From sequence record NC_009760.1: a DNA stretch of 64,000 nucleotides; one strand, 5' to 3'. The notes below the pieces were generated by a model, which was not told where the DNA came from, did no database searches, and saw only the letters and a program-made list of their open reading frames with translations. The position numbers were made by a program, and so were the translations under genes. Shown here piece after piece: positions 1-64,000 of the stretch. The first letter of the stretch is position 1; the number at the start of each line of letters is the position of its first letter.

Positions 1-46
1 TGCGATTGATAATGAACTGATTAACTTAGCCGGGATCCAAAACGCT

Positions 47-3000
47 ATGATAACAAATATCCAAACAAGTACCGTTGAAGGTATGTCGGATAACTATATC
101 GTTCGTATCACATGTCGTGAGTTTAATGCGAACCAAAAGAATGAGGAGCGCTTAAACGGTATCAACTACACAATGAAAGAATCCCTAAACAAATACGGAT
201 TCGTAGATGCGATACCAACGAAGACAAACCGTAAGAGCGAGATTGCATACGAAGCAGAGGTTATGAAAATCCTAAACGACTTAGAGCTATATCCTGACCT
301 TGAGTTACCTACATTCGAAGTAGCGAACAAAGCGGTAGCAGAAATCAATGCGTACCGTGAGAAGAGAGGTCAATCGAAGTTACCATACGATAAGCTCAAA
401 CAACCTGACAATGCGACGTGGTGTGACCCTGACTTCTATATGGCATATCCATCTACGAAGCAAGCCTATTCTCATATGCAGTTAGGAGATATGGGTGACA
501 AGATTATCAACCAACTTCGTAACGGATCCTATGATGAAATTAAAAACATGAGTAACGACGAAGGCTTTTGGAAAACAGCAGATGACATTCAGCAGTTATT
601 CACAAAAGGTGTTGTCGATAATTCATGGGATGCAGATGCAGACGGAAAACGTAAGTTACTCAAGAGTTCATCTGTCACATTTGAGAATGCCACAAAAGAC
701 TTCTTAGTGGATGCAGGACAAAGCTGGGGCGATGACAATAGTATTCCGGAAGACAAACAACTTGTTGAGATGATGACACATGACATGCTTAAATACAGTC
801 ACCGTGGTCGTATGACTCGTGCCTTCCCTTCTTACATGCTACTATTCGTAGATGAAGGACAATGGGTAGACGGCAAGCGATTATGGAATAACTATTATAC
901 CTATCATGCGATTCAGCAGATGGATATTATATCGGATAAAGAGAATCCAGTTGACCTTGCGTTTGTTACTTTATCAAACGTATACGGTACATTCGACTTC
1001 CAAGCGAAGATGAGTGACCCACGTAAGTATGCAAAAGAACCAATTGGATTACCGGGTCGTATCGGTGCATTAATCGACGACTTTAGTTTCACCGTTACCG
1101 CTAAAGTAATGGCAGAACGCTCGCAGTTAATGGAGCAAGTGAAACTGCGTGAAGGCGCACGAGTACATATGCGAATGGGTTATAGTGCAACAGCAGGTAA
1201 TATGCCGATTGTATTTAACGGTAAGATTGCTTCTGTTAATGAAGGGGAAGTTATTCAGATGCTATGTCAAGGCGACGGCGCAGAACTGATTAACCAATAC
1301 TACAGCACAGATCCAAAAGGTGATACGCCAAATGAACCGCACAATACATTCCAAGAGATGCTAACGAAACGTACAAGTAACTACTGGTTCACTGTATCAG
1401 AGGACTGGGAATTCGGTGACAACTATCTAAGTTACTACGGCATTGAACACTTTGGATTCGTAGAGAGTGAAGCAGGTGGTTTCTGGAAAGGTCTAGGCAA
1501 GAACTTCGAAATCCTAAAGAGCTTCCTAACGGACTCTGTACCGTTCTCTGCTTACGACATTATGAAGAACATCTATAAGGGTTCGAACTCACCAGTAACA
1601 GGACAGGAGACAGGATGGAGTCCATTTGACGGCGAGAAGAATATTAACATCGCTGCTTACAATAAGACGCCGTGGGATATTGGACAGATACTATCTATGT
1701 TCGTTCCGGAATTTATCTGCGCCCCTCATCATCACGGATTCCGTAGTACCTTGTTCTTCGGTATGCCACACTGGCCTGTGAAATATGAATACATTTTAAA
1801 AGACGGCAAAGAAGGAAACAGCTACACGGATTATCAAGAGAAGGTAAAACCATTCCAGCAGTTCCATATGATTACGTCGGGTAATGATATTATCGCCAAC
1901 AAAATACAGGCAAGCAGTGAGAAGTTAAAACACATTGCAGTCGGTATGTATAAGATGGGTAGCGGGCAAGATGCTGCTGAGTCCTATACAGTATGGGCGG
2001 ATAGAACGATCATTAAAGAACATCAAAAGATGATGCTTGTAGAAACTGGCGTATGGCAAGATTTACTTGGCCCCGACTTCTTATATACAGCGCTCGGTAA
2101 GTACGGATTAAAACCGGTACTCGAAGCGCCGGGTTCCTTACTATCTACAATCGGTGACTTATTAGAATCAGCACCGCTAGGAGATACAATGGATGATGTC
2201 GGTAAGAAGTTCCAAGAATGGGGCGAAGGATGGATTGAATGGTTAGATGCAGATAGTATTTTCACTCCTGGTCAAGTGCAAGCACGTACCGTTGCGATTG
2301 GTGCATTGCAACGTAAGTTCATGGAAATGTATCAGGGCGAACTTGTTATCCTCGGTGATCCATCTATTAAACCGTGGGACATCTTCTACTTAGACGATAC
2401 ACACATGCTGATGAACGGTACAGCGCAAGCAGGGAAAGTATCACACTCACTTAGTTTGCAGACAGGATTTACTACAGTTATCAAGCCGGACTTAATCACA
2501 AGTCGTACCGATGGTAAGGGAATGCGTACTGGTGTTATGAACGGACTCATCCTTATGGGTTCTGCACTTGCTGTTATTACATCACGTAAAATCCTTATGT
2601 CACGCTTCGTTAACTCGGTAGCGAGACTCGGATTAAAAGGTGCAATGAAAACAGGTAGTGGTGCAGGTAAGGTTGTATCAAAGTTCACACCAAAAGCTAT
2701 CAAGCAAGCAAGGGTAGCGAAGTGGGGTGCGAAACAACTGAAGGCTGGCGGTACGTTCCTAAAAGAAGGAAAGTATTTAACCAAAGGTCTGAACTTGTTA
2801 AAAGGTAATATCGTAACCCTCGTACTATTCGGTGCTGTATCAGAGTGGGTTGGCACTTGGTTCGAGAAGAATACGAAGTACAACAATATGATTTATATCT
2901 ATCCATTATGGAAGATGGGTGAGCCATTCGCCGCAGGTATCACTGGCGGAGCGCACATCATTCCGGGCTACATGGATAAACGATTCTCCGACCCTTACTC

Positions 3001-3979
3001 AACTGGCAAATTCGTTCAACCGAAAATGCAGTTCATAGATGAGAAAGGTAGGGAGAAAAAGAAGAAAGGTGGATCATCGGGTAGCGGTGGTTCCGGTGGC
3101 GGAGGAAGCAGTGCTTCTCGTAATGCTATCGTTGAGGGTGGTAAATCATATGAAGGGAAACTGAAATACGTATTCGGTGGTACAAACATCGAAGGCGGTA
3201 CAGGTGACTGTTCAGGATTTACAAGCCACGTATTCAAGAAGTTCGGTAACCTAAACATTGGTCGTACGACAGGTGAACAGGTAAAGAACGGTACGCAAGT
3301 TGAGAACGGAAAAGAGCAACCGGGTGACTTAATCTTCTTCAAGAATACATATAACAGTACACACATCTACGGTGTATCTCACGTTGGTATCGTTATTGGT
3401 GATAAGAAGATGGTTCACTTAGGAGATAGCGGTTGTCAAATCTCCGACTATACAACGAAATATTGGAAAGAGCATTTCCTTATGTTCCGTTCGTATATTA
3501 CTGACATGGGTTCTATCGAAGTCATTTCAGGCGGAGCGTTCCGTCATCCACTTGAACGTCGTACTTCTATTACATCAGGCTTCGGAATGCGTAAAGGCGG
3601 TATGCATAAAGGAACAGACTTAGCTCCACTCGGATATGCAGGTAAAGGGCAAGCACTTGAAACCAAAGTCTATGCCGTTGCAGATGGTAAGATTATAGAT
3701 ATGGGACTAAGTGATTCAATGGGTAACTATGTAATCCTTGCTACAGCAAATAAAGCAGGTGCGCCGCACGTTATTACGTACATGCACTTTAGACAACATG
3801 CTCCGGGCGTTTCAAAAGGTATGCAAGTGAAAGCCGGTACGTTCATTGGATACATGGGTACGACAGGTGAATCAACTGGTGTCCATCTTCACATTGAAGT
3901 CAATCCGGGAACGTCACGCAATAGGGAAGGAAGGATTGACCCTGTTCCGTGGTTCCAACAACAAGGGGTGCAGTTATAA
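47..3979 (+). CDS. Baseplate hub / tail-associated lysin with C-terminal NlpC/P60 and M23 peptidase domains (5'-truncated by the window edge)
   Basis: Frame is open from base 2; NlpC/P60 motifs GDCSGF, GDLIFF, SHVGI; M23 motifs HKGTD and HLHIEV; hub-like segment MGYSATAGNMPIVFNGKI; G/S linker before the hydrolases. Confidence 0.88.
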   Translation: MITNIQTSTVEGMSDNYIVRITCREFNANQKNEERLNGINYTMKESLNKYGFVDAIPTKTNRKSEIAYEAEVMKILNDLELYPDLELPTFEVANKAVAEINAYREKRGQSKLPYDKLKQPDNATWCDPDFYMAYPSTKQAYSHMQLGDMGDKIINQLRNGSYDEIKNMSNDEGFWKTADDIQQLFTKGVVDNSWDADADGKRKLLKSSSVTFENATKDFLVDAGQSWGDDNSIPEDKQLVEMMTHDMLKYSHRGRMTRAFPSYMLLFVDEGQWVDGKRLWNNYYTYHAIQQMDIISDKENPVDLAFVTLSNVYGTFDFQAKMSDPRKYAKEPIGLPGRIGALIDDFSFTVTAKVMAERSQLMEQVKLREGARVHMRMGYSATAGNMPIVFNGKIASVNEGEVIQMLCQGDGAELINQYYSTDPKGDTPNEPHNTFQEMLTKRTSNYWFTVSEDWEFGDNYLSYYGIEHFGFVESEAGGFWKGLGKNFEILKSFLTDSVPFSAYDIMKNIYKGSNSPVTGQETGWSPFDGEKNINIAAYNKTPWDIGQILSMFVPEFICAPHHHGFRSTLFFGMPHWPVKYEYILKDGKEGNSYTDYQEKVKPFQQFHMITSGNDIIANKIQASSEKLKHIAVGMYKMGSGQDAAESYTVWADRTIIKEHQKMMLVETGVWQDLLGPDFLYTALGKYGLKPVLEAPGSLLSTIGDLLESAPLGDTMDDVGKKFQEWGEGWIEWLDADSIFTPGQVQARTVAIGALQRKFMEMYQGELVILGDPSIKPWDIFYLDDTHMLMNGTAQAGKVSHSLSLQTGFTTVIKPDLITSRTDGKGMRTGVMNGLILMGSALAVITSRKILMSRFVNSVARLGLKGAMKTGSGAGKVVSKFTPKAIKQARVAKWGAKQLKAGGTFLKEGKYLTKGLNLLKGNIVTLVLFGAVSEWVGTWFEKNTKYNNMIYIYPLWKMGEPFAAGITGGAHIIPGYMDKRFSDPYSTGKFVQPKMQFIDEKGREKKKKGGSSGSGGSGGGGSSASRNAIVEGGKSYEGKLKYVFGGTNIEGGTGDCSGFTSHVFKKFGNLNIGRTTGEQVKNGTQVENGKEQPGDLIFFKNTYNSTHIYGVSHVGIVIGDKKMVHLGDSGCQISDYTTKYWKEHFLMFRSYITDMGSIEVISGGAFRHPLERRTSITSGFGMRKGGMHKGTDLAPLGYAGKGQALETKVYAVADGKIIDMGLSDSMGNYVILATANKAGAPHVITYMHFRQHAPGVSKGMQVKAGTFIGYMGTTGESTGVHLHIEVNPGTSRNREGRIDPVPWFQQQGVQL

Positions 3980-4362
3980 TGAATCCAGTACAACAAAAGA
4001 TATTTGAAAGTGTCGTATCCCCAGCCTTATCTCAAATGGCTGGGATGTGCATTGGTACGGTAACGGATTTCGTACCCGGTCATAACTTCGGGAGTGTCGT
4101 GTATTCGACTCCCGATAGTGCTGACCAAATTGAAAAACAAGGTGTACCATATATGAACGTCATTGGCGTAAAGACAATGTGTCCAATGCCGGGTGATGAT
4201 GTTCTGATTGGTTTTATCAATAATAGCTACAAGCAACCTGTCATACTTGGTATCATGGATAAAGAGTATGCGTTTCAAACAAGACCGTTATATCAATCTC
4301 ATTTTCGTAACGGTAGTAACATACCTGATTACTATTCTGAAAGAGAAGGAGAGAGTTGGTAA
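3979..4362 (+). CDS. Baseplate spike N-terminal OB-fold protein (gpV/gp5-like)
   Basis: CPMPGDDVLIGFINNSYKQPVILG matches the gpV/VgrG OB-fold signature; ATG 3979 overlaps the upstream stop (TAATG). Confidence 0.72.
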   Translation: MNPVQQKIFESVVSPALSQMAGMCIGTVTDFVPGHNFGSVVYSTPDSADQIEKQGVPYMNVIGVKTMCPMPGDDVLIGFINNSYKQPVILGIMDKEYAFQTRPLYQSHFRNGSNIPDYYSEREGESW

Positions 4363-4925
4363 TGTGGGTTGATCCATATGCAGTTAATAGACATCCGAGT
4401 AGATTCGGAGAGCATCATGATAAACAATTAGGTGTCGATATACAAGTTGATCCAATGGAAGAAGTCATGAGACGAGTGGAACATAAATTCCAGTATCGTC
4501 CTGAGGAGCAGGGGATATTCCATCCTCTGCTTCATCACGGTATGAAGCTACGAAATAATGGTGCAGTTGAAATCTTTACGAACGATGACACCGGTATTCG
4601 TATCGACAGAAACTCACAAAGCATTAACAACTTCGCCAACCATTATAAGAACCATGTTCACAATATGACGTCATGGCTGACGGGTTCCGAAGCATCTTAT
4701 ATTGAAGGTGAACGCAAGGTAAAGACAGGCGGGAAACATATCATCATATCCGGTGACACGATTGAAGTAACTGGTGCGAAAGATATGAACCTGAAAATTA
4801 GCGGAGATGTGAATGCAAACATATCCGGTCATGCTACAATAGAAGTTGAAAAAGACTTAACGCTTCATAGTAAACACCTAGAGGTAAAAGCAGATACCTA
4901 TCAAACGCCGTGGGGTAAGAAGTAG
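4362..4925 (+). CDS. Baseplate spike C-terminal beta-helix-like protein
   Basis: Short alternating beta repeats (IEVTGAKDMNLKISGDVNANISGHATIEVEKDLTL); TAATG-coupled to the OB-fold gene; RBS AAGGAG. Confidence 0.6.
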   Translation: MWVDPYAVNRHPSRFGEHHDKQLGVDIQVDPMEEVMRRVEHKFQYRPEEQGIFHPLLHHGMKLRNNGAVEIFTNDDTGIRIDRNSQSINNFANHYKNHVHNMTSWLTGSEASYIEGERKVKTGGKHIIISGDTIEVTGAKDMNLKISGDVNANISGHATIEVEKDLTLHSKHLEVKADTYQTPWGKK

Positions 4926-4934
4926 GAGGTACGT

Positions 4935-5360
4935 ATGGCTAGGAAAGATACGATTGATTTAGAACTTACGCCGGACGGTGACCTTGTACTTGACCGTAAA
5001 ACGAACGACATTGCTGTTGTACATAAACAACATTACATTGCGCAGTCGGCTCGTATTCGGATTCAAGTAACAGACCCCGAATGGCAGGATTACCAAGTAG
5101 ATCAAATCGGTGCGAACTTAGAAGATTTAATCGGGCTACCGAACACCCAAGAGACAGCGATTGAAGGAATCGAAAGAATCATATACACACTCACAAAAGA
5201 TGGCTTGCTAGACACAGAGGAGATTTATATCAAACCTGTACCAGTAAGTAAGTATGTGATTGCGTTCTATATATTCATTAAGATTCCGGACGTACCTGAA
5301 TCAATTGGGTTTGAAGTCCTGTTCAACCTAGCAACTGGGTTGGCAATAAGGAGTGTATAA
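4935..5360 (+). CDS. gp25-like baseplate wedge / sheath initiator protein
   Basis: DLELTPDGDLVL...IAQSARIRI...W...IGANLEDLIG pattern; position between spike and baseplate J; RBS AGGAGG. Confidence 0.75.
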   Translation: MARKDTIDLELTPDGDLVLDRKTNDIAVVHKQHYIAQSARIRIQVTDPEWQDYQVDQIGANLEDLIGLPNTQETAIEGIERIIYTLTKDGLLDTEEIYIKPVPVSKYVIAFYIFIKIPDVPESIGFEVLFNLATGLAIRSV

Positions 5361-5362
5361 CC

Positions 5363-6184
5363 ATGATTCTAATGCAAAAAGATTTAGAACAAATCATGCA
5401 AGAGACATTAGACGAGTTAAAAGGAATGAGTCTCGATGCAAATCCCGGTTCGGTGACACGCTTAATCTTGAACATCATGAACCAACAAATCAATGCGTTC
5501 TATGAAACGTTCACACTGAATCATGCACAAGCCTTTGTATCGAAAGCGAAGGGTTCGTTCCTTGACCAAATCGGTATGTTACTGAACTGTCAGCGATTAC
5601 CGGAAGAAGCACATGATGACGATGGCTATCGCTTCCGTATCACAAAGCAGATTCAAGTTGTAGCTTCTGCAAATGAAATGGCAGTACGACTGGCTGCACT
5701 ATCTGTAGATGGTGTGCAGGATGTGAAGATGAAACGATTCACACATGGCAGCGGTTCTTTTTCTGTCTATGTCGTTTCTGACAGTCCTATTACTCCTGAC
5801 TTCATTCTGCAAGCCGTACAACAAAAGATTGATGAGGTAGAATCATTCGGCGTACGAGGTGTTGTATTCCGACCTGAATTATTACCAGTCGATATGAGTG
5901 TTCGTTTAATCTTCAAGAAGACTGTCTCTGATCTTGAGCGTAAACTTGCTGTCGCAAAAGCACAAGAAACATTAAAGACTTACGTGAACAGCCGTAACGT
6001 TGGTGAGGCATTATCTGTCGCTCTTGTTGAAAGTGAATTAACAAACATTCATGAAGGCATTACGGACATCATCATCTATAACTTCAAGGTGAAGAATCGT
6101 CCGGCATTACCAGTCAATCAAACATGCGCATGGAATGAACGTTTCATCGAAAGCGATAAACCAAATGCCTTAATGGTAAGTTAG
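5363..6184 (+). CDS. Baseplate J-like wedge protein
   Basis: NPGSVTRL...AKGSFLDQIG...DDGYRFRI...SANEMAVRLAALSVDGVQDV...GSGSFSVYV is the typical baseplate J pattern. Confidence 0.8.
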   Translation: MILMQKDLEQIMQETLDELKGMSLDANPGSVTRLILNIMNQQINAFYETFTLNHAQAFVSKAKGSFLDQIGMLLNCQRLPEEAHDDDGYRFRITKQIQVVASANEMAVRLAALSVDGVQDVKMKRFTHGSGSFSVYVVSDSPITPDFILQAVQQKIDEVESFGVRGVVFRPELLPVDMSVRLIFKKTVSDLERKLAVAKAQETLKTYVNSRNVGEALSVALVESELTNIHEGITDIIIYNFKVKNRPALPVNQTCAWNERFIESDKPNALMVS

Positions 6185-6198
6185 GAGGTGAAAGCAGT

Positions 6199-6996
6199 AT
6201 GAAAGATACACAACTGGATACTCGGCAGATACAAGCATCACGAGATGGATTCAAGAGCTTGCACGAGCAACTTGAGTTCGGACGATTCAACTCGGTGAAA
6301 AGTGGTGCTGCTCCTACGATGTTTCAGGAGTTACAAGCAACAGATGGTCAGACTGTTTTCACACTTCCTAACGGAACGTTTACAGTAGGCGACCATAGTT
6401 TGCAGGTCTATGCAAACGGAATGCTAATGAGAGAGGGTAAAACAAATGACTACATCGAAATCGACAACCGAACAATCGAGTTCTTATTCCCGCTTACTAG
6501 TCGGGACATCATTGTGTTCCGTGTGGCAGGTGGCACAAGCGGCCCATCACTTAGTGAGCGACATCAAGCAGTGGCTAATCAAACCGATTTTAAATTGGCA
6601 GGTAGCTATTCAACAGGTAATGATTCACTCATCGTCTTCGTCAGCGGGGCATACCAAACGCTAGGTGAAGATTACATCGAGGTCGATGCGAAGACTGTTC
6701 GCTTCTTACAACCTTTAGAAGAAGGTGACCTTGTAACATTCCGTGTCGAAGGGTTGCCCGCAATCGAAAGTAAATATAAGAATGTTCATATCCATCGTCA
6801 GTATGATTCCAACAAGCAACTCATCAAAGAGGAAATCACTGGCGATGAACGTCTAAGTAAAGAATATATTTACGACGAAGAAGGTAAGCCGAAGATGATG
6901 ATTACAAAAGATAGCGGTTATACCATCACCAAGACATATGAGTGGGATGGATTCAACTGCATCAACATTAGCGAAACCGTGAAGGAGGGCGTGTAA
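6199..6996 (+). CDS. Tail/baseplate structural protein with two ~63-aa GQT.F modules and a YD-repeat-like C-terminus
   Basis: Internal duplication (ATDGQTVFTL...DYIEIDNRTIEF / AVANQTDFKL...DYIEVDAKTVRF); C-terminal QYDSNKQLIKE / YIYDEEGK. Confidence 0.65.
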   Translation: MKDTQLDTRQIQASRDGFKSLHEQLEFGRFNSVKSGAAPTMFQELQATDGQTVFTLPNGTFTVGDHSLQVYANGMLMREGKTNDYIEIDNRTIEFLFPLTSRDIIVFRVAGGTSGPSLSERHQAVANQTDFKLAGSYSTGNDSLIVFVSGAYQTLGEDYIEVDAKTVRFLQPLEEGDLVTFRVEGLPAIESKYKNVHIHRQYDSNKQLIKEEITGDERLSKEYIYDEEGKPKMMITKDSGYTITKTYEWDGFNCINISETVKEGV

Positions 6997-8147
6997 TGGC
7001 ACAAGTCTTAGATGAGTTTGTAATCAACTACACCCTCCAACGTATGCAAGGACAACACGAAGCACTAGATAAACATACTAAAGAATACGAGGAGAAAACA
7101 GATGATTCTATATTACGGGTATCTAATCGTGTGGGGGATCTTGAGCAAAACGGCGTGGATTATTCGTCCGATATTAAAGACTTATACAAAGCTATCCAGC
7201 TTATGCAAAAAGATTTACGGGAAACTAAAACGGAACTGAATAAGACGAAGCTCATTAACTTGAAGCAGGAGATTATCATCCGTACACTGAACAACCTGAA
7301 ATATTTTGAAGCACATGATATGTTTACCGATACATTCGCTGATGGGTCGGGCATAGATTGGGAGAATAGTTTACGAGCAGAACTCTTAAACGGACAACAA
7401 GCCGTAGGGGTAACGCAGAAGTCGATTATCTCTGCACAACAAACGTCGCAGAAATCAACTCTACTTATCTCGAAGAATGGTTCTAGTGACGAAGCACTTG
7501 CACAATCATTCGTCGTTGATAAAACTCGTAAGCTAGATAAACTCGGCTTATGGCTAGAGCCTTTCAGCGTAGAAACATTCCGTCCGATTCATATCGGTAT
7601 TACGGATGTACTCGGTGGTTCATGGCTTCATAGTGTGACACTTGAAGTTGACCAAGTAGCGTCAGACTGGATGGAGATTGACTTCCCTGAACTATTACTT
7701 GAAGGCGGTAAGGATTACTACATTGTCATTCGTACAGATGATATTTACGGATACAAAGTCGGTATTGATCCGGTTGATAAATATATTGCTGGTTCTTCTT
7801 ACAGCTATTACAAGAATGTATGGACGGATAACAATCATGACTTATCATTCAAAGTATGGTGCTTCCTTGCTGATGATGAGAATGATGCGATTATCCTAAC
7901 GTATCCAAAAACATTGCCAACACTTCCTGAGATGATTGTATTCGAGAAGGAAGATACATTGTTTGATGGTACAGCTAACTATTACATATCACGAGATGGC
8001 GGAGCGCACTGGAAGATACTTCATCCGGGAATTGAAACAGACCTGAATGATTTACCTGCCGGGAAAACCGTTATTCTAAAAGCAATTGTTACAAGCACGG
8101 CACGTATTGAAGCGTGGGGCTATGTAATCAAAAGGAGTGAGGCATAA
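6996..8147 (+). CDS. Tail/baseplate structural protein (coiled coil plus beta-sandwich)
   Basis: N-terminal heptads; FTDTFADGSGID and YYISRDGGAHW motifs shared with neighbouring virion genes. Confidence 0.6.
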   Translation: MAQVLDEFVINYTLQRMQGQHEALDKHTKEYEEKTDDSILRVSNRVGDLEQNGVDYSSDIKDLYKAIQLMQKDLRETKTELNKTKLINLKQEIIIRTLNNLKYFEAHDMFTDTFADGSGIDWENSLRAELLNGQQAVGVTQKSIISAQQTSQKSTLLISKNGSSDEALAQSFVVDKTRKLDKLGLWLEPFSVETFRPIHIGITDVLGGSWLHSVTLEVDQVASDWMEIDFPELLLEGGKDYYIVIRTDDIYGYKVGIDPVDKYIAGSSYSYYKNVWTDNNHDLSFKVWCFLADDENDAIILTYPKTLPTLPEMIVFEKEDTLFDGTANYYISRDGGAHWKILHPGIETDLNDLPAGKTVILKAIVTSTARIEAWGYVIKRSEA

Positions 8148-11100
8148 TGGTAACACGCTTAAATCAGACACGAGTTAAGGGTGGCGATCCGCAGTACGAG
8201 AATCTACAAGAAGAACTGCGTGCAAGAACCTTCGGTGGGGATTATAAAATCCCTATCGGCGGTATACCTCGTAGTGACTTATCTGATGATGTCAGAACTG
8301 CACTACAAAAGGGCGAGTCCGCCTACATGAAACCAGAGGGAGGGATTCCAAATGGCGACCTTGATGTAAACGTCCGTAACTCGTTAACCAAAGCGAGTAC
8401 GTCCTATCAAAAGCCGAGTTTAGGAATCCCTCTTGCTGATTTAACAGAAGACTTACAGAAGCGTTTAAGCGACTTCTCGAACTTCTATGTGTATCCGAAC
8501 GGTGGTATTCCATTAGTAGACTTTGATACACAAGTAAAAGATTTATTGTCAAAAGCAAAGACTGCGTATCAGAAACCTGCTGACGGCATTAGCACGAAGG
8601 ATTTACACAAAGATGTACTCGATACATTAGGAAAAGCGACGACGGCATATCAAAAGCCTGAGGGCGGTATTCCATTAACAGACATCGCTGTTCCACTTGT
8701 GCAAGCTGGTGAGCTAGAACCGATGGAAGAACATATGAAGGATGCGTCAAAACATATCACTGACCATACGAAGCTGCTTAACGTTGGTAAGAAAACGCAT
8801 GACGAGATTGATACGTCGATAGACAATATGCAGAACGACATGATTCTCTTACAAAAAGAGATGTCCGATGCCCGTGATACATTCGTATCGCTTGATGGTC
8901 GTTTCAATGCTTCGATTGGTCGTAATACATCTTATGAAGTAAAGACTTATAATGACTGGCGCATGGGTGGATTCACGGGACTACAACCAACAAAAGAAGA
9001 TCTCGTTGTATTTAACTATCCAGTCGAAACAGTCATGACGAGTATTCATGATATATCGGGTCAAGAAACATTGACTGCTGATAACAAAGTTGGTGACCTT
9101 GCATTTCTATCCTACTCCGGATTCAGACCGGGAAGCGAATGGATAGCGGGATACTCGACAAATGTCGGTGTAAAAGTAAAAGCATTTGTATATGCACCAA
9201 TCACTGGTGAGTATCAATTCTCCATGCAGTTTACAGGGCGTTGCCGTCTACAAGTTGCAGGTAAACTCTTATTTGATACAAGAGATACATCAACTCCAAT
9301 TGATGCTTACACTGGTAAAGGCTCTGTATTCCTAGAGGGTGGTAAGTTATATCCAATCGTCGGTGAGGGTTGGTATAAGAGTACGAATACGAGAGTGTTA
9401 ACATTGCAATGGAGTACACCTGCAATGGCTGGCTTTACAAACATTCCATTAGAGAATATGAATATGTCGGGCTACACAAACAAAGATGGTGTCTATGAAT
9501 CTCATGTTATTGATTTAAAAGATGCGCAGGTGAATATGTGGTATCTGCAAACGGTGATGCGAGATTACTTGCAGGAAGATGATGTTACATCTGAAATTTG
9601 TACGAGTGATGATGGGAATGTATTCTCTGAATGGGTTGCAACAGAAAGCAACGGAGAGATACGAGTACCGCCGAAGCAGTATATCAAAGTTCGTCACACG
9701 CTTCATAAACGTGATGGACAATATACACCGGCTCTAATTAGTTACTCTATCCGTATGATCTCGGCTCGCAACAATGAAATCATCAAGGAACTATCTGATG
9801 CTCGTGCTACATTTGATTCCTTGCAAAAGCGATTAGACAACATGGCGGAATCCATTCAGACAATTGCTGAACTGTATGACAACATGGATCAATCGTTTAT
9901 TCATCCGGAACAATTTGCGAGTGTAAGACTACTTGCGATTGAACTGAACTTACTACAAACCTATGTCCGTGAAGCAAGAGCGAAGGCAGACTTTGTGCCA
10001 ATCGTAAATGGCTTCGTTGACCCGTTTAAGAATGACAAAGGTATTGATAGAAGTAAGAGTGATGCATTCAATATTACAGCGAATGGATTAGTTCAAGTCG
10101 AAACCAAAATGGAAATGAAGACATCAAATGATTGGGCGCAATGGGACTTAGATAGACTGGATTTCGCAAAAGGTGAACTAACACTGGGTGCAAACTATGA
10201 TGCATATCCGGTTTATGAATCAAAGCTAAGTAATAGAAAGTATGACACATCCTATGATGTTGATTACGGAGATGGATATAAACTAGCGCAAGCCTTTTAT
10301 CCAAAGGATGAATCGCAGTTTATTAAATCCTTCACCTTCTACGGAAGCATGAACGGGTATAGTACGAATGTTAGTATGACAATCTATGAAGATGTGAATC
10401 GTGGCTATTCTCCGGGCGGTAACTCTATCTTTTATAAAAGTTATGTAGGAGGAACAGAAACATTTATACTGAATCATAAAATCAAACCGGGTGCAAAATA
10501 TTGGGTTGTCTTTGATTTACAAAGTGCAAGTTCCGGTACACGATTCTACTGTAGTAATCTTGCAAATGCTGACCCTCGATTAATCAGCGATAACCCGGAG
10601 AAAGCAATGTTAAAAGCATGGTTCCGACCATTCTCCGGAAGAGAAGTCTTTGAACCTGTCAATGCGTGCTTAAACTTTGAGATTGTAGAGACAATCGGTT
10701 ACGAGCCGGAAGGTAATGGCGAAAAGATTATCGACCACGGCAGACCTCTTACTTATGTAAAGTCAGAAGTAACAGCAGCCGATGTCAATGACGGAGCAGT
10801 CAATGTAACCTACCAAAGTTCAGATAATAAAATCGACTGGTCACCTGAGACAACGAAGATTGAAGAGTTACCGTCAAGCCGTTATCTCAAGATTAAGGTG
10901 AACATGAAAAAGAGTACGAAGAAGTACGGTACACCACGACTGCAAAACATTACGCTCTACACACTCAAAAAGAATGCAGAGATTGTGTCTGTACCACTTG
11001 AGATAGAGCGACTGCCGACTCATACAATACTGTCGGCATCTACAAGTCGTGACTCGGCTGTAACATATGCCGTATCTCGTGATGATGGTAAAACGTGGCT

Positions 11101-11785
11101 TCCATGTTTACCTGCTCACTATGCAGAGCTATCGAAGTTACCTCCGGGTAAAACGATTCGCTTAAAAGCAATCATGGATGCGAAGTATCCTGATACAGCT
11201 TTAAAAGAGTGGGGCGTAATTGGACTTCACTACAGAGATGTAACGGGTCAAAACATTACAGCACTGTATGAAGAATACACAGCGCAGGATGGACAAACAA
11301 TATTCCATCTTGAGAATCCATACCCGGTGGGTAACCATGCATTGCAAGTATTCGTCAACGGTATCCGTCAATCCGAAGGTAAAGATTACAATGAGATTGA
11401 CCAGCATACAATTGAGTTCACAGAAGGACTGTATAATAACCCGGCTGGTATTGACCGTGTAACATTCGTTGTAGCGACAGGTGCTTATGATGTTCATGAT
11501 TCTACACTGGTAAGTCGCATCGAGAACATGGAGCGATTACATCAAGAAGAACTTGTGGATTATGAGAAGATACATGAGTACAATGAAGCAGGTCAGCTCA
11601 TTAAAACAAAGTACGAAGGTACGCTTGAGTATTATACAATTGAGTACACGTACTATGATAATGGGAAAGAACACTTCCGTATTGTCACAAAAGGAAATAC
11701 AATTAAGACAACGGAATACATCTATGACAAATTCAACAACATTGTCATGGAGAGAGTGAAAATTAGTGAGGTGACAAGTGCATGA
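8147..11785 (+). CDS. Large tail fibre/baseplate protein with 27-aa repeats and a PA14 domain
   Basis: Six YxKPxGGIPxxDL repeats; PA14-like segment (VYAPITGEYQF...LQVAGKLLFD...FLEGGKLYPI...LQWSTP); E..DAR..F.SL..R fibre motifs; GQT.F module; YD-like end. Confidence 0.72.
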   Translation: MVTRLNQTRVKGGDPQYENLQEELRARTFGGDYKIPIGGIPRSDLSDDVRTALQKGESAYMKPEGGIPNGDLDVNVRNSLTKASTSYQKPSLGIPLADLTEDLQKRLSDFSNFYVYPNGGIPLVDFDTQVKDLLSKAKTAYQKPADGISTKDLHKDVLDTLGKATTAYQKPEGGIPLTDIAVPLVQAGELEPMEEHMKDASKHITDHTKLLNVGKKTHDEIDTSIDNMQNDMILLQKEMSDARDTFVSLDGRFNASIGRNTSYEVKTYNDWRMGGFTGLQPTKEDLVVFNYPVETVMTSIHDISGQETLTADNKVGDLAFLSYSGFRPGSEWIAGYSTNVGVKVKAFVYAPITGEYQFSMQFTGRCRLQVAGKLLFDTRDTSTPIDAYTGKGSVFLEGGKLYPIVGEGWYKSTNTRVLTLQWSTPAMAGFTNIPLENMNMSGYTNKDGVYESHVIDLKDAQVNMWYLQTVMRDYLQEDDVTSEICTSDDGNVFSEWVATESNGEIRVPPKQYIKVRHTLHKRDGQYTPALISYSIRMISARNNEIIKELSDARATFDSLQKRLDNMAESIQTIAELYDNMDQSFIHPEQFASVRLLAIELNLLQTYVREARAKADFVPIVNGFVDPFKNDKGIDRSKSDAFNITANGLVQVETKMEMKTSNDWAQWDLDRLDFAKGELTLGANYDAYPVYESKLSNRKYDTSYDVDYGDGYKLAQAFYPKDESQFIKSFTFYGSMNGYSTNVSMTIYEDVNRGYSPGGNSIFYKSYVGGTETFILNHKIKPGAKYWVVFDLQSASSGTRFYCSNLANADPRLISDNPEKAMLKAWFRPFSGREVFEPVNACLNFEIVETIGYEPEGNGEKIIDHGRPLTYVKSEVTAADVNDGAVNVTYQSSDNKIDWSPETTKIEELPSSRYLKIKVNMKKSTKKYGTPRLQNITLYTLKKNAEIVSVPLEIERLPTHTILSASTSRDSAVTYAVSRDDGKTWLPCLPAHYAELSKLPPGKTIRLKAIMDAKYPDTALKEWGVIGLHYRDVTGQNITALYEEYTAQDGQTIFHLENPYPVGNHALQVFVNGIRQSEGKDYNEIDQHTIEFTEGLYNNPAGIDRVTFVVATGAYDVHDSTLVSRIENMERLHQEELVDYEKIHEYNEAGQLIKTKYEGTLEYYTIEYTYYDNGKEHFRIVTKGNTIKTTEYIYDKFNNIVMERVKISEVTSA
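8243..8686 (+). repeat. Six tandem 81-bp (27-aa) coding repeats
   Basis: Units start at 8243, 8324, 8405, 8486, 8567 and 8648, each beginning Y-x-x-P-x-x-G-I. Confidence 0.9.
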
Positions 11786-14592
11786 CGCAACGTGCGAATC
11801 TACACCAATTACAACGTACAAGCATCGGACACCCGACCTTCTATGAACAATACACACAGTTAGAAAAGAACTCGGCTCATCAACGTGAGCCGGTTCGTTA
11901 TGCTGGTGACTTACCTATGACGGGTAACCGTGATGGGAGTCAGTGTCTTGTACTGGATGAAGGTACGGTGTACTACTGGAATGATGGATTACAAAAGTGG
12001 CAATCTGTATTAGGGAAAGCATACGAGGTATCTAGTAATATGCGACGCTTCAAGCGTAAGTATACTGCCGAAGAAGGACAGACAGTCTTCCACTTAGACT
12101 TTATTTATGAAGTCGGTGCAGATGCTTTAGATGTTTATGTACAGGGGATGTTGCAAGATGTTAACCAAGATTATGAAGAGACTGATGACAGAACGATCAC
12201 GTTCCGTAACCCGCTTCCAAAAGATATTATCGTCACTGTCGCAACACCGATGGTAATTGAAGGTACATACGGTGTACGTGAAATCGAGAAGCGCTTAAAA
12301 GAACTGGAACACAATAACTATCAAATGATTATGTCCCAGTATTATAGCGGTAAGCCTGTAGAAGTTCGCGGCATACTATTCGACGGCTTCCTTGATACAA
12401 AATACATTGACTTTATGATGACATCATTAAACATGAAGTATGATAACATCTTAAAGACAATGCGGCTCGACGGAGAATCTATTGTGATGTTATATGAAAC
12501 ATTCGATAACAATACGCTCATAGATCCAACGTCAGAAGTATTACTAAAGAACTCGGAGATTACCTTGCCGATTGAAGCGGTCTACAAGGAAGTATTCAAA
12601 GATGACTTCTCAACTCGTCGTTATATCAATGAAGAAATGACAAATGCCTACCACGACCTTGAGAAACAATTGATTACAACAGTCGATACATTTGCAGGGG
12701 CGAACCATTACTATAAAGGTGACTTTATGGGTACGACAGGGAAGGCTGACCAAGTAGGATTTAACAGCACTCAATCTGTAAACAGAGTTTACTATCAATC
12801 TACTGCATACGATTTCACAAACCAAAGTACTAGAAGTACATCCCCTTACAATGTGTTCAGTGTTATTCCGACGCAGTATTATATATGGGGTGCTAGTGAT
12901 GAACATATCTATGGTAAAACGAAGTTTCCTTATGATACTAATTACTATTTACAAGGAGCAGAGAGCTACCGAAATGCAATCGTTCATCCCTTTGCAGGCT
13001 CGCCAGCTACGTACGAATATCGTTCATTACCTCTTGCATCTGATTTTGATGGAGGGAAATATAAGTACATGATGGTATATGTAAAAAGCGCTGATGCGAT
13101 TTATGCACTGTACCAATACGCCGAAGGGTCAGATAAATATTATCAAAAATTGATTACTAGTAAGATGAGAAATTCGTATGCCATCAATGACATGGTTAAT
13201 GCGGGAATACCAGCGAATCGACCACCGAATATATTTGGTTCCGATACAACAAATTTCACACAGTCAACTGATTACATCTATCAAATTGCTGCAACAGAAA
13301 AAGAAGTTTTACTTCGTACAAAAGACAAGGTACATTTCCTTGACGTTGCAACCAATAAGATTGTAAAGACATTAGACTGGTCTACATCTGATGTAAGACC
13401 TGCTATTTTCAATAGGGGTTCTCAACAGTTTGCGGCTGACGCTAGATACTTATATTTCCCGTCTTCTTATACCATCAATAGTGTAACTGGATATTACATT
13501 GAAGTGTTTGATATTAACACAGGTGCGTTTGTGAATCGCATCTTAGTATCACAAGCGAATCAAACGTATCTTACGACAGCTATGCATTTTGATTTCCATA
13601 CCTCCCGCTTGATACTAGGTCAGAATCAATCTGGTAAATATGGTTTAATGGGAAAAGAAGTAAATAGCTATACGGTGAGTACCAGCTATTTATCATTCGT
13701 TATATTCGATACGCCAAACGTAAACGAACGTATCGTTCAATCGAAACCAATCACAACGAATCTACCTGTTATTAACTATCGTCTGCGAGCTACACAAACA
13801 TTGAATGATGGATTGATAACATACTATATTCGTATTGGCGGAGGCGCATGGATTAAGATTGATAAGGACAAAGAGAACACTTATGTGAATCCGAATGGTG
13901 CGAAGGAAACAACGTTAGAACTGCGTGCGGTATTACGTACCACAAGTCAATCTACAACGTCGCCGATCTTAACGGACTGGACATTAGAAGTGATGCCTTT
14001 TAAAACAACTGGTATCTACAAATCTATCACAAAGCAAATGTCACTCAAGGATGGTACTGGCGGACGGTTAATCACAACAGAATCTATTCCTGTTACATCT
14101 TCCCTGCAATGGTCACTACAAGTGCAGAAGGATATGCCGGAGATTACATTCTCATCTAGTAAGGAGTTCACGATACCTGATAATGTATTTGAAGGTGATG
14201 TAACACTCTTTGCGAGACTCGGTACAAACAATGTACTGATGTCACCAGTCGTTCAAGATGCACAGATCCAACTATATAAAGTAAATGCTGGTATACTTGA
14301 GTCAACCATCTTCGAACAAACGGATGACGTAAAGAATGTTACGATGTGGGTAACGTCCGGTTCATCTAATGACTACTACAAAGCACATCTATCTCGTGAC
14401 GGAGGTAAGACATGGGAGCTTGGTAAGCGTGTGAATGCCGTAAAAGGAAACGACGGCAACGTAGAAACAGAGTGGAAGTTTGATATGAAGACAGATACAT
14501 CCGAAAAGCGTAAAATAAAAATTAAATTAGAGATGAACGGCGTAACAGAGATTCACCAGTACGGTGCTGTTATTAGTCCATCGAAGGAGTGA
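11782..14592 (+). CDS. Tail fibre / receptor-binding-like protein
   Basis: GQT.F module, repeated FxDxF..ID motifs, aromatic-rich beta-propeller-like core, SRDGGKTW near the C-terminus. Confidence 0.6.
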   Translation: MTQRANLHQLQRTSIGHPTFYEQYTQLEKNSAHQREPVRYAGDLPMTGNRDGSQCLVLDEGTVYYWNDGLQKWQSVLGKAYEVSSNMRRFKRKYTAEEGQTVFHLDFIYEVGADALDVYVQGMLQDVNQDYEETDDRTITFRNPLPKDIIVTVATPMVIEGTYGVREIEKRLKELEHNNYQMIMSQYYSGKPVEVRGILFDGFLDTKYIDFMMTSLNMKYDNILKTMRLDGESIVMLYETFDNNTLIDPTSEVLLKNSEITLPIEAVYKEVFKDDFSTRRYINEEMTNAYHDLEKQLITTVDTFAGANHYYKGDFMGTTGKADQVGFNSTQSVNRVYYQSTAYDFTNQSTRSTSPYNVFSVIPTQYYIWGASDEHIYGKTKFPYDTNYYLQGAESYRNAIVHPFAGSPATYEYRSLPLASDFDGGKYKYMMVYVKSADAIYALYQYAEGSDKYYQKLITSKMRNSYAINDMVNAGIPANRPPNIFGSDTTNFTQSTDYIYQIAATEKEVLLRTKDKVHFLDVATNKIVKTLDWSTSDVRPAIFNRGSQQFAADARYLYFPSSYTINSVTGYYIEVFDINTGAFVNRILVSQANQTYLTTAMHFDFHTSRLILGQNQSGKYGLMGKEVNSYTVSTSYLSFVIFDTPNVNERIVQSKPITTNLPVINYRLRATQTLNDGLITYYIRIGGGAWIKIDKDKENTYVNPNGAKETTLELRAVLRTTSQSTTSPILTDWTLEVMPFKTTGIYKSITKQMSLKDGTGGRLITTESIPVTSSLQWSLQVQKDMPEITFSSSKEFTIPDNVFEGDVTLFARLGTNNVLMSPVVQDAQIQLYKVNAGILESTIFEQTDDVKNVTMWVTSGSSNDYYKAHLSRDGGKTWELGKRVNAVKGNDGNVETEWKFDMKTDTSEKRKIKIKLEMNGVTEIHQYGAVISPSKE

Positions 14593-14596
14593 TCGC

Positions 14597-15211
14597 ATGA
14601 AGCAACTTCACCCTGAACAGTTGCCGACAGAAATCATTGAGTTACTACAAACACTCAATGGTAAAATCGACAGCTTACAAACTGAACTAAAGGAGCTGAA
14701 AGACCTTATGGCAATTTCAGAAGCGAGTTTCAATTTACTACAGAACAAGGTAGAAACATTAGAGGGTCAGATCGTTGAGATAAACGAATCTGTATTCGAA
14801 CTAGAGAAGAAATTCACAAAAGACTTCACAGACTTCCATGATTCAACAACAGAAACAATGACTGCTTTACTGAGTCGCATTGTTGCAATGGAAAAAACAC
14901 ATCTTGAATTAGCGAAGAAAGAACTTGTAATTGGATTAAGTGGTGCAGAATTAATGGCGCTACAAATTAAACTACCTACAACAGATGAGTTCGGTTGTGC
15001 GATTACATGGAAATCTGATAAACCACAATACATTACAGATGCAGGTGCTATCACAAGACCTACTCACGAGGAGGGTACGCAATCTGTTACAATGACTGCA
15101 ACACTTGCTTACGGTGGTTCAACAGATACGAAATCATTTGTACTAGAAGTAATTGCATTACCTGCTCCGGAACCTGAGCCTGAACCGGAAACAGAAACAC
15201 CACAAAGTTAA
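14597..15211 (+). CDS. Coiled-coil protein with C-terminal bacterial Ig-like domain and PE-rich tail
   Basis: ATG 14597 after RBS AAGGAG; heptads; LPTTDEFGCAITWKSD...ITRP...VTMTATL...KSFVLEV Ig-like pattern; PAPEPEPEPETETP. Confidence 0.65.
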   Translation: MKQLHPEQLPTEIIELLQTLNGKIDSLQTELKELKDLMAISEASFNLLQNKVETLEGQIVEINESVFELEKKFTKDFTDFHDSTTETMTALLSRIVAMEKTHLELAKKELVIGLSGAELMALQIKLPTTDEFGCAITWKSDKPQYITDAGAITRPTHEEGTQSVTMTATLAYGGSTDTKSFVLEVIALPAPEPEPEPETETPQS

Positions 15212-15230
15212 GGCATCTCAATTCTGAGAA

Positions 15231-15239
15231 TGCTATAAT
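15231..15239 (+). promoter_or_regulatory. Extended -10 promoter (TGcTATAAT)
   Basis: Perfect TGnTATAAT in an intergenic gap; no recognisable -35. Confidence 0.55.
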
Positions 15240-15240
15240 A

Positions 15241-15274
15241 AAGACGAACGTGAACCATGCGTTCGTCTTCTTTG
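15241..15274 (+). terminator. Intrinsic terminator-like hairpin
   Basis: AAGACGAACG-9nt-CGTTCGTCTT perfect 10-bp stem followed by CTTTG. Confidence 0.65.
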
Positions 15275-15289
15275 TAAAGGAGGAAAATC

Positions 15290-15673
15290 ATGCGTACCCA
15301 GTTAAACGATTGGCAAATACGAGCAAGGGAGAATGAAAACGAAATGAAGTACGTTCACATTCCGTATCAAACAGTTGCGCATAGTCCGGCGGAGATTGTA
15401 ACGTATCCAGTTCCATTCCCTGCCGACATCAAGGGTATCAACATCAAGACCATTCGCATTGTATCAGAAGAGTCCCTGAACTTCGTTGTGAGCTTGATGG
15501 ATGGAAACACCAATGATGTGATTTACGAAAGTCTAGATGAGTTAGGAATGCAATACGACCAAGTAGACATTCCGTACAAACCGGCGGAACAGAAACTATT
15601 TGTTCGCATACATAACAAAGGGAGCGTCGCTACACGCTTTACAATCGACGTTCGAGGATTAGAGGTGAAGTAG
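15290..15673 (+). CDS. Hypothetical small beta-rich virion-associated protein
   Basis: RBS AAGGAGG; 127-aa ORF in the structural module. Confidence 0.6.
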   Translation: MRTQLNDWQIRARENENEMKYVHIPYQTVAHSPAEIVTYPVPFPADIKGINIKTIRIVSEESLNFVVSLMDGNTNDVIYESLDELGMQYDQVDIPYKPAEQKLFVRIHNKGSVATRFTIDVRGLEVK

Positions 15674-15674
15674 G

Positions 15675-16556
15675 ATGGCAATGTACAAAGGAAAGGTCAA
15701 GAAGTCAGACCTAGTTGGATTGCTCGTTGATAAATTAACAACTGCGCCAGTAGGTTCCGGTGAAGCATACTGGAAAGCAGTGCAGTCCGGAAAGGTCGAT
15801 ACAGAAGGCTATGTTCTTTTCTCAAAAGGGAAAAGCGGGAAGGATAAAATCTTTATTCGTATTAAAGACGATATGACGAATGGTCGTATCTTCATGAGTA
15901 TGATGGAAGATTACCAGCCTAATAATGTAGTAGGTTTAGCGGGTACGGCAATTAATGAATCGTATCAACAACACGTTTCTTATTACAACTCAACATACGC
16001 ATCAACGATGCCTGTTATCTATCTCTTAAACTTTGACCGAGATAAAATCATGCTTGTGTTACGAGGCGATCCGGGATACTCTACTAGTTTTCCGGGGTAT
16101 GTACTTGCGTGGATTGGAATGCCGGAGCGATTAAGTAATGAGCCTGATTCAACTGCGGTATCATTTGCGGTCAGTCGATATGGGTATCAATTAACTGCTG
16201 CTGGTTCATCTGCTGGTGGTGCTTATGCTACGCTAAAATCACTACGTAATCGTAGAAGATTAACACAGCAAAACTACAGTATGACTTACGTAGCTAATCC
16301 AAGAACAAAAGGTGCAGGAGGAATCATCTCTACATCTCCTATTTACTTACGAGATGGACAGGAAGGCGGACGCAGTAAGCTTGCTGGTGTTCTTCCTATC
16401 TTCCAAAGTACAACATTACCTGACTTTAAGAATGGTGATGAGATTACGATTGATTCCAAACGATATGTCATTTATGAGGTAGGACAAATCAGTGGCGCAA
16501 GTTCCGATGTAAACTGCTTCCCTTCTCCATACATGGCAATCGAATACTTAACGTAA
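15675..16556 (+). CDS. Virion structural protein, paralog 1 of 3
   Basis: Shares MAxYxG start, DK/DR-I-x-L-x-V/L-x-G, G(M/L)P and GD-I-x-x-D motifs with the next two genes. Confidence 0.65.
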   Translation: MAMYKGKVKKSDLVGLLVDKLTTAPVGSGEAYWKAVQSGKVDTEGYVLFSKGKSGKDKIFIRIKDDMTNGRIFMSMMEDYQPNNVVGLAGTAINESYQQHVSYYNSTYASTMPVIYLLNFDRDKIMLVLRGDPGYSTSFPGYVLAWIGMPERLSNEPDSTAVSFAVSRYGYQLTAAGSSAGGAYATLKSLRNRRRLTQQNYSMTYVANPRTKGAGGIISTSPIYLRDGQEGGRSKLAGVLPIFQSTTLPDFKNGDEITIDSKRYVIYEVGQISGASSDVNCFPSPYMAIEYLT

Positions 16557-16568
16557 GGAGGGATTCTC

Positions 16569-17381
16569 ATGGCGATCTATAAAGGAACCATTAAGGCAGA
16601 CCAGTTCTATAATAAAATCTGCGAACTGCTCATTGCCGAAGGATACCAAGATGTAACCATCAATCAATCGAATGAAGGTCGAGTGTTTTATACACAAGGC
16701 GTGAGTGGGAAAGATACCTTCTATATCCAACTGTATAAAGCATACTTAGGTTCGATTAACATTGGTGTGTACGAAGGATATAATAACGACGGCACAGGTA
16801 AAGGCGCATTCCAAAACGGAAACCAATATGTATACATCAACTGGATGAACGATATATCAACAACTGAGTCTACTTATTCTGTTAAGTACGTTATCAATGT
16901 AAACAAAGATAGACTACTTATCTACGTAGAAGGTCTATATGTCAACTCAAACAAAATGGTTTCACTTACTTATGCAGGTCTTCCAAAGCGTTATGATCCA
17001 AAAGACCTAAGTGGGTATGCTGCATTTGTAACAGGAACATCTGTTGTAAAGACTGCCGTATCTCATCAAACAAGAATGCTTCGTGACCGTTCTCTTGCAA
17101 AGAATGTTGAGTATCTAGCAACAGCGATGGACTTAGGCGCACAACCCGGATGGACAAATAAATTGTTCCGTAGTCCTATCTATCTATATCATCGTACGAA
17201 TGGTGCGTTTGAAGGATTACGAGGAGAACTAGAAGGTATCTTCTACATTCCAAAAAACGATACAGTCAATGGTGACATCGTAACGGAAGACGGAAAACAA
17301 TATATGCTTGTTAGACCAACATATAATAGTACAACGACTGGCGTGCTATACGGGCAATGGTTCTACGCTATTGAAATATAA
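16569..17381 (+). CDS. Virion structural protein, paralog 2 of 3
   Basis: Same motif set; GLRGELEGI shared with paralog 3. Confidence 0.65.
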   Translation: MAIYKGTIKADQFYNKICELLIAEGYQDVTINQSNEGRVFYTQGVSGKDTFYIQLYKAYLGSINIGVYEGYNNDGTGKGAFQNGNQYVYINWMNDISTTESTYSVKYVINVNKDRLLIYVEGLYVNSNKMVSLTYAGLPKRYDPKDLSGYAAFVTGTSVVKTAVSHQTRMLRDRSLAKNVEYLATAMDLGAQPGWTNKLFRSPIYLYHRTNGAFEGLRGELEGIFYIPKNDTVNGDIVTEDGKQYMLVRPTYNSTTTGVLYGQWFYAIEI

Positions 17382-17395
17382 AGGAGGAATTATAG

Positions 17396-18199
17396 ATGGC
17401 ATATCATACTGGTACAGTACAAGCGAAAGACTTGCTTGCTACAATCATCAATAAAGTAACAATGGTTCAGCCGGGCGAAACTGATGCTTGGTGGAAGAAA
17501 GAATCATCTGTAGAAGCAGATGGTGTATACACATCAACAGGTTCAACAGGAAAAGAACGTATCGTAATCATGCTTCGTCCCGGTACAGATGGACAAACAA
17601 TTATCGTCGGTACAGCAAAAGATTATACACCGGGTGCAGCAAATGTTGCAGGTGCGTTTATCTCATCTAGTCTATTCTCGATGCAATATTATTCAGCAAC
17701 GCAAGACCCTGCTGTTCTTGTAAGCTATGATTTAAGTGTAACGAAAGACCGCATTATCCTACATGTACAAGGTGATAAACTAATCAATGGATGGTATAAC
17801 CCTGTTGCCTTTCTTGGTATGCCAGTTCGCTACGACATCAACGATAAGAATTGTATTGTTCGTGCAACAAACGAGAACGTTCCATCTGCTGAAAGCGTTG
17901 GACTTATGGTTGTAGAAAATAGTGTAGGAAATGTATGGTCGAAATACACATGGAAATACGTAGACTCACCAAGCAATCCATCATGGGGTAATACTTACTT
18001 CCTTGAGACATTCCACTTTAGTTTTCCGGGTGAAGGTCTTCGTGGAGAACTAGAAGGCATCTACGGATTACCATCAGATAATGTTAGTGACGGTGATATT
18101 ATAGATGTAGATGGTACGCAGTTTAAAATCATCAAGCGTACGAATACAGCTCAATATAACGGATTCCCACGAGATACACTTGCAATGAAAATGAAGTAG
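17396..18199 (+). CDS. Virion structural protein, paralog 3 of 3
   Basis: Same motif set; RBS AAGGAGG. Confidence 0.65.
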   Translation: MAYHTGTVQAKDLLATIINKVTMVQPGETDAWWKKESSVEADGVYTSTGSTGKERIVIMLRPGTDGQTIIVGTAKDYTPGAANVAGAFISSSLFSMQYYSATQDPAVLVSYDLSVTKDRIILHVQGDKLINGWYNPVAFLGMPVRYDINDKNCIVRATNENVPSAESVGLMVVENSVGNVWSKYTWKYVDSPSNPSWGNTYFLETFHFSFPGEGLRGELEGIYGLPSDNVSDGDIIDVDGTQFKIIKRTNTAQYNGFPRDTLAMKMK

Positions 18200-18212
18200 G
18201 GAGGGATAGATC

Positions 18213-18557
18213 ATGGCTGATGTAAAACATGGACGTATCCTTCGACCTATTACAAAAGGTGCAAGACAGATAACAGCCGTTATGACCTCTGTAGAATCTC
18301 GTTCTGTCGCGAACTTGATACCGACAGATATATCAGATGCTACACGTAAATATAAAGTTGTGAATCCATTGAAAGCCGGTATCAGACCATCACAAGGACT
18401 GGTAATGGAGTCACCGGAAGCACGCATACTAGCAGAACAAGTACCGGTGATTTACACAGGTAGAGGAGCAATGCCTCTGACAATGAATGACCAACCAACA
18501 ACAGAACGAAAACCGATTCGTCGCTGGCCTCGTGACTGGCACGGTGAAAACATGTAG
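18213..18557 (+). CDS. Hypothetical protein
   Basis: RBS GGAGGG; 114-aa ORF closing the sub-operon. Confidence 0.55.
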   Translation: MADVKHGRILRPITKGARQITAVMTSVESRSVANLIPTDISDATRKYKVVNPLKAGIRPSQGLVMESPEARILAEQVPVIYTGRGAMPLTMNDQPTTERKPIRRWPRDWHGENM

Positions 18558-18582
18558 CAGAGGTCTATCCTCTGCTCTTTTT
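18556..18582 (+). terminator. Intrinsic terminator
   Basis: AGCAGAGG-TCTAT-CCTCTGCT 8-bp stem followed by CTTTTT. Confidence 0.75.
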
Positions 18583-18596
18583 ATAGGAGGGATATT

Positions 18597-19715
18597 ATGC
18601 AATCACGTTTTGCAGAAATAACAGAAGTCATGCAGAAAGAATTACCAAGATGGTTTAAGATGCGTAAGGATAAGAATAGTATGGGTGCGCAGTTCCTTAA
18701 CGTATTCGGCTTACAATTCGATGACATTAAGTTCATGCTTCAATATGCATTAGACAATCAGTTCATCGGTACGGCTGATGTACATCAAATCGACATCATC
18801 TATAAAGCCAACATACCAGCTACGTTAACGGAAGAAGATACGTTCATCTTAATTGGCGGGAATACAAAGTTACAAACCTGCAACAGCTTAAAAGAGTTCT
18901 TCGAGGGAATCGACACACGTTTCTTAGAACGTAAAGAAATCTATTACCCAAATCCATATTACATCGACTGGGTGCAGCACATCGTTTATTTCAAACGTGC
19001 GTATGATCCAACGGAATCTTATCCGGAAGGAAGAGTCACACTGCGATTACTAGATGATGAATTTAAGACAATTGCAGAACACGAACTACCACAACACATT
19101 CATCATGTGCATAACTTCTTTGATGAGTTTGGGTTGCTACTAGATACAGCACGATTATATGGCGAGAAGAACCGTGAATACAAAGAACGATTACTTGATG
19201 TATTCCGTCACCCTGCTAACTCTACAAAGACTGGTTTAGAGTTTCACTTGGCTCGTGAGTTAGGATTATGGAAAGAAGTAAAGTGGTATGACGGCGGTGC
19301 AGAACTGGTATTAAACCAAAGTAATATCTTACCGCATAGCATTGAGGTCGATGGAATCAAGTGGGGAGAATCTATGATTAAATACGACCATAGCGGACGA
19401 GTGGTACTGAGCGCAGATGAAGAGTTCCGAAACATCTCACGAACAGTTCGATTTATCTCCGGACTCAAGATGCACACCTTCCACGATAAGCGTGACTACG
19501 CCTTTCAGCGAGAGTTGTATGACATTGATGGTACGCCGACGACCATGCTACAATACTATGTAGATGTCATAACAAATAAGATTCCGATTCTATGGAATCA
19601 CTTTGTATGGAACGAATCATTTTGGAATGTAGCTGACACAGAAATGAGTGGGTACGGAGCAATCCCTACATTTAACGATGCTCGCTTCTTAAATTGGCAG
19701 AAATATAAGGGGTAG
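18597..19715 (+). CDS. Baseplate wedge / tail protein (P2 gpI-like pattern)
   Basis: FDEFGLLLDTARLYGEKNREYKERLL...PANSTKTGL resembles the wedge motif DxxG...RL.GE...YR.RL. Confidence 0.55.
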   Translation: MQSRFAEITEVMQKELPRWFKMRKDKNSMGAQFLNVFGLQFDDIKFMLQYALDNQFIGTADVHQIDIIYKANIPATLTEEDTFILIGGNTKLQTCNSLKEFFEGIDTRFLERKEIYYPNPYYIDWVQHIVYFKRAYDPTESYPEGRVTLRLLDDEFKTIAEHELPQHIHHVHNFFDEFGLLLDTARLYGEKNREYKERLLDVFRHPANSTKTGLEFHLARELGLWKEVKWYDGGAELVLNQSNILPHSIEVDGIKWGESMIKYDHSGRVVLSADEEFRNISRTVRFISGLKMHTFHDKRDYAFQRELYDIDGTPTTMLQYYVDVITNKIPILWNHFVWNESFWNVADTEMSGYGAIPTFNDARFLNWQKYKG

Positions 19716-19727
19716 GAGGAAACAAGC

Positions 19728-22700
19728 ATGGCTACTCGTAATTTTAATATGACGCTACAACTTGATGCGAAATACATCGGTGAGCGTTGGTGGGCGGGTG
19801 AAGAGATTCACCAGTTATGGAATGTAGAAAACATGAATACACTGCAACGTTCTGAATGGGGATTAGATAGAAACGGTTGGATACAATATCGTAGCCAACT
19901 GGATTCCTATTCGATTCGTTATAGTGCATGGGATACCATCTTAAACGATTACTACTTCGAAACAAAGATGCAACCTGCTGGTCAAGGGAACTATGAGATT
20001 GGGTTAGCATTCCGTATGAAAGACCGTTACTCATTCTACTACTTAACATATAACGGTGGATATGCAGACTGGGGCGGTAAGAACATTCGCCTGATGAAAG
20101 TAATCGGTACGCAACATGTAAAGCTGGCTGAGTATGAATGTCCTGTATTCGATACAAAGACCGTTTACAAAGTTCGTGTTGATTTAAAAGGTAACAACAT
20201 TAAGGTTACATGGGATGACCAAGTTATCTTTAACTTCAACGACCCAAACCCAATTCCAAACGGTGCATTCGGGCCACTTGTAATGGGACAAGAGTTTGCG
20301 AAGTGGGAAGGCTTCCAAGCGAAGAACGTAACGAAGTTCATCTTGCAAGAACGCTACAATGATTTAGGAGTAGAGTCCAACTACAATTCACCTGAAACTG
20401 GTAAGCTAGTAGACTCGAAAACTGTTGAAGACTTAATGCGTAAGCAACTTGATACATACTTAAACGGACGAGTATATGAACGTATCATCTATGATGCATT
20501 CCGTCTTGTATCGTCTGAACCAAGAGTCAAACTAGTCTTTGACCGTGTACCAAATAAAAACGTTACATCTGACCCGACATCTCGAATCTATGCTTATCAA
20601 GATGCGCCGTCAGTACCGCCTGTCGCTCCTATTAACTTACTGGGTAAAGCATTAAGTACATCTAGTATTCAGCTTGACTGGACGCATGTCGATGACAGCG
20701 AAGATGGATTCTATATACTAGATGAGAACGGTGAGACAAAAGGAATTGTCGGGGTAGACACATTCCAATTTATCGAGGAAGGCTTGGAGGAGAATACCAG
20801 TTACAAACGTAAAGTGGTTGCCTTCAACGTAGCGGGACGAAGTAAAGAATCAAATACAGTTATCGTGAAGACATTGCAGTCCGTACCAATTGCGCCATCT
20901 GACTTCGAGGGGAAACCAACAGGTGATGGTGAAATTACATGGACATGGAAAGACCATTCATTCAACGAAGCATCATTTGAAATTATTGAGTGGGATCAGT
21001 ACGGAAACATTCAAGTCATTGGTACAGTTGGTGAGAACGTAACAGTATTTGTTGAGAAGGGATTAATTCCGTTACAAGAATATACTCGTGCTGTAAGGGC
21101 AAAGAACCCTGCGGGCGTGAGTCCTCCTTCTAATAAAGCAACAGTAAAGACGAAAAAGGACGTACCACCAAAACCAAACAAAGCACCAATCAACTTCTAC
21201 GGCGTAGGGATTTCAGACGATACAATCGTTTGGTCATGGGAGGATGAAAATACAGTACCGATTGATGGCTACGAGTTATTGGATCCGGACGATAATGTTA
21301 TCGCAACAATTAAAGGCAAGATTACGAACTTCTACGAAAGCGGACTATATGCAAAGATGAAGTACCGCAGAAAGATTCGTGCTTTCAATGAAGGCGGAGT
21401 GGGGCCAGCATCTTTAATTGCAGAGGCGGAAACATTAGACTACGGTAGTAACTTTAAAGATAAGCCAGTTGCTCCGTTTAATCTATACATCATGGAAGTC
21501 GGTACAGACCGATGTAAGTTACGTTGGGAATACAATGACCATCCATTAATGCCGGCAGTCGGATTCAACTTATACAATGAGTTAGACCAAGTAGTAGATA
21601 CTGTACCACTTGAAGTACGTGAACGTAATATCCTGCACTTAAATCCTGACTCGGTTTATTACTTCTACGTAACGGCGTACAACAAGAATGGCGACAGTTT
21701 ACCGTCGAATAAAGTACGTGTTAAAACACTCAAGGTATATGTTGACGAAAATGAGAATAACGAAGATGACAAGACTCCTTCGAAACCTCTCGATGATCCG
21801 CTAGGAGATTTAACATATGACCAAGAGAAACCGGGCATGGAAAAGATTCGTGCATTCCAATCCGGTATTGGTGACCGCTTAGATTTAGCCGTACGTAATG
21901 TAATGCATACAGGCGGAGTCAATATGGAAGAGTTCGATTGTGCGATGTACATCAAAGGGTTGTATCAAAAAGAAGAACCGAAGTTTGTTGACGTGCAATT
22001 TAAGTTCCGTGTTACATGTAACGGTATTGATGTTCGTAACCGCACCGCTTACTCAAAAGTATCCGAATGGATGGGCGCAACAGTTCGCGGCGGTGAAGAT
22101 GGTATTACATTCAATACACCAACAAAGATGGAAACGCCGGACTATGTAACAGAGAAAATATACACAATCGAAGTGCAGGACATGAAAGGTAATACAATTC
22201 CGATGGACGGCACAGAGAAAGGCGATGTAAAAGTACACTGGACTCTTGACCCGTATGAAGCGAAAGACAAGATTGGATGGGTACAAGAAATCTATATGCG
22301 TAACGTATTTAACAACTGGAAGAAGTTCTCGCATAAAGGTGTATTTCAACCAGCGAATAGTTTAGAGATGAATGCATGGCGTTACAAAGAAGATACGGAT
22401 GAGTTAATCTGTACGCAGAATACAGATACATATGTTGGTGCAGTAAGTCCTGATGTATATGATGACTATTACATCAAAGCGCAGTTCCGTTCAAACAACT
22501 GGGACGATGATGCAATGGCATTCGTCGTTGCTTATACGCTAGATGAGTACAGCCGTGAACATACCATTTCAGCAGTACGTACACATTCATCTGCTATCAC
22601 ATGGTCGTTAGTTTATAACTACTCATCAACTGGTCAGAAGACATTAGCTTCTAACATCGAGGTTGATAAGGAACTTGTAAGTAATGACAATACAAAAGGC

Positions 22701-25700
22701 GGTTGGGCTGGCTTCTATCCAAACGGTACAATCATTGAGGTTGTTCGTGAAGGTACGAAGATTACAGCAAGAACATCGGCTGCGGGTAAAACAGAATTAG
22801 GCTACGAGTTAAAGATAGACCTAGACAGCTTACCTGAACTTGCGAAATTCAAGAAGCCTTGTCATATCGGCGTAGCATCTTTATCCCAGCAGGATTCAGC
22901 ACTCAAGATTCAAGAGTTCCGTGGGAATAAGACAGAAGTGTACACGATATATAACTTACGTGCATGGACGAACTACAAAGATAATGTAGGGAATCAAACA
23001 GAATGGATTGGATCTATTTCGAAAACGAAGCGCATGAAAGTAAAAGCATTTGAGCAATTACGATTCACTGGACGCATTCGTTCACCGAAGTATGAGATTC
23101 CGTGGCAGAAGTTAAATGAGAAATACTTCTTCGACCCAACGGGATATAAGGTTGTTGTGAACTGTAGCAATCCAAACGTGGATGTAACGCTAGAGTTTAA
23201 CATAACAGACTTCTTCCCGAAAGAATCAACGTACATTGACATTCCGATGATAGCGAAGATACTGAACCACACGCAAACTCCGTGGAATCCAAGTATCCAT
23301 CATGGCTATTACTATCTGAATCATAAGGAACATTTCTTATTCTCGAATCCGGAAGTGTTACCGAAAGAGACATCCAATAGTGGCGTCTATGTCTACAACT
23401 TCCCGTACAGCATTCGTCTTGTCGGACAGCGTGAGTATGCAGGAAAAGACATGGTGTACAGTGATGATACAATGGCACGATTCCAATTAGGGATAATGAA
23501 GGACACGAAGTATGATGTCGATAAGAAAGTACTAACGTTAGATACAGAACCGACTGGTACATTCATCTCTCGCATCTTTGACTTCCAATATGACCTTGAC
23601 ATGTTCCGTGCAGTTGACGTCAAGCTCAAGAAAGCATTAGCAGGTTCTAGCTATACACTTGAGGTTGGTATCCCTGATGAGAACGGTGATGTAGCGACAT
23701 GGGTAAAACAGAACGGTAATTTACCGGTAGAGTTTCGTGACAAGTTCAGCCGAGTTCGTTACAAGCTAACGCTAAACGAAGGACAAAGTAAAGAGCCTTA
23801 TGCTGCTACCTTCCCGTTAGATGCCTTAGCACTTGAGAAGGGTAAGAAGAAATACATCACTGTTGACGGTAAAACAATTTACATCGACGATCCAACATTC
23901 CGTGACGTTGGTACATTCTTAACAAGTCCAATGGAATACGGAAAGCAAATCGAAGAGATGGGTATTGTGGAACTGGATATGGAAATCCCTGACGGCGGAC
24001 GAGTAGAGTTATACTCTGTCACGGCTGATGAAGAAACGGCTGACTTTGAAAATCCATCAAGAGATATGCCGTGGATTCCGCTAGAACTGGTATCTCAAAA
24101 AGGCAAACGATTCACATACCGTGTGAAGTCGGCAATGAAGAGATACGTGGTACTTGTGGCGAAGCTATTCCGTGGACTGACTTATACCTCTCAAAACACT
24201 GTCACACTAAGTGCAGATACATACGTACCGCAGTGGGCTGATAATGTAACATGGGGCGTTAATGGTATGGAGTTAGTTGACGCAAGTAAACCGGGTACAT
24301 ATCAATCAAAGGCAACGAACTTAGGCTTCATCAAGTTCTACGATAAAGTTCAGCTAGAAACAACGATGAACAATGCGAACCATAAGATTGATATTTATAC
24401 GGTAACTGGTTGGACGGCAGAAGAGGTAGAAGAAGCTGCTAAAACAGAATCCAACTGGAAGAAGGTTGTAGATGGACAGATACAAAGTGACATTCGTTAC
24501 TGCATTATGTATCGTGTTGTTTTAACATCGGGTACAGGCACAACATCACCACAGCTACAGAAGATGACAATCACGCCACTGGTTGATACATACGTTTCAC
24601 CAAAGCTCGATAACATCGTAGCAAGTGCAACACTATTCAACTGGGTGAGAGATGTGCCGGAGATTACAAGCGTGAATGTATCGGGCTACATTGAAAAGGG
24701 TATCGTTGCAGAAGAATACTTCATGCCAATGACAGGAGAGTTAATTGCCAACGGTAGTGAACAAACAATCACGGCATTACCTACAGAACGTCTAGCATGG
24801 GAATGGGTACGTAGAGAAGGGATTCCAAACCCTGATGAACTCGTACTAAAAGACTTCTTCGCAGAGATTGACCCAGCTTATCCAGTAGACCTATACACAG
24901 ACATTGCTGGTACAGGATACGTAACAGGTAAGACGACGGCATCTGTTGGTGAGCTTGTGAAGAAGAAAGAGAAGTTATACTTCGACGAGAAGACACAAGC
25001 TATTGAAGTGAAACCAATCCCGCAAGCAGGTACACCAATCTTAATCACAAATGCACAAGGCACAAGACTTCGCCAAGTTCATTTCCGTGATAGTACGACT
25101 GGTAAACCAACGCTGACGAATATGGAAAACTTAAAAGCAGATGAGACACGTTACCTATTCTTAGAACATACAGGCATTGATCCACGCTCTGCTCATGTAT
25201 GGGTAATGATTGACGGGAAGTGGACAGAGATTCTAAACATCAAGGTTGTAGAGAATCGTATTGTGCTGCCTCACTTACTCATTCCGGGGTCGGATGTACG
25301 TGTAACATATAAACTGCTTGAGTCCTTTACCGTGGATTATAACTATAGTCCGAAGACGGATGTAGCGCAGATCAAACTGCATACTACATTTGATGTGAAT
25401 GAAAAGGAAAGTCGCTTACTGGATATTCAGTACGAAACGAATAAAGAGTCGGCGTACTATCAAGCGACAGAGGTAAATTTAAATCCGTTACATACAAAGA
25501 TTAGCTCCGGCTTCTTATACTTAACGGACGAGATTTACCCGCCTCATAAGTTAGACATCAAAGCAAATCCGACGACGCTATATCACGGTAAGAAGGATAG
25601 AGTAACCGTACATGGATATGTGAAAGATGAACACGGTAATCCAGTCGTTGGCGAACGAGTAGACTTCGATGTGAAGTACGGCTCACTAGAGATTATGAAT

Positions 25701-26159
25701 CCTTTATCAGATGTGAACGGAATGGTTATGGCAATCTACACTGCGCCAAACAATAACTCATTAACATCTGACACAATTGAGATGCATGTGGTCAGTCGTG
25801 ACACAACATATCATGTGACAAACAAAGTGACGATTAATCTTGTCAAAGAAACGTTCGAGGAGAAATTAGCCATTAAGCTAGAAAAACATATGGCAACTCC
25901 GGGAGATGTTGTACAATTGAAAGTGATAGCGATGGGTATCAACTACGAACGCCTGATGAATAAAGCTATTGAAGTAAGCTGTGACATTGGCTCTGTCAGT
26001 CCAGCGAAAGGTACAACCAACGCCGATGGCGAATTGTTCGTCAAATATACAGTTCCAAATACACAAGAGAAGTTCGCGACCATCACCGTGAAAGCAAAGC
26101 GTGAAGATGGACTGCAACTTATAGAACAAAACATACTAGGTATAAGTGGGGTGTCATAA
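19728..26159 (+). CDS. Giant multidomain virion protein: lectin-like, 4x FN3, TSP-C-like lectin, C-terminal Big_1-like Ig domains
   Basis: Four P.AP.N...(L/I).W...(G)F/Y...Y...V.A.N..G.S FN3 units; TQN...WDDDAMAFVVAY; VKDEHGNPVVGERVDF...SDVNG Ig-like pattern. Confidence 0.8.
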   Translation: MATRNFNMTLQLDAKYIGERWWAGEEIHQLWNVENMNTLQRSEWGLDRNGWIQYRSQLDSYSIRYSAWDTILNDYYFETKMQPAGQGNYEIGLAFRMKDRYSFYYLTYNGGYADWGGKNIRLMKVIGTQHVKLAEYECPVFDTKTVYKVRVDLKGNNIKVTWDDQVIFNFNDPNPIPNGAFGPLVMGQEFAKWEGFQAKNVTKFILQERYNDLGVESNYNSPETGKLVDSKTVEDLMRKQLDTYLNGRVYERIIYDAFRLVSSEPRVKLVFDRVPNKNVTSDPTSRIYAYQDAPSVPPVAPINLLGKALSTSSIQLDWTHVDDSEDGFYILDENGETKGIVGVDTFQFIEEGLEENTSYKRKVVAFNVAGRSKESNTVIVKTLQSVPIAPSDFEGKPTGDGEITWTWKDHSFNEASFEIIEWDQYGNIQVIGTVGENVTVFVEKGLIPLQEYTRAVRAKNPAGVSPPSNKATVKTKKDVPPKPNKAPINFYGVGISDDTIVWSWEDENTVPIDGYELLDPDDNVIATIKGKITNFYESGLYAKMKYRRKIRAFNEGGVGPASLIAEAETLDYGSNFKDKPVAPFNLYIMEVGTDRCKLRWEYNDHPLMPAVGFNLYNELDQVVDTVPLEVRERNILHLNPDSVYYFYVTAYNKNGDSLPSNKVRVKTLKVYVDENENNEDDKTPSKPLDDPLGDLTYDQEKPGMEKIRAFQSGIGDRLDLAVRNVMHTGGVNMEEFDCAMYIKGLYQKEEPKFVDVQFKFRVTCNGIDVRNRTAYSKVSEWMGATVRGGEDGITFNTPTKMETPDYVTEKIYTIEVQDMKGNTIPMDGTEKGDVKVHWTLDPYEAKDKIGWVQEIYMRNVFNNWKKFSHKGVFQPANSLEMNAWRYKEDTDELICTQNTDTYVGAVSPDVYDDYYIKAQFRSNNWDDDAMAFVVAYTLDEYSREHTISAVRTHSSAITWSLVYNYSSTGQKTLASNIEVDKELVSNDNTKGGWAGFYPNGTIIEVVREGTKITARTSAAGKTELGYELKIDLDSLPELAKFKKPCHIGVASLSQQDSALKIQEFRGNKTEVYTIYNLRAWTNYKDNVGNQTEWIGSISKTKRMKVKAFEQLRFTGRIRSPKYEIPWQKLNEKYFFDPTGYKVVVNCSNPNVDVTLEFNITDFFPKESTYIDIPMIAKILNHTQTPWNPSIHHGYYYLNHKEHFLFSNPEVLPKETSNSGVYVYNFPYSIRLVGQREYAGKDMVYSDDTMARFQLGIMKDTKYDVDKKVLTLDTEPTGTFISRIFDFQYDLDMFRAVDVKLKKALAGSSYTLEVGIPDENGDVATWVKQNGNLPVEFRDKFSRVRYKLTLNEGQSKEPYAATFPLDALALEKGKKKYITVDGKTIYIDDPTFRDVGTFLTSPMEYGKQIEEMGIVELDMEIPDGGRVELYSVTADEETADFENPSRDMPWIPLELVSQKGKRFTYRVKSAMKRYVVLVAKLFRGLTYTSQNTVTLSADTYVPQWADNVTWGVNGMELVDASKPGTYQSKATNLGFIKFYDKVQLETTMNNANHKIDIYTVTGWTAEEVEEAAKTESNWKKVVDGQIQSDIRYCIMYRVVLTSGTGTTSPQLQKMTITPLVDTYVSPKLDNIVASATLFNWVRDVPEITSVNVSGYIEKGIVAEEYFMPMTGELIANGSEQTITALPTERLAWEWVRREGIPNPDELVLKDFFAEIDPAYPVDLYTDIAGTGYVTGKTTASVGELVKKKEKLYFDEKTQAIEVKPIPQAGTPILITNAQGTRLRQVHFRDSTTGKPTLTNMENLKADETRYLFLEHTGIDPRSAHVWVMIDGKWTEILNIKVVENRIVLPHLLIPGSDVRVTYKLLESFTVDYNYSPKTDVAQIKLHTTFDVNEKESRLLDIQYETNKESAYYQATEVNLNPLHTKISSGFLYLTDEIYPPHKLDIKANPTTLYHGKKDRVTVHGYVKDEHGNPVVGERVDFDVKYGSLEIMNPLSDVNGMVMAIYTAPNNNSLTSDTIEMHVVSRDTTYHVTNKVTINLVKETFEEKLAIKLEKHMATPGDVVQLKVIAMGINYERLMNKAIEVSCDIGSVSPAKGTTNADGELFVKYTVPNTQEKFATITVKAKREDGLQLIEQNILGISGVS

Positions 26160-29100
26160 TGTTCTTACCACCAAAAGCCCACACTAGAGAAATTGTAGAC
26201 GGTCAGTTCAAAGTTAGGCTAGGTAGCCGTGTCCCTAAGGATGCGGTTAACCTAGCTTATACTCATATACCGCCTGTTAAAGCGGATAACAACGTACTGA
26301 TTACGGACTTGTCGAATGCGATATTAGAAAACAATCGCAACACAACAGCCGTGGATGTCGTTACTTATCCCGACAGTTCTTTAGTGTTACAACTGGAAGA
26401 TGGACAAACGGAATTACCGACAGAAGATATTTACATTACAAACTTCTTCGAGAAAGGTGTTCCGTTATATTATGCGTACAAACTCGCATACAAACACTAC
26501 GATCAAAAAGGCCCTGATGAGTTTGGTGTATACCGACGAGATGGTATCTCCATCATTGACCAGCTAGGTAATCCAGTAACAGAACCGTATCAGATTCATT
26601 TAGTTGCAGACCCAAACAATGCCAATGTATATGATGTAATTATCTATACGTCATTTAAGGATGAGATAGGAAAGACTTATACCGTTATTTATAATGCTAT
26701 CTCATTTGAAAATAGCGGGCGGATGATAACGAAGGCAGGTCATCAAGAACCACTGAATGTACTGCGCTCCTTTAAACGAGTAAGTAACATCGGTGAGATT
26801 CTAAAGATGGTAAAAGAGGGCAGGGTTGAACCTGCTTACTATCAAGCAAACGGAAGCGTGCCGGGTACAAGTAAAATCTATGTACCATCACCGCATATCA
26901 AAGATACAAGAGAGTATCAGCGATTCCATTATCAGATTGGACTTGAGATTAAAACGGCGGAAGGTACGAAGGCCTATACAACTCCGTGGTATATTGACCA
27001 GGTAATCAATCCAATGTATCTCAACGGAGAAGAAGCCGAAGAGTATGAGAATGGCTATAAGCAATTAACAAAACTGACTGCCGAGGAAATGATGCATGAC
27101 TTTGTACCGAAGGAAGCATACGCAGACCGTAAGGCTTTGTTCCGATACTTTGTCAGAATTGACAACCCTAAGGTAGAAGAGTTCTTCCGTACCGATGGTT
27201 CATCTCCTATCTATGCTACAACGATGGTGGAAGATGAACGTAACGTACTCAAAGTTCCAGCGAGTGCGAAGAAGATTGATGTACCGGTAACCATCTCTAC
27301 GAATGTAGAATGTGTGGCTCGACCAACGAGAGCAAATCCACTAGACGCAGCTTATGTTACATTCGTCATGGATAACTCGGAGTCGATGATTACGAACGAC
27401 CCGAATAAAGCACTTCGCTTGCAGATCATGGACGGCTTAATTAAAAACTGTACCGACTTCTTTGCCCGCAACGGTATGAACGGTATGTTCTTTAATGATA
27501 AGGTGTGGCAATTCCAAAGCAACTGGAAGAAGGGTGATAAGGAGATTGTAGAAGCCTACTCGAAAACGATGAAGGACTTTGACATCACTAGACCACTCGT
27601 TGCTTTAGATAAGATGATTGCAGACTACAAGACGGTATCCAACAGCAATGGTTCGAATAAGAACTGGAAGATTGCTATCATGATTACCGATGGTCAGTTC
27701 TTTGAAAAGAAGACACTCGAAGATAAATTCATTGAAGCAAAGAAGAACAACATTATCCTAAACGTTATCTGCTTCAATAAGTATGATGAGATGAAGGCTC
27801 TATGTGATAAGTACGGAGGCATTTGCTTAAATGCAAAGTCACCACGTATCTTAATGGACATTCAGTATTTCTTCTTCAATATACTTGGCATCCATTCATC
27901 TACGCTGATTAAATCTATACCAGTTAAGATGAGTCCACTCGATAACGACAAACTGATTATCGAGGTGACAAAGGATACGTTCCAAGTTCCTGACTGGATA
28001 CGAAAGCTAGATGACCGTTACGGCATCGAGTTCCGTACGTCAAAGCCAATTGATACACTGAGCTTCTATATCATTCAAAAGGATACAGGAACGCCGTTAG
28101 GAAGTTATCAAGGTGCAACGTTAATCCCGATGAAGGATGTATTCAAAAATAAGACATACAAGGTGATGATGCATTCGATTGCGTGGGAACATTTCTATGC
28201 GAATAGTTATTCCTTGCAGTTCAATGATACACGCCGTATGTATATCGAGAAGCCCCGTCAACAGCTTGAAACACAAAGCTGGTACTTGCGTATTAAGAAC
28301 GGGCGCTTCGATAAACAGATACAGGATAAGTCACTAGGTAACCCAATTCATACATACGCTATTCCTGAATATTATCGTCAGAACTTTATCAAAGGTTCGA
28401 TGCCATATATGCAGGTACGAAATGAAAAGCCTGAGTTACTGAATACGAATAAGATACGAGTATCCTGCACACCACTTGTCGTTACATTCAACGGGGAATA
28501 TGCAACGAACATTTCCCTGCGGATCAATGGCAAACCAGTTCGAGTGATTAGCTGGGATGCATCTGACGGTATCATGACAATAGATGGTCACGTAACCGAC
28601 AATGACAATATGCTGATTGATTATCAATTCGAAGAGAGCTTCTATGAGTACCGTGGCTTCTACGATATTGAAACAGATAAGTTTTGGTCACTCGACCTAA
28701 ATCCAAGTAGCGGTCATTACATTACAATCCGTGACCCGGCTGATGGAGAAGTAAAAGACTTACCTAGCTTCAAGCTGATTGATAAAACAATCTACATCTA
28801 TGTGAAGCCAGCAGCCAAGATTACGAAGATGATAAACGGAGAGTTCCGATTACTAGAACCCGTTCGACCAAACACAATCTTCCATAGCTTTGAATTAATC
28901 GAAGGTACGGAAGCTATGTTACTCGGCGAAGTCAGAGTGCGACCTAGTTCGAATCAGCGTAGCATTCAGATTGTAGATACAAGGGTTCGAGGCGGAGGAC
29001 TTAAACCGGAAATCACAGAAGAGATCATGGGGATGTTCGAAAAAGAATCACACTTCTATTGGGACATTGGATACTGGGATGGTAAACCATTCCCTGAGAA

Positions 29101-29347
29101 TGCAGTCATCAATATCAAGATTGCGAAGAGTGTCCTAAAAGAGTACGGCGGTCACATGACCCGTGCCGAAGTAGAAGATAAACTTGAGAAGCATTTAGGA
29201 TACGGTGTATTCCCTATCATAGAGTTTATGGATGACCCTGATTCCTTACTACAGATTCCGGATGGTCTTGTGGTTGAAGTAATTGATATAGACGAACAAA
29301 CAACGGATATTGAGAAACCAACATTCCGTTTAGGATTGGAGGGGTAA
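26159..29347 (+). CDS. Virion protein with von Willebrand factor A domain
   Basis: VTFVMDNSES (DxSxS), IAIMITDG and ILNVICF strands at about 27350-27880. Confidence 0.78.
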   Translation: MFLPPKAHTREIVDGQFKVRLGSRVPKDAVNLAYTHIPPVKADNNVLITDLSNAILENNRNTTAVDVVTYPDSSLVLQLEDGQTELPTEDIYITNFFEKGVPLYYAYKLAYKHYDQKGPDEFGVYRRDGISIIDQLGNPVTEPYQIHLVADPNNANVYDVIIYTSFKDEIGKTYTVIYNAISFENSGRMITKAGHQEPLNVLRSFKRVSNIGEILKMVKEGRVEPAYYQANGSVPGTSKIYVPSPHIKDTREYQRFHYQIGLEIKTAEGTKAYTTPWYIDQVINPMYLNGEEAEEYENGYKQLTKLTAEEMMHDFVPKEAYADRKALFRYFVRIDNPKVEEFFRTDGSSPIYATTMVEDERNVLKVPASAKKIDVPVTISTNVECVARPTRANPLDAAYVTFVMDNSESMITNDPNKALRLQIMDGLIKNCTDFFARNGMNGMFFNDKVWQFQSNWKKGDKEIVEAYSKTMKDFDITRPLVALDKMIADYKTVSNSNGSNKNWKIAIMITDGQFFEKKTLEDKFIEAKKNNIILNVICFNKYDEMKALCDKYGGICLNAKSPRILMDIQYFFFNILGIHSSTLIKSIPVKMSPLDNDKLIIEVTKDTFQVPDWIRKLDDRYGIEFRTSKPIDTLSFYIIQKDTGTPLGSYQGATLIPMKDVFKNKTYKVMMHSIAWEHFYANSYSLQFNDTRRMYIEKPRQQLETQSWYLRIKNGRFDKQIQDKSLGNPIHTYAIPEYYRQNFIKGSMPYMQVRNEKPELLNTNKIRVSCTPLVVTFNGEYATNISLRINGKPVRVISWDASDGIMTIDGHVTDNDNMLIDYQFEESFYEYRGFYDIETDKFWSLDLNPSSGHYITIRDPADGEVKDLPSFKLIDKTIYIYVKPAAKITKMINGEFRLLEPVRPNTIFHSFELIEGTEAMLLGEVRVRPSSNQRSIQIVDTRVRGGGLKPEITEEIMGMFEKESHFYWDIGYWDGKPFPENAVINIKIAKSVLKEYGGHMTRAEVEDKLEKHLGYGVFPIIEFMDDPDSLLQIPDGLVVEVIDIDEQTTDIEKPTFRLGLEG

Positions 29348-29348
29348 C

Positions 29349-30614
29349 ATGGCACGTCGTGTACGATTATTTATAGATACAATTAATGCGGATAACGATG
29401 TGGTATTTGAAGTATACCGTGCAGAAGAAACCGGTGTAAGTGAGAAGTCCACACACGTTATGACAGTAGACGATGTGACAGCAAAGAAGGAGAGATACAA
29501 GGAGGTTACGGAAGTTTTACGCCGTGACCCCGATACTCCTTATGCATTCTTTGCACAACGTCACTTTGAGATACTACCGTTTCCAAGTGTAACCGTCGGT
29601 TCGAAAACCATTCGAATGAGTGATGTCGATGTATTCCCTGACGACAAGATGATTGAGATTCGTAATGAAGATTTCGGTCCCGGTGATGGCAAAACAGTTC
29701 GCATGTCCTATGAGTATTTAGCGATACCAGTATTCGATGATGGACGTATCGAAGTAGGGAAAGAATATATCGGGCCACCTGCTACGGGACTTAGAAAACC
29801 ACTAAGTTTACAAATCATGCAGGATCCGGCAACAAAGAAAATTAAGATTACCGTATCACCGGATGCAGCTACATCACACTACTTCTATAAGATATATGCG
29901 AAAGACAAATACGGAAACAAGTCACCGTGGTCTGATGAACATCATATCGCTTTAACACCGTCCCATGTATACTATCGTATTCAGCGTTCAAAGGACGGCA
30001 AGGATTGGGAAGAAGTAACGGTAACAGACTTGCAGGAATGGCTAGATGATTTACATGCATCTGACAATCCAATGAATGTAAAGAACATGCAAGCACTTCC
30101 GATTGCTTCTAAAATATCGAAGCTGACATTTGATAATCCGTGGTATGAAAATACGGACAAGCGTAACTCCTATCGTTACCGTGTCCGTGCAGAAGATAGC
30201 GACGGCATGGCAACAGACTGGGTATACATCGAACCAATCGAGATTAAGGTTGACCTAAGTAAACTTATCATTCGTCGTAAGCTAGACAATAAAGCACCGT
30301 CCTCATTCGATAAGACAGATGCGATTACCGTGTTTACGATTGAGAAGAAAGATGTAGATGTAACGCAGAAGACCATTACACTAGTCGATGACCAGTTAAC
30401 GGACACTTCTAAATATAGCTACACATTCTTTGCGATAGATGAACTAGGCATGATGGCTGACCCAGTATATGTTGTATCGGATAATAGAACATGGAAGAAC
30501 GTTATCCTGTTTGTGGGCGATACGGAAACAGATACAATCAAGGAAAAAGATTTCCACTTATCATTCGAACTGGCTGACCGCATCATAGAAATTGGGGAAG
30601 GAGATGGCGACTGA
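29349..30614 (+). CDS. FN3-like structural protein, paralog 1 of 2
   Basis: YRYRVRAED, YFYKIYAKDKYGNKSPWS, IQRSKDGKDW; collinear with the next gene. Confidence 0.62.
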   Translation: MARRVRLFIDTINADNDVVFEVYRAEETGVSEKSTHVMTVDDVTAKKERYKEVTEVLRRDPDTPYAFFAQRHFEILPFPSVTVGSKTIRMSDVDVFPDDKMIEIRNEDFGPGDGKTVRMSYEYLAIPVFDDGRIEVGKEYIGPPATGLRKPLSLQIMQDPATKKIKITVSPDAATSHYFYKIYAKDKYGNKSPWSDEHHIALTPSHVYYRIQRSKDGKDWEEVTVTDLQEWLDDLHASDNPMNVKNMQALPIASKISKLTFDNPWYENTDKRNSYRYRVRAEDSDGMATDWVYIEPIEIKVDLSKLIIRRKLDNKAPSSFDKTDAITVFTIEKKDVDVTQKTITLVDDQLTDTSKYSYTFFAIDELGMMADPVYVVSDNRTWKNVILFVGDTETDTIKEKDFHLSFELADRIIEIGEGDGD

Positions 30615-31834
30615 TGGTAAAACGAGTAAGGCTTACATGGAATAGAAACTTAGACCCGGAAACGGATCACTATCGTATATTCCGAAAAGAAACGCCTGAC
30701 ATACTAGAACAGAATCGTATGGAATCTTTAGTCATGCGTGTCGCTCATCCAAAAGCGAAGAACCCCGTTCGCATGACCGGTGAGAGAGTCAAACGATTAT
30801 CTCCACGAACGTACCAGCTTGCGCATAAGAATATCTTACTGGCTTTAGACAAAGAGAAGTTCCCCTTTGAATTGCAAGTCGATGGTAAGATTTCTACACG
30901 CTATACACTGGATACGATTGACGGGAAGATTATGTTCGACGAAGATGTTGCGCCGGAATCAAAAGTCATTGCGACTGAATATACATTCGACGGCGTAGAA
31001 GCATGGGACTATGCTATCGAAGAAAAGAACAAAACGTATTATGGGCCGGACGCAAAAGATACTGCACCACCTAGCCCACCTACGAACCTTGAGCTTGTAA
31101 AAGATTTAGACAACAATAAGCTAACGATTAACTGGTCACCCTCTGTCACAAACGGCAAGACATTTTACTATCGTATAGATGCTGCGGCTAGTTCGAAGCG
31201 TGCTTCTATGCTAAGTGAAATGAAAGCAGCGAAGATTGCAGAAGGATTAACAGACCGACCATATATCGTTGAGCGTTCTGAGGATGGCGTACGCTGGCTG
31301 AAAGTAGCGAAGGTGAAGACAACATCATACAATGAATACATGGTTGATAGACAGGCTCCTGACATGGTTCGTAACTTCAAGAGTTCTGCATATCTACATG
31401 CGAACCAAAGTCTAGCGCAAGTGACACTAAACTGGGAGCGTGTAAGAGATACGGTATTATCTACGACAGCATTATACCGAGTGCGTGCGATGAATAAAAT
31501 GCAAGCTATCTCTGAACCAAGTAATATCATTGGCCCTGTTCCGTTCCAAGTGAAGCTAAAAGAAATTGTTATCCGTCGTAAAGTATTTGATGGTACACTT
31601 CCAACATTCGACGGAGCAGATGCCGTAACCGTTGCGAAGATTGGTGACCTAAGTGTTACGCAGTATGTAGAAGATGTAACCGACAATATCAAATATACAT
31701 ATGGTATTTGGACAGTCGATGCAGGTGAGAACGTATCACCAACAGCCTACACGACAATTGAAATCGGCGATGCAACTCCACCAGCGTTCCCAATGAATCT
31801 GACAGTTGAGCCATTCCAACTAATAGTAGGCTAA
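30614..31834 (+). CDS. FN3-like structural protein, paralog 2 of 2
   Basis: PPSPPTNL...INWSP, YRVRAMNK...SEPS, VERSEDGVRW, YTYGIWTVDAGENVS. Confidence 0.65.
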   Translation: MVKRVRLTWNRNLDPETDHYRIFRKETPDILEQNRMESLVMRVAHPKAKNPVRMTGERVKRLSPRTYQLAHKNILLALDKEKFPFELQVDGKISTRYTLDTIDGKIMFDEDVAPESKVIATEYTFDGVEAWDYAIEEKNKTYYGPDAKDTAPPSPPTNLELVKDLDNNKLTINWSPSVTNGKTFYYRIDAAASSKRASMLSEMKAAKIAEGLTDRPYIVERSEDGVRWLKVAKVKTTSYNEYMVDRQAPDMVRNFKSSAYLHANQSLAQVTLNWERVRDTVLSTTALYRVRAMNKMQAISEPSNIIGPVPFQVKLKEIVIRRKVFDGTLPTFDGADAVTVAKIGDLSVTQYVEDVTDNIKYTYGIWTVDAGENVSPTAYTTIEIGDATPPAFPMNLTVEPFQLIVG

Positions 31835-31836
31835 TG

Positions 31837-31842
31837 TATAAT
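31837..31842 (+). promoter_or_regulatory. -10 box (TATAAT) in an intergenic gap
   Basis: TATAAT with only a weak TTCCAA 17 bp upstream. Confidence 0.4.
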
Positions 31843-31848
31843 ACAAAG

Positions 31849-31878
31849 TAGGGGCGATAACCTCGCCCTATTTTTCTT
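31849..31878 (+). terminator. Intrinsic terminator
   Basis: GGGCGA-TAACC-TCGCCC stem followed by TATTTTTCTT. Confidence 0.72.
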
Positions 31879-31896
31879 ATAAAGAGGTGAAGCTTT

Positions 31897-33672
31897 ATGC
31901 CATCAGATGGACGTTACGTTCGTTTTGACCCAAAGCAAGATGATGCCAATCAAGTTATCTCTGCCGATCACGTTAACCTGTTGCAAGATACATCGGAACG
32001 TACTCAGCAGGGACTTTTTAAAGCACAAGACCGTGACTTCCTTGATAAAGCGTTATTCGTTTTAGAACATCATAGTTCAGTCAACGGTATGTGGCTCGAC
32101 ATGTTTGAGGATACGAACAAGATAGATTTACCTCGTACTAGTAACTTAGTATTCTCTCAAGTGGAGCAGGGCATTATCTTCCCTGACAATAAAGAAGTAT
32201 CAGAAGGCTATCTATACTCGAAGCCTTATGTGAATGAAAACCAAACCAACATGAAGAAGGTTATGGTGATTGCGAATGGATGGGTTCCGAACTTATCCAG
32301 CATTACAATCGAAGTGAGTAACAATAACGTAGATTGGTTCGAAGTTCCTTTATCTGAAAGTGAACTATTTGAGATTCCAACGAACGGTCACAAGCTGTAT
32401 CTCCGTGCAAGATTCTTGCGTGCGAATACGCAAGTGTCACCTCGACTAGATGCGTGGGCTATCTATTACTATGACTACCGCAATGATGTAATCGAGCTAG
32501 AGAATGGTGACGATATTATTATCGTTGACCCAACAGACCCGCCTGAGATTCCTGATGTCATTAAAATCATGCATCATCAGTTAATGGGTATTGGCCCTGA
32601 CGATCATCATCCGCAGGAACATAGTCATGATGGTTCAGATGGTTCCGGTACAATCTCGCATAACGTATTAACCGAAGTCGGCCCCGACGATCACCATCCG
32701 AAATCTCACTATCATGGTGAAGATGGTATCCCGTACGTTCGACTAGAATCAGATGTGGTTGGTACACTGCCGGTAGAGAATATGTCCTACCAAGTATGGA
32801 CAGGGAAGCCGGGCAAGACAGGATTGTACTTTGACCCGAAAATCGGTGACAAGTTAGTCTATGTCAAAACACCTGACGATGAAACGTATATGTTCTACGA
32901 CCTAGTGAATGACCGCTTATCACATACGATTACTATCGTACAAGGCGTAGCGAACTGGGAACAAATGATTTACGGAGAATACAATACGAGTACAGGTGAA
33001 ACAACAATCGTACTGCAAGGTACAAACAAGAAACACTTTGATGCAACGGACTCTGTTATCCGTCAAGAGATACAGAAGATTACAGCGCCGGAAGCACCAA
33101 AAGGTTTACGAGCAACAGACACAGGCACAGGTGGCACGGTAGACTTAACATGGTCACCAAACACAGAACTCGATGTAGTCGGATACAATGTATTCCGTTC
33201 ATACGACAAAGGTATCACTTGGATTCAAATGAACACGACTGGTGTCATTGCTTCTTCATCGTTCACCGTAACGAATGCAAAAGACGGTCAATCCGTTTTA
33301 TATTCTGTTACGGCATTAGATGAGATGGGCTTTGAATCACCACGCTCACAAGCAGTGGAGTGTACATCGACAACAAGAGATACAATTGCACCGAGCCAAG
33401 TTACAGGTGTTGCGATTAAGCCAAACTCAAAAGGTATTCTTGTTCTATCATGGACAGAGAATACAGACATGGACTTAAAGAACTACAAGGTGTACCGTTC
33501 TTATAGCGGAGCAGTTGGTACATTCGAAGTGTTGAACTCACCTGTTAAGGGTACAAGTTCTTACACACCAGCAGATTTAATTCCAAGCAATACATATTTC
33601 TTCTACGTAACAGCCGTAGATACAAGCGGAAACGAAAGCATCCCGTCTAACGTCGTTTCAGCAATCGCATAG
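31897..33672 (+). CDS. Tail fibre-like protein with His-rich repeats and two C-terminal FN3 domains
   Basis: ISADHVNLLQ fibre start; GPDDHHP twice; APEAPKGL...LTWSP...GYNVFRS and APSQVTGV...LSW...YKVYRS FN3 units. Confidence 0.72.
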   Translation: MPSDGRYVRFDPKQDDANQVISADHVNLLQDTSERTQQGLFKAQDRDFLDKALFVLEHHSSVNGMWLDMFEDTNKIDLPRTSNLVFSQVEQGIIFPDNKEVSEGYLYSKPYVNENQTNMKKVMVIANGWVPNLSSITIEVSNNNVDWFEVPLSESELFEIPTNGHKLYLRARFLRANTQVSPRLDAWAIYYYDYRNDVIELENGDDIIIVDPTDPPEIPDVIKIMHHQLMGIGPDDHHPQEHSHDGSDGSGTISHNVLTEVGPDDHHPKSHYHGEDGIPYVRLESDVVGTLPVENMSYQVWTGKPGKTGLYFDPKIGDKLVYVKTPDDETYMFYDLVNDRLSHTITIVQGVANWEQMIYGEYNTSTGETTIVLQGTNKKHFDATDSVIRQEIQKITAPEAPKGLRATDTGTGGTVDLTWSPNTELDVVGYNVFRSYDKGITWIQMNTTGVIASSSFTVTNAKDGQSVLYSVTALDEMGFESPRSQAVECTSTTRDTIAPSQVTGVAIKPNSKGILVLSWTENTDMDLKNYKVYRSYSGAVGTFEVLNSPVKGTSSYTPADLIPSNTYFFYVTAVDTSGNESIPSNVVSAIA

Positions 33673-33685
33673 GTGGTGAGAGAGT

Positions 33686-35767
33686 ATGGTGCAAATTAAA
33701 CAGAATGCTGATGGTAGTTTCTCCAAAGGGTATAGTAACTTTGAGACAACGATCATCAAGAGCCTTCAAAAAGAAATTACGCAACGACAAGAAGCTGACC
33801 TTTCCCTTCAAGGAATTACGAATGGTTTGAATGAACGCCTGAAAGAACTTGAAGCAGGAAGCTTTAGTTTAGCTGACCTGCAACAACTTATCACGCAGAA
33901 CAAACTTACCATCGAAGACCATGAAAGACGTATGGTGAAGCTAGAGAACATCTCTCTTATCGAGTCTTATAGTAAGAGCGAGATGAAGAAGTACATGGTT
34001 CCGTGGCGAGTAGAAGTCATTCCGCACGCCTTTGACATTCCAACAAACAAAATGTTTGATACAGCTTCACTGGATGTAAAGCGTAGCGGGATTATACATT
34101 ATCCGAACGGTGACATCAATGAACCAAACGATATGCACGTTCCGGAAAACTCTATGATGCGTTTTACCATTTGGGCATATGCATCATCACCACGTAAAGC
34201 TGTACTGAACATTAACTACGCTGACCGTTGCGTTGTCATTGCTGATGAAGTAGTAGTCGCTACGTTCACAGATAGAGGCGGTAACTTCGGTCAAGTACCA
34301 AAAGGTGTGCAAGTTCCAATGAAGCAAGGATGGACTCGTATCCAGCTTCTTATTGCGAACGAAACACAGTCCGGTGGGTTAGTGGTGAAATCAGACCTGT
34401 ATGATAAGGCGGATTACTTAACGAGCCTTGATTACTTCGACGGTATGATTACGAACAAACATATCAAGCCGGGTTCGATTACAGGAGAGAACTTATCACC
34501 GAACATGGATTTAGTTGTACATACGATTCATGCAACGGCGACAGATGTTCCGGGTGTTATCATTGGTAACCCTGAGGAACAAGGTATCCTGCAAATCGCT
34601 GATGGTACAATCTCAAAATCCAAAGACGAGCCGTTTATCTTTAGTCATGGTATCCGTGTAAACGGAGCGATCCACGTTACGCAGTTACTTATTGACGAAG
34701 ACTTTATCCGTGCCGGCGATGGTATGATTGTCAAAACACTAAAGGATGAATACGGATATACAAAGATGTATGAAATCATCAATGACCTTCGTATGCATAC
34801 TGGTGGTGGTGTATCAGTCGATGGTAACGGGCAAGACGGTTACATCGTAACAAATACGATGAAGCTGAACGTTGACCCTGAGGGTGGTCTTGCAATCAGT
34901 GGTAATGCAGTAGATGGTTACTGGTTATCAAATGATATGCAGCTACATTCTGACGGCGGTATTTGGGTAGAAGGAAATGCCCGCAAAGGATACCGCATTA
35001 AGAATAACATGGGGTTACGTTCTAACGTAGACTTCCTTCGTATTTTCGGAACAGCGTGGGAAGGATATAGCATTTCACTGGATGAGGATGCATTCTACAA
35101 TCGTATCAAAGAAATCATCAAGAAAGAATCGCACGTAAAGGATATCATTTCTGACATTGACTTTATTAAGATTACTGACAATGGTGACGGTGTACATCGA
35201 CTTGCAATCCCTGATTACAATAAGATGATTCCGTGGATTCAGAAAGGACAGTCCGGAATGCTACATGCATCTCCAATGCCGAACTCTATCGGGCCGGGTA
35301 TGAGATTCAATGCAGGTAACCCAATGTTCGCACAGTCTCAAGATACGAACTACTCTGTACTTGGTTTTTGGGGCGGTGAAGTTCCAGCAAACACGGCTGA
35401 TGTCATCTGCATTAGTTCACAAGGTGGTTGGACAAATTCATGGTCAGCAGTAGACTTGAAGTTCGTTATCTCGATTGAAGACCCCGGCGTATCTGGTGGC
35501 GTATGGCGTAAAGAGTTCTATCGCACCATTACGAATCAGTTAGACGGCGGAGATTCACAATGGAACAATAACGAAATGATTCATGTCATTCCGATTCCAG
35601 TTCGCGACTATTGGAGACACTGGGACTGCACATTCTATATGCGTAAGTCTAGCGGAAGCGGTTGGGTAAATGCTCGTAGCCGTGAAGCATGGACGGATCA
35701 CTCTACTCATGCTGGTAGCGTGCATACAGCAGCAATGCGTACGCAAGAAAGCTATGGAGGTCGATAA
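33686..35767 (+). CDS. Tail fibre protein (coiled coil, beta-repeat shaft, C-terminal head)
   Basis: N-terminal heptads; about 6 repeats of GGxxVxGNxxxGYxIxN; distinct globular C-terminus. Confidence 0.7.
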   Translation: MVQIKQNADGSFSKGYSNFETTIIKSLQKEITQRQEADLSLQGITNGLNERLKELEAGSFSLADLQQLITQNKLTIEDHERRMVKLENISLIESYSKSEMKKYMVPWRVEVIPHAFDIPTNKMFDTASLDVKRSGIIHYPNGDINEPNDMHVPENSMMRFTIWAYASSPRKAVLNINYADRCVVIADEVVVATFTDRGGNFGQVPKGVQVPMKQGWTRIQLLIANETQSGGLVVKSDLYDKADYLTSLDYFDGMITNKHIKPGSITGENLSPNMDLVVHTIHATATDVPGVIIGNPEEQGILQIADGTISKSKDEPFIFSHGIRVNGAIHVTQLLIDEDFIRAGDGMIVKTLKDEYGYTKMYEIINDLRMHTGGGVSVDGNGQDGYIVTNTMKLNVDPEGGLAISGNAVDGYWLSNDMQLHSDGGIWVEGNARKGYRIKNNMGLRSNVDFLRIFGTAWEGYSISLDEDAFYNRIKEIIKKESHVKDIISDIDFIKITDNGDGVHRLAIPDYNKMIPWIQKGQSGMLHASPMPNSIGPGMRFNAGNPMFAQSQDTNYSVLGFWGGEVPANTADVICISSQGGWTNSWSAVDLKFVISIEDPGVSGGVWRKEFYRTITNQLDGGDSQWNNNEMIHVIPIPVRDYWRHWDCTFYMRKSSGSGWVNARSREAWTDHSTHAGSVHTAAMRTQESYGGR

Positions 35768-35768
35768 T

Positions 35769-36251
35769 ATGGAGAAGGAATTTATAGACGTAGGCGTGCT
35801 TACCTTAAAGGGTAAGCGCCTCTGCGGTTTTACAACCAAGATGGTAGAAAAGAAAGAAAAGCGTTACTTATTAGATACGCATGATGGCATGTTTACTCAT
35901 ACACACGTTGACATGAATATTATTAATCTATTAAGTCAGCGCATGAATATGTACTGTTACTATGAAGATGGAAAGATCAAGAACCAAACGAAATTGTATG
36001 GCTCTATCGACAAGAAAGAAGTTGTCGCAGAAGGTGATGACTACCTGACTTACACACTGGAAACAGATGAACAGACAGATGTGTTCATTACGTTCGTTGT
36101 TGGCAACAAAGCACAAACATCTCATGCTACCTACCATCCAGTGGACGGCGTAGTCACAGTTGAGATTGACCCTAAAGCCATTGGGGAGATTCGCATTTGC
36201 ACCATCTCGGATACAGCATATTCGGAGGATGTTACAGCAAAAGTGATATAG
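35769..36251 (+). CDS. Hypothetical protein, possible fibre chaperone
   Basis: ATG 35769 after GGAGG; directly downstream of the fibre gene. Confidence 0.5.
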   Translation: MEKEFIDVGVLTLKGKRLCGFTTKMVEKKEKRYLLDTHDGMFTHTHVDMNIINLLSQRMNMYCYYEDGKIKNQTKLYGSIDKKEVVAEGDDYLTYTLETDEQTDVFITFVVGNKAQTSHATYHPVDGVVTVEIDPKAIGEIRICTISDTAYSEDVTAKVI

Positions 36252-36261
36252 GAGTGATACG

Positions 36262-36423
36262 ATGAAATTCACAGAGAAGAATGGACGTATCGTAATTGAG
36301 CCGGAAACTATCGACGCAGAATCTATTGAGTTAGAAGAACTTCGTCGTGACAAGGATGCTCAAAAAGAAACAGAACGTAAACTTGCTATTGTATTAGATA
36401 AGTTAGGACTTACAGATGTGTAG
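36262..36423 (+). CDS. 53-aa hypothetical protein missing from the ORF track
   Basis: RBS AGGAG; MKFTEKNGRIVIEPETIDAESIELEELRRDKDAQKETERKLAIVLDKLGLTDV; fills the gap exactly. Confidence 0.7.
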   Translation: MKFTEKNGRIVIEPETIDAESIELEELRRDKDAQKETERKLAIVLDKLGLTDV

Positions 36424-36428
36424 GAGAC

Positions 36429-36437
36429 TGTTATAAT
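36429..36437 (+). promoter_or_regulatory. Extended -10 promoter (TGtTATAAT) inside an inverted repeat
   Basis: ACTGT-TATAATG-ACAGT; CTTACA 17 bp upstream. Confidence 0.55.
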
Positions 36438-36457
36438 GACAGTAGTGAGGTGACGAG

Positions 36458-38725
36458 ATGAATAATATAAAACAATCTACGGCGAGTATGGATGACACTC
36501 GCCGTAATATGATATACAAACTCTTAGAAGAACGGTACAAATACAAGGAAGTACCGAAGTATTACATTGAGCAGGAAGTAGACTTCTTCTTAGAACAGCT
36601 CAAGGACGGTAAAGCAATTTTAACAACACGACCACAATCAGAACTGACAAACGCCGAAGACATTAATCTTGAAATGTTGGAGTCGGAGATTGATATACAT
36701 ACAATCTATGCGCAGTTAGAACATGTTGAGAGTCAAATGAATCAACACCAAACATTAAACAGTTCTATCATTAATGATATACAGGCTCGTGTTTATAAAG
36801 CAGATGAACGCATGGCTGAAATCTCATGGCAATTGCGTGAAGATGCGGTACACGTTGCTTACTATGATACGTTCCTTGATATGGGTAACATGGAGAAGGA
36901 CGGTAAGTTTTATACAGACCGTGATGGTGTGCAGGTTGCACCGGGTTGGTATTCTACACTAGACACGAACCATAATGCAATTAAGCTACCAATGATCTAC
37001 ACGGAGAATCAGCTTATGAGTTTTTCCGGTGTGAAGTTAGCAGAAGTGAAAATCAATAAGCAACTTGGCGGAGGATTCATTCGTAGACGTAACCCGGAAC
37101 ACACGCCTGATAAAATGATTGACGACAGTATGAATACCTATTGGAGTGAATCGGTGTACATGGATGAACCGTTCAGAGTCAATATGGGCATTGACAATTA
37201 TGACATCAATTTCGGAGCGATGTGTGAATTAGAAATCGTATTCGATTATGTATCCAATGTAAATGAGATTACCTTCACGCCGTTCACTGAGTTCCCGATG
37301 CAAGTCGTGGCAATACTGGCTTACACAACAGATAATCCTGATGAGGAGCCGTATGAACTAATCAGTCCAACGAACGTGAAGAAGGGAAAAGAAAGTGCAG
37401 ATGTGATGAGCTTCCAGTTCCAAAACATCGTAGCCAAACGAATGAAAATTATCCTGAACCAACAGCACTATACAAAACGTGATGTACTGATTGATGTGGA
37501 TGATAAGACGTTAGTCGATGCGTGGCTAGATGTACAAGAGAAGCCGAAGATTGCACCTGACACAATCTTTAAACCTGTTTACCATGACCAGCTAGAGATG
37601 AACCCGCAGTGGGAATACATGAAGCGTTACTTGTCACACAAAGATATTGCAGAGGAGATTCAGAAATATGAAGATGCTGATGCAAAGAATAAGATGCAAG
37701 TTTCGAAGTATGAATACCAGTACGGATTATACAATGTGGCAATTCGTAAAAACAATTATTATCATACCGGTATTAACGTCACAAAACCTTTGGCTCATGC
37801 AAACGTTAGATACGTATCGCTCGAAGCAAAAGAAGAACACCCAATCCTAGAAGAGATTGAGATTCCTGTTACGGGTGTTGAATACTATATCACCGATACA
37901 GAGAATCCAACGAAGGACGACTGGATTCCTATCTTGCCGAAGAATATCAGACGCATAGGATCAGAGCGACTTATCGTTGAGTTCAAGAAAGAGAAGTACC
38001 AAGCGATGACGTTGTTCCCGTCTAAACATACGTATGCAGTACGTAAGAACGGCGGAGACTTATTACCGATTACAGATTACACGGTAAGTGGTCGTAACGT
38101 TGTGATTAAAGAGTATGACCCAACGGCAATGTACACAATTGATTACGAGCCGGATGCGTCTGCTTATGAAGTAGACTTCCTAAAACGATATACGAAAACA
38201 GAACTGATTCCATCTGAGAAGAAAATCATTTCGTACATCGACCCTCGTAAGAACATTGAGACATTCAAAGAGTTCGAGAATGGTAATGTCGTAACATTAA
38301 AGTATCATCCATTCATCGACAAGGATAAACTGAACGTTCAGCCGATAGATTGGAATCCAAGTATGTTGTCTAGTAAGTACCTACCGGTTGTCGTACGTGT
38401 TACACTGCCGAATGGTAAACTTGTTCAGCAACGTACAGACAAGTGGGATAAGACAGACATCTACCTTGTGAACCGCACAGACTACTTTGATACAAACAAG
38501 AGTCTGCTGGAACCATTCACAGGCAAGAACTATCAGTACCGTGTAGAAGATAACAAGATTAAATTTAATACAGTCCTACCAAAAGGAACAAAGGTTACAG
38601 TAGAGTATCCGTATTTAACTGGCCCTATTCGTTTGAAGACGATTCTAAGACGTAACCTTCCTGATGCAGAAGGATTAACACCGTTCTTGCATGAGTATAA
38701 AATCGGACTACAAACATTACGATAG
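36458..38725 (+). CDS. Baseplate/tail structural protein (coiled coil plus beta-sandwich), paralog family
   Basis: Heptads, YYDTFLD, discoidin-like KMIDDSMNTYW segment, terminal TPFLHEYKI. Confidence 0.6.
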   Translation: MNNIKQSTASMDDTRRNMIYKLLEERYKYKEVPKYYIEQEVDFFLEQLKDGKAILTTRPQSELTNAEDINLEMLESEIDIHTIYAQLEHVESQMNQHQTLNSSIINDIQARVYKADERMAEISWQLREDAVHVAYYDTFLDMGNMEKDGKFYTDRDGVQVAPGWYSTLDTNHNAIKLPMIYTENQLMSFSGVKLAEVKINKQLGGGFIRRRNPEHTPDKMIDDSMNTYWSESVYMDEPFRVNMGIDNYDINFGAMCELEIVFDYVSNVNEITFTPFTEFPMQVVAILAYTTDNPDEEPYELISPTNVKKGKESADVMSFQFQNIVAKRMKIILNQQHYTKRDVLIDVDDKTLVDAWLDVQEKPKIAPDTIFKPVYHDQLEMNPQWEYMKRYLSHKDIAEEIQKYEDADAKNKMQVSKYEYQYGLYNVAIRKNNYYHTGINVTKPLAHANVRYVSLEAKEEHPILEEIEIPVTGVEYYITDTENPTKDDWIPILPKNIRRIGSERLIVEFKKEKYQAMTLFPSKHTYAVRKNGGDLLPITDYTVSGRNVVIKEYDPTAMYTIDYEPDASAYEVDFLKRYTKTELIPSEKKIISYIDPRKNIETFKEFENGNVVTLKYHPFIDKDKLNVQPIDWNPSMLSSKYLPVVVRVTLPNGKLVQQRTDKWDKTDIYLVNRTDYFDTNKSLLEPFTGKNYQYRVEDNKIKFNTVLPKGTKVTVEYPYLTGPIRLKTILRRNLPDAEGLTPFLHEYKIGLQTLR

Positions 38726-38735
38726 GAGGCACAGC

Positions 38736-40511
38736 ATGAATACTGATTTATTAATTAAGAAACGTATGGAACTGACGAAAGATCGTATGCTGCAAATCCT
38801 AAAGGACTTACGTAACCAGTATCAGCGGGGGCAAATTCAGTCACCCGCTGAACTACAGCATAAGGTATATCGTGAGTTGCAAAAGTTCTATGACACGATT
38901 GGAAAGTCCACTCTTGAAATTATCGAAGCATGGGGGCCTCCGTATAGTGAAGACCACAATGCCATGATGGAACAGATACTTAATGACTTCGTTATGTTGT
39001 ACGGCGAGATTACGATGTTAACGGACGATGTAAAAGCTGGCTTTGACCAAACAGAGGTAGAGCGCAAAAGCTTTGAGAAGCAAATGCAGGAGATTGAATC
39101 GAACATTAATAACCTGATGCCCGCAGCGAAAGACGTATCCGACATCATGGTATTCCGTGAGGACTTTACCACAACGGATAAGTTCGACAAGGATGCAGTA
39201 GATGGAACGGTTGCGACGATTATGACAGACGGTGGTATTTTAACACTCGGTCATATGATGGCAGAACACTTTAATGAGTATGCCTACATTCGACTGAAAA
39301 GCGGTAACGGATTCCCCGGTAACAGTCGCATCATTCGTTCTACAGGGCAAGGGTTAAAGTATGACGGTGAAGGCAACCTGCATTTAACACTGTCTCATGT
39401 TCTCGACCAAAATGCTGATACATGGTTTGAATACGAGAACTTCCAATTAACAAGGCAAGCCGATGACAAAACAAAGCGTATGAACTTTACATACAAAGAA
39501 GGAATGAAGTGGGCGCAGGATGAGTACATCAAAATGGATCCGCTTGAACTTGTAGTAGAAATCTCATTCCCGAAAGAGCGTAAGCTAAACTGGTTTACGA
39601 TAGACCCGTACATTCCGCCGGAGCGTGGGTCAGTTGGAGCAAAGATAAGTAAGATAGTAGTGGATGATGGTAAGGGTCACATACAGGCAATTACATATGA
39701 AGAAATGATGGAGAAGAAGAAGGGGTATCTATTTGAAACGCAGAATGTGTCCACCATTACCATGTATCTTCGTCAAGACACGCATTATATGACGAACATA
39801 GGTCACGTATTCTATCTTGACTCCAACAAAGATATATTGAAAGCACTAGAGGATTTATCAGAATGGGCTGGCGCTCGTGTATATGGAAAGGAAGTACCGT
39901 CGGTCACGAACCTCGGCGTAAGATTCCATAGTAATACAAATACAATTGAGTATCCGGGCTTGAAGTACGGAGAAGAGATTCCAAACGATGCAGAGCGCAA
40001 ACGTGCGTTATACACAATTCCGAAAGTAGATAGTACAATGCTTGTCGGATTAGAATCGGTAACAGCGAAGCGATGGATGATTGGACTTCGTGATGCATCT
40101 ATGTCTTGCTATCAGTTCGCTGACGTAAGCCAATACATATCCAAGCCGTTCTACTCGGATGCACCGATTGAAGAGTTACAGCTTGATGCTAACTACAGTT
40201 TCCCTACATCGTTTGCGGAAGGGGATTACGTAGAGTTTCATATTAGTATCGACGACGGTCAGAACTGGCATCGCATTCATCGTAAGAATGAACACATCAA
40301 AGATACGAAGATTAAATATCTCATTAACTCTGATGTGCCGGAGGAAGCACGACTACCTGACGTTGGCTATTTAGAAAGCCTTCATGAAGTCCATGAAGTA
40401 CGAGTGAAGATAAAACTCACACGCCCGAATACGAAGTATGATTACAACTTCTATTCACCGATGGTATTTGATTATGAGTTGTATGCGAAAGTAACAGAGG
40501 GGGCGATCTAA
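38736..40511 (+). CDS. Baseplate/tail structural protein, paralog family
   Basis: ATG 38736 after AGGAGG; FREDF, VLDQNADTWF, ISIDDGQNW, terminal SPMVFDYEL. Confidence 0.6.
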   Translation: MNTDLLIKKRMELTKDRMLQILKDLRNQYQRGQIQSPAELQHKVYRELQKFYDTIGKSTLEIIEAWGPPYSEDHNAMMEQILNDFVMLYGEITMLTDDVKAGFDQTEVERKSFEKQMQEIESNINNLMPAAKDVSDIMVFREDFTTTDKFDKDAVDGTVATIMTDGGILTLGHMMAEHFNEYAYIRLKSGNGFPGNSRIIRSTGQGLKYDGEGNLHLTLSHVLDQNADTWFEYENFQLTRQADDKTKRMNFTYKEGMKWAQDEYIKMDPLELVVEISFPKERKLNWFTIDPYIPPERGSVGAKISKIVVDDGKGHIQAITYEEMMEKKKGYLFETQNVSTITMYLRQDTHYMTNIGHVFYLDSNKDILKALEDLSEWAGARVYGKEVPSVTNLGVRFHSNTNTIEYPGLKYGEEIPNDAERKRALYTIPKVDSTMLVGLESVTAKRWMIGLRDASMSCYQFADVSQYISKPFYSDAPIEELQLDANYSFPTSFAEGDYVEFHISIDDGQNWHRIHRKNEHIKDTKIKYLINSDVPEEARLPDVGYLESLHEVHEVRVKIKLTRPNTKYDYNFYSPMVFDYELYAKVTEGAI

Positions 40512-42571
40512 TGATACGAGATACACAACGAGCATTAGTTCAAAAGGAAGTATTACAATCCAAGTTGCGTGAAGGCATTAGCCCTAGCGCTCTTGTGATT
40601 GACCAATTGGTACAGGAAGCATTCCGTGTAAAGCCTGAGGGCGTACCACGTTTTACTTACCGTGAAATGCCAAAGGGTCAAGTATCTTCCGTTGAAGATT
40701 ACAATACTCTATTTAAAGAATTGGGATTCGATTTAGAGGTAGCCTTTGAAGAGAATCGTTATTTAAACAATCGTCTGATGGCGGTTACGTCGTACTACGA
40801 AACAGAACGTAGACGTATTAATAAAGAGTTAGCACGTATTACAGAAAAGACGAAGTGGGTACAGATGAAGCAAGAAGCTGCTACGAATACAGAAGTAGTT
40901 GGCGATACGTTGCAGAACTTCCTGCACATCGACTTTCACGGGGACGAGAAGCGTAACATCCCGCAGACAAATGCATTCGTTGATTTAGTCAACAGCAATG
41001 TACAGATGATGCGAGTAGCGAAACAGACGATCAAGCACGACTTAACAAAGGCGAAGCTAAACTTCTACGCTGAAAGTCCGGAGTTCCCTATCATTCATTT
41101 AACACCAGTCGAAAGTGCCATGCAGGATACCATCTATGATTCATGGAGAGCTATCGTGATAAATAAACTGGCTACCAATCTCAATTCATTCCTTGATGCA
41201 GAACTGCCTGAACCAGTGCCGGCAACGAATGTTTCGATTGATACGCAAGTCGGGAATCCCGTATTCGTTACACTCTTCTTATCAAAGGACGGGAAAGTAT
41301 TCTTACCACTGGAACGTAGAAAAATTATTAACACGTATCAGTGGAACTTTGAACGACAAGAGGTAAAGGCAATACGATTCCAATTCGAGAAGAAGGAAGA
41401 AGATAGAGCGAACGGCAGTGACTATGAATACTTATTCGGAGCGAAGAACATTACACTCATGGAAGAGAAGTACATGGATAAGTCCTATTTTGTATCACAA
41501 CCATTTGACCTACCTGACCATGAAGACATTGAAAAGGTATCACTAGAAATTGATGACCTAACACCAGCAGGTACAAACATTCGCTACTATGTGGGACGAG
41601 ATTACGAGGATAACGTAATTGAATGGGAAGAGTTGCGTAAGGATAGACCGATTGTCAGTGACCAAATCAAGAGTCGTCGTATTGATATTAATAAGTACAC
41701 GCCGGGATACGGTAAGCTGATTAATGAAACGTTCGGTCAGAACTTCCATGCGATTGCAACACTACCGCACCGACCACTCAAGAAAAGCATGAAGCTGATG
41801 ATTGGTCGTAACATGTGGCTACGTGAAACGATACCTGCACCTTTTACACACGATGCCAATGATGATACAAACAAGACTGTTTATCAAACATCGGTAAAGG
41901 ACTGGGTGAGGATCGGCACGCCGAAGAAAGAATATGTACGTGTAAACAACAGAGTAGACTACTTGCAGAAGGATACCTTCCAGCGTTACACGACATTCAT
42001 CTACATGGATGACCCGCAGAACTATCGTGCGATTATCAGTACAGGAGAGAACTCCTCACACATTGCTTTATTAAACGGAGCAGAACTGAAACTTGTGGGA
42101 GACAATTACAACCTATCCTTACAAAAGGGATGGAACAAACTACAGGTGTATGCATATGCACAAGACATTGGAGAAGAGATTGTTTTAGACTTCTTTACAC
42201 CGCAAATGTCATCACGTATCTATGCTGATAAAAACCCTCTTCAACAGGTGTCAATGTATGATATGCTAAATAATACGAACAGTCGTCTGAATGGACGATT
42301 CGCCGTAGATGAGAACAACAACGTCGTCGTGAACTATCACCCTCGTATTGCAGATGTCGCACACGGTTTAACAAAACCAATGGGGCAAACACTAGAGGAA
42401 GCACAAAACGGCGTACAGCTTGCAGAGGGCGTGGAATACACGCTTCAATATAAGTATTCTCTACGTAAAGAACGACACCATAAGCTACGCTTTATGGGTA
42501 TCTTAACGAAAGAGAAAGAACGTATTGAAACAACTCCTAGCTTCAAAGGTTACAAGTTGATTGTGGAATAG
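40511..42571 (+). CDS. Baseplate/tail structural protein, paralog family
   Basis: Heptads, GDTLQNFLHID, YVSQPF-type segment, terminal TPSFKGYKL. Confidence 0.6.
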   Translation: MIRDTQRALVQKEVLQSKLREGISPSALVIDQLVQEAFRVKPEGVPRFTYREMPKGQVSSVEDYNTLFKELGFDLEVAFEENRYLNNRLMAVTSYYETERRRINKELARITEKTKWVQMKQEAATNTEVVGDTLQNFLHIDFHGDEKRNIPQTNAFVDLVNSNVQMMRVAKQTIKHDLTKAKLNFYAESPEFPIIHLTPVESAMQDTIYDSWRAIVINKLATNLNSFLDAELPEPVPATNVSIDTQVGNPVFVTLFLSKDGKVFLPLERRKIINTYQWNFERQEVKAIRFQFEKKEEDRANGSDYEYLFGAKNITLMEEKYMDKSYFVSQPFDLPDHEDIEKVSLEIDDLTPAGTNIRYYVGRDYEDNVIEWEELRKDRPIVSDQIKSRRIDINKYTPGYGKLINETFGQNFHAIATLPHRPLKKSMKLMIGRNMWLRETIPAPFTHDANDDTNKTVYQTSVKDWVRIGTPKKEYVRVNNRVDYLQKDTFQRYTTFIYMDDPQNYRAIISTGENSSHIALLNGAELKLVGDNYNLSLQKGWNKLQVYAYAQDIGEEIVLDFFTPQMSSRIYADKNPLQQVSMYDMLNNTNSRLNGRFAVDENNNVVVNYHPRIADVAHGLTKPMGQTLEEAQNGVQLAEGVEYTLQYKYSLRKERHHKLRFMGILTKEKERIETTPSFKGYKLIVE

Positions 42572-42582
42572 GAGGATGGAAT

Positions 42583-42831
42583 GTGAAGTATCCTGAGATT
42601 GTAAAAACCAATGCTCGTTACCGTGGCCCACGAGAAAGTCGTAAGCAAAGTAATTCCAAACGTGACATAGAAGCATCTCTCTCGGTGCTTAGAAAAGAAC
42701 TAAGCGTGAGAAGAAAAGTTGGAGAGGAACTACGTAAAGACATGTTTACATTGTATAATGAAACTATACCCCGTCAGCGTACCGAAGTAATTAACGGGGT
42801 ACTCTCTGTGAAAGGAGGTGAGTTACAATGA
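42583..42831 (+). CDS. Small structural protein
   Basis: GTG start after AGGAGG; NARYRGPRES resembles SERFRSKAES at the start of the next gene. Confidence 0.55.
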   Translation: MKYPEIVKTNARYRGPRESRKQSNSKRDIEASLSVLRKELSVRRKVGEELRKDMFTLYNETIPRQRTEVINGVLSVKGGELQ

Positions 42832-44024
42832 CACATGCGCCGTTTTATAGCGGACAATCAGAACGCTTTAGAAGTAAAGCAGAATCCAGTAGGTACAACC
42901 AGCACGTTGACGAAACGCTATACGACATCACGGAGCTATGTAATATAGCAAATGAGCTAGAAAGGGAACAGGAACGGACAAGAGCATTCTTCGAAGTCGG
43001 TTCTCATTTCGCTCAAGAGCAGATGGATCAGATGAAGCGTGAGCTACAAACTCTACAGGAAGATATGACTGCGCTGCAACGTCCCGGTAAAGAATACATC
43101 AAAGTATTATTACCGTCCGATGCAAGGCACGACAGTAGTGTTGATGAATATGAGAGAGCCTTAATCGACTTACAACATGACATCATCACGCTTCCGTTCT
43201 CATCTTATTCCAGTTCCAAGCTATATATCCACGACGATATAGACTCGGAGTACATCGTACCGAATACACTTCGTTATGACATTACACCGAAAGCGGATGG
43301 AATCACAATCAAGGAGAACGACTTCATTGATGCGTTAACCCCGGATGACACTAAGTTTTGGCATCGTAGTTATACATACTTCTCCGGTTTAAAGGACTCG
43401 GTAGATGCACAGATCATCGTGGAACTACCTGACGACATTATTTCAAACCGTGATGTAAACACGATATTTATTCATCCGTTTCCATTAAATACGATGGACA
43501 TCATGAATGTAGAGTATCAGTTGGATGCAGGTTGGAAATCTGTACCCGGATTTAAACCAATCGAGAATGCAGGGAATGTAAAGTTCTGTTTCCCACCAAC
43601 TGAGATACGACAAATACGTGTTAGCCTTCGTCAGCGTCACTTTGTTACAAAAGGGAATCAACATACATTCCATATGGGGATTCGTGAGATTGGCGTTTCA
43701 CACAGTGACTATCAGCTTGAGGTAGCACGATTTGAAATACCTGTCTCATTCAATAATGCTTTTCTAACAAAAGAGATTCTCGATATACAACCGGTATACC
43801 AAAACGAGCAAGCATTGTCTGTATACCAAAAGGAAACAAAACTCACATCCTTTAAAGTATATGAGATAGGAGAGAACGGCAAAGAACGATACTTAAATGA
43901 TACCTTCCCTGTTCAAGTGAGAGAGAAGAAAATACTCATCAAGTGTCTCATTGCCTTCGACCCGAACACTCGAACCGCACCTGCGATAAGAGGCATCGAG
44001 TTGACATACAAAGGCGACTCGTAA
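42828..44024 (+). CDS. Structural protein (coiled coil plus beta-sandwich), paralog family
   Basis: Heptads, DALTPDDTKFW, terminal APAIRGIEL. Confidence 0.58.
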   Translation: MTHAPFYSGQSERFRSKAESSRYNQHVDETLYDITELCNIANELEREQERTRAFFEVGSHFAQEQMDQMKRELQTLQEDMTALQRPGKEYIKVLLPSDARHDSSVDEYERALIDLQHDIITLPFSSYSSSKLYIHDDIDSEYIVPNTLRYDITPKADGITIKENDFIDALTPDDTKFWHRSYTYFSGLKDSVDAQIIVELPDDIISNRDVNTIFIHPFPLNTMDIMNVEYQLDAGWKSVPGFKPIENAGNVKFCFPPTEIRQIRVSLRQRHFVTKGNQHTFHMGIREIGVSHSDYQLEVARFEIPVSFNNAFLTKEILDIQPVYQNEQALSVYQKETKLTSFKVYEIGENGKERYLNDTFPVQVREKKILIKCLIAFDPNTRTAPAIRGIELTYKGDS

Positions 44025-44048
44025 TCTTCCCTTGAGGGGGTTAACACA

Positions 44049-44456
44049 ATGAAACCATTACGAAAAATACGAGATTGGTATAAGCGTGCCTTTCACAATG
44101 TAAAGATTATCGAATCAGCAATCGTAGGTTGCTTATTATGGTGGGCTTTCATTTTGATTGTGCCGTTAAATACATTTGAAACAAGTATTGCATATGAAGC
44201 GATGGCCGGAATCGCAAGTGAGGAGGTGTGGTCTGGTGCATTCTTCATTGTTGGAATACTGGCACTCTATGGTATGCTGACAGAGCGTTATTGGATCCGG
44301 CAGGTTGCGTTAGTTTTATCTAGCGGGCTATGGTTCTTTGTAGCGTCCATGTTTGCCATTAGTACATTGGCAACGACAGGAACTGGGATTTATTTCATAG
44401 TAGCCTGTTTAAATGCCTACGTGGTATATAAAGTAGGTGAGGAATATGGGAACTAG
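44049..44456 (+). CDS. Four-TM membrane protein, holin-like
   Basis: Four hydrophobic helices, basic N-terminus, located at the end of the structural module. Confidence 0.55.
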   Translation: MKPLRKIRDWYKRAFHNVKIIESAIVGCLLWWAFILIVPLNTFETSIAYEAMAGIASEEVWSGAFFIVGILALYGMLTERYWIRQVALVLSSGLWFFVASMFAISTLATTGTGIYFIVACLNAYVVYKVGEEYGN

Positions 44457-44730
44457 CGTAATCGTTTCTATCATATCTGGACTTGGCGTAATCGGTGCTG
44501 CTATTCTTTCTTACTTCGGTCAGAAGAAAGGTTCCGTTGCGACGTCCGAGCAAAAATTCCGTGAAGACATTCTTGCACAAAACGAGAAGTTACAACGGAG
44601 AGTAGATGAACTTGAACAGACAATAACCAACATGCGAATTGAGAACCGTAAACTTCAACTCAAAGTCATCGACCTTGAGGATGAAAGGAAAGGTGGTGCG
44701 TCTCGTGAAGTGGCTGACGTTTCTGAATGA
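44446..44730 (+). CDS. Holin-like protein (one N-terminal TM plus coiled coil)
   Basis: ATG 44446; VIVSIISGLGVIGAAILSYF TM followed by heptads. Confidence 0.55.
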   Translation: MGTSVIVSIISGLGVIGAAILSYFGQKKGSVATSEQKFREDILAQNEKLQRRVDELEQTITNMRIENRKLQLKVIDLEDERKGGASREVADVSE

Positions 44731-44950
44731 CGAGGATGGATTCTCATCTAAGGACTTCATAATGGTCGCATTCATTTGTACGTACTTGATTGAGCAGACG
44801 GCAGTATTTATATACTCGTTATATGGTACTGTCGATTCTGACACTCTCAAGATTGTATCTTCATTAGATCCAATCGTCATGACGGTTATTGGTGGTATAT
44901 TCTCTGTTCATGCAGTAAAAGAATTTAAGAAAGACAGCGAGTCAAAGTAA
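44705..44950 (+). CDS. Two-TM holin-like protein
   Basis: GTG 44705 after AAGGTGG; MKWLTFLNDEDGFSSKDF, two TM helices, basic C-terminal tail. Confidence 0.55.
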   Translation: MKWLTFLNDEDGFSSKDFIMVAFICTYLIEQTAVFIYSLYGTVDSDTLKIVSSLDPIVMTVIGGIFSVHAVKEFKKDSESK

Positions 44951-44970
44951 TACATACTCCTTTCACAGAG

Positions 44971-45001
44971 TGGCAGTCCTTCGGGGCTGTCATTTATTTT
45001 T
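44971..45001 (+). terminator. Intrinsic terminator ending the late module
   Basis: TGGCAGTCC-TTCG-GGGCTGTCA 9-bp stem (2 G-U) with UUCG loop and T-tract. Confidence 0.8.
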
Positions 45002-45012
45002 ATGTCATAAAT

Positions 45013-45052
45013 AAAAAATGTTACAAAAACCGTTGAAAAAGGTTACATAAAA
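45013..45052. repeat. Imperfect direct repeat AAAAA-K-GTTACA-W-AAA, period 22 bp (candidate operator)
   Basis: GTTACA at 45020-45025 and 45042-45047 with matching A-tract flanks. Confidence 0.6.
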
Positions 45053-45061
45053 AGATATACT
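45033..45061 (+). promoter_or_regulatory. SigmaA-type promoter of the replication operon
   Basis: TTGAAA (45033-38), 17 bp, TATACT (45056-61); AT-rich UP element. Confidence 0.8.
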
Positions 45062-45098
45062 ATAGTTAGACATCTATTACCTGAAAGGGGCAAATACT

Positions 45099-45797
45099 TT
45101 GAACATAAACGAGTGTTTTCAAGTGTCGCATTATGAGGTTGATAAGAACCTTCGCAAGCTGATTGATGAACCAGTAAACGAGGATTTAATCGACAAGAAT
45201 AAATATGCTAATAATAGCGAGTTTGTACCTGATAGTATTTACAAGCGTGTGCTAAATAAAGCAACGAACTATCAATGGTCATTCGTACCGTACGACATCT
45301 CTACAGTAGAAGGGAAATACGTACAGTTCATTGGCTTACTGATCGTACCGGGCTACGGTGTACATACTGGTATTGGAACACAGAAACTACAAAAGACGGA
45401 TAACTCCAATGCACTATCGGCTGCTAAGACATACGCCTTCAAGAATGCTTGTAAGGAGATGGGTATCGCACCGAACGTTGGCAACGATGACTTTGATGAA
45501 GCATTGTTTGAGAACTTCGACGATGATGAAATTGAAGTAGAGGAAAAGCCAAAGAAGAAGCCGGTCAAGAAGGAAGAAAAGAAACCGGCAAAGAAGCCAG
45601 CTAAGAAAGAAGCCAAGCCTTTAAAGGAACGTATCGAAGAGATTCGACAGGCTTATGAGTTGGACGATGATGACTTCGTAGCATTCATTCAGATTTGGGA
45701 TGAGAATATCATTGACCTAAAAGATATGGATGATAAGAAATGGAAAGCATTCTTACAAGATGTAGAAGAGAATCCAGAGGAATACGAAGACTTCTAA
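45099..45797 (+). CDS. Rad52/Rad22 (Sak)-like single-strand annealing protein
   Basis: TTG start after AAAGGGG; YKRVLNKAT..WSF...G.G...ALSAAKTYAFKNACKEMGI resembles the Rad52 A.K.A.TDA.KRA...FGI motif. Confidence 0.65.
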   Translation: MNINECFQVSHYEVDKNLRKLIDEPVNEDLIDKNKYANNSEFVPDSIYKRVLNKATNYQWSFVPYDISTVEGKYVQFIGLLIVPGYGVHTGIGTQKLQKTDNSNALSAAKTYAFKNACKEMGIAPNVGNDDFDEALFENFDDDEIEVEEKPKKKPVKKEEKKPAKKPAKKEAKPLKERIEEIRQAYELDDDDFVAFIQIWDENIIDLKDMDDKKWKAFLQDVEENPEEYEDF

Positions 45798-45800
45798 AAT

Positions 45801-45829
45801 GGGTGGCCTTAACGGGTCACCCCACATTT
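45801..45829 (+). terminator. Hairpin, possible weak terminator
   Basis: GGGTGGCC-6nt-GGTCACCC; poor U-tract. Confidence 0.4.
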
Positions 45830-45858
45830 ATACCTAATTTTACTAGGAGGAAAACTAG

Positions 45859-46548
45859 ATGACATCTATTTACGACATCGTGTATGATTATATGGATTTG
45901 TTTTATAGCGGTGTTCCGTTGGATAAGGAACAAAAGAAGACCATCCATCAAGAAGTAAAGAAACTCCTTCAATCTGGATGGTGTTCTTCTGAGCTTTCTT
46001 CAACATTCAAGATGGTGAAAAGAAAAAGCCCAGACCTGCAAACACTTAAAGCGTCCACGGTGGTGAGAGGTAAGCGTAAAAAGGAAGTGAATTTACTAAA
46101 GCAAGGTAGGTTCTATTTCCACAATGCTTTACGATTGACAAGTCCTCCGCCGAAAAGGGAGATCGACTACGATAGCGGAGAGATTACTTCTATCAGCACA
46201 CCGTACTTTCTCGAAATGCGTGCAAGCTACACCGTGGATGAGTTGGTCGAATACTACGGTAGGCAAATAGGGATTAAACTCCGTAGCCACGAGAAGGCGA
46301 GATACATAGGCAGCTTCAAGTGGCTCCTTAAAACATATGATGTAGAAATGATATTATTCATGATAGATGCAACAGTCAACATGTGCATTGCAGAAGATAT
46401 GCCAATGCCATACAGTCCGCTTGATATACAAAAGTATATGAAGGAAGCGGAACTTGCTTACAACCAAAAGCAAACAGAAACGGTAGTGTCAGGGGGAAAG
46501 AAAATTGTCAGGAAGAAACGGGTTAGACGAAATCGAGTTCGGCGTTAG
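45859..46548 (+). CDS. Hypothetical replication-associated protein
   Basis: RBS AGGAGG; overlaps the primase start by 44 nt. Confidence 0.6.
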   Translation: MTSIYDIVYDYMDLFYSGVPLDKEQKKTIHQEVKKLLQSGWCSSELSSTFKMVKRKSPDLQTLKASTVVRGKRKKEVNLLKQGRFYFHNALRLTSPPPKREIDYDSGEITSISTPYFLEMRASYTVDELVEYYGRQIGIKLRSHEKARYIGSFKWLLKTYDVEMILFMIDATVNMCIAEDMPMPYSPLDIQKYMKEAELAYNQKQTETVVSGGKKIVRKKRVRRNRVRR

Positions 46549-47557
46549 GCTTCCGTCGGGGAAGTTCATACGTAACATATTTAAAACGATTGCTGACATT
46601 CCTGCAATGAGAAAGCGCTATAAGAATCAAGGCGTATACATATCAGCTTACAGCTACGAGAAGGCAACGAAAGAGAAAACAGATGACATGCTTTTATATG
46701 GCAATCTCTACATCGACCTTGATGCTCCTGATATGAAAGATGCAAGTAAGGAAGACGAAGCATTCGAACAGATTAGGGAGGACGGCATTAAAGCCATTAG
46801 CTTCCTATCTGCTATTGTCGGTATCGACGAGGAAATGATTAAGATTTATTACAGTGGTCAAAAAGGAATACATATCGTAGTACCTGCAAAAGTATTCGGC
46901 ATTAAGCCGATGAAAGAACTGAACCATGTGTTTAAGTGTATGGCGAAGGAAATACTCAAGATGAGTAAACATAAAACAATCGACACGCAAATATACGATA
47001 ACGCCCGGTTATTGTCATTGCCGGGAGGTAAGCATCCTGCAACGGGACGCTATAAAATACCTCTAACATATGACGAGTTTCGAACGTTAGACTTTCAAAC
47101 GATTAAGAAGATGTCTCGTAAAAAGAGAAAGCTAACTTATAAACCTGCTAGATACAATACGAAGGCTCATCGAATCTTCCAAACTTACATAACGGATTGG
47201 GAACGTGAGAAACAACAACTATCAAGCAAGAGCAAGAAGGGATATAAATCTACACTGGACTTCTGTCCTCCGTGCATTGAATCTATTCTGAATCGTCCAT
47301 GCCCCGAAGGGTTCCGTAACCATACTGCGGCGGCACTGGCAAGTTACTTTAAGCAACGTGGATTCAGTAAAGATAAAGGATGGAAACAGATTGTACAGTG
47401 GAACGATGAGTACGCCAAGTTACCTGCTAGTGAACTACAAACAACATTCGAGAGTATGTACAACGGGGAGTATACATATGGATGTGCGACACTAGAAACA
47501 CTCGGTGACTGTCAAAAGAACAATTGTAAAATCGGTAAGAGCAAGGATAAGAAATAG
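46505..47557 (+). CDS. Archaeo-eukaryotic primase (prim-pol) with PriCT-like C-terminus
   Basis: TTG start; LYIDLD, YYSGQKGIHI and IDTQIYDNARLLSLPG motifs; PPCIESIL...GFRNHTAAALA. Confidence 0.82.
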   Translation: MSGRNGLDEIEFGVRLPSGKFIRNIFKTIADIPAMRKRYKNQGVYISAYSYEKATKEKTDDMLLYGNLYIDLDAPDMKDASKEDEAFEQIREDGIKAISFLSAIVGIDEEMIKIYYSGQKGIHIVVPAKVFGIKPMKELNHVFKCMAKEILKMSKHKTIDTQIYDNARLLSLPGGKHPATGRYKIPLTYDEFRTLDFQTIKKMSRKKRKLTYKPARYNTKAHRIFQTYITDWEREKQQLSSKSKKGYKSTLDFCPPCIESILNRPCPEGFRNHTAAALASYFKQRGFSKDKGWKQIVQWNDEYAKLPASELQTTFESMYNGEYTYGCATLETLGDCQKNNCKIGKSKDKK

Positions 47558-47568
47558 GGGGAGCAGTC

Positions 47569-48609
47569 ATGCCAGCAGTTGCAGAACGTAAACAAAGAAA
47601 GAAACGTCCAATAGATAGAAAGTATATCAAGAAAGCGCCAAGCGATTTAAGAGACTACGAGTTAGAACAATGGGAAACACTAAATGACTTTGAAGAGAAA
47701 GCATGGAGTGAACAGAACAAAGGTTTATCAATGGGTTGGAAGTCAATGGATCAAGCGATAGGTGGACTCCAAACGGGGTTCCACGTTATCGGCGGTGATT
47801 CCAACATTGGTAAAACATCATTCATTTCACAGATGGCATGGAACGTAGCAACGGTTAATCCTGATGCATACGTTATCGACATTTCGCTCGATGATCCTAT
47901 GCTTGATAAAGTATCTCGTGTTATTGCCGCAGGTCAGAAGGTACTGATTAACTCGGTAAAGACACCACGACTATACAAGAAGTATCCGAAGATGCTACAA
48001 CGTCGTGCAATTGGACTAAAGCAACTGCGTGACATGGTTGACCGCTATAAGACTTATGACCAAAATCATAGCTCTAATATCGAGGACATTAAAGAGACTG
48101 TCAAACGTCACATCGTAGAGTTAAAGCAAGCAGGAGAAAAACGTAAGGTTGTTGTCTTCATTGATAACTTCCATGACTTAACGACAGAAGCTCGTGAAGC
48201 ACAAGGCAGTGACAAAGCAAAGTATACATACCTAGCATCATTCGTTGCAGATATGGCGACTGAGTTAGACATTCCTGTAGTATGTTCATGTGAGTTCAAG
48301 AAGATTAATGGTTTCCGCCGTCCATCTATTGATGATATGCGTGAAGCTGTTAAAATAAAATATGAAGCGAAGTCAGTTATGCTTTGCTACAACGAAGTAT
48401 CACTAAAAGGTGAAGCTGCTTCCGTTTACTTTGAGAAGGCTAACGACCCTGAGAAACAACCTGTATACGAAGTGAAGTTCGCGAAGAACAAATACAGCAA
48501 GTTCAAAGGTCGAGTATTCTTCGAGGGGTATCCTGAAATGGCGTACTTCGTAGAAGCCGACGAAGCTTCATCTCAACGCTATAACAATGTTATCTATAGC
48601 AATGAGTAA
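47569..48609 (+). CDS. dnaB: DnaB-like (SF4) replicative helicase
   Basis: GGDSNIGKTS Walker A, VVVFIDNFH Walker B, RRPSIDDMREA...IKYEA. Confidence 0.88.
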   Translation: MPAVAERKQRKKRPIDRKYIKKAPSDLRDYELEQWETLNDFEEKAWSEQNKGLSMGWKSMDQAIGGLQTGFHVIGGDSNIGKTSFISQMAWNVATVNPDAYVIDISLDDPMLDKVSRVIAAGQKVLINSVKTPRLYKKYPKMLQRRAIGLKQLRDMVDRYKTYDQNHSSNIEDIKETVKRHIVELKQAGEKRKVVVFIDNFHDLTTEAREAQGSDKAKYTYLASFVADMATELDIPVVCSCEFKKINGFRRPSIDDMREAVKIKYEAKSVMLCYNEVSLKGEAASVYFEKANDPEKQPVYEVKFAKNKYSKFKGRVFFEGYPEMAYFVEADEASSQRYNNVIYSNE

Positions 48610-48623
48610 GAGGAGGTGACAAT

Positions 48624-48848
48624 ATGAATGACCAATTCTTTATCGGCGTACTTCTCCTAATGTTCTTTTGTGTTCTATTAGGAGTATGCGCAACGATGGC
48701 AGTGTATAAAACATACCTCTATCGCAAGAAGAGGGAACTATCACTACAGATCATCGAAATCAAATTGCTTAACAAGCAGAACGAACGCAATCAGAACGTT
48801 GTCAAACCTGACTATGATGAAGATGACTGCGAAGGCTTGTTACCATAA
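48624..48848 (+). CDS. Small single-TM membrane protein
   Basis: FFIGVLLLMFFCVLLGVCATMAVY; RBS GGAGGTG. Confidence 0.6.
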   Translation: MNDQFFIGVLLLMFFCVLLGVCATMAVYKTYLYRKKRELSLQIIEIKLLNKQNERNQNVVKPDYDEDDCEGLLP

Positions 48849-48865
48849 ACTAAGGGGAGGAATAC

Positions 48866-49159
48866 ATGATGAAAACGAACCAAAACTTTTTTGAGGAACG
48901 TATCACGGATGAGCAGTTTGAAACATTGAAGACAAAAGGTCTTCGAGGGGAACTAGAAGCTGCTAATCCGATTGATGCTACGAAGGTTACATTTGAAAAA
49001 GCAATCTTCGAAAGCGAGAAGCATCTCCGTGCTAAAGAAGAACAGTTGGATGAGCTTCTTAATAGTTTAACAAGTATGCACAGCGCTATTAAGAAGGAAA
49101 AGGTTAAACAGGATACGCTGATTAAAGATTACAAAAAGAACTTTCCGGAGGCGAAATAA
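48866..49159 (+). CDS. Hypothetical coiled-coil protein
   Basis: RBS GGAGG; C-terminal heptads. Confidence 0.6.
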   Translation: MMKTNQNFFEERITDEQFETLKTKGLRGELEAANPIDATKVTFEKAIFESEKHLRAKEEQLDELLNSLTSMHSAIKKEKVKQDTLIKDYKKNFPEAK

Positions 49160-49160
49160 T

Positions 49161-49424
49161 ATGAGAGCAAAGGGGCGCATTAATCTTACAGGTGAATTAC
49201 TAAAAGGGATGCTTGGCATTCCAAAGAATATCTCGTTAGATAAAATCTACATTGATGATACTCGTGACGTTGTAAGTGTTGTTGTATCATCTGATGCACC
49301 TGCTTACGTTGGTGATGGTGTACATAATATTCGTCCAGTGACGTTCGATGTGAAAGAAGGACAAGAAGTTCCTACTTGGCAGATTGATACGCTGAACGGA
49401 TTACGTAAAGGGGAATTGAAATAA
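49161..49424 (+). CDS. Hypothetical protein
   Basis: RBS GGAGG; tightly packed in the operon. Confidence 0.6.
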   Translation: MRAKGRINLTGELLKGMLGIPKNISLDKIYIDDTRDVVSVVVSSDAPAYVGDGVHNIRPVTFDVKEGQEVPTWQIDTLNGLRKGELK

Positions 49425-49726
49425 TGTTTGGTACACAAGTTCAACAAACTGGTTCTAACGCAAAAGAAATCAACAAGGAACTATCGAACAACTGCGACAT
49501 GTATGAGCCATGTCCAATCTGCTTTAAGTGTCAAAACAAAGCAACTCATTTATATCAGCGATGCGAGGAATGTCCAGTGCAGTTCTGCGGGCATAGTCAC
49601 AAACAACGTTCATTCATTATTCGTCGTGAGAACTTCGCCATCAAAGTAACAGATGAGACTGGTGAGAAGTTTAAAGAAGCGGCGGAGCAGGTTAATCAAA
49701 CTTGCACATGCAATAAGGGAGAGTAA
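49424..49726 (+). CDS. Cys/His-rich metal-binding protein
   Basis: C..CPICFKC...CEEC...CGHSH. Confidence 0.6.
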   Translation: MFGTQVQQTGSNAKEINKELSNNCDMYEPCPICFKCQNKATHLYQRCEECPVQFCGHSHKQRSFIIRRENFAIKVTDETGEKFKEAAEQVNQTCTCNKGE

Positions 49727-49732
49727 GAGACG

Positions 49733-50002
49733 ATGAAAGCTAAACGAGGGTCATGGAAGGCAGTTCCGAAGATTACACCATTCGAAAGAAGAAATGCGAA
49801 TGAAGTTGGGGAAATCATATGTAAGGGATCTAATCCGCTAGGTGTCACTGTACATTCGGCGGAGGGTTCATATACATATACATACAAAGATGTAGCACAC
49901 TACTATGAGCGCAGCCATAAACCGTTCAGCCAAACGGTATCTTTATTTATTATGAAGGATGGTAAAAATGCGAATGACTACAAGCGGAAAGCTATATGTT
50001 AA
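49733..50002 (+). CDS. Hypothetical protein
   Basis: RBS GGGAG; operon packing. Confidence 0.55.
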   Translation: MKAKRGSWKAVPKITPFERRNANEVGEIICKGSNPLGVTVHSAEGSYTYTYKDVAHYYERSHKPFSQTVSLFIMKDGKNANDYKRKAIC

Positions 50003-50180
50003 TCAACTACAGAAACAAATGGATTTAGATATGGAGGAACTGCTTTCTTATGAAGCTCGACAGTACGATGTGGGAGATGACCGCAAAGTACAACCAGCTT
50101 TCATGTTAGGGGATTACTTCGAAGAGAAGAAACAAGAGTCGAAGATGAGAGCATTACGAAGAGGTGAGCAGTATGAGTAA
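49959..50180 (+). CDS. Hypothetical protein (start uncertain)
   Basis: Fills the gap to the next gene; several possible ATGs. Confidence 0.45.
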   Translation: MVKMRMTTSGKLYVNQLQKQMDLDMEELLSYEARQYDVGDDRKVQPAFMLGDYFEEKKQESKMRALRRGEQYE

Positions 50181-50502
50181 ATACAAAGCAGGTTCATCTA
50201 TACAACAGATGGCACAGCGTTCTCGTAAGGAGCGTATTGCACCAACTGAGTATAAGAACTATGATGACTATTTAAAAGCGCAGAAACAAGTGCATGACCA
50301 CTTACATAGCAAACCTGCTATCAGTTGTGAACTATGTGGTTACCCACTAACGTATAACGGTCATAAACCAACTGAGCGTGAACAGAAGTGGAGTATCCAT
50401 GATGTGTGTCAAGAAAAGATGAATAGAATGCTAGACCGTGAGACTGGTATTGCGAGAGAGCGTAAAGCACTAGCAAACCAAAACACGGGTAAACGATTCT
50501 AA
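50173..50502 (+). CDS. Zinc-finger-like hypothetical protein
   Basis: ATG 50173 after GAGGTG; CELC...HDVC. Confidence 0.6.
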   Translation: MSKYKAGSSIQQMAQRSRKERIAPTEYKNYDDYLKAQKQVHDHLHSKPAISCELCGYPLTYNGHKPTEREQKWSIHDVCQEKMNRMLDRETGIARERKALANQNTGKRF

Positions 50503-51311
50503 TGCGTATACACATTGACCAGGTAATAGATTATGTTAGTTGCCCTGCGTTGTACAAGTTTCGTAACGTAGATAAGTTGGAACCGCCCCAGCCTAAAAAG
50601 GGGCGACCAACGAAGAACTCTATCGTAGAACTGTACGACGAGGCACTGCATAAGGCTGTTGCCTATATTTTTAACTCGGTACAAGACGGTAGGTATCCAT
50701 CTCTTACTAACATGAAAAATAGATGGGGCAAGTTATGGATCGCTCCGAGAGCGAAGCAAGAAGATATTAAGTTCAAGCAGGTAAGCTGGCGTGACACACA
50801 CGAGTTAAAGCGCAAGCAAGGCTGGGATAAGATAGAGAAACTATGGCTTCATTACAAAGAAGACCCCGGTTCTCCTATCATGGTAAATTATCCGTATACT
50901 GTACAAATTGGTAAGCATACATTAGAAGGAACGATTGACCTTGTTCGAGTTGCCAAGAAAGAGAATGGTAGAGAACATATTGAGATGGTCGAGTTTATCA
51001 CTGACGAACGGAACGCACCATTCCTACACACTCGCAGGGATTGGAGAGTCACTGCTGCTTCCTATGCTTTCAGGAAAATTATGAAAGCGAATGAGGAGAA
51101 AATAGTGTATCATGGAATTATAAGCGGGAAGTTATTAGATACCACAAGGGATGAACAGGATTATAAGCAACTTGAACATCTTCTAGATGCAATTGAACAT
51201 ATGCAAACTCATGAGATATATTATCCCGTATTCAACGAGAGATGTAACTCATGTTCATATCAAAAGTATTGTGAGAAAGGATGGTTCGATGTTAAAACTA
51301 GTAAACAGTGA
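50502..51311 (+). CDS. PD-(D/E)XK-fold Cas4/AddB/RecB-like protein with a four-Cys Fe-S staple
   Basis: N-terminal SCP, LEGTIDLV, C-terminal CNSCSYQKYC. Confidence 0.72.
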   Translation: MRIHIDQVIDYVSCPALYKFRNVDKLEPPQPKKGRPTKNSIVELYDEALHKAVAYIFNSVQDGRYPSLTNMKNRWGKLWIAPRAKQEDIKFKQVSWRDTHELKRKQGWDKIEKLWLHYKEDPGSPIMVNYPYTVQIGKHTLEGTIDLVRVAKKENGREHIEMVEFITDERNAPFLHTRRDWRVTAASYAFRKIMKANEEKIVYHGIISGKLLDTTRDEQDYKQLEHLLDAIEHMQTHEIYYPVFNERCNSCSYQKYCEKGWFDVKTSKQ

Positions 51312-51426
51312 TGGTGCTGAAATCATGCGCCTCCATGACAATAACACAGAGGAATACGCAGATAAGAAGATTGAGGAACAAGCGAAAAAGGCAATACAAA
51401 AACAGGAGCAAAAGGACGGAGAATAA
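51289..51426 (+). CDS. 45-aa hypothetical protein
   Basis: ATG 51289 after AAAGGA; its stop overlaps the RuvC-like start (TAATG). Confidence 0.5.
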   Translation: MLKLVNSDGAEIMRLHDNNTEEYADKKIEEQAKKAIQKQEQKDGE

Positions 51427-51959
51427 TGCGAATCATGGGCATTGATGCATCACTATCGACAACTGGATATGCGATTTACGATACTGAAATCGGTGACTTC
51501 ATCTTAATAGATAAGATACGTACTTCTATCAAGAAGGCAACACCAACTAGATCCAAGCGTATACAATATCTTTGTGCAGAGCTTAGTCATATTATGTTCT
51601 GGAACTATGTTGACGTCGTTGTAACCGAGGACATTTACGTTGCGCAGAAATCCGCCGCACTTCCATTAGGGATGGTTCGTGGAGCGATTGAGCAACTTGT
51701 ATATGATTTAGAGTTCGAAGGCTTACACATCATCGAAAGTACGAAGATGAAGAAAGCTGTTACTGGCAACGGTAATGCGAACAAACTACTGACATACGAA
51801 ACGCTAAAAGAAATCTACAAAGACAGTCCGCTTGTAATGGAAGCACTCGGTAAAGAGTTGATTAGTGATAACAGTGCCAAGAAGAATGAAGACATGGCTG
51901 ATGCCGTCGGACTCGTTCACGCTTATAAAGCCGACCCTTCACAAGCTCACATTGCCTAG
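51426..51959 (+). CDS. ruvC: RuvC-like Holliday junction resolvase
   Basis: IMGIDASLSTTGYAI, VVVTED, GNGNANK, DMADAVG. Confidence 0.88.
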   Translation: MRIMGIDASLSTTGYAIYDTEIGDFILIDKIRTSIKKATPTRSKRIQYLCAELSHIMFWNYVDVVVTEDIYVAQKSAALPLGMVRGAIEQLVYDLEFEGLHIIESTKMKKAVTGNGNANKLLTYETLKEIYKDSPLVMEALGKELISDNSAKKNEDMADAVGLVHAYKADPSQAHIA

Positions 51960-51985
51960 TTAGTAGTGAAAGGTAGTGTTACGAG

Positions 51986-52849
51986 ATGAATCATAATATC
52001 AGCTATGAAGAACTCACACTATTGGTTTCGGCCTACCAAGATGGAAGTACAGATGCAGCAGAGCAAATCGTTGCAAACTATGACGGATACTTCCTTAAAT
52101 TTATGTCTGTCATGCATCCCGTTCGTTTTCGTATGAAGGATCGCACCCAGCGTAACTTCTTAAAGTTATTCTGCGGTGACGAATCCGTACGAAAGAATGC
52201 ACATCTATACGCTATTAACGAAGTGATTTATCGTAAGCTAATGGAAACGTTATCGAACGTTCGTGATATGTTTAGACACTATCATGAAGATGAACTCATG
52301 AGTGAGATGGTCATCATCTTACTTGAAATGGCGAGAGAACATAATGGAAAAGCTCCGTTTCATATTTACGTTGCTCACTACTTCCCACGCAAACTATACA
52401 AACGTCTGCGTAAAATGGTACAAGGGGATGTAAAACCAAGAGAAGTGTATTATGACGAGGAGGACATTCGTGTAGCGCATTATGATGATGAATACACGGA
52501 CGACAAACCACGTTATTATATCGAACCAACTACACCGACGGACTATGATGAAAACTGGGTCAACGGCTATGGTTGCGGAGAAGTGTTTGAAGATTTAACG
52601 ATTTACGAACGTCGCCTTATTAAATGGTATTACGAAGCGAAGGCGTTGAATCCTGAATCAATGGACAAGGATATTTACTTAGAGCGTAGAGCCGCTTGTA
52701 AGTGTACGGAGTCCGACATCGCAGATCGTCTAGGTTGTAACCGTAAAACAGTGAACCTAAAACGTAACGATGCAAAACGTAGAGTCGAGCAATATGCATC
52801 CGACCTACATTTACTTACGGGTAGCCAACCCAAAGCACATAAGGAGTAG
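51986..52849 (+). CDS. Sigma70-family RNA polymerase sigma factor-like protein
   Basis: Region 2-like FHIYVAHYFPRKLYKRLRK; region 4 HTH TESDIADRLGCNRKTV. Confidence 0.65.
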   Translation: MNHNISYEELTLLVSAYQDGSTDAAEQIVANYDGYFLKFMSVMHPVRFRMKDRTQRNFLKLFCGDESVRKNAHLYAINEVIYRKLMETLSNVRDMFRHYHEDELMSEMVIILLEMAREHNGKAPFHIYVAHYFPRKLYKRLRKMVQGDVKPREVYYDEEDIRVAHYDDEYTDDKPRYYIEPTTPTDYDENWVNGYGCGEVFEDLTIYERRLIKWYYEAKALNPESMDKDIYLERRAACKCTESDIADRLGCNRKTVNLKRNDAKRRVEQYASDLHLLTGSQPKAHKE

Positions 52850-52860
52850 GATGTGATTGT

Positions 52861-53373
52861 ATGAAGTATACAACTTGCACCGAGTGTGGAAACAAAGTTG
52901 GCTACACAACGAATCGTCCAAAGCGATGCACAGCTTGTAAAGAAGAACGTGAAAAGAAATTCACGTATAAGAAACGCAAGCCACAGCGTTCTAAGAAAGA
53001 AGGTTTAATGCAGAAAGTATTAGATGAACTTCTTCCTGACGCTGAATACATAGATAACGGTTACTACTCATGGATGCGTTCTCCTAGAGGAGCGTGCTTG
53101 CAGTTAGACCGTTATTACCCTGACCTAAATCTCGGATTTGAGATGAACGGCAGACAGCACTATGAATTTAATCGTTACATGCATAAAGACGAAGAGGCAT
53201 TTGAATACTTACAAGAATGCGATAGAAGAAAACGCAAAGAATGTAAGAGAAATGGTGTCACTTTGATAACGATTAAGTATAATAAAACTATCACGAAAGA
53301 ATATCTTGTGAAGCGATTCCGCCAAGCAGGTATCCTATCTGATATTAAAAAACAAACTACAGTGATGGAATAG
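52861..53373 (+). CDS. Zn-ribbon plus DUF559/Vsr-like endonuclease
   Basis: CTEC...CTAC; LQLDRYYPDLNLGFEMNGRQHY...DRRKRKEC...GVTLITI. Confidence 0.7.
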   Translation: MKYTTCTECGNKVGYTTNRPKRCTACKEEREKKFTYKKRKPQRSKKEGLMQKVLDELLPDAEYIDNGYYSWMRSPRGACLQLDRYYPDLNLGFEMNGRQHYEFNRYMHKDEEAFEYLQECDRRKRKECKRNGVTLITIKYNKTITKEYLVKRFRQAGILSDIKKQTTVME

Positions 53374-53396
53374 GGTGTCTTCGTGACACTCTTTCT
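53372..53396 (+). terminator. Intrinsic terminator
   Basis: AGGGTGTC-TTCGT-GACACTCT 8-bp stem followed by TTCT. Confidence 0.65.
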
Positions 53397-53416
53397 GTCT
53401 GATAAGGAGGGTTCTT

Positions 53417-53725
53417 ATGTTAGCTCACAACAATAAGACTGGTGTAACGGCACAGCCGAACCAAGAAGCACTCATCGCAGAATGGACTGCTGATGGATTC
53501 AGTTACTTAATTGGATTCACAGGTACAGGTACATATTCGGGTGAGTTTCTATTATATGTAGGCGGTGAACCACACTACGTATATCAAACATCACCGGGTA
53601 ACCGTACAGCTTACATTGCAGATCGCGGCGTACGATTAGATGCAGGTGTGAAAGTACAACTGAAAGTAAAACACGAAGACGACGAAGCACAAACATTCAA
53701 AGGAACAATTCTTGGAGGACGTTAA
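53417..53725 (+). CDS. Small beta-rich hypothetical (structural-like) protein
   Basis: RBS AAGGAGG; all-beta pattern. Confidence 0.6.
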   Translation: MLAHNNKTGVTAQPNQEALIAEWTADGFSYLIGFTGTGTYSGEFLLYVGGEPHYVYQTSPGNRTAYIADRGVRLDAGVKVQLKVKHEDDEAQTFKGTILGGR

Positions 53726-53726
53726 C

Positions 53727-54284
53727 ATGAAGTATGTAGGTAGACTAGATGTAGAAATGGGTGGAATGTTCAGTGGAAAATCAGAAGAACTTATTCGTAA
53801 ATGTAGACGAGCAGAAATCGCTGGTAACAAAGTTCAAGTGTTTAAGCCGAAGCTTGATGACCGCTATAGTGATACAGAAGTTGTTACTCACTATGGTCGA
53901 TCCATCGAATGCGAAGTTGTTACTAACTCGCAAGACTTATACCGCAGGGTTCAACCTGACACAAGCGTAGTTGCCATTGATGAGGTACAATTCTTTGATG
54001 ATAGAATCTACGAAATCATCATGCATCTCAAACGTGACAAAGGCATAGATGTCATCGTAGCAGGATTAGATATGTGGGCTTCGGGTGAACCAGTGATGAT
54101 TGTAGCAAAGCTGGCTGCTGTATCGAATGATGTTCAGAAGTTCCACGCTGTCTGCCAAGATACAGGAGAGGATGCCTACATCTCCTATTGCACGGTAGAA
54201 AAAGATGGTGACGTACTCGTTGGTGGCACAGACAAATACATTGCCCTTTCAGAGAAAGCGTACCTGAAACGACTAAACAAGTAG
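53727..54284 (+). CDS. tdk: Thymidine kinase
   Basis: ATG 53727; GGMFSGKSEELIR, VFKPKLDDRYS, VAIDEVQFF, VIVAGLD, VLVGG..KY. Confidence 0.93.
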   Translation: MKYVGRLDVEMGGMFSGKSEELIRKCRRAEIAGNKVQVFKPKLDDRYSDTEVVTHYGRSIECEVVTNSQDLYRRVQPDTSVVAIDEVQFFDDRIYEIIMHLKRDKGIDVIVAGLDMWASGEPVMIVAKLAAVSNDVQKFHAVCQDTGEDAYISYCTVEKDGDVLVGGTDKYIALSEKAYLKRLNK

Positions 54285-54293
54285 GTGATACCT

Positions 54294-54530
54294 ATGAAAT
54301 GGAACGAAGCATACACGAAGGTATTTACAACAACGGTTGCTGGCGCAACAAAGACAGTCTCAACACCGTACCGTTTTCACATGGGTCAAGGTGATGTACA
54401 AGTATTCGTCAATGGTGTATACGCACCACTCGGAAAAGAATACAAAGAGGTGTCACCGTATTCGATTGAGTTCTTTGAATCACTTGAAGCAGGAGACAAC
54501 GTGACATTCCATTATCAGAAAATGTGGTGA
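54294..54530 (+). CDS. Stand-alone copy of the tail-protein GQT.F beta-module
   Basis: VQVFVNGVYAPLGKEYKEVSPYSIEFFESLEAGDNVTF matches modules in 6199-6996, 8147-11785 and 11782-14592. Confidence 0.65.
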   Translation: MKWNEAYTKVFTTTVAGATKTVSTPYRFHMGQGDVQVFVNGVYAPLGKEYKEVSPYSIEFFESLEAGDNVTFHYQKMW

Positions 54531-54534
54531 TACT

Positions 54535-54942
54535 ATGATATATGTCGGTCAGAGTTTAGTTGCTTTAGACCATAAGTCATGCCGCCTCAAATGGGCGGCC
54601 GTGACCGATAAAGAAATAGACGGTTACTATGTATACATGAGCGAAGACAACGAAAAGAACTACAAAAGAATGGTCGATAAGCCACTTACTGCTCTCGAAT
54701 GGGTGAGTCCTCCTCTACGTTCAGATCGTCGTTACTTCTTCTACATTACAGCCGTAGACCGGTCAGACAATGAGTCACGACCAAGTGCAACCGTACTATT
54801 TTCAAACGAAAGTGAAGTGAATAAGAGTTTAATTCCTGTACCTGCTCCCGTGAACAGGCTCCTTAACGGACAGGAGAAGGTAACAGATAATCTACCTGCT
54901 CAAGACTTCATGCTTTCGTTTCAGTTAGGAGGAAACTCATGA
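54535..54942 (+). CDS. Single-FN3-domain protein
   Basis: LKW...IDGYYVY...YFFYITAVDRSDNESRPS. Confidence 0.72.
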   Translation: MIYVGQSLVALDHKSCRLKWAAVTDKEIDGYYVYMSEDNEKNYKRMVDKPLTALEWVSPPLRSDRRYFFYITAVDRSDNESRPSATVLFSNESEVNKSLIPVPAPVNRLLNGQEKVTDNLPAQDFMLSFQLGGNS

Positions 54943-56399
54943 ACTACAAGTTTATTATTGGCGGAGATGCCAAACATTATGTAGAGTTTTTCTTAAATCA
55001 AAACGACTACACGATTACAGGGCGTTACGCAAAGGCTGGCGTCATTGAGATGGAACACAAAGTAGTTGTCGATGATGTATTATCTGTAGAGCCTACCATC
55101 AACCCACGCTTTGAAGTGTCCAAGAAAGGACGCATATGGGACTTCCATGTAAGTAAACATGATGTGTATGGTAAAGAGTACCGCCGAAGCGTAGCCGTGT
55201 TTACAGCAGAAGATGTAAGTGCTGATAAGGTAGAACTATACAACGATACACAAACCGTGATGACATTAAAAGATTATTCCGTTCATCCACTCGATGTGTA
55301 TAATAGTCAGCTTTCCATCGGTAACTTTGAGTTCCGTACTGTCGATGGCATTACAGGTCAGTCCTCAACGCAGGACGGGAAACCAAAGCTAGGCACAGAC
55401 AGTTTACTCATGGGATTCGGCGGTGACATTCAGATTGATCTATTCGGCGAAGGCGTACTTGATGAAACAAAGATTCCATTTGTGATGATATTAAAAGTGG
55501 ATTCATTAGCGAAGAATGATAGTAGTGGGCAACACCAGTTAGGATTCCAACTAGGTGATAATATGTTTAAAATTGATACGACAAAAGGTATCATCTTGTC
55601 TCGTCCTGATACGGCAGACAAAACATTGTTCACAAAAGATAAGATTCCGACTGACCCGTTTACACTACGTCTATTCGTAAGCAAGACAGAGGCGAAACTA
55701 TTCTTGAATCACACATCTGTATCTATTCCGGATTATAACCGCAGTACACGAGTGGACTTCTTGAAGTTATATAGCTTCTGTAACAATGGTTCGTATTCGA
55801 TTATCGACCTTGTGCAGTTCCATGCACTGACGAACTTTAGACAAGATACAGTTCCTCCAAAAGCCGTTCGAGGTTTAGTAGCTACCGCAGGTAATAAGAA
55901 AGTATCCTTACAGTGGTTACCAAATACGGAGAACGACTTCAAAGGCTATCGTGTTTATGTCAACGGCAAGCAACATAACATCTCGCCGATCGCACTGAAT
56001 ATGTATGATGTGAATGCATTAGAAGATGGTAAGCCGGTACGTATCTCTGTAACCGCAGAAGACTTAGCTGGTAATGAAAGTGTAACGTCATCTGTTATCA
56101 CTATCGCACCGATCTTAGATGTGGCAAAAGAGGTTTCCAACTTCTCTGCACAGGTGACAGAAATCGGTGTACACTTCGATTGGGTTCCGCCAGTCTATAC
56201 AGATATGCAAGGTATTAAAGTATACCGCTTAAATCCAATTGATGGTACACGTATTGAATTAAAGAAACTTCCAACTGATGCGAAGACGTATTCTGATGAA
56301 CCAAAGCCGAAGCCGGGGATGTACACGTATATCGTTACAACCTACGACAAAGCAGGTACAGAGACATACGGTGTGCAAAAGACAATGGAAGTCTTATAA
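54939..56399 (+). CDS. Lectin-like plus two FN3 domains, virion decoration-like protein
   Basis: PPKAVRGL...LQW...GYRVY...VTAEDLAGNES and FDWVPP...GIKVYR...YTYIVTTYD. Confidence 0.72.
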   Translation: MNYKFIIGGDAKHYVEFFLNQNDYTITGRYAKAGVIEMEHKVVVDDVLSVEPTINPRFEVSKKGRIWDFHVSKHDVYGKEYRRSVAVFTAEDVSADKVELYNDTQTVMTLKDYSVHPLDVYNSQLSIGNFEFRTVDGITGQSSTQDGKPKLGTDSLLMGFGGDIQIDLFGEGVLDETKIPFVMILKVDSLAKNDSSGQHQLGFQLGDNMFKIDTTKGIILSRPDTADKTLFTKDKIPTDPFTLRLFVSKTEAKLFLNHTSVSIPDYNRSTRVDFLKLYSFCNNGSYSIIDLVQFHALTNFRQDTVPPKAVRGLVATAGNKKVSLQWLPNTENDFKGYRVYVNGKQHNISPIALNMYDVNALEDGKPVRISVTAEDLAGNESVTSSVITIAPILDVAKEVSNFSAQVTEIGVHFDWVPPVYTDMQGIKVYRLNPIDGTRIELKKLPTDAKTYSDEPKPKPGMYTYIVTTYDKAGTETYGVQKTMEVL

Positions 56400-56407
56400 A
56401 AAGGAGC

Positions 56408-56437
56408 AGGGGCGCACTGGGATATGCGCCCCTTTTT
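56408..56437. terminator. Intrinsic terminator between convergent operons (probably bidirectional)
   Basis: AGGGGCGCA-8nt-TGCGCCCCT 9-bp stem with T-tract downstream and A-tract upstream. Confidence 0.8.
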
Positions 56438-56520
56438 CAAACTTGTTAGAGAGAAAACCAAGTGACACTCACAAGCAGCAAGCTAGGAGTTAATGATAGT
56501 ATAAACACAAAGTAAATTCT

Positions 56521-57372
56521 TTATGCTTGTAGATTAATAATTTTATCTCGGAATTGCCCCACAGGTAGAAAATTGGATTTGCACTCGACTTCTTCCGCAT
56601 GTTTACTGAATACCTCCATCCGTCTATTTACCTTTCGCTCGTTACCTGAAAATAAATATAGTACAGTAGGAAATTTCCTTCGGTAGAATTGCGACCATTC
56701 CTCATTGATCCATTGACCACTAAGCTCCCAATCTCGGTAACGTTCCAGTTTCTTAATTTCATCACTCTCTTTCTTCTCACACGTATCCACCTCAATGAAG
56801 TACCGGTATCCGTAGTTCCCTTTACGGAAGGCAAGAATAATATCCGGTTCAATGTTATAAGTTTTCGGCTTGTGTGTATAACAAGGCATGATGTAGTCAA
56901 TACTGATAGTGCCGTCTAGTTCGAGCAACCTCGCTGACGTGTACACATCAAGTATGTTTGAATGATGACGGTATTCGATAGACAATTGCTTGGGAGGTCT
57001 TCCTCCCTTATCTAACAATCTGTACCCGGCTCGGTCAAGCCAAATGTATTGCGGTGCTGTACCCTCCCCTAACGGAAGTCTAGGGGAGTATTTATTTACA
57101 AAATGGTAATCATATAACTTACGAATGCGGTCACGACATATTTGTCGTCCCTTCAATAATGTATAAAATGGTGCAAGTTCTCTCCCGCTCCTGAGAGACG
57201 TCGGTGGTGTAAGCCAAAATAGATGCTCTGTTTTTACAACAGGAAACTGCGCCATGATTCGAAGCATCTCCACATCACGGGGTGTCAGGATAAACCGATG
57301 CTGGTCTACCCAGTCGTCTGTTATCACTGACACTTCTTCTCGTTCTGAGCGACCTCTACGTATCTTCCCCAA
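56521..57372 (-). CDS. Replication-relaxation (Replic_Relax / MOB_C-type) relaxase
   Basis: TTG start after GAGGG; N-terminal winged HTH (LTPRDVEMLR...RIRKLY); YRHH; EPDII...FIEVD restriction-fold motif. Confidence 0.82.
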   Translation of the reverse strand: MGKIRRGRSEREEVSVITDDWVDQHRFILTPRDVEMLRIMAQFPVVKTEHLFWLTPPTSLRSGRELAPFYTLLKGRQICRDRIRKLYDYHFVNKYSPRLPLGEGTAPQYIWLDRAGYRLLDKGGRPPKQLSIEYRHHSNILDVYTSARLLELDGTISIDYIMPCYTHKPKTYNIEPDIILAFRKGNYGYRYFIEVDTCEKKESDEIKKLERYRDWELSGQWINEEWSQFYRRKFPTVLYLFSGNERKVNRRMEVFSKHAEEVECKSNFLPVGQFRDKIINLQA

Positions 57373-59764
57373 GTCTCACACCCTCCTCGTCATCTATATC
57401 GTCATATGATGCTAGTAGTTCTTTGTATTGTTTGATATTCATCTTGAGATTCCGTGCGTTATTGTGAAGCCTTACTTCATCATAGCTTCGTGGAGCAAAA
57501 TGCATTCGCCACTTCTCCTCTAATTCCTTGTCACGACCAAACTCTTCCGGAACATCTAGACCATGAAAGATAAATGGAGGCAGTGCGCTCTTACCAACAT
57601 ATGTTTTAAAGTACCAGTGGTATTCCAGTTGTTCTAATTGCTTTAGTTCTTCGACGCTGATGCTAAGTTCTTGCGCCATAATCTTTAGGTTCTTTAAGTC
57701 GAGTCCACCACCAACTAATATATGAGGATTCATCCCGATGATTTGTTGCCATAACGCTTCGTTCTTTGATGACACTTGCGATGGATTCTGTATGAGGAAG
57801 TTGTCGCTCACGCCGTATTTCCGTGACTTCGATATAGATAGTTCAAAGATAGGTGTCGCATCCATATAGGTCTGCGGTTCGTCGTACATCTTATGATGAA
57901 TCGGCGGTAGCTTTCCTTGTTGCAGTAATCCTTCTCGCATAAGTGTCGCTGTCCAGTAACCATAGTTTAGGAAGCTCATCATCATGCGCTGCTCATTCTC
58001 AAGGAAGACACCGTTCGATAAATTGTACAGTACCCACTTGCCTTGATTCATCCAGTTGAAGATGTCGAGCTTACCTCCTGTTCCGCAGAAGATCGGGCCG
58101 AGTCGTTTGTTATATTGCAAATTATCTAATCTGTATAAAATAGGTTGCAGGATTTCAGTTACCTGACTATCACTCTTTACAATCTTCGGAAACTCTGTTT
58201 TCCACCAAAGGAATAATTCCGGATTACTCTTTCGTATCGTAGGCAAGAACTTACGACGGTACTCTTCATCTCGCATAAGAAGAATCAGTTCTAAGAAAGT
58301 CGCATCCGGATTACTAAAGACAGTCATCGCTGCTTTCCGTAAGAAACTATTCATCCGGTGATTGTGTGCTGTTTTAAAATACACCTCAAAGAACTCTGCA
58401 AACATCGCCCCTATTGTATCGCTATCTCTACCCAACGAGGAGAAGTTAAAGATATGGGGATATTTTTCGTCTGCGAAATTAACAAGTACAAGTTTTCCAC
58501 GCTCCTCTTCCGGTGTAGATTCGATAGCTTCGAGATAAAGTCTGCCGTCAGCAACATCGAATATTGACCCTCCGTGACCAGCTTCCATTGCTCCGTTTTT
58601 GAAGATTTTAACCGCTGTAGATTTACCACTTCCGGGAGGTGCAATCCAGAGTCGGGCTTTGCTCGCAGTGTCACGGTTAGCGACACTAAATCCCACCAAT
58701 GATCCCTCGGTAGCATACTCAATGCTATGTCCAATTGGGATAATATCTCGTGTAAGTCTTTCATCGACAGTCGTTTCATCCGGCTTCATCCTCTCTAACT
58801 TTCGTGTTGTAATCTCTTTAGTTGGAAGGCGAAGTAATACTTGTAGTTCATCATCACATAATAAACTTGCTGTCGTTAGCACCGGCATCTTACGTGTACG
58901 CATTGCCTCTAGTGTAGACTTCTTTCTAATAACAGGAGACATTTGCCAGCTATTATAATAGCCCGTACTTTTAAAACAAGATGCGATGGATTCAATGATG
59001 TCATTTCGGCGCTCATACGTATTCGCATAGACAGCTACTCTCACAACAACATGATATCCAGTCTGACGTACCTTCTGATTGAACTCTTTAATTTCACGAT
59101 GACGTTTTAGTTTCAAGGAAGGTTCTTCTTTTCCGAAGGACGATACAAGATGTGTGATTTGTTTATCGAGTTTGCGTCCGCCACTTTTGAGAAAGGAACC
59201 TCCGCTATCGGCATCACCTCCATTAATATAGAGTTCGTAGGCACGTTCTATCTCGTCTTGCCATCCATCCTCTACCGGATCAATCAGCAGTTGTACAAAA
59301 ACTTTTTCATCCTTTTGTAATTCTTCGGTAACGTACAAGATGTCTTTGCATAACATAGAAGTGTCCATCCTGTTAGGGAAGAAAGGTGCTTTGGTTGTGT
59401 GAAGGTAAGAGATGAGCGTGTTTTGACAGTCTGATACGAACGGCCAAGATGAGTGGATGTATTCCTTCACCCCGCTTCCTTTATAGACAGATTGAATCTT
59501 CTCTTTCAGCATGGTACGGTTCCCTACTGGGACGGTATACATGTAGAAACTTTCGTTGCTATCTGCGTACAGTTCTTGTGCAATGATGGGTTGACCGTCC
59601 CTTAGGGATTTAAACATTTGATTGTTACGTATACTTGAGAAGGACTTCATGAGTGCATGTAAGTCCTCATTTGTGTTGTCTGTAGCAGGTGCAACCTTAT
59701 ACGATACATAGTCATGTGTTTTAAATAGACCAGGAGTGAATTTACTTTTGATTGAGTTTTTCAT
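57356..59764 (-). CDS. Conjugation-type coupling ATPase (VirD4/TraG/VirB4-HerA-FtsK superfamily)
   Basis: Walker A APPGSGKST, Walker B MYDEPQ, SRKYGVSDNFLIQNPSQ; overlaps the relaxase start. Confidence 0.82.
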   Translation of the reverse strand: MKNSIKSKFTPGLFKTHDYVSYKVAPATDNTNEDLHALMKSFSSIRNNQMFKSLRDGQPIIAQELYADSNESFYMYTVPVGNRTMLKEKIQSVYKGSGVKEYIHSSWPFVSDCQNTLISYLHTTKAPFFPNRMDTSMLCKDILYVTEELQKDEKVFVQLLIDPVEDGWQDEIERAYELYINGGDADSGGSFLKSGGRKLDKQITHLVSSFGKEEPSLKLKRHREIKEFNQKVRQTGYHVVVRVAVYANTYERRNDIIESIASCFKSTGYYNSWQMSPVIRKKSTLEAMRTRKMPVLTTASLLCDDELQVLLRLPTKEITTRKLERMKPDETTVDERLTRDIIPIGHSIEYATEGSLVGFSVANRDTASKARLWIAPPGSGKSTAVKIFKNGAMEAGHGGSIFDVADGRLYLEAIESTPEEERGKLVLVNFADEKYPHIFNFSSLGRDSDTIGAMFAEFFEVYFKTAHNHRMNSFLRKAAMTVFSNPDATFLELILLMRDEEYRRKFLPTIRKSNPELFLWWKTEFPKIVKSDSQVTEILQPILYRLDNLQYNKRLGPIFCGTGGKLDIFNWMNQGKWVLYNLSNGVFLENEQRMMMSFLNYGYWTATLMREGLLQQGKLPPIHHKMYDEPQTYMDATPIFELSISKSRKYGVSDNFLIQNPSQVSSKNEALWQQIIGMNPHILVGGGLDLKNLKIMAQELSISVEELKQLEQLEYHWYFKTYVGKSALPPFIFHGLDVPEEFGRDKELEEKWRMHFAPRSYDEVRLHNNARNLKMNIKQYKELLASYDDIDDEEGVRLGEDT

Positions 59765-59861
59765 TTGTTATCACCTTCAGTGTGCCGTAACCAATCATAA
59801 GTAGTACCATCGTATTTACGCCAAGCAGAATCGTCTGCATAAAGATAAGTGTCTGTAACAT
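59742..59861 (-). CDS. 39-aa hydrophobic membrane peptide missing from the ORF track (VirB3-like position)
   Basis: RBS AGGAGG; MLQTLIFMQTILLGVNTMVLLMIGYGTLKVITNEKLNQK; overlaps the ATPase start. Confidence 0.68.
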   Translation of the reverse strand: MLQTLIFMQTILLGVNTMVLLMIGYGTLKVITNEKLNQK

Positions 59862-59871
59862 TGTCATCCTC

Positions 59872-60750
59872 CTATCGTTTCAGTATGGCGAATCGTGCAA
59901 GCCTTCCGATTGTTTTGAGTGGTGCTAAACTGTTTGCGCCTGAGTCCATCATGCCGCGAACCCATCCCGGAGGATTCAGCATCATGTGTAGCCCGCCAAT
60001 CGCAAGCATAATCTTGATAATACCGTACTCCATACCTTGCCATGCGCTATGAGTGGGAAGCAGATTCGGACTATAAAGTATGATGGCAATCAGTCCAAGC
60101 ATAAAGCTATGAGCGACCTGCACAAAGAACTTATGAATGTTATCTTTCGTCCACATAGATAAGATACTTTCAAATGGTTTGAAGATATAGCTGACCATCA
60201 CAAACGGTGTGACCAGCATATTAAACATGAGTCCGAACCAACGATACGCATGATAGAGAAGTATTTTAAAGAGGTAGAATCCGAGTGCGAGTAAGAAGAA
60301 GAATGTAAGTACAGACATGAATATACTATTGCTAAGACCTGTTAGATGATTCACGAATACATCGTTACCTTCCATTGCTCCGCCTGTAATCAGACCCATA
60401 TACGATACGAGTTCATTCACGCCAATCGCCGTGTAATAAAAGATAAAGGGTACAATAGCAGATACAACAATCGCAATCGGAAAGCGTACAGCGATTTGAC
60501 TCATTGGTGTATAGCTGAGAGATAACGTGCGTTTAAGTCCTTCTATCATCGTAAGTACCGTAACGACTGCCATAGAGACTCCGCTCATCTTGAGGAGTAT
60601 ACCAATCATAGCAGGGTTCTTAAATAACTCGAAGGGAGTAAAGAGTACGTACTTTAACATATCGGTAAATATCCAGTTCACGAACTCGACTACGAACCCT
60701 CTTTCTCTTACGATAAGATCCGGTGCGCTCATACAACCCGATAAAAACAT
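59872..60750 (-). CDS. VirB6/TrbL-like polytopic membrane protein (start uncertain, possibly ATT at 60798)
   Basis: About 5-6 TM segments; lies between the pilin and the ATPase; the track's 61086 start overlaps the pilin gene and is unlikely. Confidence 0.65.
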   Translation of the reverse strand: MFLSGCMSAPDLIVRERGFVVEFVNWIFTDMLKYVLFTPFELFKNPAMIGILLKMSGVSMAVVTVLTMIEGLKRTLSLSYTPMSQIAVRFPIAIVVSAIVPFIFYYTAIGVNELVSYMGLITGGAMEGNDVFVNHLTGLSNSIFMSVLTFFFLLALGFYLFKILLYHAYRWFGLMFNMLVTPFVMVSYIFKPFESILSMWTKDNIHKFFVQVAHSFMLGLIAIILYSPNLLPTHSAWQGMEYGIIKIMLAIGGLHMMLNPPGWVRGMMDSGANSLAPLKTIGRLARFAILKR

Positions 60751-60776
60751 CGGTGCAATGAGTACCGCACGTTTCT

Positions 60777-61301
60777 TTAGTTTGTGTAGTTGGGGAATAA
60801 GGCTAGAAAACCTCTTACAATAGTAGCTATAACCCCTAACACTGCTGGTGCAGTAAGAACCATCGTCATGCCCGCAACGGCATCCTTGTAACGTTTCTTC
60901 GCTTCTTCTCTTAAACCAATCATACGGAAGAATCCTGCTACCATTGCCATGATGATTGCGACGCTGACACATACGCCTAAACAGATTATCTGTACCTTGA
61001 GCAGCACTTCGTCTACTTCCGGTGGTAGCTTTGCTTGATCTACTGTCTCTGCTGATGTTGGCATTGCTATCATGACATTCGTCCAAGTGGCAAGAACGGT
61101 TGTGTAGATGTATACGATAACCTTGTTTCGTTTTTTCGTACGTACCGCCTTGCCCTTTAGAAAATTTACAACATCCTTCGTGTCAGAATTGAGATTTTGT
61201 TTTGCATGGGTGAGAATATCTTCCTTGCATACAGAAACCATGTCATGCTCTACAGTTCCTTTTCGACCACGTATATTGAATGCAGGTGTCACTTTCTTCA
61301 C
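60777..61301 (-). CDS. VirB2/TrbC-like pilin precursor
   Basis: Likely GTG start 61301 (MKKV) after AGGAAGG; long leader, signal-like ...IAMPTSA/ET, two hydrophobic helices separated by the basic loop REEAKKRYKDA. Confidence 0.65.
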   Translation of the reverse strand: MKKVTPAFNIRGRKGTVEHDMVSVCKEDILTHAKQNLNSDTKDVVNFLKGKAVRTKKRNKVIVYIYTTVLATWTNVMIAMPTSAETVDQAKLPPEVDEVLLKVQIICLGVCVSVAIIMAMVAGFFRMIGLREEAKKRYKDAVAGMTMVLTAPAVLGVIATIVRGFLALFPNYTN

Positions 61302-61323
61302 GTCCTTCCTGTGGTTATCTACA

Positions 61324-61358
61324 TCATACTGTATGACAATATTCCCTCGTCTTATGAC
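61324..61358. promoter_or_regulatory. Palindrome / direct repeat in a divergent promoter region
   Basis: TCATAC-T-GTATGA palindrome; TATGAC repeated at 61332 and 61353 (21 bp apart). Confidence 0.4.
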
Positions 61359-61394
61359 TGATAGTAGTTTAAAATAAATATAAGGAGGTGGAAA

Positions 61395-61913
61395 ATGATG
61401 GTTCAAAGTAATCGTGATGTAAGTAATCAAGGTGTATACAATAACAATGGATTATTAATTGGTGCAGGTCTTGCAGGTGCAGGAGGTTTAGCGTGGGCGT
61501 TACTTCGCCGTGGTAAAGGTGCAGGAAAGATGATGGGTCACGCTGATTCACAAACAGCATCGTCCGTTGTAGCTCCGGTAGAGCAGGGATTTCAACCACA
61601 AAACTTTCTAAAGAATGCTGTTGAATCTGAAAAGCTAAAAGAAACACGAATTGGTTTAAGTACCTACTTATCTAAAAATCCTGCTAATGTAGATGGTGAA
61701 GTATCACATGCACTAAAATACAGTCAGGATAAATTCGGTGCTAAACTATGGGATGAATATGATGGTAGACCATTAGAACAAGACAAGTCGAAATGGACAA
61801 AGGATTACTTAGGATACTTAAAAAGTGACCTACGCAATAACTTCGCCGAAGAACGATTTAATCACATTCTAGATGTGGGAAGACAAGTGAGAGGGAAGCC
61901 AACACAATTATAG
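61395..61913 (+). CDS. Hypothetical protein with an N-terminal Gly-rich TM anchor
   Basis: RBS AAGGAGGTG; LLIGAGLAGAGGLAWALL followed by RRGK. Confidence 0.7.
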   Translation: MMVQSNRDVSNQGVYNNNGLLIGAGLAGAGGLAWALLRRGKGAGKMMGHADSQTASSVVAPVEQGFQPQNFLKNAVESEKLKETRIGLSTYLSKNPANVDGEVSHALKYSQDKFGAKLWDEYDGRPLEQDKSKWTKDYLGYLKSDLRNNFAEERFNHILDVGRQVRGKPTQL

Positions 61914-61936
61914 CCGGACTCAATCGAACCCGGCTA
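61911..61936. terminator. Hairpin at a convergent gene junction
   Basis: TAGCCGG...CCGGCTA 7-bp stem spanning both stop codons. Confidence 0.45.
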
Positions 61937-62186
61937 AGATGTTATCTATGACTACGCCTTCGGATGCACTTGTAACACCCGGCATTCGTATTTTAATTTG
62001 CTCTTTAGGTTTTGGTTTAAGAGGGGGAGTCGGTATCGTCTTTTGGTCAAGTCGCATCATCGCTTCGTACTTTAACCCATACCTGACCAATTGACGTAGC
62101 CTCTTTGATCTATCCTCTATATTTTCAAACGCATCTATAATATCCTTATCTCGTTTCGGGGAGAGTCTTGCTTGTAAATCAGCCAT
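61920..62186 (-). CDS. Ribbon-helix-helix partition adaptor (ParR-like)
   Basis: LQARLSPKRDKDII...RSKRLRQLVRYGL RHH pattern; overlaps the actin-like gene; alternative TTG at 62192. Confidence 0.68.
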   Translation of the reverse strand: MADLQARLSPKRDKDIIDAFENIEDRSKRLRQLVRYGLKYEAMMRLDQKTIPTPPLKPKPKEQIKIRMPGVTSASEGVVIDNILAGFD

Positions 62187-63171
62187 GTGCAATCAGCCTT
62201 CCATACTTCGCAAAGCCTCGTGCATTACCGAACTCCGGATTATCATGCTTCAATATAATATCTCCGAACTGACTTTGGAAGAATGGTGTTAATCCAGTAG
62301 ACCCGCCACCAGTGAGTAAAATCTCATGAACATCATCCGGATTCACCCACACTGGAATCTCTCCGCTAATACTTCCAACATGCATATCAATTGCAGAAGT
62401 AATTAATTCACTGATGTCTGTTGCAATACCTTTAATGTATACCTTGCGCTCACGGTAGATTTCATCTATCTGTGTCAGGTTCTTACGAATACCATACTCT
62501 TTAGCTAATAAACGACGTAACTCTTTATGGAAGTTGTTTGTAGCGGTATACAGTGTTGTAGATTCACTACGACTAAACCGACCATTGTTCATAGTTACAA
62601 TCTCTGTCGTGCGGTAACCAATGTTTACAATTACCGTTTTCGGTTTAACACGTTCCGTAATGACCTGCCCACTTTCATCGAGAATGTAATCGTAGTAGTC
62701 TCCGGCTCCTTGCGGAACGACAACCACTTTCTGAATCGTGCTACGGCACTTGCGTCCTCGGAACGAATAGTCATAGTCCCTGACAAATTCAGTTTCAATC
62801 TTATCTTTAACAAGGAAGTATTCTTCCACCGGTACGCCTGTAACCATAAGGTCAATCTTGTTCTGTCCTGTCTCATACAATAGCCCCAGTCCTGTAAGTA
62901 ATTTTACTGTCTCGTCTATTGTATCCACTTTGTTAGCTAGGAATGTATACCGGTGATTGGTAGCAAATTCGGAAGCCTTATCTCCTACGTAATACGTTTC
63001 GTCATCATACGTAAGCCACAAGTCTTTCATTGTCTCTCCATGATCTGTAGCGTTCTGTATCTCAAGTGAGGTAGGGAAGCCAATAATATTCGGGAACTTG
63101 AACTCAATGTCATCCTCTAAGTTAATGCCTTTAAACTGTTTGAAACCAATGTCGCAACCAAATATATACAT
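62179..63171 (-). CDS. parM: Actin-like plasmid segregation ATPase (ParM/StbA/Alp family)
   Basis: CDIGFKQFKG phosphate-1, VVPQG, NIGYRTT phosphate-2, LLTGGGS adenosine, GNARGF connect-2. Confidence 0.9.
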   Translation of the reverse strand: MYIFGCDIGFKQFKGINLEDDIEFKFPNIIGFPTSLEIQNATDHGETMKDLWLTYDDETYYVGDKASEFATNHRYTFLANKVDTIDETVKLLTGLGLLYETGQNKIDLMVTGVPVEEYFLVKDKIETEFVRDYDYSFRGRKCRSTIQKVVVVPQGAGDYYDYILDESGQVITERVKPKTVIVNIGYRTTEIVTMNNGRFSRSESTTLYTATNNFHKELRRLLAKEYGIRKNLTQIDEIYRERKVYIKGIATDISELITSAIDMHVGSISGEIPVWVNPDDVHEILLTGGGSTGLTPFFQSQFGDIILKHDNPEFGNARGFAKYGRLIAHG

Positions 63172-63192
63172 GGTAACACCCTCTCATGATTG

Positions 63193-63270
63193 TTGTACTA
63201 CATATCTATGGCATAGGAATTGTCCATTATAACCATTACGCAAAAATAACAGGAATATTATGTAGTACAA
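63193..63270. promoter_or_regulatory. 12-bp perfect inverted repeat pair flanking a minus-strand TATAAT (63226-63231)
   Basis: TTGTACTACATA (63193-204) and TATGTAGTACAA (63259-270); each contains TGTA-n-TACA. Confidence 0.7.
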
Positions 63271-63323
63271 GTGGATAGACTAGCAGTAAGTGACATTCTC
63301 AAACATGACAGGAGGAAATAAAA

Positions 63324-63755
63324 GTGACAGCTAAAGCAAAGAAACCTAGATATGCAGGTGCATATAATCGGTTATTCCCGGTTAAAGTATCTACGAGTAC
63401 ATTCCTGACAATCTATATTTTACATTTGTTAACACGAAAGGAACGTTTATATGGTAAGGAAATCATCAACGAAATCGAGAACCGCTTCGCCGGTGAGTGG
63501 AAACCTTCGCACGGTTTGGTATATCCGATACTCCGAGAACTTGAAGCGGAGGGTCTAGTAAAAGGTCATTGGATAGGTGAAAGTTCTAAGAAGACGATTC
63601 GTACGTATAGCATCACGAAAAAGGGTAAAGCAGCGTACATAGAGGAGAAGGAGAAGCACAAGGATGCATTCTCGAAATCATTCTTTATGATGGAAACGTT
63701 GTTGGGGGATTTGTATACAGACTTTGAGATGATAGATATAGAGGATTTAAAATAG
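63324..63755 (+). CDS. PadR-family transcriptional regulator
   Basis: GTG start after AGGAGG; LYGKEII...WKPSHGLVYPILRELEAEGLV...YSITKKG. Confidence 0.9.
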   Translation: MTAKAKKPRYAGAYNRLFPVKVSTSTFLTIYILHLLTRKERLYGKEIINEIENRFAGEWKPSHGLVYPILRELEAEGLVKGHWIGESSKKTIRTYSITKKGKAAYIEEKEKHKDAFSKSFFMMETLLGDLYTDFEMIDIEDLK

Positions 63756-63778
63756 AGGAGCGAATGCTCCTCTTATTT
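63749..63778. terminator. Bidirectional intrinsic terminator
   Basis: AGAGGAGC-GAAT-GCTCCTCT 8-bp stem with A-rich and T-rich flanks between convergent genes. Confidence 0.8.
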
Positions 63779-64000
63779 GTTGTAGTACGGTTGCAGACAC
63801 ATACGCCAGTGTTTATCGTTTAGGTTCTTGTTACCTGCTTCAATCATAAGTTGTATTACATCTGTGTTCGGAGCGCCACCAATAAAGGTAAAATCCTGTA
63901 TACCACGTTCTTGAATGTAATCACCTAATGACCACGGCAACTTCGCTGCTTCGAACTGCTTATGATAATTCAGCATCGGCTGATTGCGAAGACCAGCAAC
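63773..64000 (-). CDS. Hypothetical protein, 5'-truncated by the window edge
   Basis: Frame stays open to base 64000. Confidence 0.55.
   Translation of the reverse strand, partial: VAGLRNQPMLNYHKQFEAAKLPWSLGDYIQERGIQDFTFIGGAPNTDVIQLMIEAGNKNLNDKHWRMCLQPYYNK

Follow-up and report, generated by a model that had tools for sequence, protein, structure and literature searches.

What would a phage described as lytic (PMC3357382) do with a set of conjugation-like genes? The question is raised by ORF200-204 of the Bacillus thuringiensis phage 0305phi8-36 (218,948 bp), five minus-strand genes in a 64,000-nt window of record NC_009760.1; window coordinates are used throughout (record coordinate = window coordinate + 62000). 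Megablast matched the phage genome at 100% identity across 5101 bases. A sequence-only reading of this window had proposed an undescribed, minimal transfer machine that moves a prophage-plasmid without virions. The operon has in fact been published: Pathria et al. 2012 (Bacteriophage 2:25; PMC3357382) named it the "DNA translocation operon", identified ORF200 as a relaxase related to CloDF13 MobC, ORF201 as a coupling ATPase, ORF203 as a VirB6 homologue and ORF207 as MreB-like, and proposed virion-free cell-to-cell propagation. They also found plaque size and titre unchanged after deletion of ORF200-207, so ORF200-204 are dispensable for plaque growth. The term prophage-plasmid is not supported either, given the lytic description, a genome that is linear and non-permuted with terminal repeats of 6.5 kb, and the lack of an annotated integrase or repressor. 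In 2012 the known relatives were SPO1 and a few relaxase-only phages; only now are ORF204 recognised as pilin-like and ORF202 as a conserved peptide, and the coupling protein separated from VirB4 by plasmid synteny. Our preferred reading, held tentatively, is that ORF200-204 are an accessory, VirB4-less descendant of a Tcp-like Firmicute conjugation locus, kept by Bacillus phages as a membrane DNA-translocation module, a septal pump with the forespore as its likeliest destination.

Gene content and boundaries of the operon

The five genes are tightly packed: gp200 and gp201 overlap by 17 nt and gp201 and gp202 by 23 nt, and gaps of 10 and 44 nt separate gp202 from gp203 and gp203 from gp204. 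The gp204 start previously placed at 61301 is an alternative GTG, three codons upstream of the start at 61292. The terminator said to bound the operon is well supported, being a stem of 10 bp, 7 of them G-C, with a T-run (56408..56433, (-)); it has a folding energy of -20.4 kcal/mol (z = -4.25 relative to shuffled sequences) and also faces the convergent gene ORF199. A weak hairpin with a T-run between gp204 and gp203 (60753..60770, (-); -10.9 kcal/mol, z = -2.7) may act as an attenuator and so adjust how much pilin is made relative to channel. The divergent promoter claimed for the other end stands at consensus level only, sigma-70-like matches in the region numbering 13 where chance predicts 20.7, but a conserved, operon-specific motif, ATAAGACGAG-N10-CATA (61332..61355, (-)), does lie about 40 nt upstream of gp204. 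The nine-base core of TAAGACGAG-N10-CATA occurs a single time in the 219-kb genome with one mismatch allowed, and the motif is kept 53-64 nt 5' of the pilin gene in the relatives L021, L022, L029 and L031, while L030 and L032 have a diverged version. It may serve the operon as a dedicated promoter or operator; a role as target site of the relaxase is less probable.

The relaxase identity proposed for gp200 (283 aa; 56521..57372, (-)) is upheld. The protein matches Pfam Replic_Relax at 6.2e-5 (23.6 bits against a cut-off of 25.3, a narrow miss) and phrog_9381 at 4.5e-102; at G104, G116, H136, D177, E194, K208 and Y212 no variation is seen across 16-18 homologues from phages and plasmids. These matches identify gp200 as a Replic_Relax/MOBC-type relaxase with a predicted PD-(D/E)XK nuclease domain, its core intact. 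Replic_Relax has been placed in the PD-(D/E)XK superfamily, with fusion to a helix-turn-helix being usual (PMC3424549), and Pathria et al. matched the gp200 N-terminus to helix-turn-helix families and the protein to CloDF13 MobC with an HHpred E-value of 4.4e-22 (PMC3357382).

Profile searches bear out both channel-type assignments. gp203 (286 aa; 59872..60732, (-)) is a polytopic TrbL/VirB6-like membrane protein of about 6 helices (phrog_3750, 1.8e-94). In an exhaustive search, 16 of about 123-124 family representatives match TrbL_4 (best 9e-10) and 3 match TrbL; 11 of the 16 TrbL_4-matching members score 1e-12 to 1e-34 against the gp203 profile. The AlphaFold2 model of gp203 (pLDDT 49) is too poor for use. 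gp204 (171 aa; 60777..61292, (-)) is a VirB2/TrbC-type pilin-like protein: it matches T4SS_pilin at 1e-3, and of 22 family members 16 match that profile and 10 match TrbC/VirB2. Its N-terminal region is variable; it also has a hydrophobic, signal-like stretch and a conserved pair of transmembrane helices linked by the loop RMIGLREEAKKRY. The 39-aa transmembrane peptide gp202 (59742..59861, (-)) is likewise real, with one hydrophobic segment and homologous ORFs of 37-43 aa that carry the motif QTIMIG(V/I)NT at the same position in L022, L029, L030 and L031; it is absent in L021, L032 and L034. This conserved one-helix peptide, whose positional counterpart in phage Bastille is gp104, is likely a membrane tether for gp201.

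The gp201 ATPase and its plasmid homologues

gp201 (802 aa; 57356..59764, (-)) is a soluble DNA-translocase ATPase with an N-terminal DUF8128-type domain and a C-terminal P-loop domain of the HerA/FtsK/VirD4 superfamily, the latter with a helical insert (helices at about residues 441-560 by the secondary structure of the AlphaFold2 model, mean pLDDT 82). PF26449 (DUF8128) is found on its relatives in precomputed annotation, and the residues of Walker A (G378/G380/K381) and Walker B (D628/E629) do not vary. The best PDB matches of the model by Foldseek are TrwK/VirB4 (7.6e-16), HerA and TrwB/VirD4, with a target-normalised TM-score of 0.65 against TrwB. Foldseek ranks VirB4 above VirD4, and the assignment of gp201 as a coupling protein (T4CP) is therefore one of synteny and sequence, not of fold.

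On the B. subtilis plasmid NZ_CP154917 and on pCT83, a gp201 homologue and Replic_Relax lie upstream of TcpC, TcpD and TcpE. In addition to a separate VirB4 (AAA_10, 7.7e-116), NZ_CP154917 carries a gene of VirB6 size and a transglycosylase/C40 hydrolase, and no second candidate coupling protein is annotated on it besides the gp201 homologue. gp201 is related to the DUF87 ATPase (4e-15) and has no sequence relationship to the VirB4 of NZ_CP154917. The plasmid homologues are thus in the coupling-protein position and, because these homologous Tcp-like loci have their own VirB4, gp201 is, judged by homology and synteny, a coupling-protein equivalent. The single P-loop ATPase noted earlier is indeed the sole conjugation-type ATPase of the operon, but it is this specific protein and not a generic motor.

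VirB4, VirB8/TcpC and a VirB1-like wall hydrolase are lacking in the operon, as had been observed, and also, as far as tested, in the rest of the 219-kb genome. VirB4 is the only component present in all known type IV secretion systems (T4SSs). Because it is the missing part, ORF200-204 are not a minimal but complete T4SS, and they are not a self-sufficient conjugative system. The more general idea of a stripped-down DNA-transfer device adjoining ParM/ParR is supported.

One-ATPase conjugation has a precedent in the single FtsK-like TraB of Streptomyces, the cassette stays together in each of the six 0305phi8-36-like relatives examined, and some versions of the module include an M23 wall hydrolase. 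That the five proteins alone form a minimal conjugation machine for virion-free cell-to-cell transfer, as held by the earlier note and by Pathria et al., nevertheless seems improbable to us: VirB4, VirB8/TcpC and the wall hydrolase are absent here and all retained by the homologous plasmid loci, no adhesin or mating-pair function is evident, the infected cell lyses soon after infection, and deletion has no plaque phenotype.

Distribution of the module in phages and plasmids

The cassette had been taken for a peculiarity of a jumbo phage. It is instead one version of a module present in more than 100 Bacillus phage records, including the small, strictly lytic SPP1. The gp201-type ATPase is found in 104 phage records, all from Bacillus or other endospore-forming Bacillales, and a gp203 homologue in 160, of which 158 come from such hosts. 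The same ATPase query matched 26 Staphylococcus plasmids and zero Staphylococcus phages.

Bastille-like phages have the gene order ParM, ParR, pilin-like, VirB6-like, small membrane peptide, translocase. The Bastille cluster (gp110-gp103) includes a homologue of gp204 (gp106, 2.3e-9), a VirB6 homologue (1.9e-117), a 37-aa membrane peptide and an FtsK/SpoIIIE-type motor (9e-53 to FtsK), with no relaxase after the motor. The gp201-type and Bastille-type motors share their N-terminal domain (phrog_3551, 1.7e-10; hhalign, 2.8e-4), and the set, co-linear with ParM/ParR, recurs in Bacillus phages with either a gp201-type or a true FtsK/SpoIIIE motor. Reduced forms in the same order occur in SPO1 (gp27.9-27.3), Tsamsa-like phages and SPP1 (gp31-32). 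Tsamsa-like cassettes contain an M23 peptidase, and protein P0049 is an M23-VirB6-like fusion; both hint at a wall-crossing role.

A relaxase and a coupling protein without VirB4 are the standard signature of a mobilisable element; Firmicute integrative mobilisable elements commonly bring their own pair, and on Bacillus plasmids complete Tcp-like loci begin with the homologues. gp200 and gp201 could on these grounds be a classical MOB module by which phage DNA docks onto the T4SS channel of a co-resident plasmid or ICE, with B. thuringiensis conjugative plasmids and ICEBs1 as examples of helpers, and the phage genome would then reach receptor-less cells. We consider such mobilisation unlikely, although less so than autonomous transfer. 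The VirB6-like, pilin-like and small membrane genes that phages retain are superfluous for a pure hitch-hiker, SPP1 and Bastille-like phages have the motor and membrane parts without a relaxase, Staphylococcus phages lack the module although Staphylococcus plasmids have the ATPase, and no oriT was identified.

SPP1 genes 31.2 and 32 are non-essential and lie within the early PE5 transcription unit, and gp31.1/gp31.2/gp32 were proposed by their authors to form a 'trans-membrane translocon'. Together with the ORF200-207 deletion, which caused no growth defect, this makes the module accessory. The early unit and dispensability in SPP1, and the membrane location of the proteins, would also suit a complex for superinfection exclusion, defence or genome entry, one that blocks or expels rival DNA or draws in its own. 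We give this very little credence, since PADLOC defence families show no significant match (the sole hit, a weak one, is to a MADS ATPase, 8e-5), the ParM/ParR linkage and the relaxase are unaccounted for, and entry of the phage's own DNA by the operon is impossible because the operon sits in the middle of the genome (119-123 kb of 219).

Neighbouring partition genes

The ParM/ParR pair reported beside the operon is confirmed for ParM by profile and for ParR by eye. gp207 (330 aa; 62179..63171, (-)) is a ParM/Alp-family actin-like partition ATPase (ALP_N 2.8e-16, MreB-like_C 2.3e-9, phrog_691 4.8e-70). Directly 3' of it, gp206 (88 aa; 61920..62186, (-)) is a small putative DNA-binding protein with a homologue in L022 (1.3e-7); its ribbon-helix-helix, ParR-like character is judged by eye. 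gp208 (143 aa; 63324..63755, (+)), a PadR/RTP-like regulator (PadR 5e-19, RTP 4.8e-7) divergent from ParM, adjoins the cassette in all 0305phi8-36-like relatives listed (L021, L022, L029-L032). ParM also lies 5' of the translocase in SPO1, Bastille, Tsamsa-like phages, L006 and L030.

These neighbours bring to mind plasmid-like maintenance in a carrier state (pseudolysogeny), in which Replic_Relax would nick to start replication, ParM/ParR would partition, and a septum-anchored, FtsK-like motor would, during division, clear or resolve genomes, in Tsamsa-like phages perhaps with the neighbouring tyrosine recombinase. In favour of this, the RefSeq annotation of gp200 reads 'replication initiation by nicking', ParM/ParR adjoin the operon, Tsamsa-like phages have an Xer-like tyrosine recombinase 3' of the relaxase, Kirov and related phages have been interpreted as plasmid prophages (PMC10454425), and no other Rep protein is annotated on the 27.5-kb B. 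subtilis plasmid. Yet the pilin-like and VirB6-like channel proteins and the M23 hydrolase are left unexplained, the strictly lytic SPP1, SPO1 and Bastille-like phages have the module, and 0305phi8-36 encodes its own full replisome. We regard this reading as doubtful, more so than mobilisation by a helper.

Proposed function

In the septal-pump reading that we prefer, gp200 would bind, and perhaps nick, a specific site on phage DNA and pass the DNA to a gp201 ring anchored at the membrane by gp202 and gp203. gp204 would form or cap the conduit, and ATP hydrolysis would drive phage DNA across the cytoplasmic or septal membrane. ParM/ParR would move genome copies to the cell poles, the site of the pump. 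The likeliest destination would be the forespore, giving a spore with a phage genome ('virospore'), and the second choice an adjoining sister cell in a chain. The phyletic pattern lends the sporulation-septum idea some support. SPO1 forms virospores, and a role for its ParM (gene 27.9) is suspected (PMC12991052); SpoIIIE homologues are among the phage-borne sporulation-gene homologues, which are enriched in phages of spore-forming hosts (PMC10294663).

Several points weigh against this reading. The host pattern could reflect gene exchange among Bacillus phages and plasmids. The window contains fewer Spo0A boxes than expected (4 against 11.5), with none near the operon, and the likeness of the motif 5' of gp204 to sporulation-sigma promoters would be no more than loose. 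Host SpoIIIE might alone suffice for spore entrapment. A relaxase would imply conjugation-like single-strand transfer, which is at odds with a septal pump for double-stranded DNA, and SPP1 and Bastille manage without one.

Comparison with known systems

Tcp-type plasmid loci of Bacillus (pCW3/ICEBs1-like, MPF-FATA) have the same order of ATPase and Replic_Relax, with small membrane proteins just 5'. Like the phage, NZ_CP154917 encodes a channel protein of the VirB6 class and has a ParM gene close by. Unlike the phage, this plasmid and B. thuringiensis pCT83 have TcpC (VirB8-like), TcpD and TcpE, and NZ_CP154917 also has VirB4 (AAA_10) and the transglycosylase/C40 hydrolase.

The Bastille-like cluster, whose ParM-ParR-membrane-FtsK/SpoIIIE-like arrangement has been noted in phage Grass and in PMC4528723, shares homologous ParM, pilin-like, VirB6-like and small-peptide genes with 0305phi8-36 in the same order but has a true FtsK/SpoIIIE ATPase motor domain and no relaxase. 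SPP1 and SPO1 have the homologous ATPase, here preceded by small two-helix membrane proteins, and SPO1 also shares ParM and the relaxase. In contrast to 0305phi8-36, neither has a detectable VirB6-like or gp204-type pilin gene, and SPP1 lacks the relaxase and ParM.

Streptomyces TraB/Spd and Bacillus SpoIIIE move DNA between cells or across a septum with one membrane-associated hexameric motor and no VirB4. Their motors are FtsK-type, with a transmembrane domain of their own, and act on double-stranded DNA guided by short repeats, whereas gp201, a soluble protein with a relaxase as its partner, is by sequence not of the FtsK type.

Results

Over 56400-61500 the sequence matches Bacillus thuringiensis phage 0305phi8-36 (218,948 bp) at 100% identity; adding 62000 to a window coordinate gives that of the phage record. 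Its five minus-strand genes encode a pilin-like protein (gp204, 60777-61292), a VirB6-like protein (gp203, 59872-60732), a small membrane peptide (gp202, 59742-59861), an ATPase (gp201, 57356-59764) and a relaxase (gp200, 56521-57372). They are as tightly packed as the sequence-only reading had it, with gaps of 44 nt between gp204 and gp203 and 10 nt between gp203 and gp202, and overlaps of 23 nt between gp202 and gp201 and 17 nt between gp201 and gp200. Beyond ORF204 come a virion protein gene of opposite orientation (ORF205), ORF206, the partition protein ORF207 and the regulator ORF208. The five-gene observation holds, and so does its annotation. The locus had also been called undescribed, which is incorrect: in 2012 Pathria et al. 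named ORF200, 201, 203 and 207 a “DNA translocation operon” and proposed particle-free propagation in biofilms via DNA translocation, so that both the locus and the main interpretation were already published (PMC3357382). In the same work a deletion of ORF200-207 (118,397-124,982) was isolated that left plaque size and titre unchanged (PMC3357382). The description as a prophage-plasmid is unsupported, because the phage is described as lytic (PMC3357382) and its linear genome has terminal repeats and no annotated integrase.

The operon ends, as proposed, in a strong terminator (56433-56408, -20.4 kcal/mol, z = -4.25). The proposed divergent promoter was not established, given that Sigma-70-like matches in the region number 13 against 20.7 expected, that is, not above chance. 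Upstream of gp204 lies a motif, ATAAGACGAG-N10-CATA, at 61332-61355 (-), whose nine-base core has a single occurrence in the 219-kb phage genome with one mismatch allowed. Four relatives with ATPases just 57-67% identical have it too, 53-64 nt ahead of their pilin-like genes, and two further relatives have a diverged form. The CATA element and its spacing loosely resemble mother-cell sigma (sigma-E type) promoters, while the invariance of AAGACGAG points to a dedicated regulator or relaxase site; the motif could equally be a promoter/operator or an oriT candidate. A repeat search for an oriT or clt-like element gave no convincing repeat structure.

The partition protein gp207 is a ParM (ALP_N, 2.8e-16), and gp206 is a putative ParR judged by its size, position and our reading of its sequence. 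Between the divergent ParM and PadR genes, two 12-nt stretches 54 nt apart (63193-63204 / 63259-63270, TTGTACTACATA / TATGTAGTACAA) form a perfect inverted repeat, a candidate parC centromere or PadR operator. The regulator gp208, at 63324-63755 (+), matches PadR (5e-19) and also, above the cut-off, RTP, the B. subtilis replication terminator protein family (4.8e-7); across all 0305phi8-36-like relatives no other neighbour of the cassette, ParM included, is as constant. ParR and the pilin-like gene are separated by gp205 (61398-61913), which is encoded on the opposite strand (+), has a hydrophobic N-terminal anchor followed by RRGKG and has been detected as a low-copy virion protein. Its position looks like a variable insertion site, given that relatives carry unrelated opposite-strand genes there.

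The relaxase gp200 scores 23.6 bits against Replic_Relax, for which the cut-off is 25.3 bits, and its relatives exceed that cut-off. Residues H136, D177, E194, K208 and Y212 are invariant in 16-18 phage and plasmid homologues, and they fit the published placement of the Replic_Relax family in the PD-(D/E)XK nucleases (PMC3424549). A published HHpred search linked ORF200 to CloDF13 MobC at 4.4e-22 (PMC3357382). We regard gp200 as a relaxase of a recognised family that has its catalytic residues intact and is predicted to nick DNA.

For the ATPase gp201, plasmid context settles the identity better than fold does. Its AlphaFold2 model (mean pLDDT 82) has its best PDB fold matches in TrwK/VirB4 (7.6e-16, but with a TM-score of about 0.3), HerA and TrwB/VirD4, the last with a target-normalised TM-score of about 0.65 and an rmsd of 5 A over 420-460 columns. 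Identity falls to as little as 17%, yet Walker A, Walker B and several arginines stay invariant; there are also weak TraG-D_C and CD1115-family VirD4 matches. Neither sequence nor profile searches of the PDB gave anything significant for gp201 or gp200, and the gp201 family has no consistent match in the local Pfam library, DUF8128 being reached only via precomputed annotations. An FtsK-type motor domain was likewise not detected in gp201 or its family, either as FtsK_SpoIIIE in Pfam or as FtsK in PDB sequence searches.

A gp201 homologue and a Replic_Relax gene come first on the 27.5-kb B. subtilis plasmid NZ_CP154917 and on B. thuringiensis pCT83, and in both the pair is followed by TcpC, TcpD and TcpE genes. 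NZ_CP154917 has, in addition, a separate VirB4 (AAA_10, 7.7e-116), a VirB6-sized protein and a transglycosylase/C40 hydrolase, and its annotation holds no coupling-protein candidate besides the gp201 homologue. Because of this context, and because gp201 is clearly similar to the first ATPase of that plasmid (4e-15) with neither an AAA_10 match nor similarity to plasmid VirB4, we take gp201, encoded beside the relaxase, to be the equivalent of the coupling protein (VirD4/TcpA class). VirB4 had been a candidate on the strength of the top fold match, the 800-aa soluble two-domain form and the mid-protein Walker A, and was rejected on plasmid synteny and the missing AAA_10 similarity. In contrast to VirD4, gp201 lacks its own transmembrane domain, as Pathria et al. 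had already remarked for ORF201 (PMC3357382).

The NZ_CP154917 locus is a complete Tcp-like set of coupling-type ATPase, Replic_Relax, TcpC, TcpE, VirB4, VirB6-sized protein and transglycosylase/C40 hydrolase. Since MOB-suite nevertheless types this plasmid as “non-mobilizable”, we rejected the prediction of 0/113 plasmids as conjugative as evidence against a conjugative role; plasmids with Replic_Relax relaxases are probably under-counted as conjugative.

Among the membrane proteins, gp204, searched by itself, has a weak T4SS_pilin match (about 1e-3). In its family, T4SS_pilin is matched by 16 of 22 members and TrbC/VirB2 by 10 of 22, all under gathering scores, and the conserved part is a two-helix hairpin after a signal-like segment. 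By these family matches the operon contains a small hairpin protein of the VirB2/TrbC or T4SS_pilin type. Pfam gives no direct match for the VirB6-like gp203, the only membrane protein in the genome with more than three predicted helices. An exhaustive profile search with gp203 gave 124 representatives; TrbL_4 was found in 16 of 123 (best 9e-10) and TrbL in 3, and 11 of the 16 with TrbL_4 score 1e-12 to 1e-34 against the gp203 profile. The ten representatives nearest gp203 have no TrbL or other Pfam match, and since gp203 itself has none either, its assignment as a VirB6/TrbL/TcpH-class polytopic channel protein holds only transitively. An AlphaFold2 model of gp203 from a 13-sequence alignment had a mean pLDDT of 49 and was unusable for fold search. 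The original pilin and VirB6 assignments thus survive profile searches at family level, the latter transitively only.

The gp203 frame is open for 118 codons upstream of the annotated start (59872-61086, -), overlapping gp204 in a different frame, and gene callers gave matching 400-403 aa products in three relatives (P0026, P0027 and P0029). Just before the annotated start stands KKRAVLIAPMFLSGC, a lipoprotein-type signal with a lipobox and no ATG, GTG or TTG ahead of it; in another relative (P0024) the lipoprotein signal is complete (LLSGC). The extension may reflect a different true start or a frameshift link to gp204. A 536-aa metagenomic representative (P0049) joins an M23 peptidase and a gp203-like VirB6 domain in a single protein. 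Counterparts of gp202, peptides of 37-43 aa with QTIMIG(V/I)NT, occupy the same position in four relatives, and phage Bastille has one too; on this conservation we consider gp202 a real gene, and its product is likely a tether for the soluble motor gp201.

A genome search for VirB4, VirB8 and a wall hydrolase did not supply a complete T4SS elsewhere on the replicon, in line with the sequence-only reading. No VirB4-family ATPase (AAA_10 / CagE_TrbE_VirB) was found in the phage genome, in which a Walker A motif is otherwise confined, among ORFs of 300 aa or longer, to virion structural proteins, DnaB, a helicase, an exonuclease and a chaperone-type ATPase whose annotation reads metalloprotein chaperonin subunit. 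The operon has no VirB8/TcpC-like bitopic protein, and a scan of limited sensitivity over ten candidates elsewhere in the genome found none, gp68 and gp169 among them having no Pfam match. No VirB1/TcpG/CwlT-like wall hydrolase is encoded within ORF200-208; endolysins and the secreted 3D-domain protein gp62 lie far from the operon. The latter, encoded outside the window (L025:49080-49787, or 184079-184786 in the phage record), is a coiled-coil protein whose 3D domain scores 1.7e-20 and may be an enzyme that remodels the wall; its gene belongs to the second of the non-essential islands of Pathria et al. (PMC3357382). The phage set comprises a relaxase, a coupling protein and VirB6-like and VirB2-like parts, without VirB4. 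Two rival readings are possible for such a set: mobilisation via a helper channel and autonomous transfer by the phage operon. A third possible reading is exclusion; of nine proteins run through PADLOC, gp201 matched a MADS ATPase model weakly (8e-5) and the other eight had no match.

Discussion

We infer a mechanism in which the motor would receive DNA from a site-specific nuclease or relaxase and act at a VirB6-like and VirB2-like membrane complex; homology supports this arrangement. The ParM/ParR linkage suggests that the phage genome at the poles would be the substrate; carrier-state maintenance is a further rival. For the destination we favour septa, the forespore first, because of the host pattern, SPO1 virospores, SpoIIIE homologues and the null plaque phenotypes. 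The hosts of the ATPase-bearing phages are all Bacillus or other endospore formers, as are those of 158 of the 160 phages with a VirB6-like gene, and the gp201 query found 26 Staphylococcus plasmids and 0 Staphylococcus phages. SPO1 has been shown to form virospores, a role for its ParM already being suspected (PMC12991052), and sporulation-gene homologues, SpoIIIE included, were enriched in phages of spore-forming hosts in one study (PMC10294663). The null plaque phenotypes fit a non-essential, environment-only role. Against the forespore reading, Spo0A boxes are absent near the operon and depleted in the window, with the heptamer TGTCGAA occurring 4 times against 11.5 +/- 3.2 expected; the host pattern may be only phylogenetic; and the relaxase points to conjugation-style single-strand transfer.

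Tentatively, and with the odds against it, we propose that the pilin-like, VirB6-like, small-peptide and motor set with ParM/ParR forms a distinct phage-adapted, VirB4-less class derived from T4SSs, which would actively deliver genomes across sporulation or chained-cell septa and be the long-sought spore-entry mechanism of large lytic Bacillus phages (SPO1, Bastille-like phages, 0305phi8-36), with a motor interchangeable between FtsK and coupling-protein types and the relaxase as an optional loader. This touches two open questions, spore entry by lytic phages of spore formers and virion-free movement of phages between cells, both of which matter for how phages persist in soil, food and biocontrol settings. 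The locus does not open the question, having been published in 2012.

The cassette is not peculiar to this phage but represents one version of a widespread module. With gp201 as tblastn query, 104 phage records were found, 102 besides 0305phi8-36, and with gp203 as query 160. A genome-collection scan returned one locus only. In six 0305phi8-36-like relatives the pilin-like, VirB6-like, ATPase and relaxase genes are intact at the same genomic position (6/6), with ParM in only some. The order in SPO1 is ParM (27.9), 27.8, three small membrane peptides, ATPase (27.4) and relaxase (27.3); a scan of this cassette for known SPO1 promoter classes gave one weak middle-type candidate only. Tsamsa-like phages have ParM, a small protein, a 160-aa membrane protein, an M23 peptidase, a small peptide, ATPase, relaxase and a tyrosine recombinase, the membrane-anchored M23 peptidase (2.9e-18) occupying the VirB6 position, whereas the 0305phi8-36 operon has no wall hydrolase. 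Profile-profile comparison found no similarity between the gp204 family and these 160-aa proteins, and the small membrane proteins of SPO1, SPP1 and Sophrita have no Pfam match. SPP1 carries gp31, two two-helix proteins and the ATPase gp32, without a relaxase; its genes 31.2 and 32 are non-essential and belong to an early transcription unit, for which a membrane translocon was suggested (PMC6316719). Because the same machine occurs in two phages of B. subtilis 168, SPO1 and SPP1, and this host is genetically tractable, its function can be tested directly by simple deletions and spore-carriage assays. Bastille encodes ParM, a ParR-like protein, homologues of gp204 (2.3e-9) and gp203 (1.9e-117), a 37-aa peptide and a motor that is like gp201 in its N-terminal domain but, unlike gp201, a true FtsK in its C-terminal domain (9e-53), and no relaxase follows it, whereas 0305phi8-36 has gp200. 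The module is hence a recurring natural experiment, in which the same membrane parts are combined with two motor types and with the relaxase present or absent.
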